Assembly: GCA_018509705.1 (NCBI GenBank)
Contig: GCA_018509705.1_3630.1
Strand: one strand, 5' to 3'
DNA length: 64,000 bases
DNA from: a phage
The translations under genes were made by a program, and so were the position numbers. The notes under the pieces were generated by a model, which saw only the letters and a list, made by a program, of their open reading frames with translations, was not told the DNA's origin and made no database searches. How positions within the stretch are numbered: the first letter of the stretch is position 1; the number at the start of each line of letters is the position of its first letter. Positions 1 through 64,000 of the stretch are shown one piece after another.

Positions 1-178
1 CTCGCCCCTCGTAGGCGAGTGCCAATGAAGGGCCGACACTACCCATAGTAAGTAATAAATTTAAAACATGGTACTTAGGATCTAATATATTCTACATAAG
101 TTAAGTATATGTACTTAGTACCATAAGTACTAGATCTTTTGTTTTTTATTATTTAGTTATTTTAGTTATATTCTTTAT

Positions 179-222
179 GTGTCCGTATCACGGACAGTTA
201 GTGTCCGTATTACGGACAGTTA
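179..222. repeat. Two tandem 22-bp units (GTGTCCGTATCACGGACAGTTA / GTGTCCGTATTACGGACAGTTA), each with a 7-bp-arm palindrome TGTCCGT-N3-ACGGACA
   Basis: Read directly from sequence; operator-like dyad symmetry in non-coding leader. Confidence 0.8.
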
Positions 223-293
223 CTAACCTCTGTTCCAGAGCGAACATAAAACATACGAATCCTTATAGTACAGATATTTAAGTTTTTACTGGT

Positions 294-644
294 CTAACCA
301 GTTGTTGACATTCGAATAACTTCTTCTGGTGGCAAAACTTTGGAAAATGTGCATCTTTTACCTCTCCCTTGTGTGGATATTTCAACCACTCCCGCACATT
401 CTAAAGTTTTAACGCACGCTGCTGCTTTTGTTTTCTTTATTCCAACATCTGCTGCAATTTTCCTTGTGCTGGGTGTGAAGCGTGAACTTCCTCCAAGCTT
501 ATACCAGTTGTGCAGGTAGCAGTATACGATCTTGTCATACAAGTCAAGAACAACAACCTCCCCAGTTGTGTCATTCAAAACTTTTGACATAGATAGTATT
601 TCAAGGGGGACTTTAAGATATAGCAGCTTATCCCCATCTTTCAT
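294..644 (-). CDS. Hypothetical protein, possible helix-turn-helix DNA-binding protein
   Basis: 116-aa ORF; segment TRKIAADVGIKKTKAAACVKTLECAGVVE resembles an HTH/winged-helix recognition region. Confidence 0.4.
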   Translation of the reverse strand: MKDGDKLLYLKVPLEILSMSKVLNDTTGEVVVLDLYDKIVYCYLHNWYKLGGSSRFTPSTRKIAADVGIKKTKAAACVKTLECAGVVEISTQGRGKRCTFSKVLPPEEVIRMSTTG

Positions 645-691
645 ATCTCCTGATTCTCCTTGTGTGGCAATTTTCTTTAAAATAGCAGGGA

Positions 692-1246
692 TTACTCCCC
701 GCTGTCAATAGCAAAACTCATTGCAATACGGTATGCCTCTTCTAATGGTAAGAGTCTCCCCCACACATCCCAACCGACATCAAACTGTCTGCCAAACAAC
801 TGTTGTGTGGTTCCGTGAGCATGACCGAACAGTTGGACTGATCCGTGAGGCTTTCTGTTCCACTTTGCAAACTGGTAATGGCTCATACAGATCAAATTCT
901 TGTTGTGGCGAAGCTCGTAATAATCTACAACCTCATGACCGAACTCTTTCATAATTCTGACAGTCGTCCTTGTGTCATGGTTACCACGAACAAGAATAAT
1001 ATGTCCGTTCAACATATTTAGAACATCTGGGAGCAATTTGTTGATATTCTTATCATTAGTGCACGCAATATCTCCCAAGTGAAACACAGTGTCTGCAGGT
1101 GACACAACAGAGTTCCACTTGGTGATGATTCCCGCATTCATACTGTCAAGATTGTGATCATACTGAGATCTGTGTTTTTGACATGAGTCGAACTCCATGA
1201 CCCGCTGGTGGAGAAAGTGTGTGTCGCTTGTTACAAAGTATTTCAT
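692..1246 (-). CDS. Calcineurin-like metallophosphoesterase (Ser/Thr phosphatase-like)
   Basis: Motifs VTSDTHFLH, HLGDIA and VRGNHD match the metallophosphatase signature; start moved to internal Met (MKYF) to remove overlap with upstream gene. Confidence 0.75.
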   Translation of the reverse strand: MKYFVTSDTHFLHQRVMEFDSCQKHRSQYDHNLDSMNAGIITKWNSVVSPADTVFHLGDIACTNDKNINKLLPDVLNMLNGHIILVRGNHDTRTTVRIMKEFGHEVVDYYELRHNKNLICMSHYQFAKWNRKPHGSVQLFGHAHGTTQQLFGRQFDVGWDVWGRLLPLEEAYRIAMSFAIDSGE

Positions 1247-1253
1247 ACATTCC

Positions 1254-1721
1254 TCATTTAAGTTTAATGCAGTTTTTAAGCTGGCGTTCCATACGATCCA
1301 CAACCCTGTCTGGAACATCATGAATGCTTTTATTACCATGGCGGTTTTCAACCACGATCACGGTATAACTATACCCATGACTGATCGCCATGTCAATATA
1401 TTCTTGCACATATTTTTCTTTTGTAAACGTATTACTTACCACGATACGGTCGTATCCCATACGCATCATATCTTCTACGTTATCTTTGCACCATTTTGCT
1501 GCAAGTGTTACTTTACTTGCATCCCAGTTGTAATTTCCATCATCGTCGTACCAGAACATGTCGTTCTCAAAATGTGGATACAGACCTTCTAAAGATAGCG
1601 CATTTGCCAGTGTTGATTTGCCAGACCCTGGTAGACCACGCACGATATATAGCATTTTAGACATAGTAATCCTCCGTTTTAATTTCAACGATAGTATACC
1701 CAACTGTTTTGTTAATTTCAA
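1254..1721 (-). CDS. P-loop NTPase, polynucleotide-kinase-like
   Basis: Walker A GLPGSGKST near N-terminus; about 150 aa; immediately upstream of the phosphatase on same strand; start may be internal Met (MSKMLYIV). Confidence 0.6.
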   Translation of the reverse strand: MKLTKQLGILSLKLKRRITMSKMLYIVRGLPGSGKSTLANALSLEGLYPHFENDMFWYDDDGNYNWDASKVTLAAKWCKDNVEDMMRMGYDRIVVSNTFTKEKYVQEYIDMAISHGYSYTVIVVENRHGNKSIHDVPDRVVDRMERQLKNCIKLK

Positions 1722-1724
1722 GTG

Positions 1725-1758
1725 TTGACACTAGGTTATTTGTGTGGCAGGATAGACT
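1725..1758 (+). promoter_or_regulatory. Candidate sigma70-type promoter (TTGACA at 1725-1730, weak -10)
   Basis: Exact -35 hexamer upstream of first + strand gene; -10 is poor. Confidence 0.35.
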
Positions 1759-1785
1759 GACAAAATGACAAATGAGGAATGTATA

Positions 1786-2700
1786 ATGAAGTATTTTAAT
1801 GCAGACGACCTAGTTGACAAAGGTCTTGTAACCAGCAGATATTACCCAGATCTTGGGTTAAAGATCTATAAATATGCCAGAAAAGTATTCTACAACAACT
1901 TATGGCATTTGTCTCCTCGATTACTGGAGTGCCGAGGCATTGTTGTCGGTAATGAAGGAAATGTTGTGGCATGGCCCTTCACAAAAGTGTTTAACTTGGG
2001 AGAAAACTCCACCAACCTGCCTGACAATAAGCTTGTGACGGCGGTAGAGAAAAAGAACGGATTCCTTGGTGTGGTGTCATCTCATAAAGGTGAACTATTG
2101 TTCTCAACAACCGGGTCTCTTGATTCTCCATATTGTAACCTTGCAAAGGAAACCATCCAGGAGCAATGCAGTAATTTAGATCTTATCAAGAAGGTTATGG
2201 GCAATGAAAACATGACATTCATGTTTGAAATTTGTCACCCTTCAGATCCGCATATTGTTCAGGAAGATCATGGTGCATATTTGATAGGTTGCAGATATAA
2301 TGATTCTGGAATAATGCTACCAGAAGCAGCTTTAGATGGGATTGCCAAATACCTTGGTGCAAAACGTCCTCACACTGTGCGTGAAATTCCGTTCAGTTAT
2401 GCAAAAGAATTGGCTGCAGAAACAAGAGGTGAAGGGTATATGATTCGTAAGCCTTACTACCCTTATGATCTGCAGCTGAAGATTAAGTCTCCATACTATC
2501 TGGCACGGAAGGCCGTAATGAGGGGTAAAGCTTGGAAGATTTGGGATGATGATATCTTTAAACGTGTTGACGAAGAGTTTTACGGCATGGTAAACTTCAT
2601 TCGTAACAACTACACAGAGGATGTATGGAACTGCCTCCTGGAGCAGGAACGCCGTGAGATACTTGATTACTATTTCCACAACGAGAACTATATGCAATGA
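1786..2700 (+). CDS. Nucleotidyltransferase-superfamily polynucleotide ligase, probably RNA ligase
   Basis: Motif I-like EKKNGF (KxNG), motif IV EGYMIRK, motif V LKIKSP; start set at second ATG (1786) preceded by GAGGA. Confidence 0.5.
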   Translation: MKYFNADDLVDKGLVTSRYYPDLGLKIYKYARKVFYNNLWHLSPRLLECRGIVVGNEGNVVAWPFTKVFNLGENSTNLPDNKLVTAVEKKNGFLGVVSSHKGELLFSTTGSLDSPYCNLAKETIQEQCSNLDLIKKVMGNENMTFMFEICHPSDPHIVQEDHGAYLIGCRYNDSGIMLPEAALDGIAKYLGAKRPHTVREIPFSYAKELAAETRGEGYMIRKPYYPYDLQLKIKSPYYLARKAVMRGKAWKIWDDDIFKRVDEEFYGMVNFIRNNYTEDVWNCLLEQERREILDYYFHNENYMQ

Positions 2701-3047
2701 AGAAGTTGATTGTGTGGCTAGATGACTTGAGAGATCCGTCAAATTATGGGCTCCCAGACGCTATTTGGCTAAAGAATTCCTCCGAGTTTATGGATTTTAT
2801 TAACGATAATAAAAAGCTCTACAGACGCGTTTCTGAGTGGCATATGGACAACGACCTTGGAGAGGTATTCGAAGGGTACGATTGCCTATCCATGTTGGAG
2901 GAAAAGTTTGTATTTGGTAAGCCTCCTGTAGTTGACAACGTGAAGATTTTCGTGCATACTTCTAACCCATCAGCGGCTCGTAAATTCATGCTTGCGACTG
3001 ACTCGTTTAAAAAGTTTGGAATAGAGATTAAACAAAACATCTACTGA
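2697..3047 (+). CDS. Hypothetical protein
   Basis: 116-aa ORF overlapping upstream stop (ATGA coupling); no motif recognised. Confidence 0.45.
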   Translation: MKKLIVWLDDLRDPSNYGLPDAIWLKNSSEFMDFINDNKKLYRRVSEWHMDNDLGEVFEGYDCLSMLEEKFVFGKPPVVDNVKIFVHTSNPSAARKFMLATDSFKKFGIEIKQNIY

Positions 3048-3055
3048 GGACACTT

Positions 3056-3817
3056 ATGCGACGACTGATTGTTATCTCCGGTGCTGGTTTGAGTGCTGAA
3101 TCTGGTATTCCCACTTTCCGATCTGGTAGCACTGCAATGTGGGAGAATTTCAGCATCGATGAGGTGTGCAACATCCACACCTTTGCCAAGAACTACTATA
3201 AGGTGCATGACTTTTACAATGCACGTCGTGTAGCTTTAGGCAGTGTTGAGCCTAACCTTGCACATCTTCGGATCGCTGAGTGGTATTCCCGCTGGTCTGG
3301 TCGTGTGATCAACCTTACCACCAATGTAGATGATTTGCTGGAGCGTGCTGGTGTAAAACATGAAGATATTTTACATGTCCACGGGTATTTGCCAGAAATA
3401 GTCTATGAGGACGATGAAGGAAGTGACGTCATTAAGGACATTGGATACTCTGAGGTAGACGCAGGAAAGTATACCTGGGTTAAGCCTAATGTGGTGTTCT
3501 TCGGAGAAGTAGCTCCGAAGTATACAGACATGTATGACCTGTTGACTTCTCTTACGAGCAATGATATGGTTATCCTTGTAGGGTGCTCCAACACAGTTAT
3601 CAATTTTAACTGGGAGCTATTCCCTGCCTGCAATAAGGGAACCAAACTACTGATCGTTAATAAATACGACTCACAGCATCTAGAGGAGAATGGCATTTCA
3701 CGTAGTGATATTTACCAGTATGAGGATCGCGGCATCCCAGTTTGGTTTAACGGTGCGGTTGATGCCTTCTCTGATAAAACATTCATTGAGACTGTAGAAA
3801 ACTTTATGGAACTTTAA
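3056..3817 (+). CDS. Sir2-family (sirtuin-like) protein lacking the zinc-ribbon cysteines
   Basis: GAGLSAESGIPTFRSG (GAGxSxxSGIPxFR), TTNVDDLLERAG (TQNID-like), HVHG catalytic His, VVFFGE; no CxxC pairs. Confidence 0.75.
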   Translation: MRRLIVISGAGLSAESGIPTFRSGSTAMWENFSIDEVCNIHTFAKNYYKVHDFYNARRVALGSVEPNLAHLRIAEWYSRWSGRVINLTTNVDDLLERAGVKHEDILHVHGYLPEIVYEDDEGSDVIKDIGYSEVDAGKYTWVKPNVVFFGEVAPKYTDMYDLLTSLTSNDMVILVGCSNTVINFNWELFPACNKGTKLLIVNKYDSQHLEENGISRSDIYQYEDRGIPVWFNGAVDAFSDKTFIETVENFMEL

Positions 3818-3830
3818 AAGGAGACCTTTA

Positions 3831-4544
3831 ATGCTGAATACTAAATTAATTGACAACCTGGAAAAACTATCCCAACCTGAAAACTACCTTTGGTCTGCCA
3901 ACTGGGTGGAAAACTGGAACCGTGTGGCAGCTAAAGTGAAAAAATCATACACACCATTCGAATTACAGCTTAGCTTCATTGAGGAAGAGTTCAATGAAGT
4001 TTTGGAAGAGCTGGAGAAAGGTGATGGTGGAGATCACCTGCTAAAAGAGGCCTGCGATCTTCACGTTGTCACAAGTTATGCAGCTTATCTTGTTAATGAC
4101 AATCACGAAAAGTGGTCAAACCTGTTTGATAATCCACGAGGTCTTAAGTTCAAGATCGGTGAGTTCTATGACACACTGATCGCTGCGAAAAACACATCCA
4201 AGCAAAGAGCGTCAGCTTACCGTTTAGCGGAGTTGTCAACAGCTTTGCTGTTCCAGCTTCGCGGCGATGTGTGCGGGATGATGCGTAAGGTTCTCAAATC
4301 GAATGACAGCAAGTTTGCACGGGTCAACCATCTACGGTATTCACACGGTGCCAGTGCAGATATGCCTGCTGAACAACTCATCGAGTTGGAGATTAAAGAT
4401 CTTGAGCGACGCTTTGATGGTCGATATGAAGGTTTTGTTGCTAAGGAAGAATTCTACAACGGTAATAAAGTTATCATATTCCTCGACAGTAAAGGTAAGA
4501 TTATGAAGCCTTCAAGCTTCAAGGATGTAACAGAATATATTTAA
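3831..4544 (+). CDS. MazG-like nucleotide pyrophosphohydrolase (putative)
   Basis: Acidic EEEFNEVLEELEK...EACDLHVV segment resembles the MazG EExxE...D motif. Confidence 0.45.
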   Translation: MLNTKLIDNLEKLSQPENYLWSANWVENWNRVAAKVKKSYTPFELQLSFIEEEFNEVLEELEKGDGGDHLLKEACDLHVVTSYAAYLVNDNHEKWSNLFDNPRGLKFKIGEFYDTLIAAKNTSKQRASAYRLAELSTALLFQLRGDVCGMMRKVLKSNDSKFARVNHLRYSHGASADMPAEQLIELEIKDLERRFDGRYEGFVAKEEFYNGNKVIIFLDSKGKIMKPSSFKDVTEYI

Positions 4545-4550
4545 TAATAT

Positions 4551-4578
4551 AGCCGGGGCGATCCCGGCTTTACTTGTT
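4551..4578 (+). terminator. Rho-independent terminator
   Basis: Hairpin AGCCGGGGCGATCCCGGCT followed by T-rich tract, just after the MazG-like gene. Confidence 0.55.
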
Positions 4579-4608
4579 TCGGAAAGTATGCAAGTGAGGT
4601 AGAAAGTT

Positions 4609-4917
4609 ATGTACAAGCACTCCAGAGATCTTGAAAACGATGCTGTGTTTGGGGATCAGATGAAAGAATTGGTTAAACTTATAGGTAGGATAGAGGATAA
4701 GTTTGACACTAAGATCTACATCGACAGCAAAGTATTCAACCACAAAATATGGACAAATCTGTGTGTTGGACTACATGGAGATAAAGATGTGGTAAATTTA
4801 GTTGTAATTAAGTTCATAGTGTGGCAGAATAAAACTATAAATTATTACGATCCACACCTGCTTGTTTACCCGATAAAAGACCTATTAGAGAAGGAGGACT
4901 GCAATGCCGTTATTTAA
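4609..4917 (+). CDS. Hypothetical protein
   Basis: 102-aa ORF in co-oriented array; no motif recognised. Confidence 0.4.
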   Translation: MYKHSRDLENDAVFGDQMKELVKLIGRIEDKFDTKIYIDSKVFNHKIWTNLCVGLHGDKDVVNLVVIKFIVWQNKTINYYDPHLLVYPIKDLLEKEDCNAVI

Positions 4918-5173
4918 TCTTGCTAAACCTGTAGAAGCACACCAGTTTGACGGAAGCTCTTCATCAGTATCTGATCTGCAACGGTGGATTGATACAGGTG
5001 TGTTTACATCGTCACCTGTTCGGACCAGAGATCTTCGTCGTATGTGTGAGCTTGTAGAGCCGTTTGGTAACCTAGTCTTGTACCAGGGTGATTGGCTTGT
5101 TGATTTTATGGGTGACTGGTTGGTAATGAGTAAAGAAGAGATGTTTAAAATTTTTAAGGAAGAGGTAGAGTAA
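4904..5173 (+). CDS. Hypothetical protein
   Basis: 89-aa ORF; stop overlaps ligase start. Confidence 0.4.
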   Translation: MPLFNLAKPVEAHQFDGSSSSVSDLQRWIDTGVFTSSPVRTRDLRRMCELVEPFGNLVLYQGDWLVDFMGDWLVMSKEEMFKIFKEEVE

Positions 5174-6438
5174 TGCATCAATTCAAAACAACACTTTATG
5201 CTCGCAATAAAGACGGGTCCATCCAGATGTGGAAAGTAGATACAAGCGGCAACGAGGTTATTGTTGTGTTCGGCAGGGTTGGTGGCGCTGTACAATCAAA
5301 AACCACAAAATGTGAAGCCAAAAACATCGGGCGATCCAACGAAACTACAGCAGAAGAACAAGCTGTTTTAGAGGCGCAGTCTAAATGGGAAAAGCAAGTC
5401 CGGCTGGGTTACAAAGAAAATGTCGAAGACCTTGAGGCCATTGACATTTCACCTATGCTGGCGCAAGATGCTTCGAAAAAACCACACGCTATTGTGTATC
5501 CATGCCACCTGCAACACAAACTTGACGGGAACCGTTGCTTTGTCAAATTCGTAGACGGTGTACCTAAATTCATCTCTCGCGGTAACAAAGTGTATGAGCC
5601 GAAAGGTAACATCCTCCGTGAGCTACAAGACCTGCATGAAGAAACAGGCTTTGATGAATTTGATGGGGAGTTCTACATTCACGGTTTACCGTTGCAGAAA
5701 ATAACCTCCCTCGTTAAGAAATGGCGTAGTCTGGAAGACATTGAGAAAGAAATTGATAAGGATTTCATGGCAGACATAAAACGCCGTGAGAAAGCGATCA
5801 AGGCCGGAGAGGAGACATGGAAAGACTTCAACAAGGTTGATCATCCGGTTTATGAAGAACCTGTCCGTGATTCTGATCGGTATGGAGGTTACTGCTCTTA
5901 TGACCTGAAACTGATGGTGTTCGATGTTCCTGATTGCATCCATCGCTGGGAAGATCGGGCCACAAATCTTCAGGAAGTTATTGATTATTGTGAAGTTAAC
6001 CATCTCACAAACGTCGAGGGTGTTCCTTTCAAGATCGCCTACAACGAGGAAGAGGTTCGCAACTCCATCGGACAGTACATGCAGGAAGGTTATGAAGGAT
6101 CTATTATTCGTAACTTCTGTGGCACCTACGAATACGGTCAACGCTCTACTGATCTGCTCAAGTGGAAACTGTTCACCGATGTTGAAGCAAAAGTGATCGG
6201 TGTTGAAAAAGATAAAAACGGGGAAGGTGTTCTTATCTGCGAAGAGAAAGATGGGACACAATGCAAATGCAAAATGAAAGGCACTTTTGCCGTAAGGAAC
6301 TACGAAAAATGCTGCTCATATGTTGGCAAATTTATCACGATAAAATTCCAACAGCGTACGGTGGACGGTGTGCCTCAATTCCCTGTGGGTATCGCATTCC
6401 GCAATCTTAATCCAGAAACTTGGGAGGTGCTGGAATAA
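5173..6438 (+). CDS. ATP-dependent DNA ligase
   Basis: Motif I HKLDGNR (KxDGxR), FDGEFYIHG, EGSIIRN, LKWK. Confidence 0.75.
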   Translation: MHQFKTTLYARNKDGSIQMWKVDTSGNEVIVVFGRVGGAVQSKTTKCEAKNIGRSNETTAEEQAVLEAQSKWEKQVRLGYKENVEDLEAIDISPMLAQDASKKPHAIVYPCHLQHKLDGNRCFVKFVDGVPKFISRGNKVYEPKGNILRELQDLHEETGFDEFDGEFYIHGLPLQKITSLVKKWRSLEDIEKEIDKDFMADIKRREKAIKAGEETWKDFNKVDHPVYEEPVRDSDRYGGYCSYDLKLMVFDVPDCIHRWEDRATNLQEVIDYCEVNHLTNVEGVPFKIAYNEEEVRNSIGQYMQEGYEGSIIRNFCGTYEYGQRSTDLLKWKLFTDVEAKVIGVEKDKNGEGVLICEEKDGTQCKCKMKGTFAVRNYEKCCSYVGKFITIKFQQRTVDGVPQFPVGIAFRNLNPETWEVLE

Positions 6439-6561
6439 TGTAGGAAGGTCTAGTAGGTAACGGTAACCAATTGAATGATGGTTTTCAATTGGCACCTACA
6501 TAACCACACTATGCAGTGTTGTTGATCGGGTTAGTTATGAGTAAACTGGAGAGTATGAAAA

Positions 6562-7050
6562 ATGAAACTTGATAAAAATGTTCAACGAAAAGCTTTCTTG
6601 GATATGATCGCATATTCGGAAGGAACAGATAATGGTAGACAACCTACCAAGGATCGGGGGTACGATGTCATAGTCGGCGGCAAGCTGTTCAGCGATTACA
6701 GCAAGCATCCCGGTGTTTACGTTAAGCTAAATGCTAAACTTACCTCCTCCGCTGCTGGGCGTTACCAGGTTTTGGAGAAGTTTGCTAAACACTACATGAA
6801 ACAGTTAGGATTACCAGATTTTGGCCCTGCCAGTCAGGACAAGATTGCGTTGCAACTGATCCGTGAGTGCAAGGCTCTCGCCGACATTGATGAAGGGCGT
6901 ATTCATCAGGCCATTTATAAATGCCGCAGCCGCTGGGCAAGCTTCCCACCACCGCCAGGGGCTGGAAAGCTGTACAATCAGCGAGCAGAAAGTATAGACA
7001 AGATGCTGGAGATCTTTAAGAGGGCAGGTGGAGTTGTTACAGATGAGTAA
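6562..7050 (+). CDS. Endolysin, lambda R-type lytic transglycosylase
   Basis: Near-colinear similarity to phage lambda R as recalled (QRKAFLDM..SEGTDNGRQ..GYDVIVGG..AGRYQ). Confidence 0.9.
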   Translation: MKLDKNVQRKAFLDMIAYSEGTDNGRQPTKDRGYDVIVGGKLFSDYSKHPGVYVKLNAKLTSSAAGRYQVLEKFAKHYMKQLGLPDFGPASQDKIALQLIRECKALADIDEGRIHQAIYKCRSRWASFPPPPGAGKLYNQRAESIDKMLEIFKRAGGVVTDE

Positions 7051-7723
7051 CGGGATTGACTGGTGGAGTGTCTTTAGATACGATACAGGCACTGGAAGGT
7101 TGTTTTGGAAGTCCCCACCAAAAAACAAACCTCAACTAATGGGAAAGGAGGCTGGATGTACTAACAACGGGTACAGGGATATAGTCTATCGTGGCGTGCA
7201 TTACTACAGGCATAGATTGGTGTGGGAGATGCATTATGGACCAATCCCAGAAGGGTACGAAGTTGATCACATAAAGCCACTTTTCTATTCCGACGGTGTT
7301 GCGGATGATAGGGTAGAAAACCTACAACTGTTAACACCAGAAGAAAATGCAAAAAAGGCGGCAGATGACGGATGCCTGGCACGCAAGATACCTAAATCCA
7401 ATACTGGACATTTGGGTGTATATTTTCATGCTAGATCTGGAAGGTATGCTGCTTTTGGTAAGGTAGGTCATTACTATAAGAAAGACCTAGGAGAATACGA
7501 TACCTTAGAAGAGGCCATTGCTGCTCAAAAGTCTTTTGAAAGTGGCACGTTTGTCAGGGAATATCGTGGACAGCCTTTAGGGAGGGATAAATCTAGAGGT
7601 GTCAGATTTGAAGCAGATAGGGGCAAATGGAAAGTAACTTTCAGAGGAAAAACGCTAGGCAGGTTTGACACCAAAGAGTCTGCTGAAGCGTGTTACGCAA
7701 AGGCTCTTACTGAAAGCTTGTAA
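7043..7723 (+). CDS. HNH homing endonuclease with AP2-like DNA-binding domain
   Basis: HRLVWEMHYGPIPEGYEVDHIKP...NLQLLTPEEN (HNH) plus TGHLGVYFHARSGRYAAFG (AP2-like); start at in-frame ATG 7043. Confidence 0.7.
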   Translation: MSNGIDWWSVFRYDTGTGRLFWKSPPKNKPQLMGKEAGCTNNGYRDIVYRGVHYYRHRLVWEMHYGPIPEGYEVDHIKPLFYSDGVADDRVENLQLLTPEENAKKAADDGCLARKIPKSNTGHLGVYFHARSGRYAAFGKVGHYYKKDLGEYDTLEEAIAAQKSFESGTFVREYRGQPLGRDKSRGVRFEADRGKWKVTFRGKTLGRFDTKESAEACYAKALTESL

Positions 7724-7791
7724 CAGTATCATTGACATAACCACACGGACGTGGTATTGTCACCTCATAAAATGTTTGAGAGGGTTTAACC

Positions 7792-7998
7792 ATGAAAGAT
7801 TTTCTGTTGGCAATTTTGTTCATGGCGGCATGTCTGGCCTGTGGTGTAGTGTTTGCAGGTGAAACAGCGTATCTTGTCGATGTATATCGGGACAATGGTA
7901 AACGTATTTGCCTTTATGAGACAAGCCAAGGTGAGCTCTACGAACTTGTGAAACAAGGAGAGGCAGGTTCCTGCCCTCGTACCCATTTCTTTGAATGA
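7792..7998 (+). CDS. Putative small lipoprotein
   Basis: N-terminal hydrophobic signal with lipobox-like FMAAC/LAC motif; 68 aa. Confidence 0.4.
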   Translation: MKDFLLAILFMAACLACGVVFAGETAYLVDVYRDNGKRICLYETSQGELYELVKQGEAGSCPRTHFFE

Positions 7999-8007
7999 GG
8001 AGGATAC

Positions 8008-8472
8008 GTGGAAGACGGACGTTTAATGAAGTCTGAACGCAGGCTTATTGTGCAACTGATCCCAGAAACAGCTTGGTATAATAACCTCCGAAACGCTGTA
8101 AAGAAGAGTGAGTGGGATAAGATCCGCAAGAAGTGCTATAGAGAAGCCAACTACACCTGTGAGGTGTGCGGCGGTAAAGGCAGCAAACACCCAGTGGAGT
8201 GTCATGAACTTTACACTTTCGAAGAGGGAGTGATCCGGCTTGTCGGACTGATAGCGTTGTGCCCAGATTGTCACACATCGGTGCATCCTGGGTTAGCAAA
8301 TATTCGTGGAAAGTATGCTCAGGCAGTTAATCAGTTGGCTAAGGTGAATAAGATCACCAGAGGTATGGCAGAGGCGTATTACCGAGACTGCTTTGCAGAG
8401 TGGCGCGAGCTTAGTAAAGTTCCAGAATGGAAGACTGACTTTTCGTGGATAGAGGATTACCTTGATGGCTAA
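8008..8472 (+). CDS. HNH endonuclease (zinc-binding)
   Basis: CEVCG...ECHE...CPDCH cysteine/histidine arrangement; GAGGAGGA RBS upstream. Confidence 0.65.
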   Translation: MEDGRLMKSERRLIVQLIPETAWYNNLRNAVKKSEWDKIRKKCYREANYTCEVCGGKGSKHPVECHELYTFEEGVIRLVGLIALCPDCHTSVHPGLANIRGKYAQAVNQLAKVNKITRGMAEAYYRDCFAEWRELSKVPEWKTDFSWIEDYLDG

Positions 8473-8755
8473 GAGATCTGTAAAAGAGAAATTCGATAAG
8501 ACAGCTTTTGTATTCGATACACCTCTGGACGATATCATCAGAGGTATGCAAGCCTTGTATCGGAAGGCTGAATCTGAGCAGTTGTCTGAATCAGAACTTT
8601 ACTGGCTTGGTTGGTGGGAGTTAAACCTGCCTAGAGCTGAAAGTTCTTGTCTGAGAACTGTTAAAACGTGCGCCCAAGAAAACGCTGCACTTGGAATCTA
8701 CCACAAAAGGAAAAGATCAACAAAAAGCTCTCCAAGAAAGACTAAAAAGTCTTGA
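8462..8755 (+). CDS. Hypothetical protein
   Basis: 97-aa ORF; no motif recognised. Confidence 0.35.
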   Translation: MMAKRSVKEKFDKTAFVFDTPLDDIIRGMQALYRKAESEQLSESELYWLGWWELNLPRAESSCLRTVKTCAQENAALGIYHKRKRSTKSSPRKTKKS

Positions 8756-8781
8756 CAAAAGTGTTATTAATCTGATATTAT
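8752..8781 (+). promoter_or_regulatory. Sigma70-type promoter (TTGACA-18-TATTAT)
   Basis: Exact -35 and near-consensus -10 upstream of ORF at 8815. Confidence 0.55.
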
Positions 8782-8814
8782 CGGTCAGATATCTATAAAC
8801 TAGGAGAACTAGAT

Positions 8815-9123
8815 ATGCTTAAAATTTTTATTGTTGAAGATAAAGATATTGTCCAGTTGTATGCAAACGAGAATCATAAAGGTATGATTCTGAAGAAGGC
8901 AAGCAACCTTCATGAAAACACAATTCAACCTGGCGATGTAATTAAGATCTGTGGTTATATGATACCAGACTCCTTGATGAAAATAACCCACCACTGGGGG
9001 TCTAATCCGTTCCTTTTTGAAAAGTATTGGGATGTTGAGTCACTTATTGCAGAGAGTGATGATGCATTCCATTACAGCATCCAACCATCTTGCAGAATAA
9101 CTAACAGGAGGGTCTTTGAGTAG
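8815..9123 (+). CDS. Hypothetical protein
   Basis: 102-aa ORF downstream of promoter with AGGAG RBS. Confidence 0.45.
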   Translation: MLKIFIVEDKDIVQLYANENHKGMILKKASNLHENTIQPGDVIKICGYMIPDSLMKITHHWGSNPFLFEKYWDVESLIAESDDAFHYSIQPSCRITNRRVFE

Positions 9124-10255
9124 AGAATATCCACTTATTGAGTCCATAGATTGTCTGGCTGATCTTCTTGAACCTGACGCTATAGTTTATTATGACTTCG
9201 ATCAGGTTGCATATCAAGCTGCAGCAAGTTGTGAAAAAAGGACAATTGAGGTAACACACAAAGCCTCCGGACGTAAGAAGATGTTTAAAACACGAACAGA
9301 GTTCTGGGGGCGGCAGAAGAACACCGTTGGTGGTTGGTTAAAAGCTGAGAATACCAACCGTGAAGCTGCATGTAAAAAGGCTGGCAAGGAGTTTATTCCG
9401 TGGACACGAGAAGATTTCGATGTCTTGGATATCCAAACCCCTGATCCTGTAGAGAACTGCTTGCACACAATTAAGTGTAAAGCTAATGCAGTCCTTAATT
9501 ATCTCGGTATTCCGGAAGATCGGTGCGTGGGGGTACTTGGAGGCACAGGTAATTTCAGACTAGATCTTCCCATGCCGGAAAGATATAAAGCCAACCGTAA
9601 CAATACTCTTCGACCACTGCTGCTTGGAGATGCAAGACAGTATCTCCAAAAGCAGTATAATGCTCAAGTGATCAACGGTATCGAGGCTGACGACTGGTTA
9701 GCTATCCAGCAATTTGAAGGTTGGAATCACTACCAAAAAACAGGTAAGTTCAACAAGTTTATTATCTCTATTGATAAGGACCAAAGAACACTACCGGGGC
9801 TTGTGTTCGATCCCATGCGAAACGATAAGGGAGATTTTGTAAGAGAAACCCCTATGCTGATCGATAACGGTATGGGGAACATCTTCATGAAGCCTAATGG
9901 AGAGGTTGGTGGTTACGGAATGCTGTTCTTCGGATACCAAATGCTGTGTGGTGACTCTGCTGACAACATCAAGCCGTATCAGGGACTTATCGGTAAGGGT
10001 AAGTTCGGAGATGCCTCAGCATTCTACCTACTGTCTCAGTGCAGCACTCCAAAGGAGATGTGGATGGCTATTATTGATCAGTACAAGAAGTGGTTCCCGA
10101 AAGGTGTTGTTAAGTATACTGACTTCAATGGTATTGATCGTAGAATTTCCGTAGGTCAATGGATGAGTATAATTTTTGACTGTTTGTATATGAAGCGAAC
10201 ATTCAATGATCAAACAAAACTTGTTAACGTTCTTAGAAATGTTGGAGCAATTTGA
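9116..10255 (+). CDS. 5'-3' exonuclease / flap endonuclease-like (RNase H-like)
   Basis: GIEADDWLA matches the GxEADD motif of FEN/5' nucleases; TTG start with AGGAGG RBS. Confidence 0.5.
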   Translation: MSREYPLIESIDCLADLLEPDAIVYYDFDQVAYQAAASCEKRTIEVTHKASGRKKMFKTRTEFWGRQKNTVGGWLKAENTNREAACKKAGKEFIPWTREDFDVLDIQTPDPVENCLHTIKCKANAVLNYLGIPEDRCVGVLGGTGNFRLDLPMPERYKANRNNTLRPLLLGDARQYLQKQYNAQVINGIEADDWLAIQQFEGWNHYQKTGKFNKFIISIDKDQRTLPGLVFDPMRNDKGDFVRETPMLIDNGMGNIFMKPNGEVGGYGMLFFGYQMLCGDSADNIKPYQGLIGKGKFGDASAFYLLSQCSTPKEMWMAIIDQYKKWFPKGVVKYTDFNGIDRRISVGQWMSIIFDCLYMKRTFNDQTKLVNVLRNVGAI

Positions 10256-10587
10256 TGACTAAAAATTCTGTAGATAACGCAATTATGGAAGCTGTTTTTG
10301 AGGATGATCACACAACAGGGACACTTAAAACAAAAAATACATTCGTTGTTGCCACAGGTATGTGGCGGTTGTATGAAGATGACACCATTTCATACATCCT
10401 GTACACGGATGATTACGCAGATGACCGTGTATGGTCTGCTGTTTTAAAAGAGGATTGTGAGCTGATTGAGGGCGAGCGGTTATGCATGTTCACCAGTGTG
10501 GAAACAGATGTTAAGCTTTGCTCTCTCGTATTGTTCAAAGATAAGGCTTATGCTCCTGATGAAGGAGAGGAGGATGAGGAAGCATGA
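10252..10587 (+). CDS. Hypothetical protein
   Basis: 111-aa ORF, acidic C-terminus. Confidence 0.4.
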   Translation: MMTKNSVDNAIMEAVFEDDHTTGTLKTKNTFVVATGMWRLYEDDTISYILYTDDYADDRVWSAVLKEDCELIEGERLCMFTSVETDVKLCSLVLFKDKAYAPDEGEEDEEA

Positions 10588-11213
10588 GAGAGCGTCTATT
10601 ATCCATAGACCAGTCGTTGACACACACAGCTTGCGTTGTATGGGACGATGGAAAGCCTGTTCATAAGGTTGTGTTACGAACTCAAAGCTCATCTGCAAAA
10701 GAGAAGAAACCAGGGACGGTTTCTTTTGCAACAGCTGCTGAGCGTATTGACTGGATCTGCAAACAGGTCAGATATTATATCCACACGCACGGCGTTGACA
10801 CCGTAGTTATGGAAGGGCTTTCCTTTGGATCACGCGGGGATGCCACACGTGAACTGGCTGGGTTGTTTTACGGTCTTGAAGTTATGCTTTGGGATGCCTT
10901 AGCTGATTGTGAAAATGACGGCCTGTTTAAGGTCCACACAGTGACACCAACAACTGCCAAAAAGTTTGCTCGTAGTCATCTTCCTGAGGAACTTGCTTTC
11001 GAGGAGAAGAAAAAGCTTGACAAAAAGACAGGTAAAGAGCATACTGTGAAGAAACCTGTTACGATGGATAAAAAGTTGATGGTTAAGGCCTGCGAAGTAT
11101 CTGAACCTGGGTTCCTAGATGGGGTCAATTTGGTACAAGGTAAGGCCGATCTCGCAGATGCTTATTGGATAGGCAGGGCGCATCTGGAGGGATTATCGCA
11201 AAGCGTAAAATAA
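10584..11213 (+). CDS. RuvC-like Holliday junction resolvase (putative)
   Basis: N-terminal LSIDQSLTHTACVV and VVMEGL resemble RuvC-fold motifs. Confidence 0.4.
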   Translation: MRERLLSIDQSLTHTACVVWDDGKPVHKVVLRTQSSSAKEKKPGTVSFATAAERIDWICKQVRYYIHTHGVDTVVMEGLSFGSRGDATRELAGLFYGLEVMLWDALADCENDGLFKVHTVTPTTAKKFARSHLPEELAFEEKKKLDKKTGKEHTVKKPVTMDKKLMVKACEVSEPGFLDGVNLVQGKADLADAYWIGRAHLEGLSQSVK

Positions 11214-11770
11214 GAAAGAAAGCTGTCAAAGCCCCCGTTCATAACGGGTGGTTAAAAGATTCTAAGGACATAGCCAACTTTCGAAAAGAATTGTCAGAGG
11301 AGCAGGATGGTCTTGATCCGATCTTGTGCGAGCCACTTCGTAAGCCTTGTTTGGATCATGACCATCTGACTGGTCGTTGCAGGGGTGTTTTGTCACAATG
11401 CACTAATACCTTTGAGGGGTATGTGCTTAAATACTGGATGAAATACTGTAACGAGTATACAGATTGCAGTTTATCAGAGGCGTTGCGCCGGATGGCTGAC
11501 TATTTGGAGAAAGACTACAGCGACTTCCCGCTCCACAAAAACTACAGAGATGATATGACAAAGTTCTTGAGGAGATGCTCTAAAGCTACGATCATTGCAC
11601 GAGCAGAATCAGATCTCAATATTGTCATTAATCCAGAGTGCACCAAGCATGAGGCTATTGAGTTCTACATGCAAGAGTTTATAAAGAAAACTGAGGAGAG
11701 AGATTTCTATGGGGATGAAAAAGGTATTCAATCCTTGCGACTCAGTCCTGATCAGGATGAAATACCGTAA
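11165..11770 (+). CDS. Recombination endonuclease VII
   Basis: LDHDHLTGRCRGVLSQCTN matches T4 gp49 motif DHDHxxGxxRGxLCxxCN; start uncertain (TTG, overlaps upstream gene). Confidence 0.8.
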   Translation: MDRQGASGGIIAKRKIRKKAVKAPVHNGWLKDSKDIANFRKELSEEQDGLDPILCEPLRKPCLDHDHLTGRCRGVLSQCTNTFEGYVLKYWMKYCNEYTDCSLSEALRRMADYLEKDYSDFPLHKNYRDDMTKFLRRCSKATIIARAESDLNIVINPECTKHEAIEFYMQEFIKKTEERDFYGDEKGIQSLRLSPDQDEIP

Positions 11771-11942
11771 CTGGAAAGGTGTTGTTGCAGATCGCTGCGT
11801 TACTGAGCCTAATTTATGGTTTGGCTCTACAGAGTATCATAAAGAAGAGCAGTGGTTGATGCGTGCCTTCGATGTAGACAAGGGCGAATATCGTGACTTC
11901 GCTTTAAAAGACATTCTTCAGTTTTACTAAGGAATCTTAACG

Positions 11943-12926
11943 ATGATGACAAAGTTAACTCTTGAGCAAATTTTAACACTAAAGCAACAGGGATACACTA
12001 ATAGACAAATTGCTCGTGAATTTTTAGGCCGTGAGTCACGTGAGAGCTGGATCCGACTACAGCTTAAACGTGCACAAGAGAATATGTCAGAGATTGTAGG
12101 AGAAGCAACGGAGCGCTTCCTTGAAGAGCACAAAGGTGCTAAAGTTTGGGTGTATGATACAGAAACATCCCCAACAAACGGCTGGTTCTTTGGGCACTAT
12201 AAGACCAACATTCAAACCTGTGGTATTGAAGTTATGCCCTATATGCTAACTTTCGCAGGTAAGTGGTTAGACAGCCCTAGTGTGGTTGACTGCGCTCTTC
12301 CCGATTACAAAATGTGGGATGAGGATATTCACAATGATCTCGAATTGATTCAGGATTTGTGGTATTATCTGGATAAATGTGATGTCGCAGTAGCCCACAA
12401 TTCAGGTTTTGACTGTGGGTGGGCCAACCAACGATTTGCATTTCACGGGTTGCCTCCAACAAGCCCCTACAAAGAGGTTGACACCCTTAAAATGATCAAG
12501 AAGGCATTCCGTTTGAATGCAAACACTTTGGAGTATGCATGCAAATACTTCCAACTTGCCCGACAGAAACTAATTGACCACACATTTGAAATGTGGATCA
12601 AGTGTGTTCACGGTGATCTTGAGGCGTTTAAACAGATGCGGGAGTACAATGTTGGTGATATCCTATCTCTGGAAGGCCTGTATTTGCTGGCTCGACCGTT
12701 TGCTAAGCAGCACCCCAACATGTCATTGTACTACCAGGACGAGGAGCCAAAAGTTCGTTGCCCACGCTGTGGTGGAGAACACCTTCACGAGGAAGAAGCT
12801 TTGGCGTATACTCAATTGAGTGCATTTAAAACATACCGCTGCGAAGGTTGTGGATCTGTTGTTCGTGATCGTAACAACATCCGTACCAGAGAAGAAATGA
12901 AAAACACCCTGATTCAGATAATCTAA
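11943..12926 (+). CDS. DnaQ-like 3'-5' exonuclease with N-terminal HTH and C-terminal zinc ribbon
   Basis: Exo I VYDTETSP, Exo II AHNSGFD, Exo III YNVGDI; CPRCG...CEGCG. Confidence 0.6.
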   Translation: MMTKLTLEQILTLKQQGYTNRQIAREFLGRESRESWIRLQLKRAQENMSEIVGEATERFLEEHKGAKVWVYDTETSPTNGWFFGHYKTNIQTCGIEVMPYMLTFAGKWLDSPSVVDCALPDYKMWDEDIHNDLELIQDLWYYLDKCDVAVAHNSGFDCGWANQRFAFHGLPPTSPYKEVDTLKMIKKAFRLNANTLEYACKYFQLARQKLIDHTFEMWIKCVHGDLEAFKQMREYNVGDILSLEGLYLLARPFAKQHPNMSLYYQDEEPKVRCPRCGGEHLHEEEALAYTQLSAFKTYRCEGCGSVVRDRNNIRTREEMKNTLIQII

Positions 12927-12941
12927 CAATTATAGGGAGGC

Positions 12942-13778
12942 TTGCGCCTCCCTTTTCCTTTTGGAGGCACTTTGAGCAAGAAAGAGTCCAACGACAAATA
13001 TTACACAAACCCTGAGTATGCAGAATATCTTGTTGGTAAAGTAAAAGATAAGTATGGGAATTGTGCATACGTTGAGCCTTCTGCTGGAAGGGGTTCTTTT
13101 TCAAAACTATTTTCAGAGATACTGTCGTACGATTTAGTACCAGATCCTGAATTTGAAGGACCAACACCGTGCATTCAGGCAAACTTCTTGGAGGTGCATC
13201 CCAAGGCAGATGTCTTCATAGGTAACCCACCATTTGGCAAGAATTCATCCTTAGCTTGCAAATTCTTTAACCATTGTGCATCATTGCTAGAGATTGGAGG
13301 AGCTATAGCCTTCATCTTGCCACGGACATTTGAAAAAATATTTTTTGCAAACAAACTGGACATGTCGATGCATCTTGTCTACAGCGAAAGGTGCCCTAAG
13401 AACTCGTTTTTACTTAATGGCAAACCTTATGACGTGCCATGTGTTTTCCAAATTTGGGAGAAAAAGGCGTGCAATAGGGATCCTGTAGAGGTTGGAGAGA
13501 ATAAGTTATTTTCTTTTAGCACACCAGATGACTACGACTTCTGTGTAAGACGTGTTGGGTATAATGCTGGAAAAGTACTGGGGGATGATGATCCAAAATC
13601 TGAAGAATCTACATATTTCATAAAATCTTTAGTTGACGGTGTTGACAGAGTGTTTGCTGAATGCTATTCTTCTTTTCAAGAAGAAGCAGGTAAGACTGCT
13701 GGAATGAAGAGTATAGGCAAGAAAGAACTACAATACATTTTGGAGACCAGGTATGATCAAAAGCATAGATTTGACTAA
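12942..13778 (+). CDS. DNA N6-adenine methyltransferase
   Basis: Motif I-like EPSAGRGSF and motif IV FIGNPPFG. Confidence 0.7.
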   Translation: MRLPFPFGGTLSKKESNDKYYTNPEYAEYLVGKVKDKYGNCAYVEPSAGRGSFSKLFSEILSYDLVPDPEFEGPTPCIQANFLEVHPKADVFIGNPPFGKNSSLACKFFNHCASLLEIGGAIAFILPRTFEKIFFANKLDMSMHLVYSERCPKNSFLLNGKPYDVPCVFQIWEKKACNRDPVEVGENKLFSFSTPDDYDFCVRRVGYNAGKVLGDDDPKSEESTYFIKSLVDGVDRVFAECYSSFQEEAGKTAGMKSIGKKELQYILETRYDQKHRFD

Positions 13779-14211
13779 AGAACTTACTGATGCAAAAGCT
13801 TTTGGTGAGACAGCGGTACAAAGGGGGCAGGCGATGGGACTGGCACTACCTTTCGTCTTAAAAGAGCACTTTACCGATTTTCAACTTATCAAGGGTGATA
13901 AGGGAATGCTTATCCTGGAGCATAAGTTGAGTAAGAAACGCTATAAAGTTGTTTTTAATTCTAAAGCTCCAACAAAACTGGGATTCAGAACTTACAATCT
14001 TAACCCATCCTACACTAAGGGTGTTGGAAGGGTAGAACAACAGCATTTCAGTGCCAGAGCTTCTTTAGCCCCTTTGATGCTAAATTTCTCAGGGGTGGCT
14101 TTAGGATACCTTGATAAGAAAAGAGTTCTTCATGTCCGTTTCACAGACTTTGTAACGCTTTTAGCTAACAACGAGGTTGATGAAAAGGGACGTGTAAAAA
14201 CAAACTTCTAA
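13753..14211 (+). CDS. Hypothetical protein
   Basis: 152-aa ORF directly after methyltransferase. Confidence 0.4.
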   Translation: MIKSIDLTKELTDAKAFGETAVQRGQAMGLALPFVLKEHFTDFQLIKGDKGMLILEHKLSKKRYKVVFNSKAPTKLGFRTYNLNPSYTKGVGRVEQQHFSARASLAPLMLNFSGVALGYLDKKRVLHVRFTDFVTLLANNEVDEKGRVKTNF

Positions 14212-14226
14212 TAACGCATAGTATGA

Positions 14227-14430
14227 TTGGAGGCCACAATGACACTAAAGTTAACAATTCCAGACAGCTTTTCAGAAAACTTTATCCCAGAAATGATGGG
14301 TAAGATGCGATCATTGCTTGATCAGATTGAGGAAGCTGTTTGGGAAGACGATGCTGTAGTGGCTAACGAGCTGGTAGATAAGTGTAAAAGTATTATTGAT
14401 GCAGTTGAAGAATACCACGGAGGTTTTTGA
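14227..14430 (+). CDS. Hypothetical protein
   Basis: 67-aa acidic ORF with GGAGG RBS. Confidence 0.4.
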   Translation: MEATMTLKLTIPDSFSENFIPEMMGKMRSLLDQIEEAVWEDDAVVANELVDKCKSIIDAVEEYHGGF

Positions 14431-15044
14431 TGGATATTATTGTTCTTAACGCCCCACCTAGCAGTGGCAAGGATCACATTGCAGATCTCTTGTTGGAAGC
14501 TATTCCTAACTCACACCACCGTGAGGTTAAGGAAATGCTCTTCAGTGTGGCAATTAAGGCAGCTGGTGTAACCCCTCAACTCTGGAGTGCACTTTATGAC
14601 CGCCACTACAAGGAAGAGCCTTGCCCTTTCTTAATGATGGACGGCAAGCATGTTTCTCCGCGAGAATGGATGATCCATTGTAGTGAAAATCTGATTAAAC
14701 CTATCTTTGGTGAAGATGCTTTCGGTAAAGCCGCAGTCGCATCTTTGAAGAAAGATTTCCCTGAAGGTAAAGGGGTTGTTGTTTACTCCGATGGTGGATT
14801 CAAAGAGGAGCTGGCATGCCTTAGTGAGTACGCATACAGCACAGGTGGAGATCTGTTGTTGTTCCGTATTCACCGTGTCGGATATGACTGGGGAAATGAT
14901 TCCAGAACCTATCTAAGTCTGGAAAAGAACGGAATAAAAGGGATTGAGTTTGATGTTGTAAACCCTGAAGGTGCACCTTGGGAATGTGCATCGGAGATTG
15001 TGTGCAAGTATATTGATGCTAAAGAGGCCCAAGAAGAATGTTAA
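14427..15044 (+). CDS. dNMP kinase-like P-loop kinase (putative)
   Basis: N-terminal IIVLNAPPSSGKDHIADLL resembles T4 gene 1 dNMP kinase N-terminus. Confidence 0.4.
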   Translation: MMDIIVLNAPPSSGKDHIADLLLEAIPNSHHREVKEMLFSVAIKAAGVTPQLWSALYDRHYKEEPCPFLMMDGKHVSPREWMIHCSENLIKPIFGEDAFGKAAVASLKKDFPEGKGVVVYSDGGFKEELACLSEYAYSTGGDLLLFRIHRVGYDWGNDSRTYLSLEKNGIKGIEFDVVNPEGAPWECASEIVCKYIDAKEAQEEC

Positions 15045-15631
15045 TCGGAATTGATGTAGATTTGACACTGGTAGATTCAGGAACAGCATGGTGGGAGTGG
15101 TTGGAGCGTTTGTATGGTCCAGCCAGTAAGACAGTCGCTAAACCTTCTAACGGGCTGATGTATTACGATCTGTCAAAGTATTGGCCTGATCGCCCCAAAG
15201 AAAACATCATAGGGCCTTTTGATTTCTGGAGTGACCCGTTCCTTTACGACTTTCTTAAGCCTGAAGAGGGGGCTATTGAGGTTATGAAAGATTTGGTGGC
15301 TCGTGGTCACAAGCTTGCGTTTATCTCGGTATGCAAGAAAGGTCACCTTGCATCTAAATCAAGGTTCTTAAAGCGTTGGACCAGTGATTTTATGGATCTG
15401 GACGATCACACCCAGGGCCACGGATTCTACGCCACACATTTCAAAGGGAATGTGGCTGTAGATGTTATAATTGACGACAGGCATGAATACCTGAACCAAT
15501 TCGCTTCACGACCTGAAGTTATTAAAATCCTAAAAGATACGCCTTATGAGCAATTCGAGGAGTTAAAGGTCAGTATTGACTATACCGCTAATAGCTGGTA
15601 TAAAATAGGAAAGTTTTTAGAAGGTATTTGA
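15038..15631 (+). CDS. HAD-superfamily phosphatase (5'-nucleotidase-like)
   Basis: N-terminal IGIDVDLTL (DxDxT motif I). Confidence 0.5.
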   Translation: MLIGIDVDLTLVDSGTAWWEWLERLYGPASKTVAKPSNGLMYYDLSKYWPDRPKENIIGPFDFWSDPFLYDFLKPEEGAIEVMKDLVARGHKLAFISVCKKGHLASKSRFLKRWTSDFMDLDDHTQGHGFYATHFKGNVAVDVIIDDRHEYLNQFASRPEVIKILKDTPYEQFEELKVSIDYTANSWYKIGKFLEGI

Positions 15632-15632
15632 A

Positions 15633-15833
15633 ATGGGCAGATGTTCTAAAGGTGGCGATCCTGTAGTCAGATACGGAGACTGGCTAGAGGTATATAATCT
15701 GGAGGGAAAGCTAGTGTATGCTTCCAGGATCACCCAGGATATGTGCTCTGATATGTTTAACAGGTACCTTGCATTTAAGGCCAACATAAACCCAGACGAA
15801 ATTTCCAAAATTAAAACAAGGAGAGCTAAATAA
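15633..15833 (+). CDS. Hypothetical protein
   Basis: 66-aa ORF. Confidence 0.35.
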   Translation: MGRCSKGGDPVVRYGDWLEVYNLEGKLVYASRITQDMCSDMFNRYLAFKANINPDEISKIKTRRAK

Positions 15834-16816
15834 TGCTAAAACTGTGCACTGCAAAGATTATTGCTGACAGCATTTCCGAGAAAGGTAAGTGTATAACCAC
15901 TTTTGAGCTAGAGTATCCTAGAATCATTCACTCTGAACTCATGACACACCGAGTTTTCAGCAGAAACGCCATGTCCTCTCGTGCAGTACCTGTTAACAAA
16001 ATGCTGCAGCAGGTTATGGAAAATCCTGCAATGCCAGTTCGTTTTGGTGTAAACCAGCGAGGTATGGAGGATGGTGGCGATCACGATCAGAAGATCCGTG
16101 TAGAGTATACTGATCTTGAGTTCTCTCCTGAAGAGTTCTGGAAAGAAGCTGCCAAAAATGCAGCCTGGCACGCTGAGAAGTTTGCTCTTGCTGGATACCA
16201 TAAGCAGGTGTGTAACCGCTTAGTAGAGCCGTTTCAGCGCATGAAAACAGTTGTAACAAGCACCGAGTGGAATAATTTTTTCCACCTCCGTTGCTGGCAC
16301 GATGCAGATCCTACGATTCAGATGTTGGCTAATTGTATGTGGGAGGCTATGACTAATAGCACTCCTGAAATCCTTAAACCTGGTCAATGGCACACCCCAT
16401 ATGTAGAGCACATTTATTTGGACGGTGAGTTTAACTATGCTGTACGGGATGCAGAAGGAAAGCTCTGCGTTCTCAATACTGAAGAAGCTCTATCTATTAG
16501 TGCGAGCTGTTGTGCACAAGTATCTTATCGCAATATTGACAGCACGTTTGAAAAGGCAGACAATGTGGCTAAAAAATTGATTGGTGGGGATCGTATTCAT
16601 GCAAGCCCTTACGAGCACCAGGCAACACCTATGGATCACGATAACGCAATGGAACGTTTAAACTACTACCTGTCTTCATGTGAGATCACACAAGACATCA
16701 GTACTTGGCAGGAAGGTGTAACCCATCAAGACCGTGATGGTAAATTCTGGTCTGCTAACTTTTGTGGGTGGGTTCAGCACAGACAACTGCTTAATAACCA
16801 CTTCGTGAAAGGTTAA
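15833..16816 (+). CDS. thyX: ThyX-family flavin-dependent thymidylate synthase (or related pyrimidine-modifying enzyme)
   Basis: MTHRVFSRNAMSSR fits the ThyX signature RHRxxSxNxxSxR with T for first R; protein is longer (327 aa) than typical ThyX. Confidence 0.55.
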   Translation: MLKLCTAKIIADSISEKGKCITTFELEYPRIIHSELMTHRVFSRNAMSSRAVPVNKMLQQVMENPAMPVRFGVNQRGMEDGGDHDQKIRVEYTDLEFSPEEFWKEAAKNAAWHAEKFALAGYHKQVCNRLVEPFQRMKTVVTSTEWNNFFHLRCWHDADPTIQMLANCMWEAMTNSTPEILKPGQWHTPYVEHIYLDGEFNYAVRDAEGKLCVLNTEEALSISASCCAQVSYRNIDSTFEKADNVAKKLIGGDRIHASPYEHQATPMDHDNAMERLNYYLSSCEITQDISTWQEGVTHQDRDGKFWSANFCGWVQHRQLLNNHFVKG

Positions 16817-16845
16817 TCCTATCACAGCGATAGGTAACTTTTGTG

Positions 16846-16874
16846 TTGACTAATAGTATTAGATAATCTATAAT
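16846..16874 (+). promoter_or_regulatory. Sigma70-type promoter (TTGACT-17-TATAAT)
   Basis: Near-perfect consensus read directly. Confidence 0.65.
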
Positions 16875-16875
16875 A

Positions 16876-17376
16876 ATGGCTCACTTTGTTAGTGAGCCAG
16901 AAATGGAGACAGATATGAGTAATGTTATGATTCCTAAAAAGACATTTATTTCAGTTACTTTGGATTTCCTATCTACCGTTCCCGGGTTTAACGTTCGCAC
17001 ACGAAACGGTCTCCGAGCTGCACTCTTTGCCGTAGGGTTTGATTTAAAAAGTATTGATGTTCTTCGTGGAAAAAACGTTCGATGCAAAAATAAGCCAACA
17101 CATTATCGAAAGGCAGATGTATTTGCTGGTGTTATGCGTGCAGACTTTAGATACCCGCAAATGTATAACGGTGTAGATATTTTAGATGTAGATAAAGCAC
17201 CTGGTGAGGCAATGCTTGTTCAAGATCTTCCGTATGATATTCCTGTAGAGGATCGTGTTAATGTAAGAAAGTATACAAAACAATCTGAAAAGGCTGAAGA
17301 TATTCATATTGTTGATGAACCTTTCAATTTTGAAGATCTGCATCGCCTGGAAAAATTATTCGGTATTGAAAGCTAA
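16876..17376 (+). CDS. Hypothetical protein (start probably downstream, near 16915)
   Basis: 166-aa ORF; ORF begins immediately after -10 box so true start is likely a later Met. Confidence 0.4.
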   Translation: MAHFVSEPEMETDMSNVMIPKKTFISVTLDFLSTVPGFNVRTRNGLRAALFAVGFDLKSIDVLRGKNVRCKNKPTHYRKADVFAGVMRADFRYPQMYNGVDILDVDKAPGEAMLVQDLPYDIPVEDRVNVRKYTKQSEKAEDIHIVDEPFNFEDLHRLEKLFGIES

Positions 17377-17386
17377 GGTGGTGAAG

Positions 17387-17617
17387 ATGAGTCATAACTC
17401 CAAGTGGAAGGATCTTGGTTTTGCAAGTCGGGCAGAATATGTTGGTTGGCTTTGGTTCAACGGTCTGACAAACGATATTAAAATGTATGATGATGTTTAT
17501 TATGACGAGTATACAGGTAAAATTATAAATATCTCTGTAGAAGAGGATACCTTTATCCAGCAAGATACTGATACCTGCCTTGATAAATACGTTAATGAAG
17601 TGGAGGAAGCAAATTGA
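17387..17617 (+). CDS. Hypothetical protein
   Basis: Internal ATG with AAGGTGGTG RBS; track ORF 17309 overlaps upstream gene. Confidence 0.4.
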   Translation: MSHNSKWKDLGFASRAEYVGWLWFNGLTNDIKMYDDVYYDEYTGKIINISVEEDTFIQQDTDTCLDKYVNEVEEAN

Positions 17618-19929
17618 TCACCAAGGTAATTAAAAGTAACGGATGTGAAGTGGCATTCGATCCAGAACGTTTAAATAAGGCAGCTATTTTCGGTGACGAC
17701 GGTAACGGCAATTGGTCACATATTGCACTAGATGCATACAAACGACTGTATGATGGATGTACAACCAAAGAAGTTAACCAAGCTATCATAGACTCCTGTG
17801 TTAGCCGTAAAGACGAAGCACATTCTCGTATGGCTGGTCGTGTTCTTATTGGTCAGATTTATAAAGAGGCTTTTGGAGGGTTTACAAAGATCCCTTCCTT
17901 ACCATCATTTTACAATACCATGGTTGAGAAAGGGTATTGGGAGGATATGGGTTATAGCTTTACCGAGCTAAACACTTTAGACGCTGTTATTGACCACAGT
18001 AAAGATCTCGGTTATGGCTATGCAGTCCTTAAACAGTTTCGCGACAAATACGGGATCAAGGATACTCTTAAAGACACCCTGTTTGAATCCCCCCAGATGA
18101 TGTTTATGGGGATAGCAATGGCTGTCATGAAGAATATGCCGAAAGAACGTCGTATCAACGATGTTGTAAAATTATACACTTATCTGTCCGACTTAAAGAT
18201 CAATGCCCCGACACCGTACTTAAACGGGCTGCGCACAGGTAAGACAGGGTATGCATCTTGTTGTGTAATAAAAGCTGACGATACAGCAAAATCTATTGGT
18301 GTGGCACGTGAAGTTGCGTACACAATGACGGTTAACCAAGCAGGTATCGGCTACTACTTATCCTCAAGATCTGCAGGCGATGGTGTTCGTGGTAACACTA
18401 TTAAACATATGGGTAAGATTCCATATTATCGAGGTATTGATGCTGGTGTTAAGGAGAACAGACAACAATCACGTGGCGGTTCTGCAACAGTATCATTCCT
18501 TGCACTGGACCCGCAGATTGATGAGCTAATCCGTTTGAGAAACCCTATGACTGTTGCTTCAAAAAGAATCAACACCATGGACTACTCCATCGGTATTAAT
18601 AGGTCGTTTATCAACCGTGTGGCTAAGAATTTAGATTGGATGCTTGTTTCTTATAAGCACGCTCCTCAACTGCATGAGGGTATCTTCACCATGTCTATGG
18701 AGGAGTTTGATGCAGAGGTTGATCGTATTGCTAAAGATGACAGTATTCCTAAAACATGGATCCGAGCCAGAGATCTTGCTGTTGAACTGATCACGCAGCG
18801 TACTGAGGTGGGAAGGCTGTATGTATACTGGACAGATGAGATGAATAGACATACACCTTTTAAAGATGTGATCTATTCAAGTAACCTGTGTGCAGAAATA
18901 GCCCTCCCTACAAAAGGCTATTCAGATATGCGTAATATCTTCAAGTACGATGCTGATGATGGAGAGGTTGCATTGTGCTTCCTGTCATCTCTTGTAGCTG
19001 GAAGGGTTACTCCAGAGGAGTATGAGGATGTTGCATACTACACGGTGCTTATGATTGACAATGTTATGGAAATCATGACATATCCGTATGAAAATATGGA
19101 AAGCACAGTTAAAAAACGCAGATCCATCGGGGTTGGCCTTACCAATGTTGCACATTTTATTGCCAGCCACAAGGTTACTTACGGGTCTCCTGAAAGTAAA
19201 CAGCTCGTTCACGATCTTGCAGAACTTCACAGCTACAGCTTGCATAAGGCAAGTTTACGGTTGGCAAAAGAGCGTGGTGTCTGCGAGTGGATGCATAAAA
19301 CAAAATATCCAGAAGGTTGGTTACCAATCGACACCTATAACAAAGAGGTCGATAGCGTGGTGAAAGATCCTTCTCTTAAGCAGGATTGGGAAGGGTTACG
19401 TAAAGAAATCATTGAAAATGGTGGGCTACGTAATAGCGTTCTTGAAGCATATATGCCTAATGAAAGCTCTTCGCTGGCAACAAACACCACTAACGGGGTC
19501 TATCCTGTCCGTGAGCACATTATCTTTAAAAAGTCGCCACAAGGGCAGGTGCTGTTTATCGTTCCTGACTATGATGAGTTGAAAGAGTATTACACTTCGG
19601 CTTGGGACGTTGATACTAACGACATGATCGATATGTATGCTGTGATTCAAAAATTCACAGGTCAGGCAATCAGCGCGGATTTATACATAGACTACACCAA
19701 GTTGAAAGATGGTAAAATTTCAATGAAGGAGCAGCTAGGTTACCTTATCCGTGCCACTAAATTCGGGATGAAGACATGGTATTATTTAAACTCCCGGGTT
19801 GGTGCTGGTGACTCCTTGGCAGAGGAACTTCATGCCAAGAAACAGGCTGAAGATGAAACCAGAAAGAACTATCCTTTGATTGCAGATAGTTCAGTTGAAG
19901 ATCAGTATTGCGAAAGTTGTGCACTATAA
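17614..19929 (+). CDS. nrdA: Ribonucleotide reductase class Ia large subunit
   Basis: 771 aa; N-terminal ATP-cone (VIKSNGCEVAFDPERL), C-terminal CESCAL redox pair. Confidence 0.9.
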   Translation: MITKVIKSNGCEVAFDPERLNKAAIFGDDGNGNWSHIALDAYKRLYDGCTTKEVNQAIIDSCVSRKDEAHSRMAGRVLIGQIYKEAFGGFTKIPSLPSFYNTMVEKGYWEDMGYSFTELNTLDAVIDHSKDLGYGYAVLKQFRDKYGIKDTLKDTLFESPQMMFMGIAMAVMKNMPKERRINDVVKLYTYLSDLKINAPTPYLNGLRTGKTGYASCCVIKADDTAKSIGVAREVAYTMTVNQAGIGYYLSSRSAGDGVRGNTIKHMGKIPYYRGIDAGVKENRQQSRGGSATVSFLALDPQIDELIRLRNPMTVASKRINTMDYSIGINRSFINRVAKNLDWMLVSYKHAPQLHEGIFTMSMEEFDAEVDRIAKDDSIPKTWIRARDLAVELITQRTEVGRLYVYWTDEMNRHTPFKDVIYSSNLCAEIALPTKGYSDMRNIFKYDADDGEVALCFLSSLVAGRVTPEEYEDVAYYTVLMIDNVMEIMTYPYENMESTVKKRRSIGVGLTNVAHFIASHKVTYGSPESKQLVHDLAELHSYSLHKASLRLAKERGVCEWMHKTKYPEGWLPIDTYNKEVDSVVKDPSLKQDWEGLRKEIIENGGLRNSVLEAYMPNESSSLATNTTNGVYPVREHIIFKKSPQGQVLFIVPDYDELKEYYTSAWDVDTNDMIDMYAVIQKFTGQAISADLYIDYTKLKDGKISMKEQLGYLIRATKFGMKTWYYLNSRVGAGDSLAEELHAKKQAEDETRKNYPLIADSSVEDQYCESCAL

Positions 19930-19936
19930 TTTTAAA

Positions 19937-19956
19937 GGGGCTTCGGCCCCATTTTA
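19937..19956 (+). terminator. Rho-independent terminator
   Basis: GGGGCTTCGGCCCC hairpin followed by ATTTT after nrdA. Confidence 0.5.
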
Positions 19957-19968
19957 GAGGTTAGAATA

Positions 19969-21057
19969 ATGGCTGTATTTAATGCTGAGAACACCGCTCA
20001 TAAAACTGGTGACTATCCGCTGTTTCTAGGACAGCAAATGGGTATGTACGACTCTATCAACAAAAAATATCCACAACTGTTTGAACTGTACAAAAAACAA
20101 AAAGAACAAGATTGGGCAGAGGATGAAGTGGATTTGTCGCAATCTATTTCAGATTTTGTAACATGCTCAAAGTCAACTTATGACGTGATGGTGCAGACCT
20201 TGATGTGGCAATGGGAGGCTGATAGCGTTGCGGCAAGATCGATCATCTGCCTCTTTTCACCATTCATCACTAATAGTGAGCTTTTCACCCTATTGATGAA
20301 ACAGTCGGAGATTGAAGTTCTTCACGCACTAACTTACTCAGAGATTGTTAGACAATGCCTCCCCAATGCCCGTGAGATTATAGAAGAGATCCAGGAAAAC
20401 CAAAACGTTCTGAGCAGATCCGGCGTTATTGTCAAATACATGCAGGAACTCGAGGTTATTGGTGCAAAATACCGACTGGATCCTTCTAGTGTTGAAGAAG
20501 ATGTTGTGCGGAAATGCATTCTTAGAGCGCTTTTTGCACTTTTGGCTCTGGAAAGTATTGAGTTTATTGCAAGTTTTGCATGCACTTTCGCAGTGGCTGA
20601 ACAGGGTATCTTTGTTCAGGTGGCGCAGCTTGTTCAAAAAATCATGCTTGACGAAATGCTACATTCGAAAGGTGATTTTGCCATCATTGATATCCTGCTT
20701 AACGATCCCGCATGGGAGAAAAGCTTCCTTGAGATAAAGGGAGAGTTAAAAGAGATTCTTGATGAAGTACGAACCAAGGAGTACGGTTGGAGCGACTATA
20801 TTTTCAGCGAAGGAAGAGCGATTATAGGTCTTAACTCACCGTTGCTTAAAGAATGGGTTGACTATAACTGTTCACCGATTTATGATTACTACGACATCGA
20901 CAAAGACTTTGTGCCGCCAACAAAGGACCCGCTACCGTTTATGCAGGTGTGGATGAAACCTTCATTGCAACAGACGGCGAACCAAGAAATGTCGAACACT
21001 GACTACCGCGTCAACACAACTGTTAACGACGCTGAAGAAGAAATTTGGGAGTTTTAA
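19969..21057 (+). CDS. nrdB: Ribonucleotide reductase class Ia small subunit
   Basis: 362 aa, immediately downstream of nrdA; assigned from position and size, no motif cited. Confidence 0.8.
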   Translation: MAVFNAENTAHKTGDYPLFLGQQMGMYDSINKKYPQLFELYKKQKEQDWAEDEVDLSQSISDFVTCSKSTYDVMVQTLMWQWEADSVAARSIICLFSPFITNSELFTLLMKQSEIEVLHALTYSEIVRQCLPNAREIIEEIQENQNVLSRSGVIVKYMQELEVIGAKYRLDPSSVEEDVVRKCILRALFALLALESIEFIASFACTFAVAEQGIFVQVAQLVQKIMLDEMLHSKGDFAIIDILLNDPAWEKSFLEIKGELKEILDEVRTKEYGWSDYIFSEGRAIIGLNSPLLKEWVDYNCSPIYDYYDIDKDFVPPTKDPLPFMQVWMKPSLQQTANQEMSNTDYRVNTTVNDAEEEIWEF

Positions 21058-21060
21058 TAT

Positions 21061-21339
21061 ATGAGCTGTGAAAAATCTTTTTTCTTTATTATTTACGGTA
21101 AAGATAACTGCCCACATTGTGTCAGAGCAAAAGAATTTGCAATCAGCAAAGGTCTGCCTTTTGTATATAAGACACTTGGCGAGGGATACACAAAAGAAGA
21201 GCTTATTGAGAAGTGTAGCCCAATCGTGCCCAGAACGTTGCCGCAGATCTTCTTAGAAAGCAATCTTGAAAGTGTCCATATAGGCGGTGCCGACGATTTC
21301 ATCTCTTTTGTTAAGAATGGTTTTGGAGAGAAAAAGTGA
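21061..21339 (+). CDS. Glutaredoxin/NrdH-like redoxin
   Basis: CPHC active site in YGKDNCPHCVRAKEF; 92 aa. Confidence 0.7.
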   Translation: MSCEKSFFFIIYGKDNCPHCVRAKEFAISKGLPFVYKTLGEGYTKEELIEKCSPIVPRTLPQIFLESNLESVHIGGADDFISFVKNGFGEKK

Positions 21340-22199
21340 AAGTTGTAAAACGGGACGGTAGAGAAGAGTTCTATAACGGAATTAAGGTGATCAAGGCGGC
21401 AGAGTCCGCCTTACTTGAGTCTGGACATACTGAAGAAGAAGCTTACCGGATCGCCTGCGCGGTTAATGAAGTTGTTGCTAACAATCTACCAACCGACCAG
21501 TGCACGATCTCTGTAAAAAATATCCATATCCTTGTTGAAGACGCTCTTATGGATATGGGTTTAAAATGTGCAGCCAGAGAATACATCCAGTATAGGCAGA
21601 CAAGAGATAATAACAGAGAGGCAGGTGGAAAACTGCTTGCAGATATTAGTGGCTTCTTGGATCGCACTTGTGATGAATTTACAAAAGAAAACGCAAATAA
21701 GCCTACCAATCATGTACACACTCATCGTGACCTGCTTGCAGGCATTCTTAGCAAACACCTTGCATCAACACAGATCCTGCCAGACCGTGTCTCTGAAGAG
21801 CACAATAAAGGCTTCATCCATGTGCATGATCTTGACTACTTGATCAGTCCGTTAACAAACTGTTGTTTGGTAAATTATCCAGATATGCTGGAAAACGGAT
21901 TCAACATTGGTAACGCTCATGTCAGTAAGCCGAAGTCAATAGGGGTTGCAACAACAATCCTTAGCCAAATCTCTAGTGCGGTAGCTAGTGCTCAATATGG
22001 TGGTCAGACTATGAGCCATATTGATCATTATCTGGCACAGTATGCTGAAGCAACCTATGAGAAGAACCTTAAATTTTGCCAGGAACATTGGTTGCCAGAT
22101 GCTGAGACTGTTGCAATGCAAATGACAGATAAAGACGTATTTGACAGCATGCAGACTTTGCTCTATCAAATCAATACGTTAACTTCTGTCAACGGTTAA
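21336..22199 (+). CDS. nrdD: Anaerobic ribonucleoside-triphosphate reductase, exon 1 (3' boundary approximate)
   Basis: N-terminal ATP-cone MKVVKRDGREEFYNG; frame ends in stop followed by structured non-coding RNA-like sequence. Confidence 0.75.
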   Translation: MKVVKRDGREEFYNGIKVIKAAESALLESGHTEEEAYRIACAVNEVVANNLPTDQCTISVKNIHILVEDALMDMGLKCAAREYIQYRQTRDNNREAGGKLLADISGFLDRTCDEFTKENANKPTNHVHTHRDLLAGILSKHLASTQILPDRVSEEHNKGFIHVHDLDYLISPLTNCCLVNYPDMLENGFNIGNAHVSKPKSIGVATTILSQISSAVASAQYGGQTMSHIDHYLAQYAEATYEKNLKFCQEHWLPDAETVAMQMTDKDVFDSMQTLLYQINTLTSVNG

Positions 22200-22507
22200 C
22201 AAACTGGCCGTTTTAAAACTCTGCTAACCTCAGTATGAGGGGTCAGCTGATCGCTGGCTAACGGGGAACGCTAAGGCGAAAGCTATGCCAATCCCGTGAC
22301 TAGCTTCACAAGGAGTGAGGCGGTTGTAACGACTAACCTTTTGGTGTAGGGATTATGGAAGATTCCGAAACGCAGAGGTCTGATTAAGAATCACACGGTG
22401 TGATTTCAGGCAAGAGATAGTCTGGCCTTGTGGAAACATAAGGGTGGGGACCGCAAACCCCTTTTATCACATTAAGTTTAGGTCTGGACACCTCAGTATT
22501 TGGTAGA
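22200..22507 (+). ncRNA. Putative group I intron 1 in nrdD (boundaries approximate)
   Basis: About 300 nt without ORF between nrdD fragments; AAGAGATAGTC at 22412-22422 matches the group I S element consensus as recalled; GTTGTAACGACTAA resembles the R element. Confidence 0.55.
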
Positions 22508-22762
22508 ATGATTACCAAAAACTACTTGAAAGTCCACAAAATGGGTCTTGGTGAAGAACGTATCACACCTGTGTTCCCTAAAGTGCTGTTCTTCCTAGAA
22601 GAGGGTGTCAACATGAACCCTGGAGATCCTAACTATGATTTGAAACGATTAGCTTTGGAATGCTCTGCAGAGCGGATTTATCCTGACTTTGTTTCTGTTC
22701 CACTAAATCGTAAAGTGACAGGATCGACAGATGGCAAAGTAACGAGCATGGGTAAACTATAA
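22508..22762 (+). CDS. nrdD: Anaerobic ribonucleotide reductase, exon 2 (boundaries approximate)
   Basis: 84-aa ORF in a different frame between two intron-like regions; assigned by position only, not by NrdD motif. Confidence 0.5.
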   Translation: MITKNYLKVHKMGLGEERITPVFPKVLFFLEEGVNMNPGDPNYDLKRLALECSAERIYPDFVSVPLNRKVTGSTDGKVTSMGKL

Positions 22763-23500
22763 CTGCTCATGTAAAATCTATCTAAACGGGGAAACTCCAG
22801 AACGGACAATCCCGTGCTAAACGTAACAGAACTCCTGACCAAGAGGAGTCCTGAAATGAGAAAACAAATTCGTGATTTTGAAGGTTATGAAATTGACGAG
22901 ATGGGCAATGTTTATTGCACCCGCTACGAAAATGAAAGAATTATTCATTCGTGGGAAGAGATAAACACAGGTTACCGTCTTGTTAGGATACGCAAGAACA
23001 AAAAGACTGTTTGCCTAAGGGTTCACAGACTTGTTGCTGAATCGTTCTTACCAAATCCAGACAATTTACCCTATGTTAAGCACAAAGGGGACAACAGGAA
23101 AGATAACAGTGTATACAACCTTGAGTGGGGAGCTTGCCCAGACAATACGCAAGAAGGATACAACAACAACTGTTATGCTTTTTACACAAAATGCCACGGT
23201 GTGAAAGCCACCAACAAATTAACTGGTGAGGTTTTCCACTTTAAAAGTCTGAGATGTTGTGCTGATGTTTTAGGAGTGGATAGAAAAAGAATATCTGCTA
23301 TCCTGAAACGTGGTGCGCCTAATAACTATGATTACGAGTTCTGTTACGAAATGCCTAACGACTAACCGTGATGAATGTAGCGGTGTAGGGTGTAAGCCGA
23401 TGACACTCGAAATGGTAGACACACTAAGTGTGAAGATATAGTCTGATCTGCATGGGAACATGCAGCAGCACGTAAAGGTGCGGGGGTGGACTTGCGAACC
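22763..23500 (+). mobile_element. Putative group I intron 2 in nrdD carrying a homing endonuclease ORF (boundaries approximate)
   Basis: AAGATATAGTC at 23433-23443 is an exact match to the S element consensus as recalled; HNH ORF embedded. Confidence 0.6.
22856..23365 (+). CDS. HNH homing endonuclease (intron-encoded)
   Basis: VHRLVAESF...VKHKGDNRKDNSVYNLEW (HNH_3-like) plus N-terminal EGYEIDEMGNVY motif; ATG at 22856 with AGGAG RBS. Confidence 0.7.
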   Translation: MRKQIRDFEGYEIDEMGNVYCTRYENERIIHSWEEINTGYRLVRIRKNKKTVCLRVHRLVAESFLPNPDNLPYVKHKGDNRKDNSVYNLEWGACPDNTQEGYNNNCYAFYTKCHGVKATNKLTGEVFHFKSLRCCADVLGVDRKRISAILKRGAPNNYDYEFCYEMPND

Positions 23501-24478
23501 ACCCTGAACATAATGTGTAGAAGTTTCTTATCGAAATATAGCGACCCTGTAACAGGCGAGGAGAAATACCTTGGCAGATTTAACTTAGGCGTTGTTAGCC
23601 TTAACCTGCCAATGATTGCGGCAAAAGCTAAAACGGAAGGTGTTGATTTCTTTGCAGTTCTTGACGAATACCTGGATCTTGCATACGAGGCTCACCTTGT
23701 AAGGGTTAACCGTCTAAAAGGAACAAAGGCAGGGCAGAACCCTATCATGTGGTGTGAAGGCGCTCTTGCTCGCCTGGATCCTGAAGAGAGTATTGATAAA
23801 CTCTTCTATGACGGGTACGCTTCCATCAGTATTGGGTATATTGGTGTGTATGAAACCTGTCAGATTTTGGGCAGGGAGGGTGACAAGGCTTTAGCTCTTG
23901 GAATACTACAGCACATGAGAGATGCTTGTGAGCGATACAAGAAGGAAAGTAGACTAGCGTTTAGCTTGTACGGCACTCCTTCTGAGAGTCTATGCTATAA
24001 AGCTGCAACCTGTCTGGATCGTGAATATCCTGAAGTGTTGAAGCACGAGCATGAATATCTCACCAACAGTTTCCATCAGCCAGTATGGATCAATAGCTCT
24101 CCTTTTGATAAGTGGGAGTATGAAGAAGGTTTTGCTATGATATCCTCTGGTGGCAACATCGGATACGTAGAGACACCAAATCTGAAAAACAACTTAGATG
24201 CTTTGGAAGCTCTTGTTGATTTCGGATATAAACACATTATGTATTTTGGTATCAACCAGCCTGTGGATAAATGTCTTAAGTGTGGTTTCTCTGGTGAGTT
24301 CAGTGCAACAGCTAAAGGGTTCTGCTGCCCTGCGTGCGGATGCCACGATGAACAATATATCTCAGTGATCCGAAGAGTGTCTGGATACCTTTCCAGTCCT
24401 AACTCCCGTCCTTACAATAAAGGTAAGCAAGCGGAAGTTATAGAACGGGTTAAGCACTACGGAAGTTGTGGTTGCTGA
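23486..24478 (+). CDS. nrdD: Anaerobic ribonucleotide reductase, exon 3 (5' boundary approximate)
   Basis: Conserved CRSFL and GRFNLGVVSLNLP region, C-terminal zinc site CLKCG...CPACG and glycyl radical motif RRVSGYL. Confidence 0.85.
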   Translation: MDLRTTLNIMCRSFLSKYSDPVTGEEKYLGRFNLGVVSLNLPMIAAKAKTEGVDFFAVLDEYLDLAYEAHLVRVNRLKGTKAGQNPIMWCEGALARLDPEESIDKLFYDGYASISIGYIGVYETCQILGREGDKALALGILQHMRDACERYKKESRLAFSLYGTPSESLCYKAATCLDREYPEVLKHEHEYLTNSFHQPVWINSSPFDKWEYEEGFAMISSGGNIGYVETPNLKNNLDALEALVDFGYKHIMYFGINQPVDKCLKCGFSGEFSATAKGFCCPACGCHDEQYISVIRRVSGYLSSPNSRPYNKGKQAEVIERVKHYGSCGC

Positions 24479-24544
24479 TACTTGACAAAAGCCACAAGGA
24501 TGTGGCACCCTTAGTTCAAAGACGAGAACTAAGAGGATTCAGCA

Positions 24545-25705
24545 GTGAGAAAACTTACAACCGAAGATTTTATAGAGGGGGCGAAAGCAGTTCATGGTGA
24601 TAAATATGATTATTCCAAAGTCAAATATGTGGGTGCACACACCAAGATTGTAATTATATGCCCTGAGCATGGAGAATTTAAGAAAACTCTTGGAGATCAC
24701 CTCCGTAAAAAACAGGGTTGCCCAAAATGTCAGATTGAAGCAGAAAGAGCGGCTTCTGCTGAAAAATTTAAAGCGGAGGCCGAGGCTAAGTATAATTATA
24801 AATATGATTACTCTAAGGTAGAGTATGTAAATGCTAAAACTAAAGTTGTGATTGTTTGTCCTGTTCACGGCGAGTTTGAGCAAAAGCCTGATAACCATCT
24901 CCGCGAGGGGGGTTGCCGTAAGTGTGGAGGAACTGAGAGAAAGACTACTGAAGAGTGGATCGCTGAGGCAAAAGCGCTTCATGGCGATAAGTATGATTAC
25001 TCTCTTGTAAATTATAAAACCGGTAATGATAAAGTGGAGATAATCTGTAATACATGTGGTGCTCACTTCCCACAAAGACCTCATGACCATGCACCAAGTG
25101 GAAAAGGTTGCCCCGAGTGCGGGAAGAAGAAGGTGGCCGAGGTTAGTAGGAAGACGCAGAGAAAGAAAGCATCTGAGGTAGCTAAAAGGTTTGAGGCAAG
25201 AGCCAGAGCTATCCATAAAGATAAATACGATTATTCCAGGGTGGAATATGTTAATAGGGAGACAGAGGTCACTATCATCTGTCCGATTCACGGGGAGTTC
25301 ACACAAAAACCGTTTGTCCACATCAACCAAAAAGCTGGCTGTCAAAAATGTGCTAAAGTCGGCTTCTTATCTCATGAACATGGTAGCCTTTATATCATGG
25401 TTGACGATCTGGAAGTACCAACTATGATGAAAATTGGTGTGAGTGTCCGGGTAGATGAACGAAGAAAAGATGTGTTAAAAAGAGCTAAAAAAGCTGGTGC
25501 TAGATTCTCTGATCTACATGTTATAAAAACTTGGGAAGGAACAACAGACGACATGCAAACTTTAGAAAAAGCTATGCACCAAGCCTTGAGCCAATACAAA
25601 ATCAACTTCACAGAGAAGTTTGATGGCTGTCGAGAGTTCTTCTACTACAGACCGGAGGTGTTCAGCATAGTGGAAGCAGCGTATAAAGAGATCTGCGGTA
25701 AATGA
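24545..25705 (+). CDS. T5orf172/GIY-YIG-like domain protein with four N-terminal tandem Cys/His repeat modules
   Basis: Four repeats of about 60 aa (KYDYSKV.YV...TK..I.CP.HGEF.QKP..H...GC.KC); C-terminal KIGVS...E..H..L...REFF pattern. Confidence 0.55.
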   Translation: MRKLTTEDFIEGAKAVHGDKYDYSKVKYVGAHTKIVIICPEHGEFKKTLGDHLRKKQGCPKCQIEAERAASAEKFKAEAEAKYNYKYDYSKVEYVNAKTKVVIVCPVHGEFEQKPDNHLREGGCRKCGGTERKTTEEWIAEAKALHGDKYDYSLVNYKTGNDKVEIICNTCGAHFPQRPHDHAPSGKGCPECGKKKVAEVSRKTQRKKASEVAKRFEARARAIHKDKYDYSRVEYVNRETEVTIICPIHGEFTQKPFVHINQKAGCQKCAKVGFLSHEHGSLYIMVDDLEVPTMMKIGVSVRVDERRKDVLKRAKKAGARFSDLHVIKTWEGTTDDMQTLEKAMHQALSQYKINFTEKFDGCREFFYYRPEVFSIVEAAYKEICGK

Positions 25706-25757
25706 TCGTAGAAAGATACACACATCTTAAACATGCTATAAACTAAGGAGGTACAGT

Positions 25758-25874
25758 ATGTCTAAAGGTATTTCTAAAATTTGCAAGTGTGGTTGTCGTT
25801 GCAATCTTCGTTGGTGCAAGGCACTAGATGATTTTATTTGGCATTGCCCTAAATGTGATACGGAGTATCTATGA
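25758..25874 (+). CDS. Small Cys-rich zinc-ribbon-like peptide (38 aa)
   Basis: Hand-translated MSKGISKICKCGCRCNLRWCKALDDFIWHCPKCDTEYL; strong RBS AAGGAGG; stop overlaps nrdG start. Confidence 0.5.
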   Translation: MSKGISKICKCGCRCNLRWCKALDDFIWHCPKCDTEYL

Positions 25875-26344
25875 ACATTGTCGGATACACAGAAATATCT
25901 TACACAGAAGGGCCAGGTATTAGAACTGCCTTGTGGGTATCTGGGTGCCCACACGCTTGCCCTGGTTGCTTTAATCAGGCATTTTGGTCAAAAGATAAGG
26001 GGAGGGAGTTCACTGAAGAAGATTTGCAAAAAATCTTGTCAGATTTAGATAACCCGTCTGTGTGCGGTATCTCTCTGCTGGGTGGAGAACCCTTAGCATA
26101 CTATAATGAGCCAGATATTATTAGCCTGATGGAGAAAATTAAGGAAAAATTTGGTGACAAGAAAACTATTCTTGTATATACTGGGTTCACATTTAACCAT
26201 ATCTCTAGTGATGTTCTTAAACTGGCTGATATCATCATTGACGGTAAGTATGTAAAAGATTTACCAACCAAGAAACCGTTCCGAGGCAGTGATAATCAAA
26301 GAATGTTTAAAAAAGTATCAGGCGGTTGGGTTCAGGTAGACTAG
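25871..26344 (+). CDS. nrdG: Anaerobic ribonucleotide reductase activating protein (radical SAM)
   Basis: CPHACPGC radical-SAM cysteine motif; 157 aa. Confidence 0.85.
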   Translation: MNIVGYTEISYTEGPGIRTALWVSGCPHACPGCFNQAFWSKDKGREFTEEDLQKILSDLDNPSVCGISLLGGEPLAYYNEPDIISLMEKIKEKFGDKKTILVYTGFTFNHISSDVLKLADIIIDGKYVKDLPTKKPFRGSDNQRMFKKVSGGWVQVD

Positions 26345-26347
26345 TTG

Positions 26348-26377
26348 TTGACAAAGCTTTGTTTAGATAGGTATAAT
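26348..26377 (+). promoter_or_regulatory. Sigma70-type promoter (TTGACA-18-TATAAT)
   Basis: Consensus hexamers read directly. Confidence 0.65.
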
Positions 26378-26408
26378 TATCGTAAAATGAAAGCAGAGGA
26401 GGTGCCAA

Positions 26409-26522
26409 ATGGCTAAAAAAGCCTTGAAGAAGGCGTACAAGAAAGAGATTGCGCTTGAGCTTAAGAAAAAACACAAGCGTGAAAAGAAACATCATGAGGA
26501 TGAAGAGGGGGTGCAACAGTGA
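26409..26522 (+). CDS. Small highly basic peptide (37 aa)
   Basis: Hand-translated MAKKALKKAYKKEIALELKKKHKREKKHHEDEEGVQQ; GAGGAGG RBS. Confidence 0.35.
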   Translation: MAKKALKKAYKKEIALELKKKHKREKKHHEDEEGVQQ

Positions 26523-26869
26523 CACAAGAACGTATCGATTTGGCTAATAAGTTTGTAGATCTCATTTTGCCACGGTTAGTTACTCAACATGCAGACGCTA
26601 TTTCTACTAATCTTGATGGCTTACGCCTAATGCTGAATCGCACAGATGATCCTCGTATTCGAGCTGATTTAGAAGCCTCTGCCAACAAACTGGAAAAGTT
26701 CTTGCAAGTAGATACGCAAGAAGCCTTACACAAGATTATGGTGGAAGGTTTCTCTAAAGAATTTACCATTAAAGAGCTTAAGGAGCTGATCCACCAAGAA
26801 GAGATGAATATCCGAGTTCAGGCTGTTGCAAGCAGCATGGAAGCGGCTATTGAAAAACTGTTGCAGTAA
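26519..26869 (+). CDS. Hypothetical protein
   Basis: 116-aa ORF. Confidence 0.4.
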   Translation: MTQERIDLANKFVDLILPRLVTQHADAISTNLDGLRLMLNRTDDPRIRADLEASANKLEKFLQVDTQEALHKIMVEGFSKEFTIKELKELIHQEEMNIRVQAVASSMEAAIEKLLQ

Positions 26870-26907
26870 AAGTACTTGGCACATCTCAATCTGAAAGGAG
26901 TACCAAC

Positions 26908-27696
26908 ATGGGTCGAGCTAAAGAAACAAAACGCATGCGTGATGAAGCTAGAGAGGCTCGCAAATCTGATCGCCTGCGTAAGGCTGCTGAGAAATTTGCT
27001 GACGAACGAGAGCACACCGCTCCAGCTCTCCGACCGATGAATAAAAAGCAGCAAAAGTATCTTGATTATCTAGGGTCGCGTAAGATTATTATTGTAAACG
27101 GTGTGTTTGGATCCGGTAAGACATTCATGGCATCTGCATATGCAGGTGATCTTCTGCGTAAGAATGAGATTGATAAGATCATTGTTGCACGTCCTTATGT
27201 ACAGACCGGAAAATCAAGCGGATACAAACCGGGAACGTCAATGCAGAAGCTTTGGCCTTACCTTCGCAGTATGATGGACACTATTTGTCGTCGTGTTGGC
27301 AAAGGTGCTTTTGCCGCAATGCTGGGAGATGGTCAGAACAGCCGTATCGAGATTTGTGAAGTTGAAAGCATTCGTGGTCGTAGTTTCGATGAGCGATGCT
27401 TTGTCCTGATTGACGAGGCACAGCAAACTAACCCTGAAGAAATGTTGTCAATTATCACAAGGATCTCTGATCAGGCCACACTTGTAATTATGGGAGATAA
27501 TAGCCAACGCGACATCCCTGGTAAATCTGGCCTTGCATGGGTGACGGATTTCTTTACTCGTCATCCAGATCCTGAGGTTGGAATGATCAGCTTTGATAGT
27601 CCAGACGATGTCGTTCGTTCTGGGTTGGGTCGTCAGATTGCACTCAATCTTATTGAGGATCGTGCAAATCATATTTGGACCCCTGTTTCCGAGTAA
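26908..27696 (+). CDS. phoH: PhoH-like ATPase
   Basis: Walker A GVFGSGKT; 262 aa. Confidence 0.8.
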   Translation: MGRAKETKRMRDEAREARKSDRLRKAAEKFADEREHTAPALRPMNKKQQKYLDYLGSRKIIIVNGVFGSGKTFMASAYAGDLLRKNEIDKIIVARPYVQTGKSSGYKPGTSMQKLWPYLRSMMDTICRRVGKGAFAAMLGDGQNSRIEICEVESIRGRSFDERCFVLIDEAQQTNPEEMLSIITRISDQATLVIMGDNSQRDIPGKSGLAWVTDFFTRHPDPEVGMISFDSPDDVVRSGLGRQIALNLIEDRANHIWTPVSE

Positions 27697-27740
27697 TACA
27701 GAAGGGTGGTTATTCCACCCTTAAATGTCTAAAACAGTTG

Positions 27741-27769
27741 TTGACAAACAGGTGAGCTTTAGATACTAT
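27741..27769 (+). promoter_or_regulatory. Sigma70-type promoter (TTGACA-17-TACTAT)
   Basis: Read directly; lies inside the track ORF, implying a later start codon. Confidence 0.45.
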
Positions 27770-27799
27770 TATTGGACAAAACAAGGAGAAGGGCACAGT

Positions 27800-28111
27800 A
27801 TGGCTACAATACAAGAGAGACTGAATAAAATATACTGCCTGTTTGTCTATAACGGTGAGACAATTTTGGCAAATAAAGGATCCAAGAATGTGTGGACCAA
27901 GGATAGTGGTGGTAATATAATCAACTTAGCGTTGCTACGTGAGCGCCGACACAGATTCTTTACCGAGTCTCGGATTATTGAAAGCAGCACCTGCTACAGA
28001 ACAGGCGATAAAGTGATTGTTGACAATGATACGTGGTATGTGGTAGACTGGCAATCATTGAGCTGTGATGCTTCTGACAATCGTAAGTATTCCATAGTGA
28101 TTGCTAAATAA
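27800..28111 (+). CDS. Hypothetical protein
   Basis: Start reset to ATG 27800 with AAGGAGAAGGG RBS. Confidence 0.45.
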   Translation: MATIQERLNKIYCLFVYNGETILANKGSKNVWTKDSGGNIINLALLRERRHRFFTESRIIESSTCYRTGDKVIVDNDTWYVVDWQSLSCDASDNRKYSIVIAK

Positions 28112-28171
28112 AGGTAAATGTGAATCAGGTTTAAATAAACAGCTTTCAACTTCCAATATTAAGGATTTCTC

Positions 28172-29221
28172 ATGAATTTAACATATCGCAGCACCATGGT
28201 ACACGGCATGAAAGAAAAACAGAACGGTTTCGAACCTATGAGTAATAAAATGTTCGGTATGCCGGGTGGTATTATGGAAACATACAGCTACCCAACACCA
28301 GTTGTTGACCACGTTCTTTATATCGACGATTTGGAAGACTTACAAGATCATATGTCTCGTCTGCAGACGATCCGTATGGCTCAGCCGGAAGAAAGCATTC
28401 GGGTGATCATCAATAGCCCTGGGGGTTGCGTGCACATTGCAATGGCTTATCTGCAGGCATTCCGCGAGTCTCAGGCAAGCGTTGTTGCACATGCTGAAGG
28501 GATGTGCTGCTCTGCTGGAACAATCTTATGGCTTGGTTGCAAAGAACGTACTGTGGCTCCGGACACAGAATTTATGTTCCACTACTATCAAGGTGGCACT
28601 TATGGTAACGGTGTGAACATGAATACTCAGGTCAGCTACTGGAAAAAACGTTTTGAACGCCTGATCGAAAAATACTACGGTGGGGTGCTGACAGAAGATG
28701 AGATCGCATCCATCACAGCTGGCGGTGAAGTGTGGTTAGATGGAGAAGAGCTGGCATCTAGAACTGGTGCTATCATTCTGGACGATGAAAACATTCAGCG
28801 CATTCAGAATGGACAGAAACCGAAAAAGCTTTTGGCAAAAAGTGATGAAGAAGGTGTGCTAGGCGAAGCAGGCCTGCCAGAGATTCACCAATGCACATCT
28901 CTGGACGAGCTGGTTCATGCTGTTGAGTCTGCAAAAGCAAATGGTATGAAAGATGATGTTCACACTGTGTTCCTGAATCTGCAGATGGAAAGTGGCGAGA
29001 CCGTCCGGATCGCCCTGGGTGAAATTACTTCAGAAGATCTGCAGCGATTCTCTGTCGTCGAACTTCAGGATATTCTGTCTCAATTGAAGACTACTCTGAA
29101 CGGCGGTGAAGAGGTTAAGGTGAAAGACAAGACCCGCAAGCGTCTGATGGACAATATCATTAAAACAGCAAAAGAGCTCAATGAAAAAATCCTGGGTGCA
29201 GGAATTGTCGAAGAAGCTTAA
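28172..29221 (+). CDS. ClpP-like serine protease with C-terminal extension
   Basis: VIINSPGG, GMCCSAG (Ser), FMFHYYQGG (His) resemble ClpP; about 150 aa of extra acidic/coiled C-terminal sequence. Confidence 0.6.
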   Translation: MNLTYRSTMVHGMKEKQNGFEPMSNKMFGMPGGIMETYSYPTPVVDHVLYIDDLEDLQDHMSRLQTIRMAQPEESIRVIINSPGGCVHIAMAYLQAFRESQASVVAHAEGMCCSAGTILWLGCKERTVAPDTEFMFHYYQGGTYGNGVNMNTQVSYWKKRFERLIEKYYGGVLTEDEIASITAGGEVWLDGEELASRTGAIILDDENIQRIQNGQKPKKLLAKSDEEGVLGEAGLPEIHQCTSLDELVHAVESAKANGMKDDVHTVFLNLQMESGETVRIALGEITSEDLQRFSVVELQDILSQLKTTLNGGEEVKVKDKTRKRLMDNIIKTAKELNEKILGAGIVEEA

Positions 29222-29233
29222 ACATTAATTCTA

Positions 29234-29257
29234 AAGCCCTCTTCGGAGGGCTTTTAT
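29234..29257 (+). terminator. Rho-independent terminator
   Basis: AAGCCCTCTTCGGAGGGCTT hairpin plus T-tract. Confidence 0.6.
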
Positions 29258-29272
29258 GATCTGGAGATTTGC

Positions 29273-29806
29273 ATGACTTGTGCTAGAAAACCTGATGAAC
29301 AACGTAACGCATACGATGAGTATGTGACACCGGAGTGGTGTGCAGAAGGGCTGTATGACCTTATTCCGTTCCCAGAGGGCTGGACCTACTTAGAGCCTTG
29401 CAGGAATAGTGCCTCAGGTGTGTTCTACTCCCGTATGCCGTTAGGATCTGCATGGGGAGAAATCCAAGAAGGTGTTGACTATCTGAATACAGAATACAAC
29501 CATGTTGACTGTATTATCACCAACCCACCATACAGTTTGGCTCGTGAGTTTGTAGACAAGGCGTTGAAAGATGCTGACGTAGTTATTATGCTTTTGCGTC
29601 TTAATTTTCTGGAAAGCAAAGCCAGATTTGAATGGTGGCTTGATAATGCACCTACCACTGTGATCACAATATCTAAGCGTCCATCTTTTCAATCAAATGG
29701 CAGAACTGACGGGCAAGCATATGCATATTTTGTGTGGGATAAGAAAAACCGTTTAGGCTTGCCGCCATTTATGTGGTTGGCACCACCAGAGGTAGACCTG
29801 AAATGA
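29273..29806 (+). CDS. Small DNA methyltransferase (NPPY motif)
   Basis: ITNPPYSL catalytic motif IV; 177 aa. Confidence 0.65.
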   Translation: MTCARKPDEQRNAYDEYVTPEWCAEGLYDLIPFPEGWTYLEPCRNSASGVFYSRMPLGSAWGEIQEGVDYLNTEYNHVDCIITNPPYSLAREFVDKALKDADVVIMLLRLNFLESKARFEWWLDNAPTTVITISKRPSFQSNGRTDGQAYAYFVWDKKNRLGLPPFMWLAPPEVDLK

Positions 29807-30087
29807 AAATGAGTGCTAAGGACAAATTACACCAGTTAGCGCTAAAACGTCCTGTAACGCTCCCTGACGAGCTTAACTCCATTTATGATGCGATTGTAGG
29901 GGAGATACAAAATAAAGCGTTAGCAGGCTTTCTGGGGTGCGGATTTTCGATAAATCTACCCTCGCATCTCTCAGATTACTTCCCGCACATTGTTGGAGAT
30001 TTAAGGGCAGGAGGTCTGCAGGTAGATGTTGTTGGCATCTCCCCAGAGAAAAATAATACGGTTGCCTACTTGACAGTAACCTGGTAG
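29803..30087 (+). CDS. Hypothetical protein
   Basis: ATGA overlap with methyltransferase stop. Confidence 0.4.
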   Translation: MKMSAKDKLHQLALKRPVTLPDELNSIYDAIVGEIQNKALAGFLGCGFSINLPSHLSDYFPHIVGDLRAGGLQVDVVGISPEKNNTVAYLTVTW

Positions 30088-30124
30088 TTGTGTATTGTTG
30101 TTTTCAACAAGAGGGGGGTCATTT

Positions 30125-30364
30125 ATGTACAAGTCATTTTCAATCTACTCAAGACAGGCGAAACACTACACAGAGATCCTGATCACTCAGAAAAAATCTG
30201 TGGAAGGTGAGTGGGAATATCACCATAAAATGTTGCGTCCAGACTGGGTTTTTGATAGACTTATTGCTATGATCCCTCTCGGAGAAGTATACCCTCTGAC
30301 AGCCCATCGCGATGCTTGGGATTTAATTGATTACATAGATTCATTTAAGGAGCCTAGATTATGA
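30125..30364 (+). CDS. Hypothetical protein
   Basis: Internal ATG with GAGGGGGG RBS. Confidence 0.4.
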   Translation: MYKSFSIYSRQAKHYTEILITQKKSVEGEWEYHHKMLRPDWVFDRLIAMIPLGEVYPLTAHRDAWDLIDYIDSFKEPRL

Positions 30365-30762
30365 AGATTGAGATTACTAAAGAAGGTAAGAAAGTGTCCG
30401 GCAACTATGCAACAGTAATTCGGGATTTAATGTTTGAAGCCACCAAGATCGGTACATCTAAAGTTGGTCAAACTGTTAGTGTGCAAAGTAATATCGCCAC
30501 AGGAGAGAAGGTATTCATTGTGGTCAAAGGGCAGGATCCTGTGGAAGGAACAGTGGGCCGAGGAGGTTACCTGTGCATTTCTGAAGAGCCTCGTATGCTA
30601 GTGGCTGACTCCGCTACTATAGGTGGGAAACGTGTGTGCGAGGCGGATGAGGTAATGATTATCCAGCCTGTTGACCCAGATGATCCAGCAACTTGGATGG
30701 TAGGAAATGAAATCTTCTCTTTAGAAGAGTTATCCTTCCCAGCCCCGCGCTCTGTTCAGTAA
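30361..30762 (+). CDS. Hypothetical protein (MKIEI-start small protein)
   Basis: 133-aa ORF; N-terminus similar to family A paralogs. Confidence 0.45.
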   Translation: MKIEITKEGKKVSGNYATVIRDLMFEATKIGTSKVGQTVSVQSNIATGEKVFIVVKGQDPVEGTVGRGGYLCISEEPRMLVADSATIGGKRVCEADEVMIIQPVDPDDPATWMVGNEIFSLEELSFPAPRSVQ

Positions 30763-30801
30763 TAATTTATCTTACCAGGGACGGTAGAAGCAGGAGGTAG
30801 C

Positions 30802-31035
30802 ATGAAAGTTAAATTTCTTACAGATTTAGGGTACCCTTCCTTGGTTGACTGTGTTGGTAAAATTGTGGAAGCAAAACGGCTATCTGCAAACGAGAATGTT
30901 GTCCTGGTTAAAGGGAAGGATTTACTAGCTGCAGGTGCAGAGTCTGGCAGGATCTCTCCTGATTATATGTATTACCTATCTTTAAGTAATCTGCCAGAGC
31001 GAGGCGGTAAAGGCCTTGAAGTTGTGGAGGAGTGA
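30802..31035 (+). CDS. Small paralog family A member
   Basis: MKVKFL start, DLLAAGA motif, ends LEVVEE; AGGAGG RBS. Confidence 0.55.
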   Translation: MKVKFLTDLGYPSLVDCVGKIVEAKRLSANENVVLVKGKDLLAAGAESGRISPDYMYYLSLSNLPERGGKGLEVVEE

Positions 31036-31565
31036 CAGGTATGCTTCTGATTAACTGGGAAGACCTCTATGGGGACAAAGACCCTGTTGCGTTTGTTGAT
31101 CGTAGGTGGAGATACACTGAAGAACAACTGGCGGCAAAAAATTTAACTGCAAAACGCAGAAAGATCATCCAGTGCAAGTACAAATACGCACAGTTTGCTG
31201 CAAAAGTGTCTCCACAAATCGAGAGCTTTGTGCTTAAATTGTATGACGAGTACCTCAAATTCAAATTGGATTTTGTACAGGTGTACCGTGCACAGGTACG
31301 ACCAGATACCAACATATGTAGATGGAAGGTTGTTTGTGACGGTAAAGATTTGCCGCTCAGCTTGACAATTGAGTGGCGTTATGGGTATCATGAGTGTGGT
31401 CTGTATGATATTTGGGATGTCATTGTAGATCCTGCTAAGCATCTGAACACAGAGGAGCTGGAATATATCAATAAGGTTATTCTCGATATGTTTTTCAGCT
31501 ACACCCATGAAAACTCTGAGAAAGAACGGGATAATTTTCTTGACACCCTCAGCTGCCATTTGTAG
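31032..31565 (+). CDS. Hypothetical protein
   Basis: 177-aa ORF. Confidence 0.45.
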   Translation: MTGMLLINWEDLYGDKDPVAFVDRRWRYTEEQLAAKNLTAKRRKIIQCKYKYAQFAAKVSPQIESFVLKLYDEYLKFKLDFVQVYRAQVRPDTNICRWKVVCDGKDLPLSLTIEWRYGYHECGLYDIWDVIVDPAKHLNTEELEYINKVILDMFFSYTHENSEKERDNFLDTLSCHL

Positions 31566-31568
31566 TAT
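31540..31568 (+). promoter_or_regulatory. Sigma70-type promoter (TTGACA-17-TAGTAT)
   Basis: Read directly at 3' end of upstream ORF. Confidence 0.55.
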
Positions 31569-31595
31569 ACAATTTAACCTACAAAGGGAGGACCA

Positions 31596-31832
31596 ATGAG
31601 TATAAATGTTGTGCTAATAGGTTACCTGGTAATGTCCGTTATAACAGCGGTATTCTTGACAGGTGTATGCATCGTGTCCAGACGAAGGGTGAAGTTTGAT
31701 GATTTTATCACCATCATCACTGCTGCACCTTTTTGGCCTGTTGTTATCTTCATCGTGATAATGTGCCTGGTTGATTACTACAAGAATATCCGTAAGGAGA
31801 AAAAGGAGGGTAGGGATGGAGACCGCACCTAA
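31596..31832 (+). CDS. Small membrane protein (two hydrophobic segments)
   Basis: Two hydrophobic stretches of about 20 aa each. Confidence 0.45.
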   Translation: MSINVVLIGYLVMSVITAVFLTGVCIVSRRRVKFDDFITIITAAPFWPVVIFIVIMCLVDYYKNIRKEKKEGRDGDRT

Positions 31833-31968
31833 AACTGTTTATACTGTTCTTAAAGAGATTGCGTTCTACGCAGATCTTAGCCAGGCACCTTTATGGGAAA
31901 AGAGCATGTATTTAAAATGGTGCGTTAATTTAGGGAGGCCTTCCAGTGTTTCAAGCCATGTTTATTGA
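31816..31968 (+). CDS. Hypothetical small protein
   Basis: ATG with AAAGGAGGG RBS inside track ORF 31771. Confidence 0.35.
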   Translation: METAPKTVYTVLKEIAFYADLSQAPLWEKSMYLKWCVNLGRPSSVSSHVY

Positions 31969-32051
31969 GATGCTATCTGGGGTATTGTTACTGGTAGCCA
32001 TCTTAGGTGGTGCAGTTCTGATGTATAACTATCTTGAAAAAGGAGACAGCA

Positions 32052-32237
32052 ATGGTAAAAAATAAATCTTTAGAGCAGGCTGAAAACCTTCTCCACGAGC
32101 TGGTAAAGGAGTGGAAAGTTGAATACTCAGATTTTAATGCACGAGAGGGTGAAGATTATTGGCCTACTGAGCGCTCCGAGGGTGAATGGTATCAAGATTT
32201 TATAGAGTGGTTATATCAGACGTGCGATGAGGGGTGA
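32052..32237 (+). CDS. Hypothetical protein
   Basis: ATG with AAAGGAGA RBS. Confidence 0.4.
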   Translation: MVKNKSLEQAENLLHELVKEWKVEYSDFNAREGEDYWPTERSEGEWYQDFIEWLYQTCDEG

Positions 32238-32707
32238 CGATGTTTGTTAAATATGTAAAAACGTGCCTCAACAGCCTTGGCAGAGAGCATTGGTACACCT
32301 TGCTTGAAAAAGGAGAAATTTTAACAAAATCTGGAAAGATAACTTTGATACCTCTTGATAGTAAAGGTAAAGACCCGTCACGACTTGTTATAGATGATTA
32401 CGTTACAGGTGTGACGTTCGAGGTCTCTGTGGAGAGGTTAATACGCAGAGCTGGCGGCCCTTATGACCGAAGAGAGTATGTTTTCGATTCCGTTACAGAG
32501 ATGGGGGAGCATCCGTCTTTAATGTTCAGGATGGTAATCAGAGATATGAGGTCATCTATAGATAGGATCGTAAAGGACATTAAGGAACCTTTTAGAGTAA
32601 AAGTTAAGAAGTTTTTCGATTCTAAGATTAACATACTCGCCGTTGCACTAGGTGTAGTTCAACTTCTGTTAATTTTGCACTATTTTGAACTACTATTTAA
32701 GTGGTAG
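32234..32707 (+). CDS. Hypothetical protein with C-terminal transmembrane segment
   Basis: 157-aa ORF, hydrophobic C-terminus. Confidence 0.45.
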   Translation: MTMFVKYVKTCLNSLGREHWYTLLEKGEILTKSGKITLIPLDSKGKDPSRLVIDDYVTGVTFEVSVERLIRRAGGPYDRREYVFDSVTEMGEHPSLMFRMVIRDMRSSIDRIVKDIKEPFRVKVKKFFDSKINILAVALGVVQLLLILHYFELLFKW

Positions 32708-32766
32708 TTGAGATATGGCACAAAGGATGTGCCATAGTGAAATAAACTAAGAAAGAGGTAGAGAGA

Positions 32767-33114
32767 ATGCCAAAGATTAAAACGTTATTACTGTGGGTAG
32801 CTGTTTTAGCTTTTATAGGGTACTGGACTTGGGAAACTGAATTAAAAGATATCGGATATACCAGTCTTGAGAGCAAGGCGTGCATTGGCATAACCGATGC
32901 GTTCAGGCAAAATGCTATGGATCACGAATGTGTTGATGCAGATATAGATGAGAAACTGTCTAAGGACAAAGATTTTTACCATGGGCATGCTTTACTTGAT
33001 AGTGGTGACACTGTAGAGTTCTGGTCGTGGTTTCGTGAAGATGGAACAATAAAAACAGCAGTAAAGATCTCTAACAAAGAGTTAATGCTGTTGCAGCAAA
33101 AGGAGGCTCAATGA
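32767..33114 (+). CDS. Hypothetical protein with N-terminal signal/TM segment
   Basis: Hydrophobic N-terminus LLLWVAVLAFIGYW. Confidence 0.45.
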   Translation: MPKIKTLLLWVAVLAFIGYWTWETELKDIGYTSLESKACIGITDAFRQNAMDHECVDADIDEKLSKDKDFYHGHALLDSGDTVEFWSWFREDGTIKTAVKISNKELMLLQQKEAQ

Positions 33115-33398
33115 TCTGGATATCCTATGCTGATGGCACCATGCTGTATACTGCAGGTACCAGATATGAAGTTCAGGAGAACGATAAAAAATTTATCGTA
33201 AAAACATTTGACAAGGACGACAACCTTTTGCTAGAATTGACTTCCAAAGTTGGAGAGGTATCCAATATCCAGTTGGATTGTGGTCATAAAGATAATCCAC
33301 TCAAAAAACCTGGAGTAGGTAAGGCTTCAGAAGAACGTCTGTCTCGTATTGCAGAAAGCGTTTCTCCCCAAAAATCTAAGAAGAGGACTAGAAAATGA
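33111..33398 (+). CDS. Hypothetical protein
   Basis: 95-aa ORF, stop/start overlap. Confidence 0.4.
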   Translation: MIWISYADGTMLYTAGTRYEVQENDKKFIVKTFDKDDNLLLELTSKVGEVSNIQLDCGHKDNPLKKPGVGKASEERLSRIAESVSPQKSKKRTRK

Positions 33399-33589
33399 AA
33401 AACTTACGTTTTAACACTTATTACTACAACACATTGAATGATTTGTATTATATTGTTCGAAGTAAAAGTCCTGAAACAGTCCTATTCTGCCGCGAACCTT
33501 TCAAAGGGGAGGAAGTAGAGTCTGAGATGAATGTTAGCCAGATCACCTCTTTGTTGCTCTCAGGCGCAATGGAAGAAGCAATATTCTAA
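33395..33589 (+). CDS. Hypothetical protein
   Basis: 64-aa ORF. Confidence 0.35.
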   Translation: MKNLRFNTYYYNTLNDLYYIVRSKSPETVLFCREPFKGEEVESEMNVSQITSLLLSGAMEEAIF

Positions 33590-33607
33590 ACCAGGCGGGA
33601 GGGTTTT

Positions 33608-33793
33608 ATGAAGCACTATTGCCTGTCTGGTAGAATGGGTGCAGATTGTGATTGGGTTTTCTTAAAACTTGTCAGCATTCGAGAGTTCATCCCAGAGGAA
33701 GAGCAAGAAAGCGAGCTGATGTCATGGATCAACCACTACGGTAACACTTTTCGGCATGTTAAGGTAGAAGAGTTGCCAAGCGAGGCTGATTGA
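33608..33793 (+). CDS. Hypothetical protein
   Basis: 61-aa ORF. Confidence 0.35.
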   Translation: MKHYCLSGRMGADCDWVFLKLVSIREFIPEEEQESELMSWINHYGNTFRHVKVEELPSEAD

Positions 33794-33795
33794 CT

Positions 33796-33885
33796 ATGAT
33801 TGCATCAATATTAACGTTTATGGGTGGCGTGGCATTCGGATTCATTGTTTGCCTGTTTATAGTGATTATGTCTATGCGAGGCTGA
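33796..33885 (+). CDS. Small hydrophobic peptide (29 aa)
   Basis: Hand-translated MIASILTFMGGVAFGFIVCLFIVIMSMRG; single TM helix. Confidence 0.35.
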   Translation: MIASILTFMGGVAFGFIVCLFIVIMSMRG

Positions 33886-33888
33886 ATT

Positions 33889-34185
33889 ATGAAACTTTTT
33901 GAGTGGTTTAAAAAGTTTAAATATAAAGCTGTAGCCATCGTGCCGTGGTCCATTCAGTGGGTTGATGAAGGTGGTCTACCGATACCTGGTGACAAAGATA
34001 CTGGGTACTGGATTATGATGGAGAACGGGTTTGGAAAGCGAAAGTATACGTGCACAAACTCTACTCGATCTGCACTTAATAGAGTACCTGGTTACAAACT
34101 TATGGTTGTGTGGAAAATGTCAGGCGTGCCTCCAGCCAATGCTCAATTTCTTACTGACAATCCGACCACGGTAGAGGGAGATTGA
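33889..34185 (+). CDS. Hypothetical protein
   Basis: 98-aa ORF. Confidence 0.4.
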   Translation: MKLFEWFKKFKYKAVAIVPWSIQWVDEGGLPIPGDKDTGYWIMMENGFGKRKYTCTNSTRSALNRVPGYKLMVVWKMSGVPPANAQFLTDNPTTVEGD

Positions 34186-34469
34186 TAATGAAAAAGATTA
34201 ACAGTAGTGAAGTAGAGTTTAAACTTGTCGGAAAAGGCACTTACTGGGAAGTTCGTCAAAAGGTATATTTGTTCGGTCTTATTCCCTACTGGTCTAAATT
34301 CTACTGGGGAGCTAACGAGTTGGGAAGATACGCCACCAAATCAATGGCACTTATTGGTATAGCAGAGTACATTGCAGCCCGAGACAGGGTTGGAACCACT
34401 TATTACTACACTGCTGACGATATTCGTAACAGTGTTTACGTCCCACAACCGCCTGAGGGAGACCGTTGA
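34182..34469 (+). CDS. Hypothetical protein
   Basis: 95-aa ORF. Confidence 0.4.
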   Translation: MIMKKINSSEVEFKLVGKGTYWEVRQKVYLFGLIPYWSKFYWGANELGRYATKSMALIGIAEYIAARDRVGTTYYYTADDIRNSVYVPQPPEGDR

Positions 34470-34693
34470 TGAAAGTTAAAGTTTTAGATTCAAGCTTCTA
34501 TATTGGTCAGGAGCCCTTAGTGGGGAAAGTGTTTACCGCTATCCCTAACGAAGATTATCCTGACCTTTTAAAAATAAAAGGTGCAGATCTTATTGCCGCT
34601 GGTGCATCTCAGGACTGCTTTGACAGTCAGTGGACCTACAACTTTGCCCTTGGTGAGGATGTAGAGATAGTGGAGGACGATCATGAAGGTTAA
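34469..34693 (+). CDS. Small paralog family A member
   Basis: MKVKVL start, DLIAAGA motif, VEIVED end. Confidence 0.55.
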   Translation: MKVKVLDSSFYIGQEPLVGKVFTAIPNEDYPDLLKIKGADLIAAGASQDCFDSQWTYNFALGEDVEIVEDDHEG

Positions 34694-34937
34694 AATTCTT
34701 GATTCTAACGTCTACTTGGGACAATCCTTCCTGAAGGGAAAGGTCGTTCCTGCGGTATACTTTGAAGGGTTGCCGTGGGATGATCCTGTGCGGCAACATC
34801 ACAGTTATGTAGGCCACAACGTGGTGTTTATCTTGGGATCAGACCTGATCGCTGCTGGTGCACCGGAATATTATTTCGGGGAAGAGTCCTATTATGCCTT
34901 TGGGGCAGGGTCAGATGCAGATATTGTAGAGCTGTGA
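34683..34937 (+). CDS. Small paralog family A member
   Basis: MKVKIL start, DLIAAGA motif, ADIVEL end. Confidence 0.55.
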   Translation: MKVKILDSNVYLGQSFLKGKVVPAVYFEGLPWDDPVRQHHSYVGHNVVFILGSDLIAAGAPEYYFGEESYYAFGAGSDADIVEL

Positions 34938-35348
34938 TTGGTAACCGTTGTGAAAAATAAACTGTTCAAAGTTACAATGAAAATTCGCGGAGCTTGGAGC
35001 GTAAAGCAAGGGCGTATCCCAGAATTTGAGAAAGACTTCTACGTAGTCTCCACCTCGGAGGAGGCTGCATGCTGGCAGGCTGGCTATGCCTATGCAAGAA
35101 CCTGGTACGAAGGATACCAGACCGGGGGATATGACGGAGAAATTATCAGCAAAGGTGTGGAAGAAATTAATGTGTTGACAAGTGAAAAAGTTTTTGTTAT
35201 AGTGCACCCAGATTCTAGAGTGAAGCATTACTGGAATGCCAGAACAAAAACTTGGACACCGTTTGCAGATTCTGCTACACCACTTTTAAACCAGAAAGCT
35301 CTTGACTCTGTCCCGAGCTATGGGGTTGTTGAAGAAAAGCTAAACTGA
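34938..35348 (+). CDS. Paralog family B member
   Basis: C-terminal HPDSRVKHYWNARTKTWTP resembles HPHSNIAYYWDVLNNEWTP of ORF 37155. Confidence 0.45.
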   Translation: MVTVVKNKLFKVTMKIRGAWSVKQGRIPEFEKDFYVVSTSEEAACWQAGYAYARTWYEGYQTGGYDGEIISKGVEEINVLTSEKVFVIVHPDSRVKHYWNARTKTWTPFADSATPLLNQKALDSVPSYGVVEEKLN

Positions 35349-35365
35349 AACGGTGAGGTACTAAC

Positions 35366-35656
35366 ATGATGGATTTAGTTCTAGACACTGATAACACCGG
35401 AGCGTTTAAAAAGGATGGTGTAACAAGCGTTGACCAATCATTCCCTGCCAAGATTGACTCAAAATGGACCTACAAGTTTGATGGAGAGATCTTCGCAAAT
35501 GATGAGAAGGTTGTAGATGCTGCAGCCATTTTGAACGCTCTAGGGTACGACCCTGTGAATTCTTTGATCAAGGATCCTGTTGAGTTTGCAGAGTATGTTC
35601 GAAAAATGGCAGATCTTGCTGTGGATATTTTAAAAACTATCGACAACAATCTGTAA
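35366..35656 (+). CDS. Hypothetical protein
   Basis: 96-aa ORF. Confidence 0.4.
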   Translation: MMDLVLDTDNTGAFKKDGVTSVDQSFPAKIDSKWTYKFDGEIFANDEKVVDAAAILNALGYDPVNSLIKDPVEFAEYVRKMADLAVDILKTIDNNL

Positions 35657-35662
35657 AAACTG

Positions 35663-35691
35663 TTGACACAACGCTTCAGATTTAGTATCAT
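35663..35691 (+). promoter_or_regulatory. Sigma70-type promoter (TTGACA, -10 TATCAT)
   Basis: Read directly; followed by a GC hairpin in the leader. Confidence 0.5.
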
Positions 35692-35738
35692 TGTTTTCAA
35701 AGAGGGTTTGGTTCCCTCTTCTTTAAAAGGAACACGTT

Positions 35739-36056
35739 ATGCAAATTGAAATCACTGGCAACGTAGAAATCACTGAAGGTATGGTGTCTTTCATTTCCCA
35801 CAAAATGTCTAAGCTGGAGCGTTTGCATCCCTCTGCCAACTATGCACGTGTGAGTGTAAAAGTTGAAAATGATCACCAGGAAGTTATGGCGTTCATTTTT
35901 GACAATTCTGGAAAAGAAGTTATTGCCAAAGCTAAAGGCAGTGATGCTTACGAGGCAACTGACCGTATGGTAGATGTTGCAGCACGTCAACTGGCTAAAT
36001 GCGGTGGAAAGAAAGGTAAGGGGAAAGGCAAAGTAAAGATTGACTTTAGAGAATGA
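35739..36056 (+). CDS. Hypothetical protein
   Basis: 105-aa ORF, Lys/Gly-rich C-terminus. Confidence 0.4.
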   Translation: MQIEITGNVEITEGMVSFISHKMSKLERLHPSANYARVSVKVENDHQEVMAFIFDNSGKEVIAKAKGSDAYEATDRMVDVAARQLAKCGGKKGKGKGKVKIDFRE

Positions 36057-36193
36057 GGTGCTACAATGGGTGTGATCAAGAAATTAGTCCCAAATGTAGA
36101 GATTGCATGCTTTGAAATTATGTTTGCAATCGCAGTTGTAGTTAATGTGTTAGGTTACGGCTATTAATATCAAATAATTGAGGAGACCTCTAA

Positions 36194-36463
36194 ATGAAAA
36201 TTAAATTATTCAAAACTGAGCTGGCAGACAAAAACTGTGGACTGGTTGAAGGTATGATTGTCGAAGCACAACCAGTTGACTATATGAAGGTGGTTCGTGA
36301 TGCCCTGGGTGAAGGTTTTGATCTGATGGAGCCAGCTCTGCGAGAAGATGTTATCGAGATGGCTAAAAAGCACACACCTGAAGGCATGGTGGTGTTTGTT
36401 GCACCGGGTAACGGAGAAGAGTTGATTGTAACTCCGGATGTGTATGAGATTGTAGAGGAATAA
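36194..36463 (+). CDS. Small paralog family A member
   Basis: MKIKLF start, YEIVEE end. Confidence 0.55.
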   Translation: MKIKLFKTELADKNCGLVEGMIVEAQPVDYMKVVRDALGEGFDLMEPALREDVIEMAKKHTPEGMVVFVAPGNGEELIVTPDVYEIVEE

Positions 36464-36554
36464 TCCTGCTTGGATTAGCATACTTCCTCGATAAGGAAGG
36501 TTTGTAATTATTTGTGGGAAAGGAATCCCAATCTCTTACCAGAGGTGATACTAT

Positions 36555-36818
36555 ATGATTGTTTATTTTAAAACTTCAGGTGGATACCCTGATTCTCAAA
36601 GCTTGATCGGAAAAACGTGCACAGCATACTCACCTCTTGATGAGGAGGTAGGCGATATTCTACGAAATATGTATCGGATTGATCCTCAAGAAGCTTTTGA
36701 TCAAAACCTTGTATTTGTCAAGGGCTCAGACATGAAGTCTTTGGGAGCATTCCCTGAAGCAGATGATGATGCCGTTTATTCGTTCATGACCCCTTTTGAA
36801 GCTATGGTTGTTGGGTGA
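36555..36818 (+). CDS. Small paralog family A member (divergent)
   Basis: Similar size and layout to neighbours. Confidence 0.4.
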   Translation: MIVYFKTSGGYPDSQSLIGKTCTAYSPLDEEVGDILRNMYRIDPQEAFDQNLVFVKGSDMKSLGAFPEADDDAVYSFMTPFEAMVVG

Positions 36819-36822
36819 TAAT

Positions 36823-37155
36823 ATGAAAGTACGCTTTATTGGTGAAACAATTCCTGTGCATCTCCGGTCGCCTGAGGATTCTGCAGATCTTGCATCTCAA
36901 AAGGCGAGAGGTTATGATAAGAAAGTAACCTCAACTGATGTAGTGCTTGAGGCTACTAGTCTACCTGACCCTGCTGCATTCTTTAATCATTATGGGTACT
37001 ATTTCAGCAATCTGATGAATATCGGTGAGCTTGTGTTTATTAGTGGTGGAGAGATTGTTAGCAAGCTTGGCGGCGATCCGGATGTCTTTCATGAAACCTG
37101 TCCTTTTGCATTTGTGGTAGGTTCAGATGTGGAAGTTATTGAGGAGGTGCGGTAA
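36823..37155 (+). CDS. Small paralog family A member
   Basis: MKVRFIG start, VEVIEEVR end. Confidence 0.5.
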   Translation: MKVRFIGETIPVHLRSPEDSADLASQKARGYDKKVTSTDVVLEATSLPDPAAFFNHYGYYFSNLMNIGELVFISGGEIVSKLGGDPDVFHETCPFAFVVGSDVEVIEEVR

Positions 37156-37550
37156 TGGTAAGCCTATACCGTGTTGAGTATAGCTCAGATACTGTATACA
37201 ACGTAAGAAGCAAAGATCGCAGCGACAGAGTGCAAGAAATGTATGTTCTTGCCGACAGTCCGTTATCTGCAGCGTTCAAGGCAGGGGCTCTTGCATCTCG
37301 TTGGAAATTTGAAGGCGGATCTTTCTATGAAGAAACCCTTGAAGATTCTGTTGTTATTTCTTCTGTAGAGGTTTCAGATGACTACGAAGGGAAAAAGTTC
37401 GTAATGCGGCACCCACACAGCAACATTGCGTACTACTGGGATGTTCTGAACAACGAGTGGACCCCAGATCTTCAGAAGGCTACTGTGCTAACACCGTTTT
37501 TGGCAGATAAGTTCCCACCAGAAGGTAATTTATCCGCACTGTTTCAGTAA
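37155..37550 (+). CDS. Paralog family B member
   Basis: Shares HP.S..YW...W.P block with ORF 34938. Confidence 0.45.
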   Translation: MVSLYRVEYSSDTVYNVRSKDRSDRVQEMYVLADSPLSAAFKAGALASRWKFEGGSFYEETLEDSVVISSVEVSDDYEGKKFVMRHPHSNIAYYWDVLNNEWTPDLQKATVLTPFLADKFPPEGNLSALFQ

Positions 37551-37568
37551 TTTTCTTGCACACAGGTG

Positions 37569-37597
37569 TTGACAACGCCAACCCTGTGTGAAATAAT
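37569..37597 (+). promoter_or_regulatory. Sigma70-type promoter with flanking inverted repeat (CACAGG...CCTGTG)
   Basis: TTGACA at 37569-37574 bracketed by dyad symmetry. Confidence 0.45.
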
Positions 37598-37629
37598 ACC
37601 TTCATCTTAACAAGACAGGAGACCGATTG

Positions 37630-37887
37630 ATGAAGATTAAATTGAAAAACCTTGAAACGGCAGAGATTCAGGACGGTGTTGATTTCCGTTCTAAAGATGG
37701 TGACATCTTAGAGGTAAATATTCCAACCTACGAGCTGATTAAAGGTTTTGGCAACGTTCAGGAAGAGGATATTACAGAAATTCTTATGATGTTGATTCTT
37801 GACGGAACTGTGTTTGTAGGTGAAGGTGAGAACGCTATTGCAATCCCAGGCCATTTTTATGAAGTAGTTGACGAAGAGGTGCTGTAA
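37630..37887 (+). CDS. Small paralog family A member
   Basis: MKIKLKNL start, YEVVDEEVL end. Confidence 0.55.
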   Translation: MKIKLKNLETAEIQDGVDFRSKDGDILEVNIPTYELIKGFGNVQEEDITEILMMLILDGTVFVGEGENAIAIPGHFYEVVDEEVL

Positions 37888-38238
37888 ATGAAAGTAGAAA
37901 TTACTGGTTTTGATGTTAATGTGGTTCCGGAAGATATTTTAGCTAAACTTCCGGAAGGTTTTGGTAACGGTGTTGTGGTGGATGCTGTTCCTCCTACTAA
38001 AGACATTCTGCTGCAGTATGGTGTAGCAGAGGAAGATGTCGATAAAGTTCTTACAATGATGGCAATCAATCGTGTTGTCGTTGTTAAAGGTCTCGATAAT
38101 TTTGAGAGTGATCCACTGATTATTCGTGGAGATGACTACAAAATCATCGATAATGAAGGCCAAGAGTTCTATGAGCCTTGTGCAGAAGATATTCTTAACT
38201 TATTACTGGAAGCAGGCACCGAAGAGGAGGACGAATAA
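37888..38238 (+). CDS. Small paralog family A member
   Basis: MKVEITGF start, acidic C-terminus. Confidence 0.5.
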   Translation: MKVEITGFDVNVVPEDILAKLPEGFGNGVVVDAVPPTKDILLQYGVAEEDVDKVLTMMAINRVVVVKGLDNFESDPLIIRGDDYKIIDNEGQEFYEPCAEDILNLLLEAGTEEEDE

Positions 38239-38567
38239 TGAAGATTGACCCGTTACTGAAGGCTCGTGCAGAAAAAGCGTACACCATTAAGTTGACCAAC
38301 TTGGTTCCTACTTGTCATCCGGATGTAGGTTGGCCCGAAGGTTTGGTGGAGGGAACTGTAACAGCTGCATACCTTCCTAACATCAAATACCTCATGGAAA
38401 TCTTGGAGCTGGATGAGGAAACGGCAGAAGAGTTCCAGTTGGACATGAAACAAAGTGGGACTCTGGTTATTCACGGGTGGTACAATACTAAAGATGCAGA
38501 AGACCCTCTGGTAACTTCTAATCTGGCATATGAAATCTTAGGGCCTTTGAACCTGGAGGAAGACTAA
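38238..38567 (+). CDS. Small paralog family A member (divergent)
   Basis: MKID start, acidic C-terminus, translationally coupled. Confidence 0.4.
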   Translation: MKIDPLLKARAEKAYTIKLTNLVPTCHPDVGWPEGLVEGTVTAAYLPNIKYLMEILELDEETAEEFQLDMKQSGTLVIHGWYNTKDAEDPLVTSNLAYEILGPLNLEED

Positions 38568-38854
38568 TGAAAGATCTGGTTAAGATTAAGATTAAAGATA
38601 CCAATGGAGAACTCAGCCATTTTGGAATTAATGATGGTGACGAGCTGATCGCACACCTGCCTACCAAGGAGGTTGTAAGCAAAGCAGTTGCCGGAGAAGA
38701 AGCTGCAATGCAGGCTGCAGGTGTGGATGAAAACTATGTAGCTATGTGCATGTGCCGAGATCAGGTTGTTCTGTATAAAGCGTATCGACCAAACGGAGCC
38801 ACGGAGTGGCTTGTATTCCGACCCGAAGGATATGAAATCTTAGAGGCACTATGA
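38567..38854 (+). CDS. Small paralog family A member
   Basis: KIKIKD near start, YEILEAL end. Confidence 0.45.
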   Translation: MKDLVKIKIKDTNGELSHFGINDGDELIAHLPTKEVVSKAVAGEEAAMQAAGVDENYVAMCMCRDQVVLYKAYRPNGATEWLVFRPEGYEILEAL

Positions 38855-38943
38855 TAAATCTTGCCAAGGTTGCAACGGCACTGTTAATTATTTGCTGGTC
38901 AGTAACCTTAACACTGTGTCTTGTATTTCAGTGAGGTGCTTGT

Positions 38944-39207
38944 ATGAACATCCTGATGTGGGTTATAGCAGTGGCGTTTGTTGCATGTTTTTGCTGCTGG
39001 GTTGCGGTGAGGATTTCTGTAGCTACCCTTCGGAAGTTGGGGTTCTCAGAATGGGATATTAATATCCTTTCTTTTCGCAATGAAACAATCTCAGCCGCCC
39101 TGCTTTGTAAGAAATTTAAGTGGGAACCTTGTGAGGTCATGAGCTATCTAAGAACAGGCGATATCCCTGAAAGATTTAAAAAAGTTCTTGACGGCAAGGA
39201 TAAATGA
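38944..39207 (+). CDS. Small membrane protein
   Basis: N-terminal TM helix WVIAVAFVACFCCWVAV. Confidence 0.45.
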   Translation: MNILMWVIAVAFVACFCCWVAVRISVATLRKLGFSEWDINILSFRNETISAALLCKKFKWEPCEVMSYLRTGDIPERFKKVLDGKDK

Positions 39208-39362
39208 CAGTATAGTGACTAACAAGAGGTGAGGGGTGACTGATTTTACTGAAGCTTTAATGACGGCCTTGTCTGTTTTAGCGCTATCGGTGTGTTTTGG
39301 GGCGTTATTCACATCTCTGGTTAAAGTTTTACATACAGTATTATTACCCAAGGAGCGCAGTA

Positions 39363-39614
39363 ATGACGAAGATTGACTTGAATGCTGGTGATCATGTTGT
39401 TGTCAAATGCGTTGGAGATTATCTTGGATTCACAATCGGCAATACTTACGAGGCGGTAGTGGCGAAGGTTTATCATGATAAAGTCCTCAGTCTTGTATTT
39501 GACTGTGATGATGACGGAGATGACCGTTACGTCTGTGAGGTGCTGGCTCGTGACGATAGTGAAGACCAGAAATTCCTGGTTATTGAACTGAACGGTATTT
39601 TTGTAGAACGTTAA
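39363..39614 (+). CDS. Hypothetical protein
   Basis: ATG with AAGGAG RBS inside track ORF 39297. Confidence 0.4.
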   Translation: MTKIDLNAGDHVVVKCVGDYLGFTIGNTYEAVVAKVYHDKVLSLVFDCDDDGDDRYVCEVLARDDSEDQKFLVIELNGIFVER

Positions 39615-39642
39615 TTTAAAACAACATAAGGAGACTCTTACT

Positions 39643-39948
39643 ATGGCTAAATCTAAAGTTGAACTGTTCACCTCTCTTCCTTCTGACACTGCAGAACGTG
39701 ATCGCCTTCGCAAAACAATTGAAGAACTGGTGGAACTCCAGCTTCAGATTAAAGATTTGAAAGATGCCATCAAGGATATCATTCTTGTTGAGAAGCAGGA
39801 TCATCTGTATTCTCCTAAATTCATCAAATCTCTGGTGGCTACCGAGTTCGATATTCGCTATGAGGCTGAAAAACGTCGCGCTAAAATCGAAGAAGAGGTT
39901 GAGCACATGTCTGAGGCAGACATTCTGTTCAAACGCTCTGTAGAATAA
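39643..39948 (+). CDS. Hypothetical coiled-coil protein
   Basis: 101 aa, charged heptad-like sequence; strong RBS; followed by strong terminator. Confidence 0.5.
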   Translation: MAKSKVELFTSLPSDTAERDRLRKTIEELVELQLQIKDLKDAIKDIILVEKQDHLYSPKFIKSLVATEFDIRYEAEKRRAKIEEEVEHMSEADILFKRSVE

Positions 39949-39953
39949 TGACA

Positions 39954-39980
39954 AAGAGGGGGGCTTGGGCCCCTCTTTTT
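39954..39980 (+). terminator. Rho-independent terminator
   Basis: AAGAGGGGGGCTTGGGCCCCTCTT hairpin plus TTT. Confidence 0.65.
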
Positions 39981-40003
39981 ACTATCTATGAAGGAGATTT
40001 GAG

Positions 40004-40330
40004 ATGGGTATACCGATTACTGTAAAAGAGCTAAATGAACGTGATGCAGGTGGTCTATGGCCTGCACGAAAAATCCGCTGCGTCTATATGAAAGAGAATC
40101 TTGAACATCTTGATCAACAGATAAAGGTCGGCGATATTTTCGAGGTCTTCTATTCCAATCGGCGCAACTGGGAAACCATTCAGCCTTCTGGTTTTGTTCT
40201 TGCCAAACTTGACACTGGAGAAGTGATTATCCCTGGGTTGGATATTGTCTTCGAAATTATCCAGGAGTGGGATCCGGATAAGATTAGATACGAAGAATTA
40301 TTCGGTAAAGGTATTATCAAACCTGTGTGA
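40004..40330 (+). CDS. Hypothetical protein
   Basis: 108-aa ORF with GAAGGAGA RBS. Confidence 0.45.
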   Translation: MGIPITVKELNERDAGGLWPARKIRCVYMKENLEHLDQQIKVGDIFEVFYSNRRNWETIQPSGFVLAKLDTGEVIIPGLDIVFEIIQEWDPDKIRYEELFGKGIIKPV

Positions 40331-40338
40331 GGTGGATT

Positions 40339-40638
40339 ATGTCTACAAAGGCGGCTAAATACTCCTATATGCCATCAACCTCTGCAGAGGTAGACTTTAG
40401 TTTCGATGTGTTTCCACTGTTTGAGGTGGTTCTGGCATACCCAACAATACTATCTACTCCTGAATCACTTGTGCCTGTTAAGTTGCAGAACGCTATGCAT
40501 TCTATGCACTACAACAATAAATGTAGGCACAGATGGTGTCAGGACGAGGAGAGAGATTTGGATAGTTTGAGAGATTTTGACAGTCACCTTTTGACACCTT
40601 TCAGCTACTCCAACCTTGATAAGCCTTCATGGGTATAG
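40339..40638 (+). CDS. Hypothetical protein
   Basis: Start reset to ATG 40339 with GAGGTGG RBS. Confidence 0.4.
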   Translation: MSTKAAKYSYMPSTSAEVDFSFDVFPLFEVVLAYPTILSTPESLVPVKLQNAMHSMHYNNKCRHRWCQDEERDLDSLRDFDSHLLTPFSYSNLDKPSWV

Positions 40639-40663
40639 CAAAATATCAAATTTAAGACACCTA

Positions 40664-40690
40664 GGACGCTCTGTGGCGTCCTTTTCTTTA
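40664..40690 (+). terminator. Rho-independent terminator
   Basis: AGGACGCTCTGTGGCGTCCT hairpin plus T-tract. Confidence 0.6.
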
Positions 40691-40851
40691 TATGGTGCAC
40701 GATTGCATACCTTGGACAAATAATCTCGTTACAGAGCGTTTAAGGACGGTCTACAAACAAATCTCTCTTTCGAGCGTAGCGAGAACGCACGTCCGTTTTG
40801 ACCCAAATCACCATACGCTCGGATTTTAACCAAACCCTCGCGGCGTTTCTG

Positions 40852-40880
40852 TTGACACATTACCGCTCCAGTGATAGTAT
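40852..40880 (+). promoter_or_regulatory. Sigma70-type promoter (TTGACA-17-TAGTAT)
   Basis: Read directly. Confidence 0.55.
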
Positions 40881-40912
40881 CCACACATAGTTTGTAGAAT
40901 ATGGAGTACACA

Positions 40913-41002
40913 ATGAGAACATTGTCCGAAGTTTTAGTGGTGATCCTGATGATTATTACGTCCATAGCGGCTGTTGCCGGAATACTCACGGGTGGAACAT
41001 GA
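40913..41002 (+). CDS. Small hydrophobic peptide (29 aa)
   Basis: Hand-translated MRTLSEVLVVILMIITSIAAVAGILTGGT; GGAG RBS; ATGA overlap with next ORF. Confidence 0.4.
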   Translation: MRTLSEVLVVILMIITSIAAVAGILTGGT

Positions 41003-41211
41003 TCAACACACATGCATCTGAAGAGACATCCGAAGGAGTGACCATATGTCCCTTGGCTGATCCAGTGAAAGAGGAAAACTTCGATTCTGAAGATTCTCCA
41101 TCTTCGCTCCAGGTAGATCCTGAGGCTGATGATCTAACGTGGGAAGACATCGTAGACATCTGGTTCTCTATTATGCCTGAGCACGAAGAGTTCAGGGGTG
41201 GTAGACTATGA
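40999..41211 (+). CDS. Small highly acidic protein
   Basis: 70 aa rich in D/E. Confidence 0.4.
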   Translation: MINTHASEETSEGVTICPLADPVKEENFDSEDSPSSLQVDPEADDLTWEDIVDIWFSIMPEHEEFRGGRL

Positions 41212-41332
41212 AGCACCGAGCCCACACAGGTTCCTCATGCTAAAGCATGGCCTGAAGAGGCAAACGTGCATAATTCCAGTGCATTGGAACGTATAAAACC
41301 CAGTTCACACTCTCATTTCCAGAGGAGATTTC

Positions 41333-41548
41333 ATGAAGATAGAAATATTTGGTGGAGCTGACAACACTCGTGGCCTGATTTACCTTGAGTTCGATGAATC
41401 ATACCTGCCAGAGGTGTTAAATATGGACTCTGTTGCTGATGCTTTGGGAGTAAGTCCTAAAGATCTCTACTCTGGTGCTGAGATTGATGGTTGGGAGGAG
41501 ACCATGAACATTGATTTCAGTGAAGTAGGTGATGAACCACTGGACTGA
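41333..41548 (+). CDS. Small acidic protein (family A-like start MKIEIF)
   Basis: 71 aa; AGAGGAGA RBS. Confidence 0.45.
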   Translation: MKIEIFGGADNTRGLIYLEFDESYLPEVLNMDSVADALGVSPKDLYSGAEIDGWEETMNIDFSEVGDEPLD

Positions 41549-43034
41549 CACACAATTAGCTACCCGGCTAAAGTGCTGGGAGCACCTATAACACATCTTT
41601 CAACTAAATTTCCCACCACCACAATCACTTACCTCCCACACATGACTGTTTGCTTGTTTAGTGAGCAGTCATGCCTTGACATTCTTGCCTATCCTGATAA
41701 AATTAAGTTCTTCTCTTTTCTTTTACCGAGTAATTCGGGTTTTCTGTTCTCTTCGGTTTGAAGGGGGTATGGAGATACACCTGAGTGAACAGGGTGAACA
41801 ACCGAACCATTGGCTATGGCATTAGCATGGCGAAGCGGACGGGTGACGAAAGAGGGGCCGGAGGACACCAGTCACTGCCATATGATATATGGGTGATAAC
41901 CTGAAGAATCTGAATAAGTGTTTAAGTACCAGTCAGAGGAAAAGGTGAATGGTAGCTGAAGGGGAGGGGGGTTTCTTGTATCTTTAATTTGTATATTATG
42001 TATACACTTGTAAACCAATTTCATCTGAATCTGTTTACCACACAAAGTGGATAGAGACAAATATTACCTATTAAACTTGAATTATTTATAGAAAATACCA
42101 CAACACCACTTAAGTCTTTGATTTTACACACAAATCCTGCAGATATTCAACCTCCATATTTAACATACTTGTAACATATTCCATACTCTACCTGCCTGAT
42201 CAATTTCCCCAACTACATCCCCCATATTTTCCCTGTCTGTACTACCCCTGCCCCGCCGGGAGTCCCGTCATATCTGGCTTTCCAGCAAATATCACACCCA
42301 CAAATATCATTGCCTGAAGAGGGTTTCATCCCATAATACCTGCCTTGCCTGAAGAGGGTTTCATACGCCACGTAAATTTTTTAATTGACCCCTCCCCGCC
42401 GCCGGAAAGGTTGGCTTTTCTCGCACAGACCTGAAGAGTCAGCCAGAAATATCTGAATAGGCCCAATTCTACCCCGATTTTGACCTGACCTACAGGAGCG
42501 CTGCCCTGTCAGGAGCCGTAGCGACTGGAGTGCTGCCAGGCGGACGAAATGGGAATACTTCTCATTCTTATAACAATTCTCAAATATCGAGGCAGTGAGG
42601 CAAATTAATAGGCCAGGCCGTTCACACAGTGGCACAACATTTGCAACCTATCCTGTGGGGATGAATGAGAATACCTATCATTGTGAGAACCATTATCATT
42701 ACGGGCAATTTAACATAATACCCATTATGCGCACCACTGGCGATACATACAGGGATTGATAACATGGGTTACTGTTTACGCACATAACAATTATATTTCT
42801 TACCATTTGTGTGGGATATAGTTAGCAGCCGATAGATTAGATATTAACCTGCAGACTTCTGACCGTCCAGACGTCTAAACGCCCACACACCAAGGATTAT
42901 ACATACACTCCTGAATGTAAACAGGGCCGCAAAAATGCTACCATACAAGCTTGTAAATTTTTCATGCAGCACTTGACAAAGAGGAGAAAAACTTGTCTGA
43001 CATAATGTGACCTAACTGACACAACATGACACTT

Positions 43035-43121
43035 TTACACACCTATTAGTTTACACACTGGATTGTTTACATTCCTGATTGTTCACATGCTAACCATTTA
43101 CATGATTGACTGTTTACACAC
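43035..43121. repeat. Six phased iteron-like repeats of TTTACA/TGTTTACA at about 16-bp spacing
   Basis: Copies begin near 43035, 43050, 43066, 43082, 43099, 43112. Confidence 0.6.
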
Positions 43122-43130
43122 CGATAATCA

Positions 43131-43394
43131 GCCATGCCATTCGTTTGCATGACAATAATTATACATGACAATAATCGCACTGATTATAATTAGCATGACA
43201 TAATATAAAAGCAGGGCAACTATTAGCAGATCTATAGTTGCCTTGCTTGTCATGTCATGATTAACTAAATACAAGGCAACTATGATCTGATTAATAGTTT
43301 GCAGACAAACTATCACGGGGGTGATGGTTACTGCTTTTATATTATGTCGCGACTCCGTCGCGCCATGCCATTCGTTTGCATAGTTGCCTTATTG
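43131..43394. repeat. Composite dyad region: 20-bp direct repeat GCCATGCCATTCGTTTGCAT (43131-43150, 43362-43381) framing an 18-bp inverted repeat and multiple GCAACTAT sites
   Basis: Inverted arms GACATAATATAAAAGCAG (43197-43214) and CTGCTTTTATATTATGTC (43331-43348); GCAACTAT in both orientations. Confidence 0.7.
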
Positions 43395-43991
43395 TTACAG
43401 ATAAAATAATTGTATTGTTAATTATTTCTTATCTTTCTATTAGTCATCTAATGATTTCAGTTAATATAGTAACGTACAGTAAACATTAGACGACTAAAGA
43501 TTTCTCTGCTTATGGTAACCTAACGTGACAATTCCAGACTGTTTACGAAAAATGTTGACACCTGGGCCGATTTATGTTATGCAGTTTACACGAATAATTA
43601 TTTTATGCAGGTATTGACTATTCCGTTATTCTATGGTTGGAATAAATGCTTAGCAGGCTATAGAATGGCGAGCGTACGTAAATTCTGAGATCTGGCGGCT
43701 ATAGTTATACTCGATTTTTCACGTAGAAAACGCTTTTGTAGTTATGTAAGTGTATGACTTATAAAGATTTTTAGTTGTTGACAAGCTATTGAAGATATGC
43801 ATCAGGTTAAATTTTGTGCAAATGCTGCATTATGTGCAATTTTGGAAGGAAAAACGTGTAAAAATGGCCCTGCTACCACACAATGAAAAATTATGCAATA
43901 GTTATTTTATATGTATGTTTGTACAGTGGGGTTAATTGCTGGCTTGTTGATTATTCCATTTGCCAGGCGGGGCCATTTGTGGTAGGAAAAG

Positions 43992-44022
43992 AGGAGACAA
44001 AAAGAAAGGGGCTTTAAGCCCC
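43992..44022 (-). terminator. Rho-independent terminator for the leftward gene block
   Basis: GGGGCTTTAAGCCCC hairpin followed on the - strand by TTTCTTTTT. Confidence 0.55.
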
Positions 44023-44042
44023 TGACCGTGCACCTTGTTGTA

Positions 44043-44306
44043 TTATTTGTTGCTCATCCAGTTTTCCCAAGCTGCCTGATAATCTGCCTCACTACGGCGG
44101 ATCTCTTCTTGCTCTTCAAGGCGGATCTCTTCTTCCAGGTACCCCAAGATGTCAGCCTTTTTGGTCTGGCGTAACATCCAATCATCTTTTTTACGAGTGA
44201 AGATCTTATAAGCTTTCTCGCAAACCTCTTTTTTGCTACCTTTCTGGACTTCAAGAATTCTGTAGGCCATGTACTGAACTAATTTAAGCTGATCCAGACG
44301 TTTCAT
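44043..44306 (-). CDS. Hypothetical protein
   Basis: Start reset to internal ATG with AAGAGGAAA RBS; charged 87-aa product. Confidence 0.45.
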   Translation of the reverse strand: MKRLDQLKLVQYMAYRILEVQKGSKKEVCEKAYKIFTRKKDDWMLRQTKKADILGYLEEEIRLEEQEEIRRSEADYQAAWENWMSNK

Positions 44307-44367
44307 GATGTTTTCCTCTTTATGTGGTCCTGGTTTAGTGGGCCTTTTGGCCCGTGTCATTATCTTA

Positions 44368-44640
44368 TTACTTATGGCGGCAGAATTCAAGTGTTTTTAA
44401 TTGATAATCTTCCTCAGCCTGGAGTACGACCGCCTCGATCATTTCGTTGGCATTGTTAAAGCCATAACCTTTAGCGAACTCATCCGCGCCACCTTCGTGA
44501 TCATGTTCTGCGTTCATCGCTTCCACAAAATGGAATTCCAAATTGTTGAGGTAGGGGCTTGATGTGCCGTCTTCTTTTTCGATGAGATCCCAAATAGCAT
44601 TAAAACGTGATTCGACTTCTTGATTAATCCAGCTTGACAT
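44368..44640 (-). CDS. Hypothetical protein
   Basis: 90-aa ORF with AGGAGAGAGG RBS. Confidence 0.45.
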   Translation of the reverse strand: MSSWINQEVESRFNAIWDLIEKEDGTSSPYLNNLEFHFVEAMNAEHDHEGGADEFAKGYGFNNANEMIEAVVLQAEEDYQLKTLEFCRHK

Positions 44641-44851
44641 AGTGTTTTCCTCTCTCCTGGTTATTGTGTGGGCACTTTTGCCCCTTCAAGATAAATGTTA
44701 CCCCACCCCATGGCAGATGTCAACGGTTTTTATAGTTCTTATATGACAGGCAGGCCCGGTGATTGTCTCCACCCGTCGCCAGGTGCCTGCCGTGAAACAA
44801 GTATAACAAAAAACAGGACCATTGCAAGCCCTGTTTTGTAGTTTATAAGGA

Positions 44852-45043
44852 TTATATTTTTTCGCCTATGTAGTCCGGTCGGTTTTTCTCTGTCATGCGC
44901 TTGAGCAATTCTTGCATGTTGCTTATGGCTTGCAGTGTATCCCCTTCCAGACTTGAATCAACATAATCAGGATCGTCTATAACCTTTCTATGATTATGAT
45001 AACGCAGTACCGCCAATACCTTTCTAACTTGTTCGATATTCAT
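44852..45043 (-). CDS. Hypothetical protein
   Basis: 63-aa ORF. Confidence 0.35.
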   Translation of the reverse strand: MNIEQVRKVLAVLRYHNHRKVIDDPDYVDSSLEGDTLQAISNMQELLKRMTEKNRPDYIGEKI

Positions 45044-45055
45044 TTTTATCGCTCT

Positions 45056-45190
45056 TTAAAACAAGGTGCCAACCGTTCCCAATAGATCACTGACTACCAG
45101 GACAATACTGATCAGCACATACCTAACCATAAGGGGAAAGAGCGCCAGCGATCCAGCCACAATCCCCAAGGTGATGATTATCTTTCTCAT
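45056..45190 (-). CDS. Small hydrophobic peptide (44 aa)
   Basis: Hand-translated MRKIIITLGIVAGSLALFPLMVRYVLISIVLVVSDLLGTVGTLF; start 2 nt after upstream stop. Confidence 0.35.
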   Translation of the reverse strand: MRKIIITLGIVAGSLALFPLMVRYVLISIVLVVSDLLGTVGTLF

Positions 45191-45192
45191 GG

Positions 45193-45477
45193 TTAACGGT
45201 TTACGTAAGCTTTACCGTTTACGGTGATGGGCAGATCTTCCAGGTCTGGATCTTCCTTAAGGTCGCGAGCAAGCTCACCGCACCGGATACCCTCGAATCC
45301 GTAGTACTCTGTTGTGCCGTCATTAAAAGTTTTAGCGGCAAGGCATAAGCGATAAGTAACCCAGATTTGATTGACGGCATGGATATCCGTTAGATTAACC
45401 TCTTTTGCCAGCTCTTTAGCCATTACAGGCGCATTAAGTCCAACAACCAGGGCAACTACTGCGATCATCTTTTTCAT
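45193..45477 (-). CDS. Secreted/periplasmic protein with signal peptide
   Basis: N-terminal MKKMIAVVALVVGLNAPVMA; AAAGAGG RBS. Confidence 0.5.
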   Translation of the reverse strand: MKKMIAVVALVVGLNAPVMAKELAKEVNLTDIHAVNQIWVTYRLCLAAKTFNDGTTEYYGFEGIRCGELARDLKEDPDLEDLPITVNGKAYVNR

Positions 45478-45568
45478 TGTGTCTAGCCTCTTTCTGCTAC
45501 GTTTAAGGCGGCGGTAACCGCCTGTTTATGATTTATTGGTTAATTTTCAGGTATCGCTATAAATTAAA

Positions 45569-45793
45569 CTATGCTGTACGCTCAACTATAACAACGGTTT
45601 GAGGGATCTCACCTTCCACCACTATCAAGGCCTTTTTCTGCGTGATGGATATCTTTACCCGTTGCAGCGTGGCGGTGAAGTCTTTCATTTCGTCACGTGG
45701 TGTTTTAGTGCAATGCCAGATCTCAGGCTTACCTATTTGCAAGCCGCGTAAAAATTCTGTTTTACCTGTCTTATTCGTGATCATTTGATTCAC
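45569..45793 (-). CDS. Hypothetical protein
   Basis: 74-aa ORF. Confidence 0.4.
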   Translation of the reverse strand: MNQMITNKTGKTEFLRGLQIGKPEIWHCTKTPRDEMKDFTATLQRVKISITQKKALIVVEGEIPQTVVIVERTA

Positions 45794-45794
45794 C

Positions 45795-45899
45795 TTAACC
45801 GATACCGTGGGAAGATAGGATCATGTTAGCCATAGTTGCAACCACTCCAACCGATAATGCCAGGCCAACTACTACAACCGTGAAAATTTTCTCTAACAT
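45795..45899 (-). CDS. Small hydrophobic peptide (34 aa)
   Basis: Internal Met of track ORF with GAGGG RBS; single TM helix. Confidence 0.35.
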   Translation of the reverse strand: MLEKIFTVVVVGLALSVGVVATMANMILSSHGIG

Positions 45900-45982
45900 G
45901 ATTCTACCCTCATTAATGGGCGTTGCCTTATTGCCCCGCCCTACGAAATACAGTCTATCAAGTAATAAACTATTGTCAAGAT

Positions 45983-46120
45983 TTATTTTACTTCCCAAAC
46001 GGAAAATTCACTACCTGGCGGAATCATCTTTTTAATCTTGTTTGCTGCTGCTACCAGATCCACGGCTTGTACTGTAATAATATAACCAATTGTCGAGGCT
46101 GTTGCGTTGAAAGTTTTCAT
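45983..46120 (-). CDS. Small protein (45 aa)
   Basis: Hand-translated MKTFNATASTIGYIITVQAVDLVAAANKIKKMIPPGSEFSVWEVK; GAGGG RBS. Confidence 0.35.
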   Translation of the reverse strand: MKTFNATASTIGYIITVQAVDLVAAANKIKKMIPPGSEFSVWEVK

Positions 46121-46457
46121 TAAATTACCCTCATTAATGGCGGGAAGTATTCCCGCGCTATGTAGTACACTTTACCAGATTGTTGACTGTTGTCAAACTA
46201 TTTTAACGATAATCATCATATGCTTTATTGACCTGGCGAATATAACATTCAAAAGCTAGATCAATAGATTTATATTCACGGATATATTCACCATAGGAAA
46301 CCACATACATTTCTATAGCTTCCTCATATGCGAGGAGAATAGAATCTAAGCCTACGATCTCAGTCTTTGCAATAATAGCCATGATTTTTATCCTCTTTGT
46401 GGTTGGTGGGGCTTGTTGCCCCCTTTGATTTATATTCTACAGTCTTATAAGGTCATG

Positions 46458-46691
46458 TCAACTATTTTCAAAAAATTTTTCTGCTGTAATATTTTTCCCG
46501 GTAGGGTTCGCTACTTTCAAAATTTTATCATGCACTGGACGCCCAAAAGAATAAGCGCCGTACACAGTGCACCAATAATCGCCGTCAGGCTGTACTATTA
46601 CAGCCGCATAGGGTACGCCTTTTTCGTTTTTGCTGACAAAATAGATCACGTTGCCATTAATAGCCTCGGCGCGTTTAATTTGTTCCATCAT
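46458..46691 (-). CDS. Hypothetical protein
   Basis: 77-aa ORF with AGAGAGG RBS preceded by GC hairpin. Confidence 0.45.
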   Translation of the reverse strand: MMEQIKRAEAINGNVIYFVSKNEKGVPYAAVIVQPDGDYWCTVYGAYSFGRPVHDKILKVANPTGKNITAEKFFENS

Positions 46692-46747
46692 GATGATTTG
46701 CCTCTCTTTATTTTCATAATTGGGGGGCCTTTTCGGCCCCGCCAGGT

Positions 46748-47032
46748 TTATTTATTGATAGCGTGCAGCGGGAAAGGTACGCCAGGTTGATAGATAACTT
46801 TTACAACCTCATCAGAGCAAAAGAAATTACAAAATTCACCCTGATAAGCCTCATCCTCTTTTAATTCTTCATCAACATACTGGAAAAAGTAGTCAATGCT
46901 TGGATAATCCTGACCGGGATTATATTCAACCATGGTTAATAACAATTCTTGATCATTCCGTATGATATGCATACCAGCTTTTAAGTATTTGGCTTCCATT
47001 TCTACTACATCGCCAACGGTAACAATAGCCAT
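46748..47032 (-). CDS. Hypothetical protein
   Basis: 94-aa ORF. Confidence 0.45.
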   Translation of the reverse strand: MAIVTVGDVVEMEAKYLKAGMHIIRNDQELLLTMVEYNPGQDYPSIDYFFQYVDEELKEDEAYQGEFCNFFCSDEVVKVIYQPGVPFPLHAINK

Positions 47033-47169
47033 GGTTTTAACTCCTATCTATCCGGTTAATGATTGGAGGCCTCACCGCCCCCCGACACCCTTTATTATCC
47101 ATATTGTAGGACTTGATGCAAGTACTTCTTTAAAAATTTTTTAAGCGCCTTGGGGGCCGCTGTAACGCC

Positions 47170-47200
47170 AAAATAATAAAGGCTATGCAACCGCATAGCC
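47170..47200 (-). terminator. Rho-independent terminator (- strand)
   Basis: GGCTATGCAACCGCATAGCC hairpin followed on - strand by T-rich tract. Confidence 0.5.
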
Positions 47201-47238
47201 TTTATGTGATTATATCGCTGCAGGCCCTGCCAGGGGCC

Positions 47239-47589
47239 TTATTTTGCATTCTTTCCTATATTGCCGCTACGGTACCAGCGTTTACGGTGAAAATGGTAAT
47301 AATCACCATCGGCATTAAACATCAGATGATTTTCAATAACCAGCTTACGAAGGTGGGCCGGATCTTGTTCCATTCTTGCCAGATTCTGGCGGCTGTTACG
47401 TAAGCGGATAAATTCTATATTCAGGCCGTTGATTGCAGCATGGATGTCAAAGTAACCACCTTTGAGACGTTCACGCATGGCGTTAAGCTCAACACAATAT
47501 ACAGATTTCTCACAAATCAAGGTATTAGCCAGGGCGCGGACCTGGGCAAGAGGGTTAAGCTCATTAAGGTAATATAGTTTTACTTTCAT
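47239..47589 (-). CDS. Hypothetical protein
   Basis: 116-aa ORF. Confidence 0.45.
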   Translation of the reverse strand: MKVKLYYLNELNPLAQVRALANTLICEKSVYCVELNAMRERLKGGYFDIHAAINGLNIEFIRLRNSRQNLARMEQDPAHLRKLVIENHLMFNADGDYYHFHRKRWYRSGNIGKNAK

Positions 47590-47606
47590 AAAATCACCTG
47601 CTGAAA

Positions 47607-47927
47607 TTAGTTTGAGAAAACATCGTTCACAATAGCGATCACAATGCCGCCCACCTTGTCACGGTCAACAATGCACAAATCACCATAGATCATGTGGTAG
47701 TCTGGATGATCTTTGACGGAATAGTCGATAAGTGTTTTCTTGTCATCCAGCTTACTAACTTCCATTCTCATAACGATATGAGAATCATCAAAGGCATTAT
47801 TCCGAAAAGTCATAACCTGACCGCCAGGGCACCCGGTGATTTCCACCTCCACGCCGTCTACGATCTGACCATCAAAGAAATAAAGATTATTAGCCTGGAT
47901 AAACATGATCATTACTCCTTTTTGCAC
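47607..47927 (-). CDS. Hypothetical protein
   Basis: 106-aa ORF. Confidence 0.45.
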   Translation of the reverse strand: MQKGVMIMFIQANNLYFFDGQIVDGVEVEITGCPGGQVMTFRNNAFDDSHIVMRMEVSKLDDKKTLIDYSVKDHPDYHMIYGDLCIVDRDKVGGIVIAIVNDVFSN

Positions 47928-47950
47928 TGATTATTTTAACAGGGTTTAAA

Positions 47951-47994
47951 TTTACTTTATTGATGGCCCTGGAGTCAAGGCCATCTAAAAATAA
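47951..47994 (-). promoter_or_regulatory. 44-bp conserved element, copy 1 (palindrome GATGGCC-N10-GGCCATC containing a - strand TTGACT)
   Basis: Near-identical to copies at 51667 and 52288; sits just upstream of a - strand gene. Confidence 0.55.
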
Positions 47995-47997
47995 ATT

Positions 47998-48198
47998 TTA
48001 CAGGCCTACAATCTCTTTAATTCGTTTTACTGCTGCCTCAGCGCCTTGAGGGTAAAAATTATGGTAACCAATCACGCGAGTGATACTAATCGCCGTTTGA
48101 TGATCTTCATAATCACCTTTAAAGATTTCTTGACCGTCAATCAGCACGGCAATTTTTTCTTCTTTTTTGAAGTTAATAACGCGGATATTGTTGCTCAT
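47998..48198 (-). CDS. Hypothetical protein
   Basis: 66-aa ORF with AAGGAGA RBS. Confidence 0.4.
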   Translation of the reverse strand: MSNNIRVINFKKEEKIAVLIDGQEIFKGDYEDHQTAISITRVIGYHNFYPQGAEAAVKRIKEIVGL

Positions 48199-48339
48199 TT
48201 TGTTTCTCCTTTTGGAACTTTGTCTATGCGGTGGGGAGTGTCTCCCCGTTGATTGTTATTATCCATATTCTGGATCGGATTGCAACACTCAGGGAGAAAA
48301 AAATTTGAAAAGTTAGGCCCCCATGATCGGGGGCCGTTC

Positions 48340-48459
48340 TTAGTTACTTACAGCGATAAAGTACATCCCTACGCCTAGCAATATTTCAAGGGCGATAATC
48401 TCAAGCCATACCATAACGCGGCGCACCTTATCGGTGCATGGCTTATCCTTGGTTGTCAT
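48340..48459 (-). CDS. Small hydrophobic peptide (39 aa)
   Basis: Hand-translated MTTKDKPCTDKVRRVMVWLEIIALEILLGVGMYFIAVSN; GGGGAG RBS. Confidence 0.35.
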   Translation of the reverse strand: MTTKDKPCTDKVRRVMVWLEIIALEILLGVGMYFIAVSN

Positions 48460-48625
48460 CGTCTCCCCCTTTCCTTCTGGTAGTAGTGACGCGATCTACA
48501 ATGGCCCCCAGGAGTCCTATCACGACACACACCACAAGAAAAATTATCTCCGCTGTTGTTCGATCCATTGTTATAAAATTCCTCAAGATCAGGCCTGAAA
48601 ATAAAGCGTTCGTTATTGAATCCAT
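48443..48625 (-). CDS. Small membrane protein
   Basis: 60-aa ORF with TM segment IIFLVVCVVIGLLGAIV. Confidence 0.35.
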   Translation of the reverse strand: MDSITNALFSGLILRNFITMDRTTAEIIFLVVCVVIGLLGAIVDRVTTTRRKGGDDDNQG

Positions 48626-48678
48626 CCCGCCAGGCGGCTGGCTTCAAATCTTCACTAAAGGGGTTAATTAACGTGGCA

Positions 48679-49083
48679 TTATTTAAACGGCTGGTCCACA
48701 TATTTTCTATTCCTCTCAAATAGGCGATCCGCCTCAGTTAAACAAATCTCATGGGCGTGATCTCTGGTTTTAGCTTCATCGAAAACCTGTTGTGCAAGGC
48801 TGCAACGTAGGGAGACTGGAAGATCACTATAATAGGCGTTGACAAACGTTTGAGCGTCGTACAGGTCTGAAAATACTTTACCCTTTCTATTATTCCCCTT
48901 GTCAACAATTGCAAGGATAACCAATACAATAGTTGCAACCACCCCCAGGAAAATAGATATAATAAACCATAAAAAGGCGGATCTTCCCATCTTGCCAGCG
49001 ATCCAGGCGTTAAACAAGGCAACCAATACAGCCAAAATAATAAATTCCATTCTATGTACCTCTTTTACAGTTCTGATTAACAA
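48679..49083 (-). CDS. Membrane protein (two TM helices); start uncertain
   Basis: Hydrophobic segments FIILAVLVALFNAWIA and FLWFIISIFLGVVATIVLVILAIV. Confidence 0.45.
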   Translation of the reverse strand: MLIRTVKEVHRMEFIILAVLVALFNAWIAGKMGRSAFLWFIISIFLGVVATIVLVILAIVDKGNNRKGKVFSDLYDAQTFVNAYYSDLPVSLRCSLAQQVFDEAKTRDHAHEICLTEADRLFERNRKYVDQPFK

Positions 49084-49114
49084 TAAGGCGGCAAATATGC
49101 CGCCTGCTACCTGA

Positions 49115-49495
49115 TTAAAAATTATCGCCGTAAATCTTTCCGCTTTCTACCCATACCACCACGCGAGGCATACTATCCCACACGTCTTGTTTTAGATTGA
49201 GCGCGTGCAATTCTTCGGTGGTGCTCATACCGGGCACGGGCTGATTGTATACTGCAAAACGACCGCCTGCATAATCATAGGCCAGGGTTAAATCACACTG
49301 GATCATCTTTTTGATCATGGCATTAAGCATGGCGTTAGCCGCATATTGATCACGTTTTAAAGGCAACTCTTTGATTAGTTTGCGATAGTTTTCGATATGG
49401 TCGCACACTGTTTCACGAGGAAGATCTTTCATATCTTCACGGAATGTAACCAGGTTAAACATAACGGTGTCAATAGCCTTGGTAGTGTTTTTCAT
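49115..49495 (-). CDS. Hypothetical protein
   Basis: 126-aa ORF with AAGAGGA RBS. Confidence 0.45.
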   Translation of the reverse strand: MKNTTKAIDTVMFNLVTFREDMKDLPRETVCDHIENYRKLIKELPLKRDQYAANAMLNAMIKKMIQCDLTLAYDYAGGRFAVYNQPVPGMSTTEELHALNLKQDVWDSMPRVVVWVESGKIYGDNF

Positions 49496-49585
49496 GATGT
49501 TATCCTCTTTGTTTTGTGTTGGGGCAAACGTCTTGCCACCTTGAGTTTTAATATAGCAGGTTTTTAGGTTATTGCAACACTTTAT

Positions 49586-49963
49586 TTATGAAAAAGTCAT
49601 CTCACCATATTCATCGACATCAAACCGCCAATCATTGGCCTCGATAAGGCCGATCAGGTTTTCTGCGGTGAACTGTTCTAGATAGGCCTCCTCCAGGTCT
49701 ACGTAAACCTTGCGGGATAGCTCCCGTACCGTCTCGGTGATCAGTTCTTCCAGGTCTTCCACTTTGTTTTCTTGTTTGGCGGTCAGATCTAGCCAAGTGG
49801 TATCAATGTACCCGCTTACAGTGTTTTCATGGCTGTAATGGCTGTACTTGTCGCGTTCAACACTGGCTGATAACTCGCCATCGTGCATTGTGCCGAACAA
49901 GTGACGAATTGATCGGAACTTGGTCAGGGCCTTTACTTTACGCAAAAATTTTTCTAAATCCAC
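49586..49963 (-). CDS. Hypothetical protein
   Basis: 125-aa acidic ORF. Confidence 0.45.
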   Translation of the reverse strand: MDLEKFLRKVKALTKFRSIRHLFGTMHDGELSASVERDKYSHYSHENTVSGYIDTTWLDLTAKQENKVEDLEELITETVRELSRKVYVDLEEAYLEQFTAENLIGLIEANDWRFDVDEYGEMTFS

Positions 49964-50020
49964 GTTTTCAGCACTGATTGACGCGCCGTCACCCTGGCAC
50001 CAAAAGCCTGACCAATGTAC

Positions 50021-50209
50021 TTAGGTATCTTCAAGGCCATACTCTGGAAAAACATATTCTTTATAGTATTCAATTACACTTTCTGCAAAAAAGTTATCCC
50101 CGCTGTGTTCTTCTCTTTCGCGGACCATTTCAACGGCTTTTTCTTTTTGTTCGTCGGTCAGCACGTCGAAAGATAAATTGTAACCTGCGGTAATGTTAAC
50201 GGTGGTCAT
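50021..50209 (-). CDS. Hypothetical protein
   Basis: 62-aa ORF downstream of promoter and leader hairpin. Confidence 0.45.
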   Translation of the reverse strand: MTTVNITAGYNLSFDVLTDEQKEKAVEMVREREEHSGDNFFAESVIEYYKEYVFPEYGLEDT

Positions 50210-50266
50210 GATATTTTCTCCTATTTTCTTTGTTAGTGGCGGGAAGTTTTCCCGCCTGTGTGTTTA

Positions 50267-50294
50267 AGTATACTTATTGAGGCTTACTTGTCAA
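50267..50294 (-). promoter_or_regulatory. Sigma70-type promoter on - strand (TTGACA-16-TATACT)
   Basis: Read directly on reverse complement. Confidence 0.55.
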
Positions 50295-50544
50295 CACTAT
50301 TTTTTAAATTATTGTGGCGCAAAATGTTTAAAATCTCCTCAACGTCATCAACACGGCGGCAATTTTTAAACGCTACCAATTGCCCCATGATTTTAATCAC
50401 TGGGCGGCCTTGCCAGTGCCCCTGAAGAAAGCGCGCCCTGACTTTATCGGTGGAACTATCACGCCACCAAATAGCCTTGTTGTTGCAGTAGTAAAAATTA
50501 TTCAGGATAACATCAACTTTATCAAAATTTTTTAATTTACGCAT
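50284..50544 (-). CDS. Hypothetical protein
   Basis: 86-aa ORF. Confidence 0.4.
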   Translation of the reverse strand: MRKLKNFDKVDVILNNFYYCNNKAIWWRDSSTDKVRARFLQGHWQGRPVIKIMGQLVAFKNCRRVDDVEEILNILRHNNLKNSVDK

Positions 50545-50762
50545 GGCGTTTACTCCTTTCTCTCTTTGATGTGGTTAGTATAGCTAACCTGTTGACGATG
50601 TCAATGATATTTTTAACGCCATGAAACGGCCCTGGGCGATGTTTTCAGGTTAAAGGGGGCGATTGCATAGGTGGGGGCCTTTTTGGCGCTTACAGGGCCA
50701 ACCAGGGGCGCTATTCGTAGGATAGAAATAAAAAGCCCCGCACAATGGCGGGGCGTTGGTTG

Positions 50763-50984
50763 TTATTTGTCTTTATGGCGGTATCGTTCTGCCTGTCGTT
50801 CACGTTCCAAAAGTAGGCCGGGCAATTTACGATCATAATGATTACGCCAGATCTTCCCAAACCTTTTTGGCTTATTCAGTTTATTGTTACGCTGGCGGCG
50901 TTCTGGCAGCTCTTCGGAATCATGAGGGCGCTTTACAATTTTCTCGAAATTAATTTTCATATATTCCCCCCTTGCTAACTTCAA
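50763..50984 (-). CDS. Small highly basic protein
   Basis: 73 aa rich in R/K. Confidence 0.4.
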   Translation of the reverse strand: MKLARGEYMKINFEKIVKRPHDSEELPERRQRNNKLNKPKRFGKIWRNHYDRKLPGLLLERERQAERYRHKDK

Positions 50985-51303
50985 TATTGGCCTGAATAGC
51001 CCGGATACGGCGCTTTATAACTTCCTGATCTGTGTGGTCGTATCCCCAAAAGTCTACAATTTTTGCGCCCCCCGCCTCCAGGCGGTATAGTGTTTCCTGC
51101 ATTTTGTAAGCCGGGATCGGTCGCGGTGTTACTTGGTCACCTTCTTTATTTTTATACTTTATAATATAATCTTCGTTATCGTTGAATGCCCAAAATGGAT
51201 ATTCTGCAAGGGCGGTACTTCCTCTTTCCTTTTTATCCTGGATCTTATTTACAATTAAAGCCGTAGCAATAGCGCCAATAATAAAACTTGCCCCGCTGAT
51301 CAT
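50950..51303 (-). CDS. Hypothetical protein with N-terminal TM segment
   Basis: 117-aa ORF; hydrophobic N-terminus. Confidence 0.45.
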   Translation of the reverse strand: MISGASFIIGAIATALIVNKIQDKKERGSTALAEYPFWAFNDNEDYIIKYKNKEGDQVTPRPIPAYKMQETLYRLEAGGAKIVDFWGYDHTDQEVIKRRIRAIQANIEVSKGGIYEN

Positions 51304-51377
51304 GTACTTTCTCCTTTCATGGTGTTAATAAATTATCTTTATAGATGGCCCTGCAACCAGGACCACCGAAAAAATAA

Positions 51378-51623
51378 CTATTTCACAATGCCTACAAAAC
51401 AGATCCCGCCTTCACCTATATAAGCAATATCGGTCACTTTATAACTTGTCAAGATCTGCTTATTTAGTTCATTAATAAAATCGGTCATTGCGTTGGTGTA
51501 GTTGTCTTCCGTGTCTAAGGCATAATCCCAGGTGTACACCTTTTTACGTCCGAAGCCTTTTACCATGATACGGGCGCTTTTGGTGTTGGTAGGGGCATAA
51601 TATTTGGTGATTAGTGCTGCCAT
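51378..51623 (-). CDS. Hypothetical protein
   Basis: 81-aa ORF downstream of element copy 2. Confidence 0.45.
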   Translation of the reverse strand: MAALITKYYAPTNTKSARIMVKGFGRKKVYTWDYALDTEDNYTNAMTDFINELNKQILTSYKVTDIAYIGEGGICFVGIVK

Positions 51624-51666
51624 GGTTTTAACTCCTATGCATTAGTTCAGTGTTAACAGTATAAAG

Positions 51667-51710
51667 TTTACTTTATTGATGGCCCTGGTGTCAAGGCCAT
51701 CTAAAAATAA
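51667..51710 (-). promoter_or_regulatory. 44-bp conserved element, copy 2
   Basis: TTTACTTTATTGATGGCCCTGGTGTCAAGGCCATCTAAAAATAA. Confidence 0.55.
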
Positions 51711-51712
51711 GC

Positions 51713-52054
51713 TTACTCGTTTTCTTCCAGCTCCGCAAGCTCTTCTTTTGCTTCTTCTAACTCTGTCTGTAATTCCTGGTATTCTTCATCGTCCTCAATA
51801 TCCAGGCTGTCGATGTAGTCGCTAAATCCGCAGCGGTAAGCGATAGGATCTAGCTCCTTGAGGATACGCGACGGAAGAAAAGAAATGTTTCCGATCATAA
51901 TTTCGCCGTAGATCTCGTCTAACCATTCATCATAGTTTTCGTCGTACTTGTCCTCGTCGATTTCAAAGTTATCGATCTTATTCTCAAGGTCTGCGATCTG
52001 TTTTTTCAGTTCAGCGATCTGCATAGCTTTTTCTGAGGCGGTCATAGTAGTCAT
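51713..52054 (-). CDS. Highly acidic coiled-coil protein
   Basis: 113 aa, D/E-rich with heptad-like spacing. Confidence 0.45.
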   Translation of the reverse strand: MTTMTASEKAMQIAELKKQIADLENKIDNFEIDEDKYDENYDEWLDEIYGEIMIGNISFLPSRILKELDPIAYRCGFSDYIDSLDIEDDEEYQELQTELEEAKEELAELEENE

Positions 52055-52105
52055 GGTGTTTTTCTCCTTTTGTGTGTTCTGGGAAGTTTTCCCGTTTATG
52101 TGCTT

Positions 52106-52133
52106 ATTATATCGATTTAAGTTAGCTTGTCAA
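52106..52133 (-). promoter_or_regulatory. Sigma70-type promoter on - strand (TTGACA-16-TATAAT)
   Basis: Read directly on reverse complement. Confidence 0.55.
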
Positions 52134-52253
52134 TTAAAAGTTTAAGAAAAATTTTGCGACACCGTTGGCGCTACCCATCAACATTTGCGCCAGGATGTAC
52201 CCAATGATGCAAACGATGATGGTTACCTTTGTGTGCTGGCGTGTAGTGCTCAT
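52134..52253 (-). CDS. Small hydrophobic peptide (39 aa)
   Basis: Hand-translated MSTTRQHTKVTIIVCIIGYILAQMLMGSANGVAKFFLNF; AAAGGAGG RBS. Confidence 0.4.
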   Translation of the reverse strand: MSTTRQHTKVTIIVCIIGYILAQMLMGSANGVAKFFLNF

Positions 52254-52287
52254 CTTTAAGCCTCCTTTTCCGCTCAACTGTGGTTAG

Positions 52288-52331
52288 TTTACTTTATTGA
52301 TGGCCCTGGTGTCAAGGCCATCTAAAAATAA
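52288..52331 (-). promoter_or_regulatory. 44-bp conserved element, copy 3
   Basis: Identical core to copy 2. Confidence 0.55.
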
Positions 52332-52333
52332 AC

Positions 52334-52729
52334 TCAATAAGTTTTTAGTACTTTCCCGTCCAATCTGTCAAGCTGGATCTCGATAGCTGCAGAAAACCTA
52401 TTGTAAACCACATCGCCCAGGGAGTCCAGCCAATCTATGACGTTATATACCTGCTCTTTATTCTTGCAAGTCCGGATCCGTTTCATTACGTAAGACGGAT
52501 CAATATTAGCGCTCTCGTTGTTGTGGTCCTGCGCCTGGCCTGCTGCGCTAGTTATAGATTTTACAACCACCTGAAAGGGCTTTAAGGTGCCTTTTGCGTT
52601 CATCTCACGCGCTTTTGCGGCGCGGTTGTTATATGTTACACAACGGCGGCAAATGTTGACCAAATGCATATCAATAATTTTTTCATCGTTTGCCAGTTCG
52701 TTCATGATGCGGCGTACGTTCTTGTTCAT
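52334..52729 (-). CDS. Hypothetical protein
   Basis: 131-aa ORF. Confidence 0.45.
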   Translation of the reverse strand: MNKNVRRIMNELANDEKIIDMHLVNICRRCVTYNNRAAKAREMNAKGTLKPFQVVVKSITSAAGQAQDHNNESANIDPSYVMKRIRTCKNKEQVYNVIDWLDSLGDVVYNRFSAAIEIQLDRLDGKVLKTY

Positions 52730-52811
52730 GATCTTTTTCCTTTGTGCTGGCGGGAAACATTCCCGCCTTTTGTGTCTAGTTTACTTAAATTTTGCAGCGT
52801 GTCAATGATTT

Positions 52812-53210
52812 TTATTCGTGGGCGCATGTTACAATGTGTTTTTTATAGCCCAGGTGGTCAGCAAGTGCCGACAAAAACTCTTCTTCGTAGATCCAGCCGT
52901 CGGCAGTGATCCCCATAGCATTTAATGCGCTCTCAAGTGCTGCGTTAGCTTTATCGTAACCGTGACCGCTCGCCTTGCCGCCAGTATAACCGTACTTATT
53001 GTTCTTGTTGTCGTGAATCCAAAACACGCAGTAGTGAGTGTTCCCGCTGGCGGCGGCATAATACCGGATCTCAGCTACTTCGTGCAAATTATTGTCATCG
53101 TCCAGGCCCACCAGATTATAAGCCTTGTAAAATCCACGATCACGGCGGCAGTTCTTGACATCAGAAAAAGAAAAGTCCGCATTATCAAAATTAAAGGTAG
53201 TGGTTTTCAT
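52812..53210 (-). CDS. Hypothetical protein
   Basis: 132-aa ORF. Confidence 0.45.
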   Translation of the reverse strand: MKTTTFNFDNADFSFSDVKNCRRDRGFYKAYNLVGLDDDNNLHEVAEIRYYAAASGNTHYCVFWIHDNKNNKYGYTGGKASGHGYDKANAALESALNAMGITADGWIYEEEFLSALADHLGYKKHIVTCAHE

Positions 53211-53274
53211 GATTTTATCCTCTTAGTGTCTTTTGTGTTTTTAGTGTATTTGGTGTCGGACTATATGTCAATAC

Positions 53275-53472
53275 TTATTTTTTATTAAACCAGTGGTTGA
53301 TCTGTCCTTTTGTCAGGGCGCAACGATTAAGCTGTTGCCGGGTATAGCTCTGACCGCGACGGAATTTATAAAGGCCTTGCCCGTTGTTGATGGTTACGTC
53401 CACCTGGCAAACCATTTGATCGGTGACCACCTGGCGAGTGTTGCGACGTACTTTGATCCCGTATGCGTTCAT
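53275..53472 (-). CDS. Small basic protein
   Basis: Start reset to internal Met with AAGAGGA RBS because a promoter overlaps the track start. Confidence 0.4.
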   Translation of the reverse strand: MNAYGIKVRRNTRQVVTDQMVCQVDVTINNGQGLYKFRRGQSYTRQQLNRCALTKGQINHWFNKK

Positions 53473-53522
53473 AAATTTATCCTCTTTACTGGTTAGTGCG
53501 GTGTTGTTCACCTTGTAGGGTA

Positions 53523-53550
53523 ATAATACCATGATTAACCTTGTTGTCAA
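53523..53550 (-). promoter_or_regulatory. Sigma70-type promoter on - strand (TTGACA-16-TATTAT)
   Basis: Read directly on reverse complement. Confidence 0.5.
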
Positions 53551-53837
53551 CGATTATTTTAAATTATTTTTATGATAGAATCCACCTGCCGCCCCCGCCA
53601 GGTTAACCACCATTTTTTCGTACTCTTCTTTATGTTCCCGCGCTTCTGTATCATTAATCACTACATTTCCCAGGTGAGTAGCATTACCTTTCATTTTTGT
53701 ACCTCCTCTTCAATTGTTTACCCTACAGCATGGGCCTACCAGGTTTGCAAGATTTCACCCTCTCCCACCTGGTCAGTTAGGTCCTGCCAGGTTGCAACGG
53801 TTAGCGCATCAGGTTAGAAAAATTTTTTGAAAAGGTG

Positions 53838-53866
53838 TTGACAGCGGCCCCGCCAGGGGGCACAAT
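53838..53866 (+). promoter_or_regulatory. Sigma70-type promoter on + strand inside the - strand block (TTGACA-17-CACAAT)
   Basis: Exact -35; no + strand ORF downstream. Confidence 0.4.
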
Positions 53867-54293
53867 ATACCTATCGAAAGGACGGCAGGCACCGGTGACG
53901 GGGGAGACAACCACCGGGGATGGGCGCTGCATAAAATGAGAACGGTTATCATTATCATTTAAAAATTTATGCAAAAAATCCTTGCCTTCTTTGTCCTGTG
54001 TGATACTATAATAACAAGCCGGGGCAACAGGGGCCGGGAGACAATCACCGGGCCTGCCCGTTATTCTGCAAACGAGAATGATTATCATTCAAAATTCTAA
54101 ATGAGAACTCCTCGCATTTAATAAATTTAATTAGCATGCTAATTACCCTCCGTAACAATTTCCTATAAAACAGTATCCCATAAAATATTCCCATATAGAA
54201 ATTTTAAAAATCCATTTCTGAAAACGAAAAATCGATTTCGTCCCCAAAAATTTCAGGTCGAGAGCTGGAACGATTTCCAGAAAATCCGATTCA

Positions 54294-54389
54294 GAAAACG
54301 AAAAACAGATCGAGTACTTGGAAATTTATCGAGAAAAATTTTCAGAAAATTCAATCTTTGAAACGAAAAACAGATCGAGTACTTGGAAA
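54294..54389. repeat. 30-bp direct repeat GAAAACGAAAAACAGATCGAGTACTTGGAAA (two near-identical copies 65 bp apart; degenerate third copy near 54219)
   Basis: Read directly in 1-kb non-coding island. Confidence 0.75.
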
Positions 54390-54694
54390 GCTGTACCGCA
54401 ACTTCAAGATAGTGGCTGGATTATTGCCATAAAAGGCCAAGGGCGAGTGGGAAAGTTCTGGTAGAAGGGTGTGAGCATACGCGGAAAATCTGGAATGGTA
54501 GCCCGGAATATGACGCAAACGATAGGATGAGTGGTTCAGCTCATCGTGTCTACCCTGAAAAATCCATTTTAGTTTTCGATCCGTTTTCTGATTTTCTAAG
54601 AATTTTAAAATATCTGGCCTGGTGAAATATCAAAAAGGAGGAAATCCATTTTAGAAATCCCCCTTATACTTGATATGCCAGAAATTTTCAAGTA

Positions 54695-55024
54695 TCAGCT
54701 ATCTTTGTTTTTAGGTTTATACATGCGGAGAGGTATAGTCTTTGTAACATTCCACTTCCTCAACCCTTCCCAGCTCCAATTGTGGGCGTGGTATCCGGTT
54801 ATGCATGCACTGCTAGAGTGATCGTAAGCATAAGAGAACGCTAAGCGCACCAGGTGAGGCCAGTCCTTCCACGGTTGTGGCCCGTAAGCTTTTCTCCAAC
54901 ACCGACACAAACTAAATGTCTCAAGGATAGGAAGGATAACAAACCCATACACTGTAACCAAAATAGTCAGTGCAATGATTGTCAGGAACACATACCCTGC
55001 AGTTGAAATGATGATCTCTGTCAT
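54695..55024 (-). CDS. Membrane protein
   Basis: N-terminal hydrophobic segments (IIISTAGYVFLTIIALTILVTVYGFVILPI). Confidence 0.45.
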   Translation of the reverse strand: MTEIIISTAGYVFLTIIALTILVTVYGFVILPILETFSLCRCWRKAYGPQPWKDWPHLVRLAFSYAYDHSSSACITGYHAHNWSWEGLRKWNVTKTIPLRMYKPKNKDS

Positions 55025-55218
55025 TTGTCGTCCCCTTTCTTACGGATATAAATGTGAGAACCTGCCTGTATATAAATTTCTCGACCATCTTCTGCAAAGA
55101 TGTGGAATACACGATCACCTTCGTACTCGATACGAGATATCTTCATGATTGTCTTTCCACCTGGGATGCGGATCTCGTCTCCCACAGCGATGTTCCATGC
55201 AGATTTAAGCTTAAACAT
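55021..55218 (-). CDS. Hypothetical protein
   Basis: Start reset to internal Met with AAGGAGGG RBS. Confidence 0.4.
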   Translation of the reverse strand: MFKLKSAWNIAVGDEIRIPGGKTIMKISRIEYEGDRVFHIFAEDGREIYIQAGSHIYIRKKGDDK

Positions 55219-55456
55219 CCGCACCCTCCTTTGGGAACTCGAATTCTGGCATAGCCATATACGCCACAACAGGGTTGTAATCAAAGTAGAAATGACCGTT
55301 AATTATCCCAGTTTTGTGAGCATAGTCACCAGATCCTGCAAGAACAACCTCGCAAACTCCGAAATCCACCTTGCCATTCTCATCTGCCATGGCTACAATA
55401 TACTTTCCTAGAGGCATGTTTTTAACGCCGTCTACAAATGTCCACCCTTTGTTCAT
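55211..55456 (-). CDS. Hypothetical protein
   Basis: 81-aa ORF. Confidence 0.4.
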   Translation of the reverse strand: MNKGWTFVDGVKNMPLGKYIVAMADENGKVDFGVCEVVLAGSGDYAHKTGIINGHFYFDYNPVVAYMAMPEFEFPKEGADV

Positions 55457-55477
55457 AACTTTATCTCCTGGACTTTC

Positions 55478-55810
55478 TTAAGGTAACCAGTAAACAATTT
55501 CGCCTTTCAGTTCCATGTCGTTACCGACATAGATTTTCCAGCCATCCATTTTAGCCACTGCAGGAGTGAAGTCCGTAGAACCACTAACCTCTTTCCAAGT
55601 CCCGTAGTCAGGTTGCCAGATATAGAATCCACCTTCCTTGTCCCATGCTCCATATACCACATCGAGCAGGTTGCCCATTGCAACAATAGTGGGCCGTGGG
55701 AATAATACATCTACAGATGCGCCACAATTTCGGGTAGATTTTAAATTACAATCCCAAAAGATGTCTGCCAGTGTAGCGGCAATAGCTTTACGTCTTTCTA
55801 ATGTTACCAT
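55478..55810 (-). CDS. Hypothetical protein
   Basis: 110-aa ORF. Confidence 0.45.
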   Translation of the reverse strand: MVTLERRKAIAATLADIFWDCNLKSTRNCGASVDVLFPRPTIVAMGNLLDVVYGAWDKEGGFYIWQPDYGTWKEVSGSTDFTPAVAKMDGWKIYVGNDMELKGEIVYWLP

Positions 55811-55817
55811 ATCATAC

Positions 55818-56009
55818 TCACTTGTTGTTAATAAGTTCTAAAACTTTCTGTCTTACTTTGTCAAGGTCTGTTGATTCAAAAACTGTGCGATATTCCCAAC
55901 TTTGCCCATAGGAGTGACTGCAATCCCCGTAGCACCATTGCTCAATTTGATAGTATTCAAGGAACGGGTGCTGTCTAACTATGATACCATCCCGGTTAAA
56001 AATTACCAT
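55818..56009 (-). CDS. Hypothetical protein
   Basis: 63-aa ORF. Confidence 0.35.
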   Translation of the reverse strand: MVIFNRDGIIVRQHPFLEYYQIEQWCYGDCSHSYGQSWEYRTVFESTDLDKVRQKVLELINNK

Positions 56010-56072
56010 AATACATCGCTCTCTGTTAGTTTATGCGTATATTATACACTGCAGTTTTCAGATGTCAACCTC

Positions 56073-56267
56073 TTACAGATTGCTCCAGTACAATCGGCAT
56101 TTACATTTTGGGCAATGAGGTTCTTTTATGTAATAACCGTCAGTCTTTGGAACACTTTTTGGTGCAGTTTTAATATTGTACCTGGTAAAACATCGGAAGC
56201 AGGTTACCTCTCCGATCTGTTGATCGTTAATCCACTCGCCAGAGTAAAGCTCTTTCTTGTTTCTCAT
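56073..56267 (-). CDS. Small zinc-ribbon-like protein
   Basis: CFRC...CPKCKC cysteine pairs; start reset to internal Met. Confidence 0.4.
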   Translation of the reverse strand: MRNKKELYSGEWINDQQIGEVTCFRCFTRYNIKTAPKSVPKTDGYYIKEPHCPKCKCRLYWSNL

Positions 56268-56518
56268 AATTCTCTTCAAAATCCTCTGCAATCTTATACC
56301 AAAATCTCCAGCCAGAAAGCACACGGGAACACTTTGAGGATTGAATCTTTACTTGGCTCGGAAGTTCTTTTTCCGTATGGTAGGTAGAAATACCCTCCTG
56401 CAGATTCGAATATAGCTCCTTCGGTTGTATCTACCACAGCAAGAATTAAGATTTTAGTCTCCACAGTGCTCCCCTCTCTTAGTTGTTGTGGTGACTATAC
56501 CATCTCAAAAACCAGCTG

Positions 56519-57076
56519 TCAACACTTTTTGTACTCCACCACGATAATATCCATATCAAAAGTGGCAAGGTTAATAACGTCCTCTACGTGCTCCCACTTC
56601 AAACCGCCTATGCCGCACCCGATCTTAGGGATGTAGAATGGTAAAGTCGATCCACTGAATACCTCATTGACTAGCTCAAAGCCTTTCAGGATTGAGAAAT
56701 ATTCAGCATTAGGTCCTGGGTAGAACTGAGTATACAGATTGATTCCGTAGACAATACCTCTCGGAGATAAGTGCTCCCATCGGGAGAACGCACCCAGTTT
56801 ACTTAGGCAACCATGTCTGGTCTCTTTGTCAGCTGCCAATGCTTGAGGGAACTCACGGGTAATCTGTTTTGCTATCCCCTTGCCCATTGTGTGGAAGCAG
56901 TTACAACCGTGGATCAGGTGACCAGCACCACTCTTAAAAAGGGAGATTAAATCTCCCTCTACAGTATCAATAATCACGGTATTCCAGCTCCTCTTCTGCA
57001 ATTTCCAAAAACTCATCCCAACCCTGTGGCATATTTGAGTTGCCGAAGTGGCTTTCGTAGTAGAGATTTTTACCAC
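56519..57076 (-). CDS. Macro-domain protein (ADP-ribose binding/processing), putative
   Basis: HGCNCFHTMGKGIAKQI resembles the macro NAAN..GGG motif; PKIGCGIGGL resembles the glycine-rich phosphate-binding loop. Confidence 0.5.
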   Translation of the reverse strand: MVKISTTKATSATQICHRVGMSFWKLQKRSWNTVIIDTVEGDLISLFKSGAGHLIHGCNCFHTMGKGIAKQITREFPQALAADKETRHGCLSKLGAFSRWEHLSPRGIVYGINLYTQFYPGPNAEYFSILKGFELVNEVFSGSTLPFYIPKIGCGIGGLKWEHVEDVINLATFDMDIIVVEYKKC

Positions 57077-57392
57077 TTGGAAGGTAGAAATCTGTTACCT
57101 CATAGAATCCACAATCGTCGCACTCACCTTCTTCAAACTTGGCCTCAACCTTAATACCGAGGAAGGTGAAAAGTTTATGGATATCTTCAGTTTCGAACTC
57201 CCAGTGAATGTTGTTTTCCGCATCGGTGTAGAACTGGATCAGCAGACCATTGTCCAGTTTACCAAAATACTCTGTGAAGTAACTTCCTTCCCAGAAATCT
57301 TTATGACAAATAATATCCATGCGTTTGCCCATAATAATGGTGTGAGCGTTTTGGGCATCGTCACGAATCAGTTTTGGCATTTCATAGATCAT
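56967..57392 (-). CDS. Hypothetical protein
   Basis: 141-aa ORF overlapping downstream gene start. Confidence 0.4.
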   Translation of the reverse strand: MIYEMPKLIRDDAQNAHTIIMGKRMDIICHKDFWEGSYFTEYFGKLDNGLLIQFYTDAENNIHWEFETEDIHKLFTFLGIKVEAKFEEGECDDCGFYEVTDFYLPSGKNLYYESHFGNSNMPQGWDEFLEIAEEELEYRDY

Positions 57393-57457
57393 CTTAGTTC
57401 TCCGGGTTCAACAGGTGGTGCTACAGGAAGATCATAAAACATGGCTATCACAGTCTC

Positions 57458-57655
57458 TTACACAGGAATTGCTTCAAATAGACCGTTATCTATACCGTCC
57501 TTCAGATAGAGATTATATTCTATATCGGTATCTGTATAAAGGGCAGCATCCAGCATTCTATCTGTGAGTCCATCCATCGGGTGGAGAAACCACCACCCAC
57601 GCCAGTCAAAGTAACAGCCTGGTGCATCTTCTCTTACACGGATTCGATAAATCAT
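57458..57655 (-). CDS. Hypothetical protein
   Basis: 65-aa ORF. Confidence 0.35.
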   Translation of the reverse strand: MIYRIRVREDAPGCYFDWRGWWFLHPMDGLTDRMLDAALYTDTDIEYNLYLKDGIDNGLFEAIPV

Positions 57656-57751
57656 GGGCAGTGGCCTCCTGTTAGTTATACATCCCAGTTTTCTTCGTTC
57701 ATCACGTCCTCCCGTTCTATGAAGTTATAATTGCACACCTTTCAACCTGTG

Positions 57752-58168
57752 TCAACAGAAAACTTCAACAAATTCTTCCACAGTTTTAATGTCGTGGGAA
57801 AAAGGTTTACGGCTATAACGGGCAATAGCACTATCAACCACCGCCCGGTACTCCAAATCTTCAGAATATTTCATGAAGCATTGCAGCGTCTCTGGGCAGA
57901 TAGCTAAATAGCTCCACCACCCCTCTTCAGATTGGTAGTCGAATCCCATACTCTCCAACCATGAAGCATATACGCCTGCACCCTCAAGCCAGTGAGTATT
58001 TTCATCCAGAAACTTGTTAATAGACATGTGAGCTTCTAAGCATTTATCCAGCTCTTTTCCGTTAACCAGCCACGCACTGACCATGGCGCATCCAAGGTCT
58101 ACAGATTGAGTTGACAGGTTGTATTGGTCATAGTTCTCAGGTTTAACAATGATATCTTCTAATGTCAT
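57752..58168 (-). CDS. Hypothetical protein
   Basis: 138-aa ORF. Confidence 0.45.
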   Translation of the reverse strand: MTLEDIIVKPENYDQYNLSTQSVDLGCAMVSAWLVNGKELDKCLEAHMSINKFLDENTHWLEGAGVYASWLESMGFDYQSEEGWWSYLAICPETLQCFMKYSEDLEYRAVVDSAIARYSRKPFSHDIKTVEEFVEVFC

Positions 58169-58229
58169 TTTTCAGATCTCCTTATACAAAAAGCCCCACC
58201 CTTTCGGGCAGGGCTATGTTAGTTATGTG

Positions 58230-58808
58230 TTAAAAGTATTCATAGAAGTATCCATCTGGAGCTGGAATTTTTTCATGAATGTAGTAACCAATATATATTC
58301 CAGTTTCTCTGCTACAAGAGTTGTGGGATACCCATTCTTTAAGAACGTTACCATTCATGTCCAACCTCCTTACATTTTTGCACCGTCTACCGCTGGTGCT
58401 TCTATGTAACAGAATATCCTCTGTCTGCTTGTCTTTATTTTCTCCCCAAGTCGTTAAACGGATATTATCAAAAGAGTACCCTTTGAAATCATCTATCCTG
58501 TCGCAAGAAGGCTTTTTCCTTTTGTCGTATCCGCTGGCTACCCACTGATCATACAACTCTTTGTAACCGTTTAGGTATAGCCACTCCTTAAACTCTTTTT
58601 TGGTGTAAGTCGGAGGAGGGTGACCTCTTTGCTTGCTGTTGCACTTTTGAGCCTTGTACAACACACGTATTACACCTTTTTCTGAAGAGTCTTTAGCAAA
58701 TTGGTCAGCCTCCCTGCTGGCCTTCTTGCAACACTCTTTGCACGTTGATTTGTTACTGGTGTAGAAGTCGGAGGCCTCCTTGTCCTCTCCACAACGTTTG
58801 CATTTCAT
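58230..58808 (-). CDS. Zinc-ribbon protein, possibly a nuclease/homing-endonuclease-like protein
   Basis: N-terminal CKRCG...CKECC; no clear catalytic motif identified. Confidence 0.3.
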   Translation of the reverse strand: MKCKRCGEDKEASDFYTSNKSTCKECCKKASREADQFAKDSSEKGVIRVLYKAQKCNSKQRGHPPPTYTKKEFKEWLYLNGYKELYDQWVASGYDKRKKPSCDRIDDFKGYSFDNIRLTTWGENKDKQTEDILLHRSTSGRRCKNVRRLDMNGNVLKEWVSHNSCSRETGIYIGYYIHEKIPAPDGYFYEYF

Positions 58809-58816
58809 AACTGACC

Positions 58817-60043
58817 TCAGAAAGGGATCGAGTCATCGAACTCATACTGTGCTGGATTCTGGCCCATCGGGTCATCTTCCTCGTCATTTACAGGAGGAGC
58901 GTCTACAGTGTTTTGCTGTGGAGCGGCTTCCTGTTTGGCAGTTTGAGGTTCTTGATGGTCAGTTGACCCAGCCCCGTTCTTGATCCAATCGTACAACGGC
59001 TCAGCCAGATTAGTCAAGACATCTTTTGCTTCTGTAGTAATTGCCACTGCAAAATCATCAACTTTCGTTTTCTTGTCAATACGGCGACAAGCGTTCAACA
59101 CCGCATTACCGACACTGGCACCCACTTCATCTTCAGTTCGGTTGGTGGCTTGAGCATACTCTTTCTTAAGCTCAATGGTGACTACGTGCAGTGTTTTAGC
59201 CATGCCTAGTGGGTCGTCTACCTTAAACCCGCGATCCAGGATGATTTGCAACGCATTGATGCTATGCCCCGTTTCCACACCGATAGGGTCGTAAGAGGAT
59301 TTACGCTTGCCACCAGAGCCTTGAGTGCCGTTCTCTGCCTTAGGAGGATAGGCCTTGAAACCACTGATAATGTTTCCGGTGTCTTTGTCAACAATGGCTG
59401 CAACACGACCACCTACCACCAGGTCTTTAAGCTGCTCATCAGTGACAACCATAGCACCTTCGCCAATCTTGTGGTCATTAACAGTAACCACGTTGCCAAC
59501 AATCTGAGTCACATCACCATAGATGCGTAAAACGTCCTGATTGGCATTCTGCTGAGGTTTCTGCTTCTGGCCTTGTGATTGTGCACCTTGTTGCTGTTTT
59601 TGCTGCTGAGTCGCTGCTGGAGCCTCTCCTGCACCCAGCTTAACCATCTTAGCCAGTGAGCCTTTGTAATAGGTCTTACCGTTATGCTCGTTTGCCTTCA
59701 AAGGGATATTTACGATCCATCCTGGCGTTACGGTTTCCCACTTGTCATCAATCTTAACAGAGACAGAGTCTTGATGACCCGGTTTAAGCAGTTTATCACC
59801 CATGCTGATCCAGACTTCTTCACCACCTTGAAGCAGGTTATCAGAGGAATCCAGTTCAGAAATCAGTAAAGAGATGGTGTGGCTGGATTCAATTTTCTTA
59901 CCTTGCCACACAGTGGTTTTAATACCTGTTGTAGGATCAGCACCTTTGATAGGCTTGATGCTGACACGTTTAATCATGCCGTGAGCCAGTAAAACAGTTT
60001 CACGCGGATTCATCGGGTTAGCGAATTGTTGAATAACGCTCAT
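58817..60043 (-). CDS. Putative single-stranded DNA-binding protein
   Basis: C-terminal acidic tail ending DDSIPF resembles SSB tip DDDIPF; central Q-rich linker; 408 aa. Confidence 0.4.
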   Translation of the reverse strand: MSVIQQFANPMNPRETVLLAHGMIKRVSIKPIKGADPTTGIKTTVWQGKKIESSHTISLLISELDSSDNLLQGGEEVWISMGDKLLKPGHQDSVSVKIDDKWETVTPGWIVNIPLKANEHNGKTYYKGSLAKMVKLGAGEAPAATQQQKQQQGAQSQGQKQKPQQNANQDVLRIYGDVTQIVGNVVTVNDHKIGEGAMVVTDEQLKDLVVGGRVAAIVDKDTGNIISGFKAYPPKAENGTQGSGGKRKSSYDPIGVETGHSINALQIILDRGFKVDDPLGMAKTLHVVTIELKKEYAQATNRTEDEVGASVGNAVLNACRRIDKKTKVDDFAVAITTEAKDVLTNLAEPLYDWIKNGAGSTDHQEPQTAKQEAAPQQNTVDAPPVNDEEDDPMGQNPAQYEFDDSIPF

Positions 60044-60408
60044 TATTTGTCTCCTTGTTCTTCGTTAGTGTTTGCCGTGTGTGCAAACCCTGCTTGAATT
60101 AATTTGTCCTGAACTTGAGCCAACAGCCCCATTGCAAAACTTGTGGTCCCAGAGAGGGCCATCAGCATATCTCGTTGTTGAGCTACCCAACCTAAGGCAT
60201 AGTCCAAACGACGATATTTTTCTTCTTCACGCAGAGCTTGAAATAATTGTTCAGCCTCTGGTTGTTGTGTGAGCTCCTGAAGTCTTCCCATGAAAGAAGA
60301 AAGCACTAGCAGAAGAGACACTTGATCTTTACTTAACCCTAAGAAAAATTCTTGAGGTTGTTCTTGCTCGTTCATCGCAACCGACGCTTGATCGTTCATT
60401 TGTTCCAT
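60043..60408 (-). CDS. Hypothetical protein
   Basis: 121-aa ORF, stop/start overlap with SSB-like gene. Confidence 0.45.
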   Translation of the reverse strand: MEQMNDQASVAMNEQEQPQEFFLGLSKDQVSLLLVLSSFMGRLQELTQQPEAEQLFQALREEEKYRRLDYALGWVAQQRDMLMALSGTTSFAMGLLAQVQDKLIQAGFAHTANTNEEQGDK

Positions 60409-60491
60409 TATGGAATCTCCGATTTTATTTGAACAACATAGAAGGAGACACTATTTTAGCATCCCCTTCTGCAAATTACAATAGGTATTTG

Positions 60492-60737
60492 TTAGCCAAT
60501 CACTTCGAAAGTTCCCCAATTCCCGTCCAGCAGGCAGGTGATCGGATCCCCATCGTCGTCAAAGATTTCAAAGTTTTCAGCATCCAGGATGTGGCCCTCG
60601 AACACAATACTTTCGTCGCCACCACCAGAAATAACAGCGTATTCCTTACCTTGAGTCAAGTTTTGACACCCTTTGCCACCAAAACCTACTTCAACACAAC
60701 GTACTTTCTGTCCTGCGCGAGCAACTACTTCAGTCAT
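60492..60737 (-). CDS. Hypothetical protein
   Basis: 81-aa ORF. Confidence 0.4.
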   Translation of the reverse strand: MTEVVARAGQKVRCVEVGFGGKGCQNLTQGKEYAVISGGGDESIVFEGHILDAENFEIFDDDGDPITCLLDGNWGTFEVIG

Positions 60738-60754
60738 CTTAAGGTCTCCTGATA

Positions 60755-61075
60755 TTAATCGTCAAGTTCAAAATAGATTTTAACAGCTTCATCAAAGATT
60801 GGAATCCCAATGTTGTTGATAAGCTGCCAAACTACCATATCTTTACCTGGATCTGGGAGAATGTCAACCTTTCTCCATGCGCTGTATATCCAGTTCGGAC
60901 CACCTTCTGCACTAACTGGCAGATTTTCACCAGCCTCCTGCAGATACTTATACAGCAAAAGATATTCTGGATACTCTAGAACACTGTCCTCTGTAGTATA
61001 TAGCAGTTCACGGTATACTTTTAAGAACCCTGCTGGGGTAATGTTTTCAGTCTTCATTTGCCGCTTCTCCTGCAT
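60755..61075 (-). CDS. Hypothetical protein
   Basis: 106-aa ORF. Confidence 0.45.
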   Translation of the reverse strand: MQEKRQMKTENITPAGFLKVYRELLYTTEDSVLEYPEYLLLYKYLQEAGENLPVSAEGGPNWIYSAWRKVDILPDPGKDMVVWQLINNIGIPIFDEAVKIYFELDD

Positions 61076-61439
61076 TCATCAGGTCTGCCATAGCGTCACC
61101 TACGAAGAGAACAACCACATCGTTGACAGCGTCAGCATCATCTTTATTGACGTTGCTGAATTTAGGACACACCGCAATGATCATATAGACACCGTTACCA
61201 ACCTGAACTGTCCGTGTGGTGCACATCATGGCGGTATTTGTGCCTTCTTTGAAGGCGAAGCCTTGAAGACGCTCCTCTAAAGTGTTACCGGTAGATTTCA
61301 GAAGCGCCAGCTCGTCCAAGGCATAGATGATATCTCCGGAAGTTAGTGTTGCCTTGCCATCAGACACCATAATAACTCCATCAGTACCGTCAAGCTTAGA
61401 GGCTTCAAAGATATCAATATCCCAAATATTTTTCATCAC
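61047..61439 (-). CDS. Hypothetical protein
   Basis: 130-aa ORF. Confidence 0.45.
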   Translation of the reverse strand: MMKNIWDIDIFEASKLDGTDGVIMVSDGKATLTSGDIIYALDELALLKSTGNTLEERLQGFAFKEGTNTAMMCTTRTVQVGNGVYMIIAVCPKFSNVNKDDADAVNDVVVLFVGDAMADLMNAGEAANED

Positions 61440-61756
61440 GCTTCCTCGTCGTCTAAAGAGTTGAAGATTTCACCGAAGTATTCTAAGACTTCTAGCTCCC
61501 GTGTGGTGCAGAAAACACAGTCACCGTTGTCATCCTCGATAACGGCCTCTTTACCCAGCACATCTACTTCAAGTTTATCGTTCAACAGGACAGCCCCTGT
61601 GTAAACTTTGTCGGCTGTGCAGTCCCGAAAAGCAGAGTCTTTCTCCAGATAGTCTGGCTTAACCTTGGCTTTAATTCGTTGGTATTGTTTGGTCATTGCT
61701 GTGGTCCCCTTTCGTTTTGATAGGGCCATTATATTAGGCCCCATCACTGTTGTCAA
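61436..61756 (-). CDS. Hypothetical protein (AFRDCT paralog)
   Basis: Shares AF[RK]DCT block and Cys spacing with ORF 61760. Confidence 0.45.
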   Translation of the reverse strand: MTTVMGPNIMALSKRKGTTAMTKQYQRIKAKVKPDYLEKDSAFRDCTADKVYTGAVLLNDKLEVDVLGKEAVIEDDNGDCVFCTTRELEVLEYFGEIFNSLDDEEA

Positions 61757-61759
61757 GTA

Positions 61760-62014
61760 TTAATGTTCAGGTTTTACAAAAACTACTTCATTAACAGTGC
61801 ACCATACAGAGTCTCCTTCATCATCTTTAAAGGTAAGGCACTGTGCTGAGTTTTCCAGCTCATCGATCTCTTCTTGTGATAAAGGGGCCCCTTCTTCCAG
61901 GAGGGCTTTTACCAGAGGGTTCTCACAAAACTCTGCTTCATAAATTGCACCGACTGTGCAATCTTTAAAAGCTCGGTCATTTGCAACGCATTCTGACTTC
62001 AAAGTAATTTTCAT
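61760..62014 (-). CDS. Hypothetical protein (AFKDCT paralog)
   Basis: Paralog of ORF 61436. Confidence 0.45.
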   Translation of the reverse strand: MKITLKSECVANDRAFKDCTVGAIYEAEFCENPLVKALLEEGAPLSQEEIDELENSAQCLTFKDDEGDSVWCTVNEVVFVKPEH

Positions 62015-62090
62015 CTTAGCAGTCTCCTTAGTTATTTAAAAATCAACACTCTGTTTGTGCGAAGCATCTTATATCTAATCTTACTTCTTG

Positions 62091-62489
62091 TCAATGGCTA
62101 TTTTCAATCAGCCACACAGGGTCTAGGTAAATTTGTTGGCGTGTTGCCCAATGACAAACTTCATTGTACATCTGAATCTCTTTGTCAGTCAGTTCACGAA
62201 TAGGCTCATCTATACCCTCATTTTTGTGGTAATCCCAGTCGGCATCGATTTCCCACAACCATGACTTGTTGTCACCACGCTTACGCACACAGAAGTCACC
62301 GGGACGGCCTGCCAATGCATTTAAGAACTCGTTCTCCGCTCGCTCCTGAAGAATACTAAGGAGCAAAACGTTGGAGCATGACCGTAAAATATGCTTCAGC
62401 TCACAATCATCAATCTCAACTTCAATACGTTGTTTGACTGTGTGGGTACCTTTTACTAACATCCTACCTCCTCTAAACGAACTCTGCAA
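62091..62489 (-). CDS. Hypothetical protein
   Basis: 132-aa ORF. Confidence 0.45.
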   Translation of the reverse strand: MQSSFRGGRMLVKGTHTVKQRIEVEIDDCELKHILRSCSNVLLLSILQERAENEFLNALAGRPGDFCVRKRGDNKSWLWEIDADWDYHKNEGIDEPIRELTDKEIQMYNEVCHWATRQQIYLDPVWLIENSH

Positions 62490-62667
62490 GAGTTGTGTTG
62501 TTCACTGCACCGCAGTAAATGGAGTATCCCAGCCCATTAGAGTGCAGAAACCACGGCGTGCCGAAATTATCTTTCACGTAGACATCACCGTTGTTTGTAA
62601 AGGGCCAATATTCTTCCCCAAGGGTAAAATACCTATTCATACCTTCAGCAAGATACTTTACTTTCAT
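62473..62667 (-). CDS. Small paralog family C member
   Basis: KDNFGTPWFLHSNG motif. Confidence 0.4.
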   Translation of the reverse strand: MKVKYLAEGMNRYFTLGEEYWPFTNNGDVYVKDNFGTPWFLHSNGLGYSIYCGAVNNTTLAEFV

Positions 62668-62891
62668 AGGTCCTCTTCAACAACTACAAACTTGGCAAGC
62701 AAAGTGGTTCCGTAGATATGATACTCACCGTTTGCCAGGTGAGAGATATACCAGGCAACCCCTTCCTCGTCTTTAATCATTTTGTTTGCACGAGCTTTAT
62801 CGTAATAAACCTCGTAGGTCTTTCCTTCTTTAAAGAATGACAGGTCTGTCATCTTTTCTTCTACAAAGGTAGCTTTAACCAAAGTCGTCAT
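62664..62891 (-). CDS. Small paralog family C member
   Basis: KDEEGVAWYISHLANG motif. Confidence 0.4.
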   Translation of the reverse strand: MTTLVKATFVEEKMTDLSFFKEGKTYEVYYDKARANKMIKDEEGVAWYISHLANGEYHIYGTTLLAKFVVVEEDL

Positions 62892-63262
62892 TGATCGGTC
62901 TCCTTCTTGTTAAGTCTGAATACTGCAATAATAGCATTCCCAAGGTGCAGTGTCAAGTCATTTCCAAGATACCACAGCATCCCACGGTCATCTTTAATGA
63001 AAGGGTAACAATCTGGTGCCTTCCAGACATTGTACACTTTCCCAACCTGAAAGAAATCAGGCCCTGTTGGGATTTTGGTGCCAGGCCACACTTGAGATAC
63101 CTGAACACACTCCACCTGCATAATAACAGGAATGGTCATGGATGTAAATGTTTTTGTTGGCTCTACTACCATAAAAGTCTCCTCTTTGCTCAACAGCACC
63201 TCCCTGTGCTGATAGTTTACATTAGTGACAATCACCCCAGTTACGACCACACAAGTATTCAC
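62888..63262 (-). CDS. Small paralog family C member
   Basis: KDDRGMLWYLGNDL motif. Confidence 0.4.
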   Translation of the reverse strand: MNTCVVVTGVIVTNVNYQHREVLLSKEETFMVVEPTKTFTSMTIPVIMQVECVQVSQVWPGTKIPTGPDFFQVGKVYNVWKAPDCYPFIKDDRGMLWYLGNDLTLHLGNAIIAVFRLNKKETDQ

Positions 63263-64000
63263 CTGTGATCTGGAACGGGACTCCCATCATTTTAGAAGCT
63301 TGCCAGAAGCAATGCACCACCATTTCACCCACAGGGCTCCAGATAAGTTCAAGCTTTCCGTCATCGTTCAGGATAGGATCGTACACCGTGTTTCCGTCTC
63401 TGTCAACCACTTCGTTTCCGTCCTCATCCTTGCGTGCCTTTTTGTACTTATGACCGTCGAACACATGAAGTTTGGCTTCCTGCTCTGCCTTAAATGCTTC
63501 CAGTTCTTCAATTGTGTCGAAGGTGTACACAGTCTTATACTTCGGTGTGTCAGGCACTTGAAGCTGATATTCGTCATGGTAATAGATAATACGACGGACA
63601 CCTTCATCGTACCACCCACGCTTCACCATTTGGTGGTGCATGAGTATCCCAACTAAGTCACACAGCGATGCACCACCATTTTGTTGGTATGCATTAAGTA
63701 AAGAGTGTTTAGATCGGGTCCAGATAGCATGACCATCAAAAGAGTAGATAAACTTCTTACCTGTTGCTTCCCAGAATTTCTCCAGATCCTCTTTGCGCCC
63801 CTTAAGACCGGGGTTGGCATCCCAAAGTGCATCGATCACCCTTTGCCCCAACTCTGGGGAGATATCCAGCATATCTGCAACTTTATCTTTTTGTGCCCCG
63901 TACATAACCCCATACGTGATAGGTTTACCGTCGTTACGAGACACCTCTCTGCCTGCTACTTTTGTATATGCCTCAGCATTGTTTTGGTGTGCGTCTCCGT
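63222..64000 (-). CDS. DNA polymerase I-like (family A) polymerase, C-terminal part; 5' end lies beyond window
   Basis: R.DGKPITYGVMYGA (motif B-like) and YYHDEYQL (motif C HDE); ORF is open to the window edge. Confidence 0.65.
   Translation of the reverse strand, partial: GDAHQNNAEAYTKVAGREVSRNDGKPITYGVMYGAQKDKVADMLDISPELGQRVIDALWDANPGLKGRKEDLEKFWEATGKKFIYSFDGHAIWTRSKHSLLNAYQQNGGASLCDLVGILMHHQMVKRGWYDEGVRRIIYYHDEYQLQVPDTPKYKTVYTFDTIEELEAFKAEQEAKLHVFDGHKYKKARKDEDGNEVVDRDGNTVYDPILNDDGKLELIWSPVGEMVVHCFWQASKMMGVPFQITGEYLCGRNWGDCH

Follow-up and report, generated by a model that had tools for sequence, protein, structure and literature searches.

A non-coding stretch with tandem palindromes, lying beside a gene for a small DNA-binding protein, raises the question of whether it serves transcription, packaging or replication. 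Such a stretch stands at the start of the window, the 64,000-nucleotide piece of phage DNA analyzed here. The window belongs to an rV5-like coliphage (Vequintavirus), and its first 3 kb matches 120 phage records at 90-99% identity. Phages of this type are widely isolated and are used in the typing and biocontrol of E. coli O157. PLSDB also contains a complete rV5-like genome (CP057073.1, 137,565 bp), entered as the non-mobilizable "plasmid" of an isolate of E. coli obtained from pooled cattle feces, which could be a carrier state or contamination. A sequence-only reading had taken the first 290 positions for a leader with operator-like sites, and had proposed a protein-binding control region or a genome-terminus element.

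The intergenic region and its tandem dyads

Window positions 1-293 are non-coding and form part of a 625-710 bp intergenic region cut by the window edge. In relatives, ∼325 bp more of this region lies to the left of that edge. The region is flanked by rV5 gp073 (a 192-aa hypothetical protein, left of the window) and rV5 gp075 (116 aa), both encoded on the - strand. Because of this orientation the region lies 3' of the winged-helix-turn-helix (wHTH) gene and is no leader, and the gene has a promoter-like site of its own (Table 1). Calling the repeats operators also fits the layout poorly, with the sites about 70 bp beyond the stop codon and no sigma70-like promoter in 1-293 by a simple scan for sigma70-type sites. 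The idea of a genome-terminus element was not supported. The genomes of 119 related phages run on unbroken past the window start and the rV5 genome is reported to be circularly permuted (PMC3606486), so the window start is most likely an arbitrary cut. A search of both strands of 1-700 gave no intrinsic terminator-like site, and the sequence after the array hairpins is A-rich or mixed. With no such site in its way, transcription from the promoter upstream of the wHTH gene would be expected to cross the gene and then read through the tandem units and the AT-rich block.

Table 1. Coordinates of features at the rV5-like locus (window positions) and of same-dyad arrays on other contigs (contig positions)
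Feature	Position	Strand	Basis or remark
GC-rich element, right-hand end	1..45		Nearly invariant in 12 relatives; most of the element lies left of the window
AT-rich block, candidate DNA-unwinding element	46..178		Composition and repeats
Candidate iteron array, two 22-bp units (179-200, 201-222)	179..222		Tandem dyads; proposed sites for the 294..644 product
Spacer from array to wHTH stop codon, 71 bp	223..293		13-sequence alignment
wHTH gene, 116 aa, rV5 gp075	294..644	-	Pfam, PHROG, PDB, AF2/Foldseek
Sigma70-like promoter TTGACA-18-TATTTT with TG, upstream of wHTH gene	679..708	-	Consensus scan; P76 in rV5 RefSeq
Array inside or at end of HTH_36-like wHTH ORF	L266 2258-2406		Unrelated metagenome/MAG contig
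Array inside or at end of HTH_36-like wHTH ORF	L278 2338-2450		Unrelated metagenome/MAG contig
Array inside or at end of HTH_36-like wHTH ORF	L300 2085-2200		Unrelated metagenome/MAG contig
Array inside or at end of HTH_36-like wHTH ORF	L312 6202-6290		Unrelated metagenome/MAG contig
Array inside or at end of HTH_36-like wHTH ORF	L354 5005-5110		Unrelated metagenome/MAG contig
Array inside or at end of HTH_36-like wHTH ORF	L330 756-820		Unrelated metagenome/MAG contig
Array inside or at end of HTH_36-like wHTH ORF	L194 1495-1585		Unrelated metagenome/MAG contig
Array inside or at end of HTH_36-like wHTH ORF	L294 1031-1096		Unrelated metagenome/MAG contig

The two tandem units with the dyad TGTCCGT-N3-ACGGACA, pointed out in the sequence-only reading, were confirmed. 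They are direct 22-nt repeats, 95% identical to each other, and each contains a 7+3+7 dyad (180-196 and 202-218). At up to 2 mismatches, the dyad pattern gave 3 matches in 64 kb where 0.11 were expected, and none of 100 shuffles reached 3. Its two perfect matches in 64 kb are the array itself, which is also the top-scoring tandem repeat of the window in Tandem Repeats Finder. Across the complete rV5 genome (137,947 bp), the dyad with at most 1 mismatch was found at one locus alone (65,152-65,232). The motif thus literally occurs nowhere else in rV5, which does not refute a function, since uniqueness is expected for an origin. Some GenBank records label the array merely as "repeat_region".

Conservation in related phages, whose lack would have spoken against the same reading, was also observed. 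The unit was kept in the 12 relatives and 3 metagenome contigs examined, in 2, 3, 4 (the commonest) or 6 copies. Intervals measure 22 bp for the first and 21 bp for those after it, giving a period of 21-22 bp. The unit consensus across relatives is G-TGTCCG-N5-CGGACA-G, with half-sites TGTCCG/CGGACA almost invariant and a variable 5-bp center (ATC, ATT, GTG, CTC, CAC). Rare half-site changes are one-sided, as in ACGGGCA (common in copy 2), and no compensatory double changes were seen in the 6-bp core, so the stem sequence is conserved beyond mere pairing. Half-site centers lie 11 bp apart and units lie two helical turns apart, which places all sites on one face of the duplex. In Logan contig L123, whose protein is 70% identical, the gene-array spacer has diverged while the core CTGTCCGTCACACGGACAG and the 21-bp period are retained. 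This contig ends within the array (1368-1392), and the start and end of record MG065672.1 also fall inside it. Both breaks arise because assemblers stop at repeats, and they could wrongly be read as a physical end. Among 13 aligned sequences, variation within the intergenic region is highest in the spacer at 224-243 with a small hairpin, CTCTG-TTC-CAGAG.

To the left of the array lies an AT-rich block of about 22-25% GC (22% in window 51-150). Its counterpart is the AT-richest 130-bp window of the whole 137,947-bp rV5 genome (19.2% GC), and the block is almost invariant in 12 relatives. It contains three copies of TAAGTAC, GATC at 79-82 and 133-136, T-tracts and the tandem 9-mers TTTAGTTAT (two copies, 152-169). 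The further inverted repeat that had been placed here at 68-79/116-124 does exist, with its arms corrected to 68-78 and 114-124 (11 nt, 91% complementary). It is probably no constrained hairpin, because L109, the most divergent relative, has a degraded form of it with no compensating changes.

Between the AT-rich block and gp073 lies a conserved GC-rich non-coding element of roughly 300 nt (L001 4760-5045), whose central 100 nt is almost invariant in 12 relatives. The CTCGCC/GGCGAG repeat that had been assigned to 1-20 is present at 1-6 and 14-19. It proved to be the inner part of a longer stem in the element, most of which lies outside the window, and is nested in GGCA/UGCC and GGCCC/GGGCC stems. 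RNAalifold predicted a stable fold for the element with 0 compensatory pairs; no covariation is detectable because the sequences are too conserved. No Rfam family was found for the intergenic region (E-value mode) or for the whole window (gathering mode), and ARAGORN found no credible tRNA. An rli43 match was rejected as spurious, scoring 21.9 bits where the gathering score is 100. In rV5, a 56-aa ORF78 with a GTG start is annotated in the element; this ORF is intact in all relatives, and long ORFs occur there on both strands.

The cumulative GC-skew minimum of rV5 lies at ∼67 kb, about 1.5 kb from the array at 65.15 kb. It is weak and non-independent evidence, because it coincides with a switch in gene orientation. 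The rV5 authors had noted that the minimum coincides with the divergent transcription switch; they relied on skew analysis alone and left the origin undefined (PMC3606486). The skew switch at rV5 66,675-66,725 (PMC3606486) corresponds to the divergent junction at window 1721-1765. There, ∼44 bp separate a - strand operon (PNK, phosphoesterase, wHTH) from a + strand block (RNA ligase, Sir2, ligase and others), and promoter-like sites overlap on both strands. Another region, at window about 39,000-41,650 (rV5 104,013-106,618), spans 2.6 kb without an annotated gene in rV5 RefSeq. The two gene orientations meet head-on here, the stretch includes the genome's second most AT-rich windows (25% GC), and several ORFs of 70-130 aa lie within it. 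No notable repeats were found in it.

The neighboring winged-helix protein and known initiators

The gene beside the array, described earlier as HTH-like, encodes a 116-aa protein with a winged-HTH region and is the obvious candidate for the binder. In Pfam, gp075 scored 24.9 bits to DUF6945 (E = 2.3e-5; gathering score 28) and 22.8 bits to HTH_36 (cut-off 25), both just below the cut-off. No Pfam RepA_N (PF06970) match was obtained at E ≤ 1. By sequence, gp075 would be classed as a divergent, borderline member of the RepA_N-type N-terminal domain (NTD)/DUF6945 group. In PHROGs it falls in phrog_12838, "replication initiation protein". RefSeq already gives the gene this name, and many records say "putative transcriptional regulator".

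The sole clear solved homologue of gp075 is PDB 4RO3 (phmmer E = 7.4e-6, residues 12-90). A family profile (A3) built from gp075 and 17 homologues matched 4RO3 at E = 6.3e-17, and its next matches were generic MarR/CodY-type regulators at E ≥ 0.01. The 4RO3 fragment itself scores 80.7 bits to Pfam DUF6945, i.e., DUF6945 is that domain. In a tblastn search of 50,697 phage records, the fragment matched ICP1 (Odn) and Vequintavirus only. An AF2 model of gp075 from the 18-sequence alignment reached pLDDT 78.6 and pTM 0.76, and a single-sequence model was discarded (pLDDT 43). Foldseek matches of the model in the PDB at E ≤ 0.001 were 4ro3, 4pql and 5kbj, all NTDs of RepA initiators, followed by 4pt7 at 1.1e-3. 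The TM-score to 4ro3 was moderate, at 0.63-0.66. The protein ends at residue 116, directly after the wing, with no C-terminal domain following.

The structure in 4RO3 is that of the Vibrio cholerae PLE RepA NTD; PLE RepA is a RepA_N-type initiator required for PLE replication (PMC7145576). EMSA and genetics established that PLE RepA binds semi-palindromic iterons at the PLE origin (PMC7145576, PMC8263062). The rV5-like locus resembles this system in its homologous DNA-binding domain (36-38% identity over ∼80 aa in tblastn; profile E 6e-17) and in its tandem semi-palindromic repeats, non-coding and beside a gene. Replication would likewise rely on a phage-encoded replisome. The nearest homologues of the rV5 DNA polymerase moreover include that of Vibrio phage ICP1_2001_A (PMC3606486). 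Unlike gp075, PLE RepA has a C-terminal domain. The PLE iterons number three, are about 30 bp long and have a poly-A center, whereas rV5-like arrays consist of 2-6 units, each 21-22 bp long and containing a 17-bp dyad. PLE is a satellite, while the rV5-like array lies in the phage's own genome, and binding and origin function are proven for PLE but predicted for rV5-like phages.

The ICP1 nuclease Odn (Gp88) uses a 4RO3-type domain to find PLE iterons (PMC8263062). Odn and gp075 share the DUF6945-type domain, and its recognition of iterons in Odn indicates that the domain works as a portable iteron reader. In contrast to gp075, which has no nuclease domain and whose proposed sites lie in its own genome, Odn joins the domain to a GIY-YIG/T5orf172 nuclease and targets a foreign origin. 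The function of the RepA_N/DUF6945 domain in Gram-negative systems has been characterized only in the Vibrio PLE/ICP1 arms race (2019 paper). If gp075 binds its array, it would be a candidate for extending this iteron-reader domain to coliphages.

According to PMC7145576, the staphylococcal RepA_N initiator dimer binds iterons with inverted sub-repeats. The pSK41/pTZ2162 RepA_N proteins (4pql, 4pt7, 5kbj) share the NTD fold with gp075 (Foldseek E 2e-4 to 1e-3). Nevertheless, TM-scores to these structures were only 0.50-0.56, and gp075 has no detectable Pfam RepA_N match. The staphylococcal plasmid initiators also carry a host-specific C-terminal domain, which gp075 does not. Iterons of RepA_N plasmids are located within the rep gene, and convergence on a poly-A tract, often inside that gene, is usual for known RepA_N iterons. 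The array studied here has a center of 3-5 mixed bases and lies outside the gene, which counts against reading it as an origin. A further comparison is ori-lambda, in which about four dyad iterons of roughly 19 bp are bound by dimers of the N-terminal winged-helix domain of O. These iterons adjoin an AT-rich tract, the origin is activated by nearby transcription, and iteron number varies among lambdoid phages. The origin lies inside the O gene, and the C-terminal domain of O recruits P-DnaB. The dyad iteron array, the winged-helix reader, the AT-rich neighbor and the varying copy number are common to lambda and the proposed rV5-like module. Unlike ori-lambda, the rV5-like array is outside the gene of its proposed reader.

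Distant homologues and further occurrences of the dyad

Distant homologues of gp075 were found in uncultured phages. They are 182-195 aa long, about 30% identical, and carry a C-terminal tail. These genes adjoin a divergent intergenic region of roughly 500 bp, in which two YAGGTACA motifs, spaced 22 bp apart, come after an AT/T-rich tract. In contig L124, 5 of 5 YAGGTACA copies of the 10.6-kb locus cluster in that intergenic region against 0.79 expected. Genes nearby encode a primase-helicase and PolA in L124, and PNK and RNA ligase in contig L122. Nucleotide homology between the rV5 intergenic region and these two contigs was sought and none was convincing; architecture alone is common to them. 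An arrangement of an initiator-like gene, phased repeats and an AT tract appears to recur in these distant relatives with another repeat sequence.

The tails of the longer homologues (P0013 and P0020-P0022, 182-195 aa) are acidic, for example ...DCDEAPF and ...YYDTGEPF, and resemble the C-terminal protein-interaction tip of SSB. Such tails might recruit partners, which the tail-less gp075 could not do. In another protein, P0012 (228 aa), a GIY-YIG nuclease domain is joined to a DUF6945 domain, as in the chimeric ICP1 Odn. Origin-directed nucleases may therefore exist outside the ICP1/PLE system.

At the syntenic site of other Vequintavirinae genera (Hena1, BIS47, EspYZU15, TH18), no homologue and no comparable array were detected, and small ORFs beside the site gave no Pfam match. 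An origin at this locus, if real, would thus be genus-specific. A search of IMG/VR with the protein and the dyad returned no rV5-like contigs, and the single dyads found there were set aside as chance palindromes. A possible satellite carrying the motif in E. coli chromosomes was also rejected, as neither the motif nor window 1-700 matched any of 5,426 complete RefSeq E. coli genomes.

Tandem-dyad scans of genomes and metagenomes gave, among the matches listed, mostly unrelated contigs or chance occurrences. Several unrelated contigs among those matches carry arrays of 3-7 copies of (G/C)TGTCCG-N5-CGGACA(G/C) with a 20-25 bp period. Also among the matches listed, 8 of the ∼13 arrays examined fall within, or at the end of, an ORF opening with an HTH_36-like winged helix (Table 1). 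In contigs L278 and L330, the array ORF adjoins DnaB, DnaC-like, SF2-helicase or primase-polymerase genes. The N-termini of array-bearing ORFs aligned with the gp075 family profile in hhalign at a probability of 88% (E 3e-6). In lambda O and RepA_N plasmids, too, the array is found inside the ORF of its reader. The scan pattern demanded tandem copies, so the association of arrays with wHTH ORFs is subject to ascertainment bias. The occurrence of the same dyad in wHTH ORFs elsewhere is no more than suggestive of an initiator-iteron pairing. Neither gp073 nor ORF78 is similar to these rep-like ORFs, and both were rejected as a missing C-terminal domain of gp075.

A broader and more tentative proposal is that arrays of TGTCCG-N5-CGGACA (∼21-23 bp period) and their HTH_36/DUF6945-like readers form a widespread, undescribed initiator-iteron pairing. 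It would be found in virulent coliphages and in many uncultured replicons, where the array lies inside the rep gene. The rV5-like phages would have kept only the DNA-binding domain of the initiator, with their array just beyond the gene. Firing would then need a separate partner, possibly the phage SF1B or primase-helicase. We regard this as possible rather than probable.

A candidate iteron origin and its alternatives

We lean slightly toward reading positions 46-222, together with gene 294..644(-), as an iteron-type replication origin of rV5-like phages composed of an initiator gene, phased iterons and an AT-rich unwinding tract. The locus has phased tandem repeats beside an initiator-like gene, an AT-rich neighbor and a single conserved location, as iteron origins do. 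The 22-bp units are most likely iterons and candidate binding sites for the neighboring gp075. As a stand-alone homologue of the RepA_N-type NTD, gp075 would bind each TGTCCG-N5-CGGACA dyad as a dimer, with half-sites one turn apart. The 21-22 bp repeat, equal to two turns, would align 2-6 dimers on one DNA face. Bending or oligomerization at the array may then open the adjoining AT-rich tract, on which the phage's own primase-helicase and PolA replisome would load. Read-through transcription from the upstream promoter could possibly assist opening or loading. Binding by gp075, melting of the tract and the start of replication at the array are the steps that we infer.

The main rival is a local regulator. 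Here the array would be a transcriptional control site on which the wHTH protein acts as a repressor, roadblock or activator. It could govern read-through from a small early operon (PNK, phosphoesterase, wHTH) into gp073, tRNAs, lysis, terminase and structural genes, or a non-sigma70 promoter in the AT-rich block. The control region proposed in the sequence-only reading survives to the extent that the region is conserved, non-random and probably protein-binding, and is weak where it called for operators. The position of the array between an early-looking operon and same-strand downstream genes suits regulation, as does the extreme conservation of the AT-rich block, which a promoter region might also show. 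gp075 is a wHTH without an effector domain, annotated in many records as a putative transcriptional regulator. Consisting of the DNA-binding domain alone, without the presumed replisome-recruiting C-terminal domain, it might just as well be an initiator domain turned regulator. However, the simple scan gave no sigma70-like promoter in or beside the array, and the motif is found at a single place in 138 kb, so gp075 is no general regulator. Its nearest solved relatives by both sequence and fold are initiator domains, with generic regulators at least 4 orders of magnitude worse in sequence. The 2-6 phased copies beside the genome's AT-richest tract are also origin-like. We therefore regard regulation as unlikely, though it deserves more weight than the alternatives below.

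The units might instead act as RNA, with tandem 7-bp stem-loops in the - strand transcript serving as a 3' stabilizer, a processing site or a factor-dependent terminator. The region folds far better than shuffles (RNA z = -5.2, DNA z = -5.7) and lies just 3' of the gene on the transcribed strand, in an operon without any other predicted terminator. Still, no U-tract follows the hairpins on either strand, and the stem sequence is conserved across copies and relatives beyond what pairing requires. Stem changes are one-sided; in the - strand RNA, ACGGGCA in copy 2 would set C against A. Strict phasing at 21-22 bp and conservation of the flanking G's suit recognition of duplex DNA, leaving a role as RNA improbable. 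Even less probable is a pac site, a physical genome end or an adaptor-bound partition array of the parC/sopC type. Tandem dyad repeats are typical of centromere-like sites and some pac sites as well, terminase genes lie about 4 kb away, and an rV5-like genome has been deposited as a 137.6-kb "plasmid" of an E. coli isolate. Breaks inside the array in two records or contigs also point that way, but they are attributable to assembly at repeats. The phage is virulent, its reported circular permutation and the continuity of related genomes through the array argue against an end, no ParA/ParB-type partner is encoded nearby in the window, and the relatives of gp075 are initiators.

Returning to the iteron-type origin, the array, its link to gp075 and the origin-like context are absent from the rV5 genome paper (PMC3606486). 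The parts themselves (iterons, AT tract and RepA_N-like reader) are classical, although a putative initiator made up of the NTD alone is unusual. A concrete candidate of ∼180 bp and a 116-aa candidate binder make the rV5 origin question directly testable. The candidate also hints at a conserved DNA recognition code common to many uncultured replicons. If the reading is true, the module would offer an engineering handle, for example for replicating cargo plasmids or replication-defective mutants. Vequintavirinae would then have their first defined origin, and the ICP1/PLE replication system a counterpart in E. coli.

Follow-up and report, generated by a model that had tools for sequence, protein, structure and literature searches.

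Defences that cut tRNA, among them PrrC, RloC, retron effectors, Cas13 and Schlafen-like nucleases, are widespread. Phage T4 counters the PrrC anticodon nuclease by repairing tRNA with Pnkp plus Rnl1, and to our knowledge no other phage repair response has been put to the test. A type 2 sirtuin-centred phage RNA-repair neighbourhood has been predicted by Iyer, Burroughs, Anantharaman and Aravind (Viruses 2022, PMC9503650, section 3.7.3). Its prototypes are Escherichia phage V5 and Proteus phage Mydo, and its set contains a T4-like tRNA ligase, cREC, a nucleotide kinase, a sirtuin, a MazG pyrophosphatase and a calcineurin-like phosphoesterase. PMC7824862 also carries a published prediction for this neighbourhood.

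The window analysed here, a stretch of 64,000 nucleotides, is from a Vequintavirus and is 95 to 98% identical to phage rV5 and its relatives. The RNA-repair set was previously predicted in print for phage rV5, and what we report is a rediscovery, not a discovery. Our literature search found nothing that joins the Vequintavirinae with RNA repair and no experimental work on rV5 gp076 to gp078.

Gene layout of the locus

A preliminary description of this DNA had named a clustered trio of a Walker-A kinase, a calcineurin-like phosphoesterase and a KxNG ligase-fold protein as a candidate RNA-repair set. All three open reading frames are intact, lie on the strands given there, and carry the domains named; in the rV5 annotation they are a phosphoesterase, an ATPase and RNA ligase 1. 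The three genes are real, clustered and conserved. However, they are not simply a trio, because the ligase is the first gene of a predicted operon with cREC, a zinc-less Sir2 and a MazG-like gene, which the preliminary description did not include. The features are as follows.

692 to 1246, minus strand: metallophosphoesterase (MPP) gene, 184 aa, homologue of rV5 gp076
1254 to 1664, minus strand: stand-alone P-loop kinase gene, 136 aa, homologue of rV5 gp077
1368 to 1396, minus strand: sigma-70-like promoter within the kinase gene, directed towards the MPP gene (consensus match only)
1665 to 1785: kinase-ligase divergent intergenic region, 121 bp
1786 to 2700, plus strand: predicted Rnl1-type ATP-dependent RNA ligase gene, 304 aa, homologue of rV5 gp078, with an alternative start at 1765
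2697 to 3047, plus strand: cREC gene, 116 aa, PF20274 cREC_REC
3056 to 3817, plus strand: Sir2-family gene, 253 aa, PF02146, without the zinc-ribbon cysteines
3831 to 4544, plus strand: gene for a MazG-like nucleotide pyrophosphohydrolase homologue, 237 aa, phrog_671, last of the rightward unit
4551 to 4569: GC-rich hairpin closing the ligase-cREC-Sir2-MazG unit, terminator-like on both strands (consensus match only)

The cREC start overlaps the ligase stop (ATGA), and the hairpin has an 8-bp stem with six G-C pairs followed by a T-rich tail. The ligase start at 1786 has a GAGGAA Shine-Dalgarno sequence; the rV5 annotators chose ATG 1765. The MPP start, ATG 1246, is preceded by GAGGAA and lies 7 nt past the kinase stop. 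For the kinase, the domain stood as first described, but the start did not. The interval 1254 to 1721 is the maximal open reading frame from a TTG, and this TTG (1719 to 1721) forms the opening three bases of a promoter-like TTGAAA hexamer. The start is probably ATG 1664, because GGAGGA is found just upstream and because it gives the 136 aa of the rV5 annotation; TTG 1721 is probably wrong.

The promoter that had been placed between the divergent genes is a weak candidate. A sigma-70-like site on the minus strand (1721 to 1693, TTGAAA-17-TATACT) agrees with the consensus at 10 of 12 positions and is a candidate promoter. The plus strand has TTGACA at 1725 to 1730 with a poor -10. The whole region contains 20 such sites, where 13.4 ± 3.7 are expected. 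The site inside the kinase gene (TTGACA-17-TATAGT) agrees at 11 of 12 positions and is promoter P80 in the rV5 annotation.

No tRNA genes were found within the 64-kb window; the rV5 tRNA cluster lies just past its left end. The rV5 annotation has a 175-nt tRNA-Arg, which led us to suspect an intron-bearing tRNA and to consider a splicing role for the ligase. We rejected this idea, because ARAGORN and Rfam return a normal 75-nt tRNA.

Kinase, phosphoesterase and ligase

The kinase has the Walker A sequence G10LPGSGKST18, in agreement with the P-loop pattern GxxGxGK(S/T), and matches AAA_33 at 2.7e-10 and phrog_505 ("polynucleotide kinase") at 3e-10. Residues G10, G15, K16, T18, D35, N78, T79, E106, N107 and H109 are invariant, and R108 is nearly so. 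D35 is the general-base Asp and aligns with the Asp of "NRDDF" in Pnkp1. In T4 Pnk, R38 is the Arg that contacts the phosphoacceptor. The equivalent is missing here, with Phe or Trp across the family (D35-M-F-W38). The AlphaFold2 model (pLDDT 91.5) has its best fold matches in CthPnkp, T4 Pnk, PSTK, Pnkp1 and mammalian PNKP. TM-scores were 0.72 to 0.77 to the first four of these and 0.48 to 0.60 to small-molecule kinases (gluconate, shikimate, UMP-CMP); the distinction rests on these scores, as Foldseek E-values separate the two classes weakly. Profile searches matched Pnkp1 (3.5e-5) and T4 Pnk (5e-5), and also PSTK and CthPnkp. A grouping with dNMP or adenylate kinases, named beforehand as evidence against RNA repair, was not seen, and polynucleotide kinases matched first by both model and profile. 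These matches suggest that the protein is a polynucleotide 5'-OH kinase, acting as a 5'-end healing enzyme.

The phosphoesterase assignment was confirmed by Pfam scores above the cut-offs (Metallophos_2, 28.5 bits, cut-off 27; Metallophos, 27.8 bits, cut-off 21.5) and by a match to phrog_547 ("phosphoesterase") at 5e-51. The five MPP motifs, D8-x-H10, G58-D59, G88-N89-H90, H123 and G141-H142-x-H144, are intact and invariant in 46 homologues. Of 50,697 phage records, only 1401 contain a member of the MPP family. The closest solved relative of the window MPP is Aquifex aq_1665 (PDB 1xm7, 7.8e-29), on which our literature search found nothing useful. The MPP is also a full-length homologue of mycobacteriophage D29 Gp66 (hhalign, 99.6%), with 26% identity. 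By these alignments it belongs to the D29 Gp66/aq_1665 subfamily. D29 Gp66 is reported, in a citation within PMC12287305, to be a 2',3'-cyclic nucleotide phosphodiesterase. The window MPP is predicted to be a 2',3'-cyclic phosphodiesterase/3'-phosphatase that serves as a 3'-end healing enzyme.

The ligase has the motif I (K89-K-N91-G92) that the preliminary description recognised. It scored 57.1 bits against PF09511 RNA_lig_T4_1 (cut-off 28.3) and 40.2 bits against the NCBIfam T4 RnlA equivalog TIGR02308 (cut-off 242). Judged by these scores, the second of which is below the equivalog cut-off, it is a PF09511 family member and not an RnlA orthologue. The family has thousands of representative clusters. 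An alignment of 52 sequences shows no variation in motif I, F147-E148, E216-G217 and K232-x-K234; nucleotidyltransferase motifs I, III, IV and V align to T4 K99, E159, E227-G228 and K240/K242. Also invariant are R50, K67 and F69, which align to T4 R54, K75 and F77. These three T4 Rnl1 residues and K119 are reportedly essential, according to mutagenesis by the Shuman laboratory; the K119 position is Thr109 throughout the window ligase family.

The ligase has the Rnl1 fold. Its fold match to Trl1 equals that to T4 Rnl1, with 271 to 278 residues covered versus 246. A profile was required to see relatives of known structure, because a single-sequence search of PDB sequences gave nothing meaningful, and the profile search at E = 10 did not reach Trl1. 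The profile alignment to T4 Rnl1 stops at residue 232 of 304. The C-terminal region of about 65 aa is short and helical, and in it we detected no sequence similarity to the domain (about 120 aa) that confers tRNA specificity on T4 Rnl1. We predict that the protein is a sealing enzyme of the Rnl1 type.

The rV5 annotation calls this protein "RNA ligase 1 and tail attachment protein," and the category given for phrog_562 is "tail." It could therefore be mainly a tail-fibre attachment factor, like T4 gp63, with its enzymatic motifs secondary. We regard this as highly improbable. The label was carried over from T4, and the gene is located among early nucleic-acid enzymes, not among tail genes. Furthermore, the catalytic residues are invariant, the region past the catalytic core is without similarity to T4, and the family is fused to a kinase in bacterial chromosomes.

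Conserved linkage and the proposed repair role

We sampled 55 related phage loci in which the sequence extends at least 3 kb to either side of the ligase gene. Within 3 kb of the ligase, 48 loci had a kinase homologue and 46 an MPP homologue; 40 had both, and 1 had neither. The kinase was counted with an HMM from a clean alignment, free of kinase-ligase fusion proteins. By this sampling, the kinase-MPP-ligase trio is a widespread core of the locus. The split module is far commoner than the T4 arrangement. We also examined 57 loci anchored on the kinase. An MPP gene was found within 2.5 kb in 39 of them, and an RNA ligase of the Rnl1 or Rnl2 type was in the locus in 40. The kinase-MPP pair travels with two different RNA-ligase families.

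Kinase-ligase fusions occur in 11 phage loci and in some 70 of 80 bacterial loci; in most of the latter, an MPP gene follows the fusion. The fusions are present in Neisseria and Moraxella chromosomes, where the MPP gene comes next. In Neisseria, the fusion gene is downstream of a Ro60/TROVE-vWA gene, and Ro60/TROVE is a hallmark of RNA quality control. Beside one MPP-less kinase-ligase fusion, no substitute phosphoesterase was recognisable. Triple fusions (Kinase-Metallophos-RNA_lig_T4_1) were found in 32 of the best 150 family representatives. We considered them as direct evidence for the window MPP and rejected them as such, because hhalign places their MPP domain in another subfamily, the PPP/lambda-like one. 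They back the general kinase-MPP-ligase logic only.

These data bear on two readings that involve DNA. In the first, the kinase and MPP prepare DNA breaks with 5'-OH/3'-phosphate ends for sealing by the ATP-dependent DNA ligase encoded at 5173 to 6438, 2.5 kb downstream. T4 Pnkp phosphorylates DNA as well as RNA. According to PMC3592404, it has a part in nucleic-acid repair generally. A DNA ligase gene was in 45 of 81 ligase-anchored loci, and replication and recombination genes are also annotated in this region of rV5. However, a DNA ligase was within 2.5 kb of the kinase in only 5 of the 57 loci, versus the 40 with an RNA ligase in the locus. All fusions found join the kinase to an RNA ligase domain, and the bacterial version is found beside Ro60/TROVE. 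We consider DNA-end processing very unlikely.

In the second, the MPP attacks host DNA as a nuclease early in infection, and its adjacency to the kinase and ligase is meaningless. A precedent is A10ZJ24 Gp48, which is in the Cluster A mycobacteriophage MPE group with D29 Gp66, the full-length homologue of the window MPP. Gp48 is reported to be a host-genome-damaging DNA nuclease; it broke down linear, plasmid and genomic DNA in vitro, and killing of Mycobacterium tuberculosis depended on it. However, identity to D29 Gp66 is only 26%, and the mycobacteriophage members have diverged in function; a relative in the MPP subfamily, Bxb1 gp47, works as a recombination directionality factor. In distant phages and bacteria, the MPP gene lies directly against a kinase or ligase gene or overlaps it, and an MPP-superfamily domain fills the phosphatase slot in the kinase-MPP-ligase fusions. 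A nuclease role here is therefore quite unlikely.

The genes transcribed with the ligase suggest a further alternative. cREC scored 54.7 bits against PF20274 cREC_REC (cut-off 27), and its residues D9, D10, D13, D51, D53, T88, S89 and K96 are conserved in 10 phage homologues. It is receiver-like, and a published prediction makes it a cyclic-phosphate phosphoesterase. The Sir2 protein matches PF02146 at 3e-27 and conserves GAGxSAESG..TFR, N90, D92 and H109; it has only three Cys and no CxxC pairs. It is predicted to be either an ADP-ribosyltransferase or an NAD+-dependent 2'-phosphate remover, and Iyer et al. 2022 propose that phage sirtuins remove 2'-phosphate like KptA, the Tpt1 homologue (PMC9503650). 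The MazG-like protein matches phrog_671 at 5e-22 and nothing in a Pfam search; a MazG-like gene is listed for the rV5-type neighbourhood in PMC9503650.

Conceivably, the MPP, cREC, Sir2 and MazG-like proteins destroy NAD/ADP-ribose or cyclic-nucleotide immune signals, and the kinase and ligase have a separate role. The operon that joins three of these genes to the ligase is consistent with this reading, as are the placement of cREC among predicted ADP-ribose-derivative processing domains (PMC9503650) and the proposal that calcineurin-like phosphodiesterases are anti-signal enzymes in jumbo phages. However, Sir2 and cREC were each near the ligase in only 9 to 11 of the 55 loci, and the MazG-like gene was within 3 kb in only 1 (14 of 81 ligase loci up to 10 kb). 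Sir2 and cREC are lineage-specific additions to the core, and most kinase-MPP-ligase loci are without them and without MazG. In addition, many genomes encode the kinase and the ligase as one fused protein, and the kinase-MPP pair accompanies two RNA-ligase families. Such counter-defence is, in our judgement, unlikely.

RNA repair, as first proposed for the trio, is supported by sequence, fold and genomic context (gene linkage and fusions), and both tests put forward to refute it came out in its favour. The kinase groups with polynucleotide kinases, the MPP is in the D29 Gp66 subfamily, and the genes are linked and fused. We think it likely that the set is a split-gene phage system for RNA end healing and sealing, one that would most probably rejoin tRNA or other RNA cut by host defence ribonucleases. 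Metal-independent ribonucleases of the host would leave 2',3'-cyclic phosphate and 5'-OH ends. The binuclear MPP would open the cyclic phosphate and probably remove the phosphate, as its intact motifs and homology to D29 Gp66 suggest. The 136-aa kinase would phosphorylate the 5'-OH, a step suggested by the polynucleotide-kinase fold, Lys16, Asp35 and the ligase fusions. The ligase, with complete nucleotidyltransferase motifs and an Rnl1/Trl1 fold, would be adenylylated on Lys89, activate the 5'-phosphate and join it to the 3'-OH. In line with the proposal of Iyer et al. 2022, the co-transcribed cREC, Sir2 and MazG-like proteins would probably deal with leftover 2'-phosphate or with NAD/ADP-ribose by-products. 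Vequintavirinae remain sensitive to retron Eco2, a defence that nicks tRNA, so any protection by the gene set is not general.

We tentatively offer an extension of the proposal by Iyer et al., which we think rather doubtful; the only pointers to it are that the ligase matches the Trl1 fold as well as that of T4 Rnl1 and that it shares an operon with Sir2. The six-gene set may follow a eukaryote-like, 2'-phosphate-retaining route, in which MPP and/or cREC converts the cyclic phosphate into a 2'-phosphate, the Trl1-like KxNG ligase seals and leaves the 2'-phosphate, and the zinc-less sirtuin removes it with NAD+. If so, the Sir2 protein would stand in for Tpt1/KptA, with an activity new to Sir2 proteins. 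Where a phage has the trio only, host KptA may do the last step, which would give bacterial KptA a substrate. The module matters for which defences are beaten, for the MPP subfamily as an RNA 3'-end healer, and for 2'-phosphate removal by Sir2.

Comparison with known systems

The type 2 neighbourhood of Iyer et al. is the same locus, and all six of its genes are present at 692 to 4544. In that account the sirtuin is central and the phosphoesterase "occasional," whereas our sampling makes the trio the core (40 of 55). For the MPP, full-length homology extends to D29 Gp66 and aq_1665 (1xm7). However, the D29 Gp66 gene does not adjoin a kinase or ligase gene, unlike the MPP gene here, and other roles, namely DNA nuclease and recombination directionality factor, have been given to the Cluster A mycobacteriophage MPEs of its group. 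The fungal and plant tRNA ligase Trl1, with the 2'-phosphotransferase Tpt1, resembles the window set in the ligase fold, which matches Trl1 as well as T4 Rnl1, and in the kinase-ligase fusions of relatives. Trl1 also has a KxNG-type motif I. However, the ligase has no sequence-level match to Trl1, and the set has no 2H cyclic phosphodiesterase domain.

T4 Pnkp plus Rnl1 follows the same logic of healing the 3' end, phosphorylating the 5' end and sealing, with a ligase of the same family and fold and a kinase of similar fold. The T4 kinase and phosphatase are one protein, and the phosphatase is a DxDxT (HAD) domain; in the window they are separate proteins and the phosphatase is an MPP. The T4 kinase has Arg38, for which the window kinase has no equivalent. 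The T4 ligase has KxDG and K119, whereas the window ligase has KxNG, Thr and a much shorter, unrelated C-terminal region.

Bacterial Pnkp (Clostridium thermocellum Pnkp-Hen1; Capnocytophaga Pnkp1/Rnl/Hen1) also combines kinase, MPP and ligase for cyclic phosphate ends (PMC3675462), and no structure matches the window kinase better than the CthPnkp kinase domain. No methyltransferase domain that could belong to a Hen1 2'-O-methyltransferase partner was found in the neighbouring genes scanned or beside the set in the rV5 annotation. Bacterial Pnkp is a single polypeptide with a lambda-phosphatase-like MPP domain and a Pnkp-type ligase domain; the set here is three separate genes on two strands, and both of these domains differ. 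The preliminary description had called the MPP a different enzymatic solution. This is correct relative to T4, but the solution is not new, because bacterial Pnkp already heals ends with an MPP (PMC3675462) and the V5 neighbourhood is already in print as a predicted RNA-repair system (PMC9503650).

Gene content of the locus

About 125 phage records match the first 8 kb of the window, at 90-99% identity, and nearly all come from rV5-like E. coli myoviruses (Vequintavirus). Identity to rV5 itself is 95.5%, and BASEL phage MaxBurger encodes an identical (100%) metallophosphoesterase (MPP) protein. All three open reading frames claimed in the preliminary description were found; rV5 annotates gp076 as 'phosphoesterase', gp077 as 'ATPase' and gp078 as 'RNA ligase 1 and tail attachment protein'. 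The features are as follows.

294-644, minus strand: HTH protein, 116 aa, downstream of the MPP gene; HTH_36 and DUF6945, both below the Pfam cut-off
692-1246, minus strand: MPP; above the cut-off in both Pfam MPP models
1254-1664, minus strand: kinase; AAA_33 (2.7e-10) and PHROG 'polynucleotide kinase' family (3e-10)
1786-2700, plus strand: ligase; PF09511, 57 bits versus a cut-off of 28; motif I K89-K-N91-G92
2697-3047, plus strand: cREC; PF20274, 'cyclic-phosphate processing receiver domain'; start overlaps the ligase stop
3056-3817, plus strand: Sir2; 8 nt after cREC
3831-4544, plus strand: MazG-like; after Sir2
4551-4569: GC-rich terminator-like hairpin, after the MazG-like gene

Because the ligase is followed by cREC, Sir2 and MazG-like genes and a hairpin, the locus consists of two divergent transcription units encoding six enzymes. 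The clustered trio described earlier is present, but the three partners of the ligase had been overlooked. The TTG at 1721, taken earlier as the kinase start, is unlikely: an ATG at 1664 lies behind a GGAGGA ribosome-binding site and yields 136 aa, as in all homologues. A promoter-like TTGAAA hexamer begins with that upstream TTG. The promoter proposed between the divergent genes amounts to a consensus match in the 121-bp spacer. A gap of 7 nt separates the kinase stop from the MPP start, and the MPP gene has its own GAGGAA site. The HTH gene at 294-644, whose rV5 homologue is labelled 'replication initiation protein', has a promoter-like site (708-679) that overlaps the end of the MPP gene. 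Sir2 retains the NAD-binding motif and catalytic N90, D92 and H109. With just three cysteines and not one CxxC pair, it is without the zinc ribbon typical of sirtuins. Twelve phage homologues show this pattern.

Elsewhere in the window, about 790 bp (6939-7727) are missing from rV5. This insert lies directly after the endolysin gene (6562-7050), overlapping its end, and carries an ORF (7028-7723, plus strand) for a 231-aa HNH-type homing-endonuclease-like protein; homing or HNH endonucleases are annotated inside the matched 8 kb of related phages. The first 2 kb of the window have a negative GC skew; from there the skew is positive up to 42 kb and negative beyond, with the sign change near 42 kb (window about 40000-44000), and these changes match switches of transcription direction. 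The rV5 tRNA cluster comprises Pro, Met, Thr, Ser, Tyr and Arg. It also contains an unannotated 99-nt tRNA-like gene (L001 3250-3348 in rV5, some 2.7 kb to the left of where the window starts), with an ARAGORN four-base anticodon 'atcc' and an Rfam tRNA score of 35.5 bits. The 175-nt tRNA-Arg annotated there is actually a normal tRNA of 75 nt.

Families of the kinase, ligase and phosphoesterase

The kinase model (pLDDT 91.5) gave TM-scores of 0.72-0.77 against the CthPnkp kinase, T4 Pnk, O-phosphoseryl-tRNA kinase (PSTK), Pnkp1 and mammalian PNKP, and 0.48-0.60 against gluconate, shikimate and UMP-CMP kinases. Profile matches were to Pnkp1 (3.5e-5), T4 Pnk (5e-5), PSTK and CthPnkp. This kinase family shows no variation in the P-loop or at the general-base Asp35, and has Phe or Trp at the equivalent of T4 Pnk Arg38.

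The ligase passes PF09511 and has motif I, in agreement with the KxNG ligase-fold protein described earlier. A 52-sequence ligase profile searched against 177,635 PDB sequences had T4 Rnl1 as its sole match (6e-13). Ligase residues R50, K67, F69 and K89 align to T4 Rnl1 R54, K75, F77 and K99, and E148, E216-G217 and K232/K234 align to E159, E227-G228 and K240/K242. In contrast to T4 Rnl1, the window ligase has Thr at the position of K119, and its part after residue 232 is short and without sequence relation. It does not reach the NCBIfam RnlA equivalog threshold. Foldseek ranked the relatives in the order of the table below.

Ligase comparison with relatives
T4 Rnl1: 22.9
Fungal Trl1 ligase domains: 20.3-22.4
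Rnl3: about 16
Rnl5: 13
Rnl2: 11.8
DNA ligases: at most 8.9
Bacterial Pnkp ligase domain: 8.0

Folds and profiles thus favour polynucleotide kinases and T4 Rnl1, and not dNMP or adenylate kinases and DNA ligases, the groupings named earlier as counting against RNA repair.

Both Pfam MPP models bear out the phosphoesterase, as do all five metal-binding motifs (D8-x-H10, G58-D59, G88-N89-H90, H123 and G141-H142-x-H144), which are invariant in 46 homologues. Among solved structures, the MPP is closest to the uncharacterised Aquifex aq_1665 (1xm7; 7.8e-29); the profile search did not reach CthPnkp or lambda phosphatase. The MPP is homologous over its full length to mycobacteriophage D29 Gp66 (hhalign 99.6%, 26% identity), which, according to Dutta et al. 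2014 as cited in PMC12287305, is a 2',3'-cyclic nucleotide phosphodiesterase. This chemistry is exactly that required for healing RNA cyclic-phosphate ends. Caution over the MPP role is warranted because relatives have other functions: A10ZJ24 Gp48 is reported to be a Mn-dependent phosphodiesterase that also acts as a DNA nuclease on the host genome, and Bxb1 gp47 serves as a recombination directionality factor.

Linkage in phages and bacteria

We searched 80 viral loci anchored on the ligase (38-89% identity) with clean HMMs and counted the 55 in which at least 3 kb flanked the ligase on each side. Within 3 kb of the ligase, the kinase was present in 48/55, the MPP in 46/55, both in 40/55 and neither in 1/55. 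The commonest order was MPP, ligase, kinase on one strand. The cREC (9/55), Sir2 (11/55) and MazG (1/55) genes were limited to rV5 relatives of about 146 kb. Kinase-ligase fusion proteins occurred in 11 phage loci.

Another 80 loci were anchored on the kinase, with counts over 57. An MPP lay within 2.5 kb in 39 of them. At that distance, 19 had an Rnl1-type ligase and 10 an Rnl2-type ligase (PF09414); an RNA ligase of some kind was present in 40/57 loci, and a DNA ligase within 2.5 kb in only 5/57. Therefore, the kinase-MPP pair behaves like a healing cassette with interchangeable RNA ligases. Five phage-like freshwater metagenome loci (L082-L086) have distant kinase homologues with an overlapping downstream MPP gene; a SET-domain gene separates this pair from an Rnl2-type ligase (PF09414) at a distance of 1.8 kb. 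Thus, the healing pair has recombined with another ligase family.

The ligase family is rare in bacteria (133 pattern matches among 185,579 species), chiefly in Neisseria, Moraxella, Kingella and Cardiobacterium, as a kinase-ligase fusion of about 500 aa usually followed by an MPP gene. The fusion is preceded in N. flavescens (L185 2738-8404) by a Ro60/TROVE-vWA gene, with NUDIX genes adjoining, and in M. osloensis (L213 2566-6623) by a TerD-vWA gene. This suggests that Neisseria and Moraxella have a cellular system, related to the phage set, for RNA repair or stress.

Among 1.84 billion representative proteins, the ligase profile found 9133 relatives; 32 of the best 150 are 700-812 aa long. 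All five long relatives scanned (P0372, P0383, P0393, P0414 and P0422) read AAA_33 kinase - Metallophos - RNA_lig_T4_1; one is from Thiomonas (WP_461592865.1) and the others from metagenomes. These triple fusions share the domain order of bacterial Pnkp, but the ligase family differs. They carry a PPP/lambda-type MPP domain rather than a Gp66-type one. The fusions show an MPP in the phosphatase slot, but they do not show this for the Gp66-type subfamily.

A proposed split healing-and-sealing pathway and its known relatives

On the best-supported reading, separate genes of the locus encode a pathway that heals and then seals RNA bearing 2',3'-cyclic phosphate and 5'-OH ends; we infer all its catalytic steps. 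The MPP would heal the 3' end, the kinase would heal the 5' end, and the Rnl1-type ligase would seal via a Lys89-AMP intermediate. By analogy with T4, the substrates are likely to be tRNAs cleaved by host anticodon nucleases; the rV5 tRNA cluster lies about 2-3 kb left of the window. As PMC9503650 proposes, the cREC-Sir2-MazG extension probably handles 2'-phosphate or by-products derived from NAD; the putative sirtuin step is the most promising part of the locus. Retron Eco2, in which a Toprim nuclease nicks tRNA, still protects against Vequintavirinae, and therefore any benefit is limited to certain nucleases.

The kinase and ligase families, the MPP subfamily and the linkage in other genomes support RNA repair as the function, as first suggested. 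We found no experimental study of the set in the literature. An MPP in place of the T4 HAD phosphatase, put forward earlier as a different enzymatic solution, is not new: RNA-end healing by an MPP is established for bacterial Pnkp (PMC3675462), and Iyer et al. 2022 (PMC9503650) used Escherichia phage V5 as a prototype when describing the same neighbourhood. For jumbo phages, earlier work on RNA repair has pointed out calcineurin-like phosphatases (PMC7824862), and a 2025 paper on Pseudomonas phage Adele noted an adjacent phosphatase-less kinase and RNA ligase. Our additions to this prior work are modest: the conserved core is the kinase-MPP-ligase trio rather than the sirtuin, the MPP is a member of the D29 Gp66 subfamily, and fusions and bacterial Ro60-linked versions exist.

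Follow-up and report, generated by a model that had tools for sequence, protein, structure and literature searches.

The window, a 64,000-nucleotide (nt) stretch of phage DNA, derives from an rV5-like Vequintavirus and is 96 to 98% identical to GenBank phages in which a Sir2 gene is already annotated. It carries a sirtuin-centered cassette of rV5-like phages, proposed to act in RNA repair, that has been described computationally before (Table 1). At its core is a tightly packed, terminated operon of four genes that encode an RNA ligase, a 116-amino-acid (aa) cREC protein, a Sir2-family protein, and a MazG-like protein, with the open reading frames (ORFs) lying where a preliminary description of the sequence had placed them. 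The start of the cREC gene overlaps the stop of the RNA ligase gene (ATGA), and the Sir2 and MazG-like genes follow gaps of 8 and 13 nt, respectively, each of which contains a Shine-Dalgarno-like GAGGA or AAGGAG. The ligase gene itself is read from an ATG at 1783 with a GAGGA Shine-Dalgarno sequence (its mechanically called ORF runs from 1765). The terminator-like hairpin starts 7 nt past the last stop and consists of an 8-bp stem with six G-C pairs followed by the T-rich tract TTTACTTGTTT (−14.9 kcal/mol; z, −2.4); the annotation of phage Gotham includes the same terminator. Overlap, gaps, and hairpin thus bear out the terminated operon, joining RNA ligase and MazG-like genes, that the preliminary description had proposed.

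TABLE 1 Genes and other features of the sirtuin-centered cassette (positions in the window)
Feature	Coordinates	Strand	Remarks
Calcineurin-like metallophosphoesterase	692–1246	−	Candidate RNA 3′-end healing phosphoesterase
P-loop kinase, polynucleotide-kinase type (AAA_33)	1254–1664	−	Pfam AAA_33, 4.7e-10; Zeta_toxin, 1.6e-5
Divergent intergenic region, kinase/RNA ligase	1665–1782		Promoter-like hexamers on both strands
T4 Rnl1-type ATP-dependent RNA ligase, 305 aa	1783–2700	+	Pfam RNA_lig_T4_1, 3.3e-15
cREC, stand-alone receiver-like domain, 116 aa	2697–3047	+	PF20274; predicted cyclic-phosphate phosphoesterase
Sir2-family protein, CobB-like (class III-like) sirtuin, single-domain, 253 aa	3056–3817	+	Without zinc-ligand cysteines
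All-alpha NTP pyrophosphatase, MazG/HisE/dimeric-dUTPase superfamily	3831–4544	+	C-terminal beta-hairpin extension
Intrinsic-terminator-like hairpin	4551–4569	+	G+C-rich; closes the four-gene operon

The cassette reaches farther to the left than first noted, taking in a divergently transcribed kinase and metallophosphoesterase (692 to 1664, minus strand). The metallophosphoesterase matches the Pfam families Metallophos and Metallophos_2 (4e-6 to 5e-6) and the phosphoesterase family phrog_547 (5.6e-52); its mechanical ORF extends to 1351, with a start that yields 184 aa annotated in phages RudolfGeigy and Gotham, and in 13 of 61 loci such a gene is found close to Sir2. Calcineurin-type phosphoesterases of this sort resemble the type found in bacterial Pnkp. 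The kinase, which matches phrog_2071 (7.8e-59) and the polynucleotide kinase family phrog_505 (4.9e-10), has a mechanical ORF extending to 1721 and measures 136 aa in annotated relatives, where it is labeled “polynucleotide kinase” (RudolfGeigy) or “3′-phosphatase, 5′-polynucleotide kinase” (Gotham). Between the divergent genes, a plus-strand TTGACA occurs at 1725 to 1730 and a minus-strand TTGAAA-17-TATACT at 1721 to 1693, and a PhagePromoter prediction falls at the equivalent site of phage Gotham. A sigma-70 scan of the region returned 21 matches, versus 16.8 ± 3.8 in shuffled sequence, which is not above expectation, and gave no convincing −10 box for the four-gene operon; we therefore claim no promoter. 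The phage’s own ATP-dependent DNA ligase (PF01068) adjoins the cassette. No tRNA genes occur within the window, and the tRNA cluster of related phages sits past its left edge.

The RNA ligase belongs to phrog_562 (1.2e-66), and its family profile, searched against the PDB, finds “RNA ligase 1” (9do4_B, 3.9e-9) and no other credible match; the profile thus matches the T4 type and not the 2′-phosphate-dependent Trl1 type. The motif K90-x-N92-G93 is invariant in the family alignment. The 116-aa protein, initially listed as unknown, is a cREC domain (Pfam cREC_REC, PF20274; 1.7e-14, 54.7 bits versus a cut-off of 27; phrog_1479, 2.7e-35), and its receiver-type acidic and polar residues D9, D10, D51, D53, T88, S89, and K96 are invariant in eight homologues. 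The last protein of the operon belongs, as first supposed, to the MazG superfamily of all-alpha NTP pyrophosphatases: it has the all-alpha fold with an acidic metal-binding motif (EExxE ... D), and structurally it is nearest to dimeric dUTPases. No Pfam family exceeds its gathering score for this protein (PRA-PH, 13.7 bits versus a cut-off of 21.3), and many of its relatives carry a precomputed PF01503 match.

The Sir2 ORF displays all of the motifs originally attributed to it, namely, GAGLSAESGIPTFR (from residue 9), TTNVDDL (88), HVHG (107, with the catalytic H109), and VVFFGE (146), and profile searching upholds its family assignment: it matches Pfam SIR2 (PF02146) over profile positions 1 to 178 of 180 (3e-27; 96.2 bits versus a cut-off of 24), the only Pfam family found at an E value of ≤0.1, with no homology to the ADP-ribosyltransferase fold of Tpt1. 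The protein has the sirtuin fold. Across 44 homologues, G9, A10, G11, S16, G17, F21, R22, N90, D92, H109, and E151 are invariant, and the NAD-binding site and the catalytic His/Asn/Asp are complete. Equally invariant are Y54 and R57, within an FYNARR (from residue 53) that is identical in CobB and aligns with FYHYRR of SIRT5; in SIRT5, this Tyr-x-x-Arg pair recognizes acidic acyl groups by binding their carboxylate. Escherichia coli CobB, human SIRT5, and Archaeoglobus Sir2-Af1 are the top sequence and fold matches, and the phage protein shares with them GAGxSxxSG, FR, (Q/T)N(I/V)D, HG, FGE, and the FYxxRR Tyr/Arg pair. At 25 to 28% identity, however, it differs from these three in lacking zinc-ligand cysteines, in having GCS for GTS, in a phage-specific “IGY” signature and an invariant C38, and in its RNA-repair context, whereas theirs are stand-alone cellular genes. 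Within the CobB/SIRT5-like branch, it is a derived member that has kept the invariant Tyr-x-x-Arg pair of the branch.

As the preliminary description had it, the protein lacks the zinc cysteines: C38, C177, and C192 are its sole cysteines, so that none lies between HG and VVFFGE, the place of the sirtuin CxxC...CxxC site, and none occurs in residues 111 to 143 of this protein or of any of the 44 close homologues. The term “zinc-ribbon-less” goes too far, in that an AlphaFold model places a confident three-stranded sheet (residues 110 to 146; pLDDT, 94 to 96) where the zinc module would be. According to the model, then, the zinc ligands have been lost and the beta-module retained.

The kinship with CobB and SIRT5 would fit an NAD-dependent protein lysine deacylase, probably with a preference for succinyl, malonyl, or other acidic acyl groups, that would reprogram host proteins or regulate phage proteins, perhaps including the neighboring repair enzymes. 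NCBIfam deacylase models match at up to 7.7e-36, and neither the catalytic His nor the class III Tyr-x-x-Arg pair varies; but all seven of the matched models score far under their own curated cut-offs (at best, 123.3 bits versus 243), and the protein is therefore not an equivalog. The zinc cysteines, moreover, are lost across the rV5/T5/Mydo subclade; the zinc module of canonical sirtuins makes up one side of the cleft that holds the peptide. RNA end-processing genes also recur beside the Sir2 gene in three lineages, an arrangement that a general protein deacylase does not require, and we consider this function unlikely.

Loss of the zinc site had initially been read as the architecture of the NAD-degrading Sir2 proteins of bacterial defense. 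A phage enzyme of that kind would lower NAD+ or destroy NAD-derived signals, in the service of counter-defense or host takeover, and the adjoining DNA ligase, being ATP-dependent (PF01068), would leave phage DNA ligation independent of NAD+. The phage protein does share with ThsA, DSR1/2, SIR2-HerA/Nezha, SIR2-STAND Avs5, and SIR2-APAZ the superfamily fold and the lack of a canonical Cys4 zinc site. But zinc loss is not diagnostic of an NADase, since forms with no zinc cysteines (44 of the 150 closest representatives) and with all four (74 of 150) interleave in one clade, and since jumbo-phage orthologues (L059 and L061) keep the CxxC…CxxC site. Zinc loss, in other words, recurs inside a single CobB-like clade and is a secondary trait. 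Among PADLOC defense Sir2 profiles, there is only a negligible partial match, to PDC-S65 (13.8 bits; E value, 0.0064), and structural comparison places the protein no closer to defense Sir2 proteins than to deacylase sirtuins. The protein is a single domain of 253 aa, and none of the sensor or partner domains typical of defense Sir2 systems (SLOG, HerA, STAND, pAgo/APAZ, or the DSR C-terminal domain) is fused or adjacent to it; its neighbors are RNA-repair enzymes. The phage Sir2 is thus unlike the NAD-destroying proteins of bacterial defense, and we regard an NADase role as very unlikely. Counter-defense in a broad sense, by way of repairing RNA cut by host nucleases, is plausible.

The gene is also far from unusual among phages, although the preliminary description set it apart from standard phage functions: 982 of 50,697 phage records contain a relative. 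T5 is among them, and its 2004-era GenBank record (AY543070) already has the gene annotated. RNA end-processing enzymes stand beside it in three independent phage lineages or contexts. In Mydo-like loci (55 to 57% Sir2 identity), genes for phosphoesterase, ligase, cREC, kinase, Sir2, and DNA ligase follow one another on one strand, with the MazG-like gene last, on that strand too and ~3 kb off; only in rV5-like phages is the latter adjacent to Sir2, and it is absent from T5-like Sir2 loci. Likewise, no tblastn match to the neighboring genes of the window lay next to Sir2 in T5-like loci. There, it took de novo clustering and Pfam to reveal a nonhomologous phosphatase of the HAD_SAK_2 “Swiss Army Knife RNA repair” family (1.8e-20) after Sir2 in 28 of ~33 cases; in T5 itself, the two genes share an operon. 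Lastly, a 607-kb contig of a jumbo phage carries an orthologue that retains the zinc site, with a P-loop kinase-like gene next to it and a PF09511 RNA ligase (2.7e-28) at a distance of 1.2 kb. In jumbo-phage versions, a Nudix enzyme takes the place of the pyrophosphatase (PMC9503650). In phi92-like loci, a 162-aa ORF occupies the place of cREC; its candidacy as a NADAR protein, suggested by sequence motifs, found no support in Pfam (even at an E value of ≤5) or PDB sequence searches, and in PHROGs it matches only families of unknown function.

The interpretation that we prefer, held tentatively and about as readily doubted as believed, is that of the 2022 prediction: the cassette is an RNA-repair system in which the sirtuin supplies a Tpt1/KptA-like NAD-dependent step. 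Acting together, its enzymes would repair RNA by healing and sealing, with tRNA the most plausible substrate, after host metal-independent nucleases have cut it to leave 2′,3′-cyclic phosphate and 5′-OH ends. The sirtuin would move ADP-ribose from NAD+ onto an RNA phosphate, presumably the 2′-phosphate remaining once the cyclic phosphate is opened; cREC may open the cyclic phosphate at the RNA end, in the ADP-ribose by-product, or in both; and the MazG/dUTPase-like enzyme would split the pyrophosphate of ADP-ribose-derived waste. In favor of RNA repair are the domain identities, the tight and terminated operon, the intact NAD-binding and catalytic residues, Y54/R57, and a neighborhood that persists despite rearrangement in Mydo-like, T5-like, and jumbo-phage loci. 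Participation of the Sir2 protein in RNA repair in some form is modestly probable, whereas the specific Tpt1-like chemistry, drawn by analogy, is somewhat unlikely.

The proposed analogy to Tpt1/KptA lies in the company of the gene, in that an enzyme predicted to consume NAD+ is grouped with an RNA ligase, a kinase, and a putative esterase of cyclic phosphates; this association with RNA ligase and cyclic-phosphate enzymes is conserved in Mydo-like and jumbo-phage loci. The two are not homologous: Tpt1 has the ADP-ribosyltransferase fold and the phage protein is a Rossmann-fold sirtuin, and the phage ligase is T4 Rnl1-like rather than Trl1-like. The cassette also resembles T4 Pnkp plus Rnl1 and bacterial Pnkp/Hen1 in bringing together a 5′-kinase, a 3′-end phosphoesterase, and an ATP-dependent RNA ligase, but as separate small proteins with no fused Pnkp, with the addition of cREC, sirtuin, and pyrophosphatase, and, compared with the bacterial system, without the Hen1 methyltransferase. 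Such a T4-style heal-and-seal set (kinase, phosphoesterase, and Rnl1-type ligase) is already complete, so that removal of a 2′-phosphate is not needed, which speaks against a Tpt1-like step, as does the T4-type profile match of the ligase. The varying position of the MazG-like gene, next to Sir2 only in rV5-like phages, counts against the preferred interpretation as well. Also against RNA repair is that the strongest Sir2 homology is to protein deacylases and that the coupling of Sir2 to ligase is not obligatory among phages: Salmonella phage records include 287 with Sir2 and 14 with the RNA ligase, T5-like phages having Sir2 without this ligase, and Pseudomonas PAK_P1-like phages have the ligase and are not among the Sir2 matches. 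We know of no sirtuin that acts on RNA.

The same neighborhood would suit an ADP-ribosyltransferase that acts by modifying a macromolecule and not by taking a group off it. By analogy to Hen1 methylation, which belongs to bacterial Pnkp/Hen1 repair, it could tag or cap repaired or cleaved RNA ends against renewed cleavage; or else it could ADP-ribosylate a host protein, with cREC and the pyrophosphatase trimming or recycling the adduct. The intact NAD site and the RNA-repair genes around it are consistent with this function, as is the setting of some relatives among ADP-ribose- or nucleotide-processing genes (a DUF4326 gene and a nucleoside 2-deoxyribosyltransferase-like gene in L061). To our knowledge, however, RNA ADP-ribosylation by a sirtuin has no precedent, and the phage protein is nearer to deacylases than to SirTM. 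The macrodomain partner that characterizes SirTM systems (PMC9503650) was not found, either adjacent or fused. These points make a macromolecule-modifying transferase quite unlikely.

Neither the cassette nor the RNA-repair hypothesis is new; both are in the literature as a computational prediction. Iyer, Burroughs, Anantharaman, and Aravind (2022, Viruses 14:1977; PMC9503650) named the sirtuin neighborhood with phage V5 in their section 3.7.3 and predicted Tpt1/KptA-like NAD-dependent RNA repair. Their configuration 2, with Escherichia phage V5 and Proteus phage Mydo as prototypes, comprises a sirtuin, a T4-like RNA ligase, cREC, a nucleotide kinase, and a MazG-superfamily pyrophosphatase, with a calcineurin-like phosphoesterase as an optional part (PMC9503650). 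All six components were identified within positions 692 to 4544 of the window, without substantive difference; this is the same system. On phage sirtuins, cREC, and T5 Sir2-like proteins, the literature search for experimental work returned only genome reports and two analyses by the Aravind group; the 2026 “NARP3” paper, in which “phage Sir2” is mentioned, deals with the anti-phage Sir2-HerA system and is off topic. With a GenBank annotation in place and the neighborhood and hypothesis published since 2022, little is gained here as a genome-scan finding. What we add is the structural ranking against defense Sir2 proteins, the secondary and recurrent nature of zinc loss, and the proximity of the pyrophosphatase to dimeric dUTPases; the useful result is the evidence against a defense-type NADase, together with the status of zinc loss.

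If the published prediction is true, sirtuin chemistry would reach from protein lysines to RNA phosphates, and phage tRNA repair would have an NAD-dependent branch that bears on escape from tRNA-cleaving defenses. A fuller version, which we consider rather doubtful, would make this the first sirtuin with a nucleic acid substrate: an NAD-dependent RNA 2′-/terminal phosphotransferase or RNA-end ADP-ribosyltransferase, convergent with Tpt1/KptA, that re-uses the class III Tyr/Arg anion pocket for RNA phosphate. With cREC and the dUTPase-like pyrophosphatase clearing ADP-ribose cyclic-phosphate waste, it would form an accessory tRNA-repair arm by which rV5-, T5-, and Mydo-like phages withstand the anticodon nucleases of their hosts. 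Because the Sir2 gene is so common (982 phage records, among them T5, a model phage, and phages of the BASEL collection), it is easily tested by genetics and biochemistry.

The window derives from an rV5-like phage (Vequintavirus), and its 3-kb region shares 96 to 98% nucleotide identity with Shigella phage CM1, rV5_ev147, slur16, and the BASEL phage RudolfGeigy, whose records already annotate the central gene as Sir2-like or as a sirtuin-domain NAD-dependent deacetylase. Three GenBank records labeled Campylobacter phage C2, C11, and C12 (MG065655, MG065652, and MG065635; host C. jejuni) are 97 to 99.6% identical to window positions 1700-4700; this host label looks doubtful, with contamination or misassignment possible. 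The four plus-strand genes show operon-like packing: the stop codon of the ligase and the start codon after it overlap as ATGA, the following gaps of 8 and 13 nt each contain a Shine-Dalgarno-like sequence, and a G+C-rich hairpin and T-rich tail lie 7 nt past the last stop; the equivalent hairpin in phage Gotham carries a terminator annotation. These features bear out the single terminated operon of the preliminary description, whose ORFs are all present where it placed them (see the table of features). Homology searches show the operon and its divergent neighbors to be a putative RNA heal-and-seal cassette in which a predicted NAD-competent, CobB-like sirtuin is set.

Features of the sirtuin cassette and adjacent genes in the window
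Feature	Coordinates	Strand	Evidence
Calcineurin-like phosphoesterase	692-1246	-	divergent, just upstream of operon
Polynucleotide-kinase-type P-loop kinase	1254-1664	-	divergent, just upstream of operon
T4 Rnl1-type RNA ligase	1783-2700	+	upstream gene of operon; PF09511, 3e-15; phrog_562, 1e-66
cREC protein	2697-3047	+	116 aa; PF20274 (cyclic-phosphate processing receiver domain), 1.7e-14, above cut-off
Sir2-family ORF	3056-3817	+	253 aa; motifs GAGLSAESGIPTFR, TTNVDDL, HVHG, VVFFGE
All-alpha NTP pyrophosphatase	3831-4544	+	last operon gene; Pfam match sub-threshold; acidic metal-binding residues invariant
Terminator-like hairpin	4551-4569	+	
Function-unknown ORF	4609-4917		phrog_7684
Function-unknown ORF	4904-5173		phrog_14585
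ATP-dependent DNA ligase	5173-6438		PF01068 and OB domain; weak N-terminal WGR-domain match, E 0.049
Endolysin	6562-7050		
ORF overlapping endolysin 3' end	7028-7723		"putative homing endonuclease" in relatives

The 116-aa product, previously called unknown, is identifiable as cREC by its Pfam match, and its receiver-type residues D9, D10, D51, D53, T88, S89, and K96 are invariant among homologues. Searched against the PDB, the ligase family profile matched "RNA ligase 1" only (3.9e-9). The MazG-like label of the last gene is right at the superfamily level, because many relatives carry PF01503 and the metal-binding residues are conserved; structurally, the dimeric-dUTPase branch is nearest.

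The Sir2 protein has a full-length Pfam SIR2 match (3e-27) and only three cysteines (C38, C177, and C192), so that segment 111-143, the site of the sirtuin CxxC…CxxC zinc ligands, contains none; the reported combination of sirtuin motifs without zinc cysteines is therefore accurate. The inference drawn from it, that this is the architecture of defense NADases, is not supported, since profile and structure comparisons fall on the deacylase side. The closest solved relatives by sequence are Escherichia coli CobB (1.7e-21), SIRT5, and Archaeoglobus Sir2-Af; CobB-type deacylase models of NCBIfam reach 7.7e-36 at best, all under their equivalog cut-offs; and no PADLOC defense Sir2 model matched. 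For an AlphaFold model built from 44 homologues (pLDDT 89.4, pTM 0.88), the top 50 Foldseek matches in the PDB were all deacylase-type sirtuins, led by CobB (E 3e-18), and the predicted fold compares less well with ThsA, Avs5, and Nezha HerA-Sir2 (see the table of comparisons). We consider an NADase very improbable.

Comparison of the phage Sir2 model with other Sir2-family proteins
Protein	Score	%
Sir2-Af1	22.5	27
PfSir2A	19.7	21
SIRT4, SIRT2, SIRT1, Hst2	about 18	22-24
SirTM	14.9	14
SIRT6	14.8	17
PsSIR2	13.8	15
Nezha HerA-Sir2	12.5	13
ThsA	11.9	16
Avs5	9.7-9.9	15

In the model, residues 110-146 form a confident three-stranded sheet in the place of the zinc module, which persists minus its ligands. 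Cysteines are absent from this segment in all 44 close phage homologues; two jumbo-phage relatives at 41 to 42% identity, which share the clade signature "IGY…KPNVVFF", keep CxxC…CxxC (one as CxxxxC…CxxC). When 1.84 billion representatives were searched exhaustively with a profile and the best 150 matches classified by cysteines in the segment, 44 had none and 74 had four, with segment length broadly alike in most. Because both kinds intermingle along the score ranking, cysteine loss represents variation within one CobB-like clade and does not mark NADase-type Sir2 proteins; zinc loss is, by this sequence comparison, secondary and recurrent. The class III hallmark Tyr-x-x-Arg (kept in 109/151 of the classified sequences) occurs as FYNARR, identical to that of CobB, with Y54 and R57 invariant; the corresponding SIRT5 residues bind succinyl and malonyl groups by their carboxylate. 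That the phage protein is a true protein deacylase, as its nearest homologues are, nevertheless seems unlikely to us; its genomic links are to RNA end-processing.

These links are three, independent, and partly nonhomologous. (i) Of 60 IMG/VR loci encoding Sir2 relatives, 14, from 135- to 150-kb phages, retain the kinase, phosphoesterase, ligase, MazG-like gene, and usually cREC. Mydo-like phages (55 to 57% Sir2 identity) carry phosphoesterase, ligase, cREC, kinase, Sir2, DNA ligase, and, farther on, the MazG-like gene on one strand, and this persistence of the gene set through rearrangement indicates selection for linkage. (ii) These neighbors are missing from about 45 loci, most of them T5-like to judge from size and gene content; 28 of about 33 T5-like loci encode, some 200 nt 3' of Sir2 on the same strand, a protein matching HAD_SAK_2, "HAD domain in Swiss Army Knife RNA repair proteins" (1.8e-20). 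In T5 itself (locus positions 4340-7481, T5.100-T5.107), Sir2-like T5.102 shares one annotated promoter-to-terminator unit with T5.105 (168 aa), still a "conserved hypothetical protein", which corresponds by position and length to a cluster whose representative matches this RNA-repair phosphatase family. (iii) On a 607-kb jumbo-phage contig, a PF09511 RNA ligase (2.7e-28) lies 1.2 kb from a zinc-retaining Sir2 orthologue, which a P-loop kinase-like gene adjoins.

Coupling to the ligase is not obligatory: GenBank phage records with Sir2 (982) and with the rV5-type ligase (667) differ in host spectrum, with 287 versus 14 for Salmonella, and with Pseudomonas contributing 175 ligase records while not among the top Sir2 groups. 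The MazG-like gene adjoins Sir2 in rV5-like phages only. In three phi92-like loci (L040 5302-5790; also L051 and L054), an unannotated 162-aa ORF (phrog_652, 2.8e-33) sits between kinase and Sir2, cREC's place elsewhere, and may be a nonhomologous replacement; it has no Pfam or PDB match, leaving a NADAR identity unsupported. On a 279-kb viral contig (L061 5284-7198), a zinc-retaining relative lies between DUF4326 (1e-23) and nucleoside 2-deoxyribosyltransferase-like (1.2e-33) genes, an NAD/nucleotide-centered context without RNA ligase.

Exactly this neighborhood, along with the HAD configuration of T5-like phages (SP15) and one from jumbo phages with 2H, Nudix-cREC, and PIN, was described by Iyer, Burroughs, Anantharaman, and Aravind (Viruses 2022, section 3.7.3; PMC9503650), who proposed that, in the manner of KptA/Tpt1, the sirtuin takes 2'-phosphates off cleaved RNA, while partner enzymes open the cyclic phosphate or process ADP-ribose cyclic phosphate. 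The cREC concept stems from the same group's 2021 jumbo-phage paper (PMC7824862), and cREC is experimentally uncharacterized according to PMC9503650; neither it nor the phage sirtuin was the subject of later experiments in the literature searched. The system was already on record as a computational prediction, and annotations of the gene are widespread, that in T5 dating from a 2004-era GenBank record; the feature is real and its annotation refined, with little that is novel for a genome scan.

A host nuclease would leave 2',3'-cyclic phosphate on one RNA end and 5'-OH on the other; the kinase would phosphorylate the 5' end, resolution of the cyclic phosphate would fall to cREC or the metallophosphoesterase, and sealing of the break to the Rnl1-type ligase. 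That the sirtuin serves such repair, with RNA ends or by-products of these as its substrate, strikes us as nearly an even call, and Tpt1-like chemistry specifically as doubtful. The sirtuin's retained Tyr/Arg anion pocket could, we suggest, take phosphate in place of carboxylate. Against both, the T4-type pathway is already complete in the cassette, with 2'-phosphate removal unneeded; the ligase is Rnl1-like, not Trl1-like; T5-like phages carry the sirtuin but lack this ligase; and the nearest homologues are protein deacylases. An ADP-ribosyltransferase modifying RNA or protein is distinctly unlikely. The cassette is an attractive, cheap experimental target.

Six tRNA genes (Pro, Ile, Thr, Lys, Tyr, and Arg) lie in RudolfGeigy (L001 422-1234), 3.4 to 4.7 kb past the phosphoesterase gene and outside the window's left edge; the window itself has none. 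Several of these isoacceptors (Lys, Tyr, and Arg) are known anticodon-nuclease targets. The DNA ligase accompanies Sir2 in 15/61 loci, directly 3' of it in Mydo- and phi92-like phages, and the two small overlapping ORFs between terminator and DNA ligase also travel with the cassette there (31 to 47% identity). RudolfGeigy has a second "putative homing endonuclease" further downstream. GC skew flips from positive to negative near 42 kb (about 40000-44000), consistent with a switch of the predominant coding strand.
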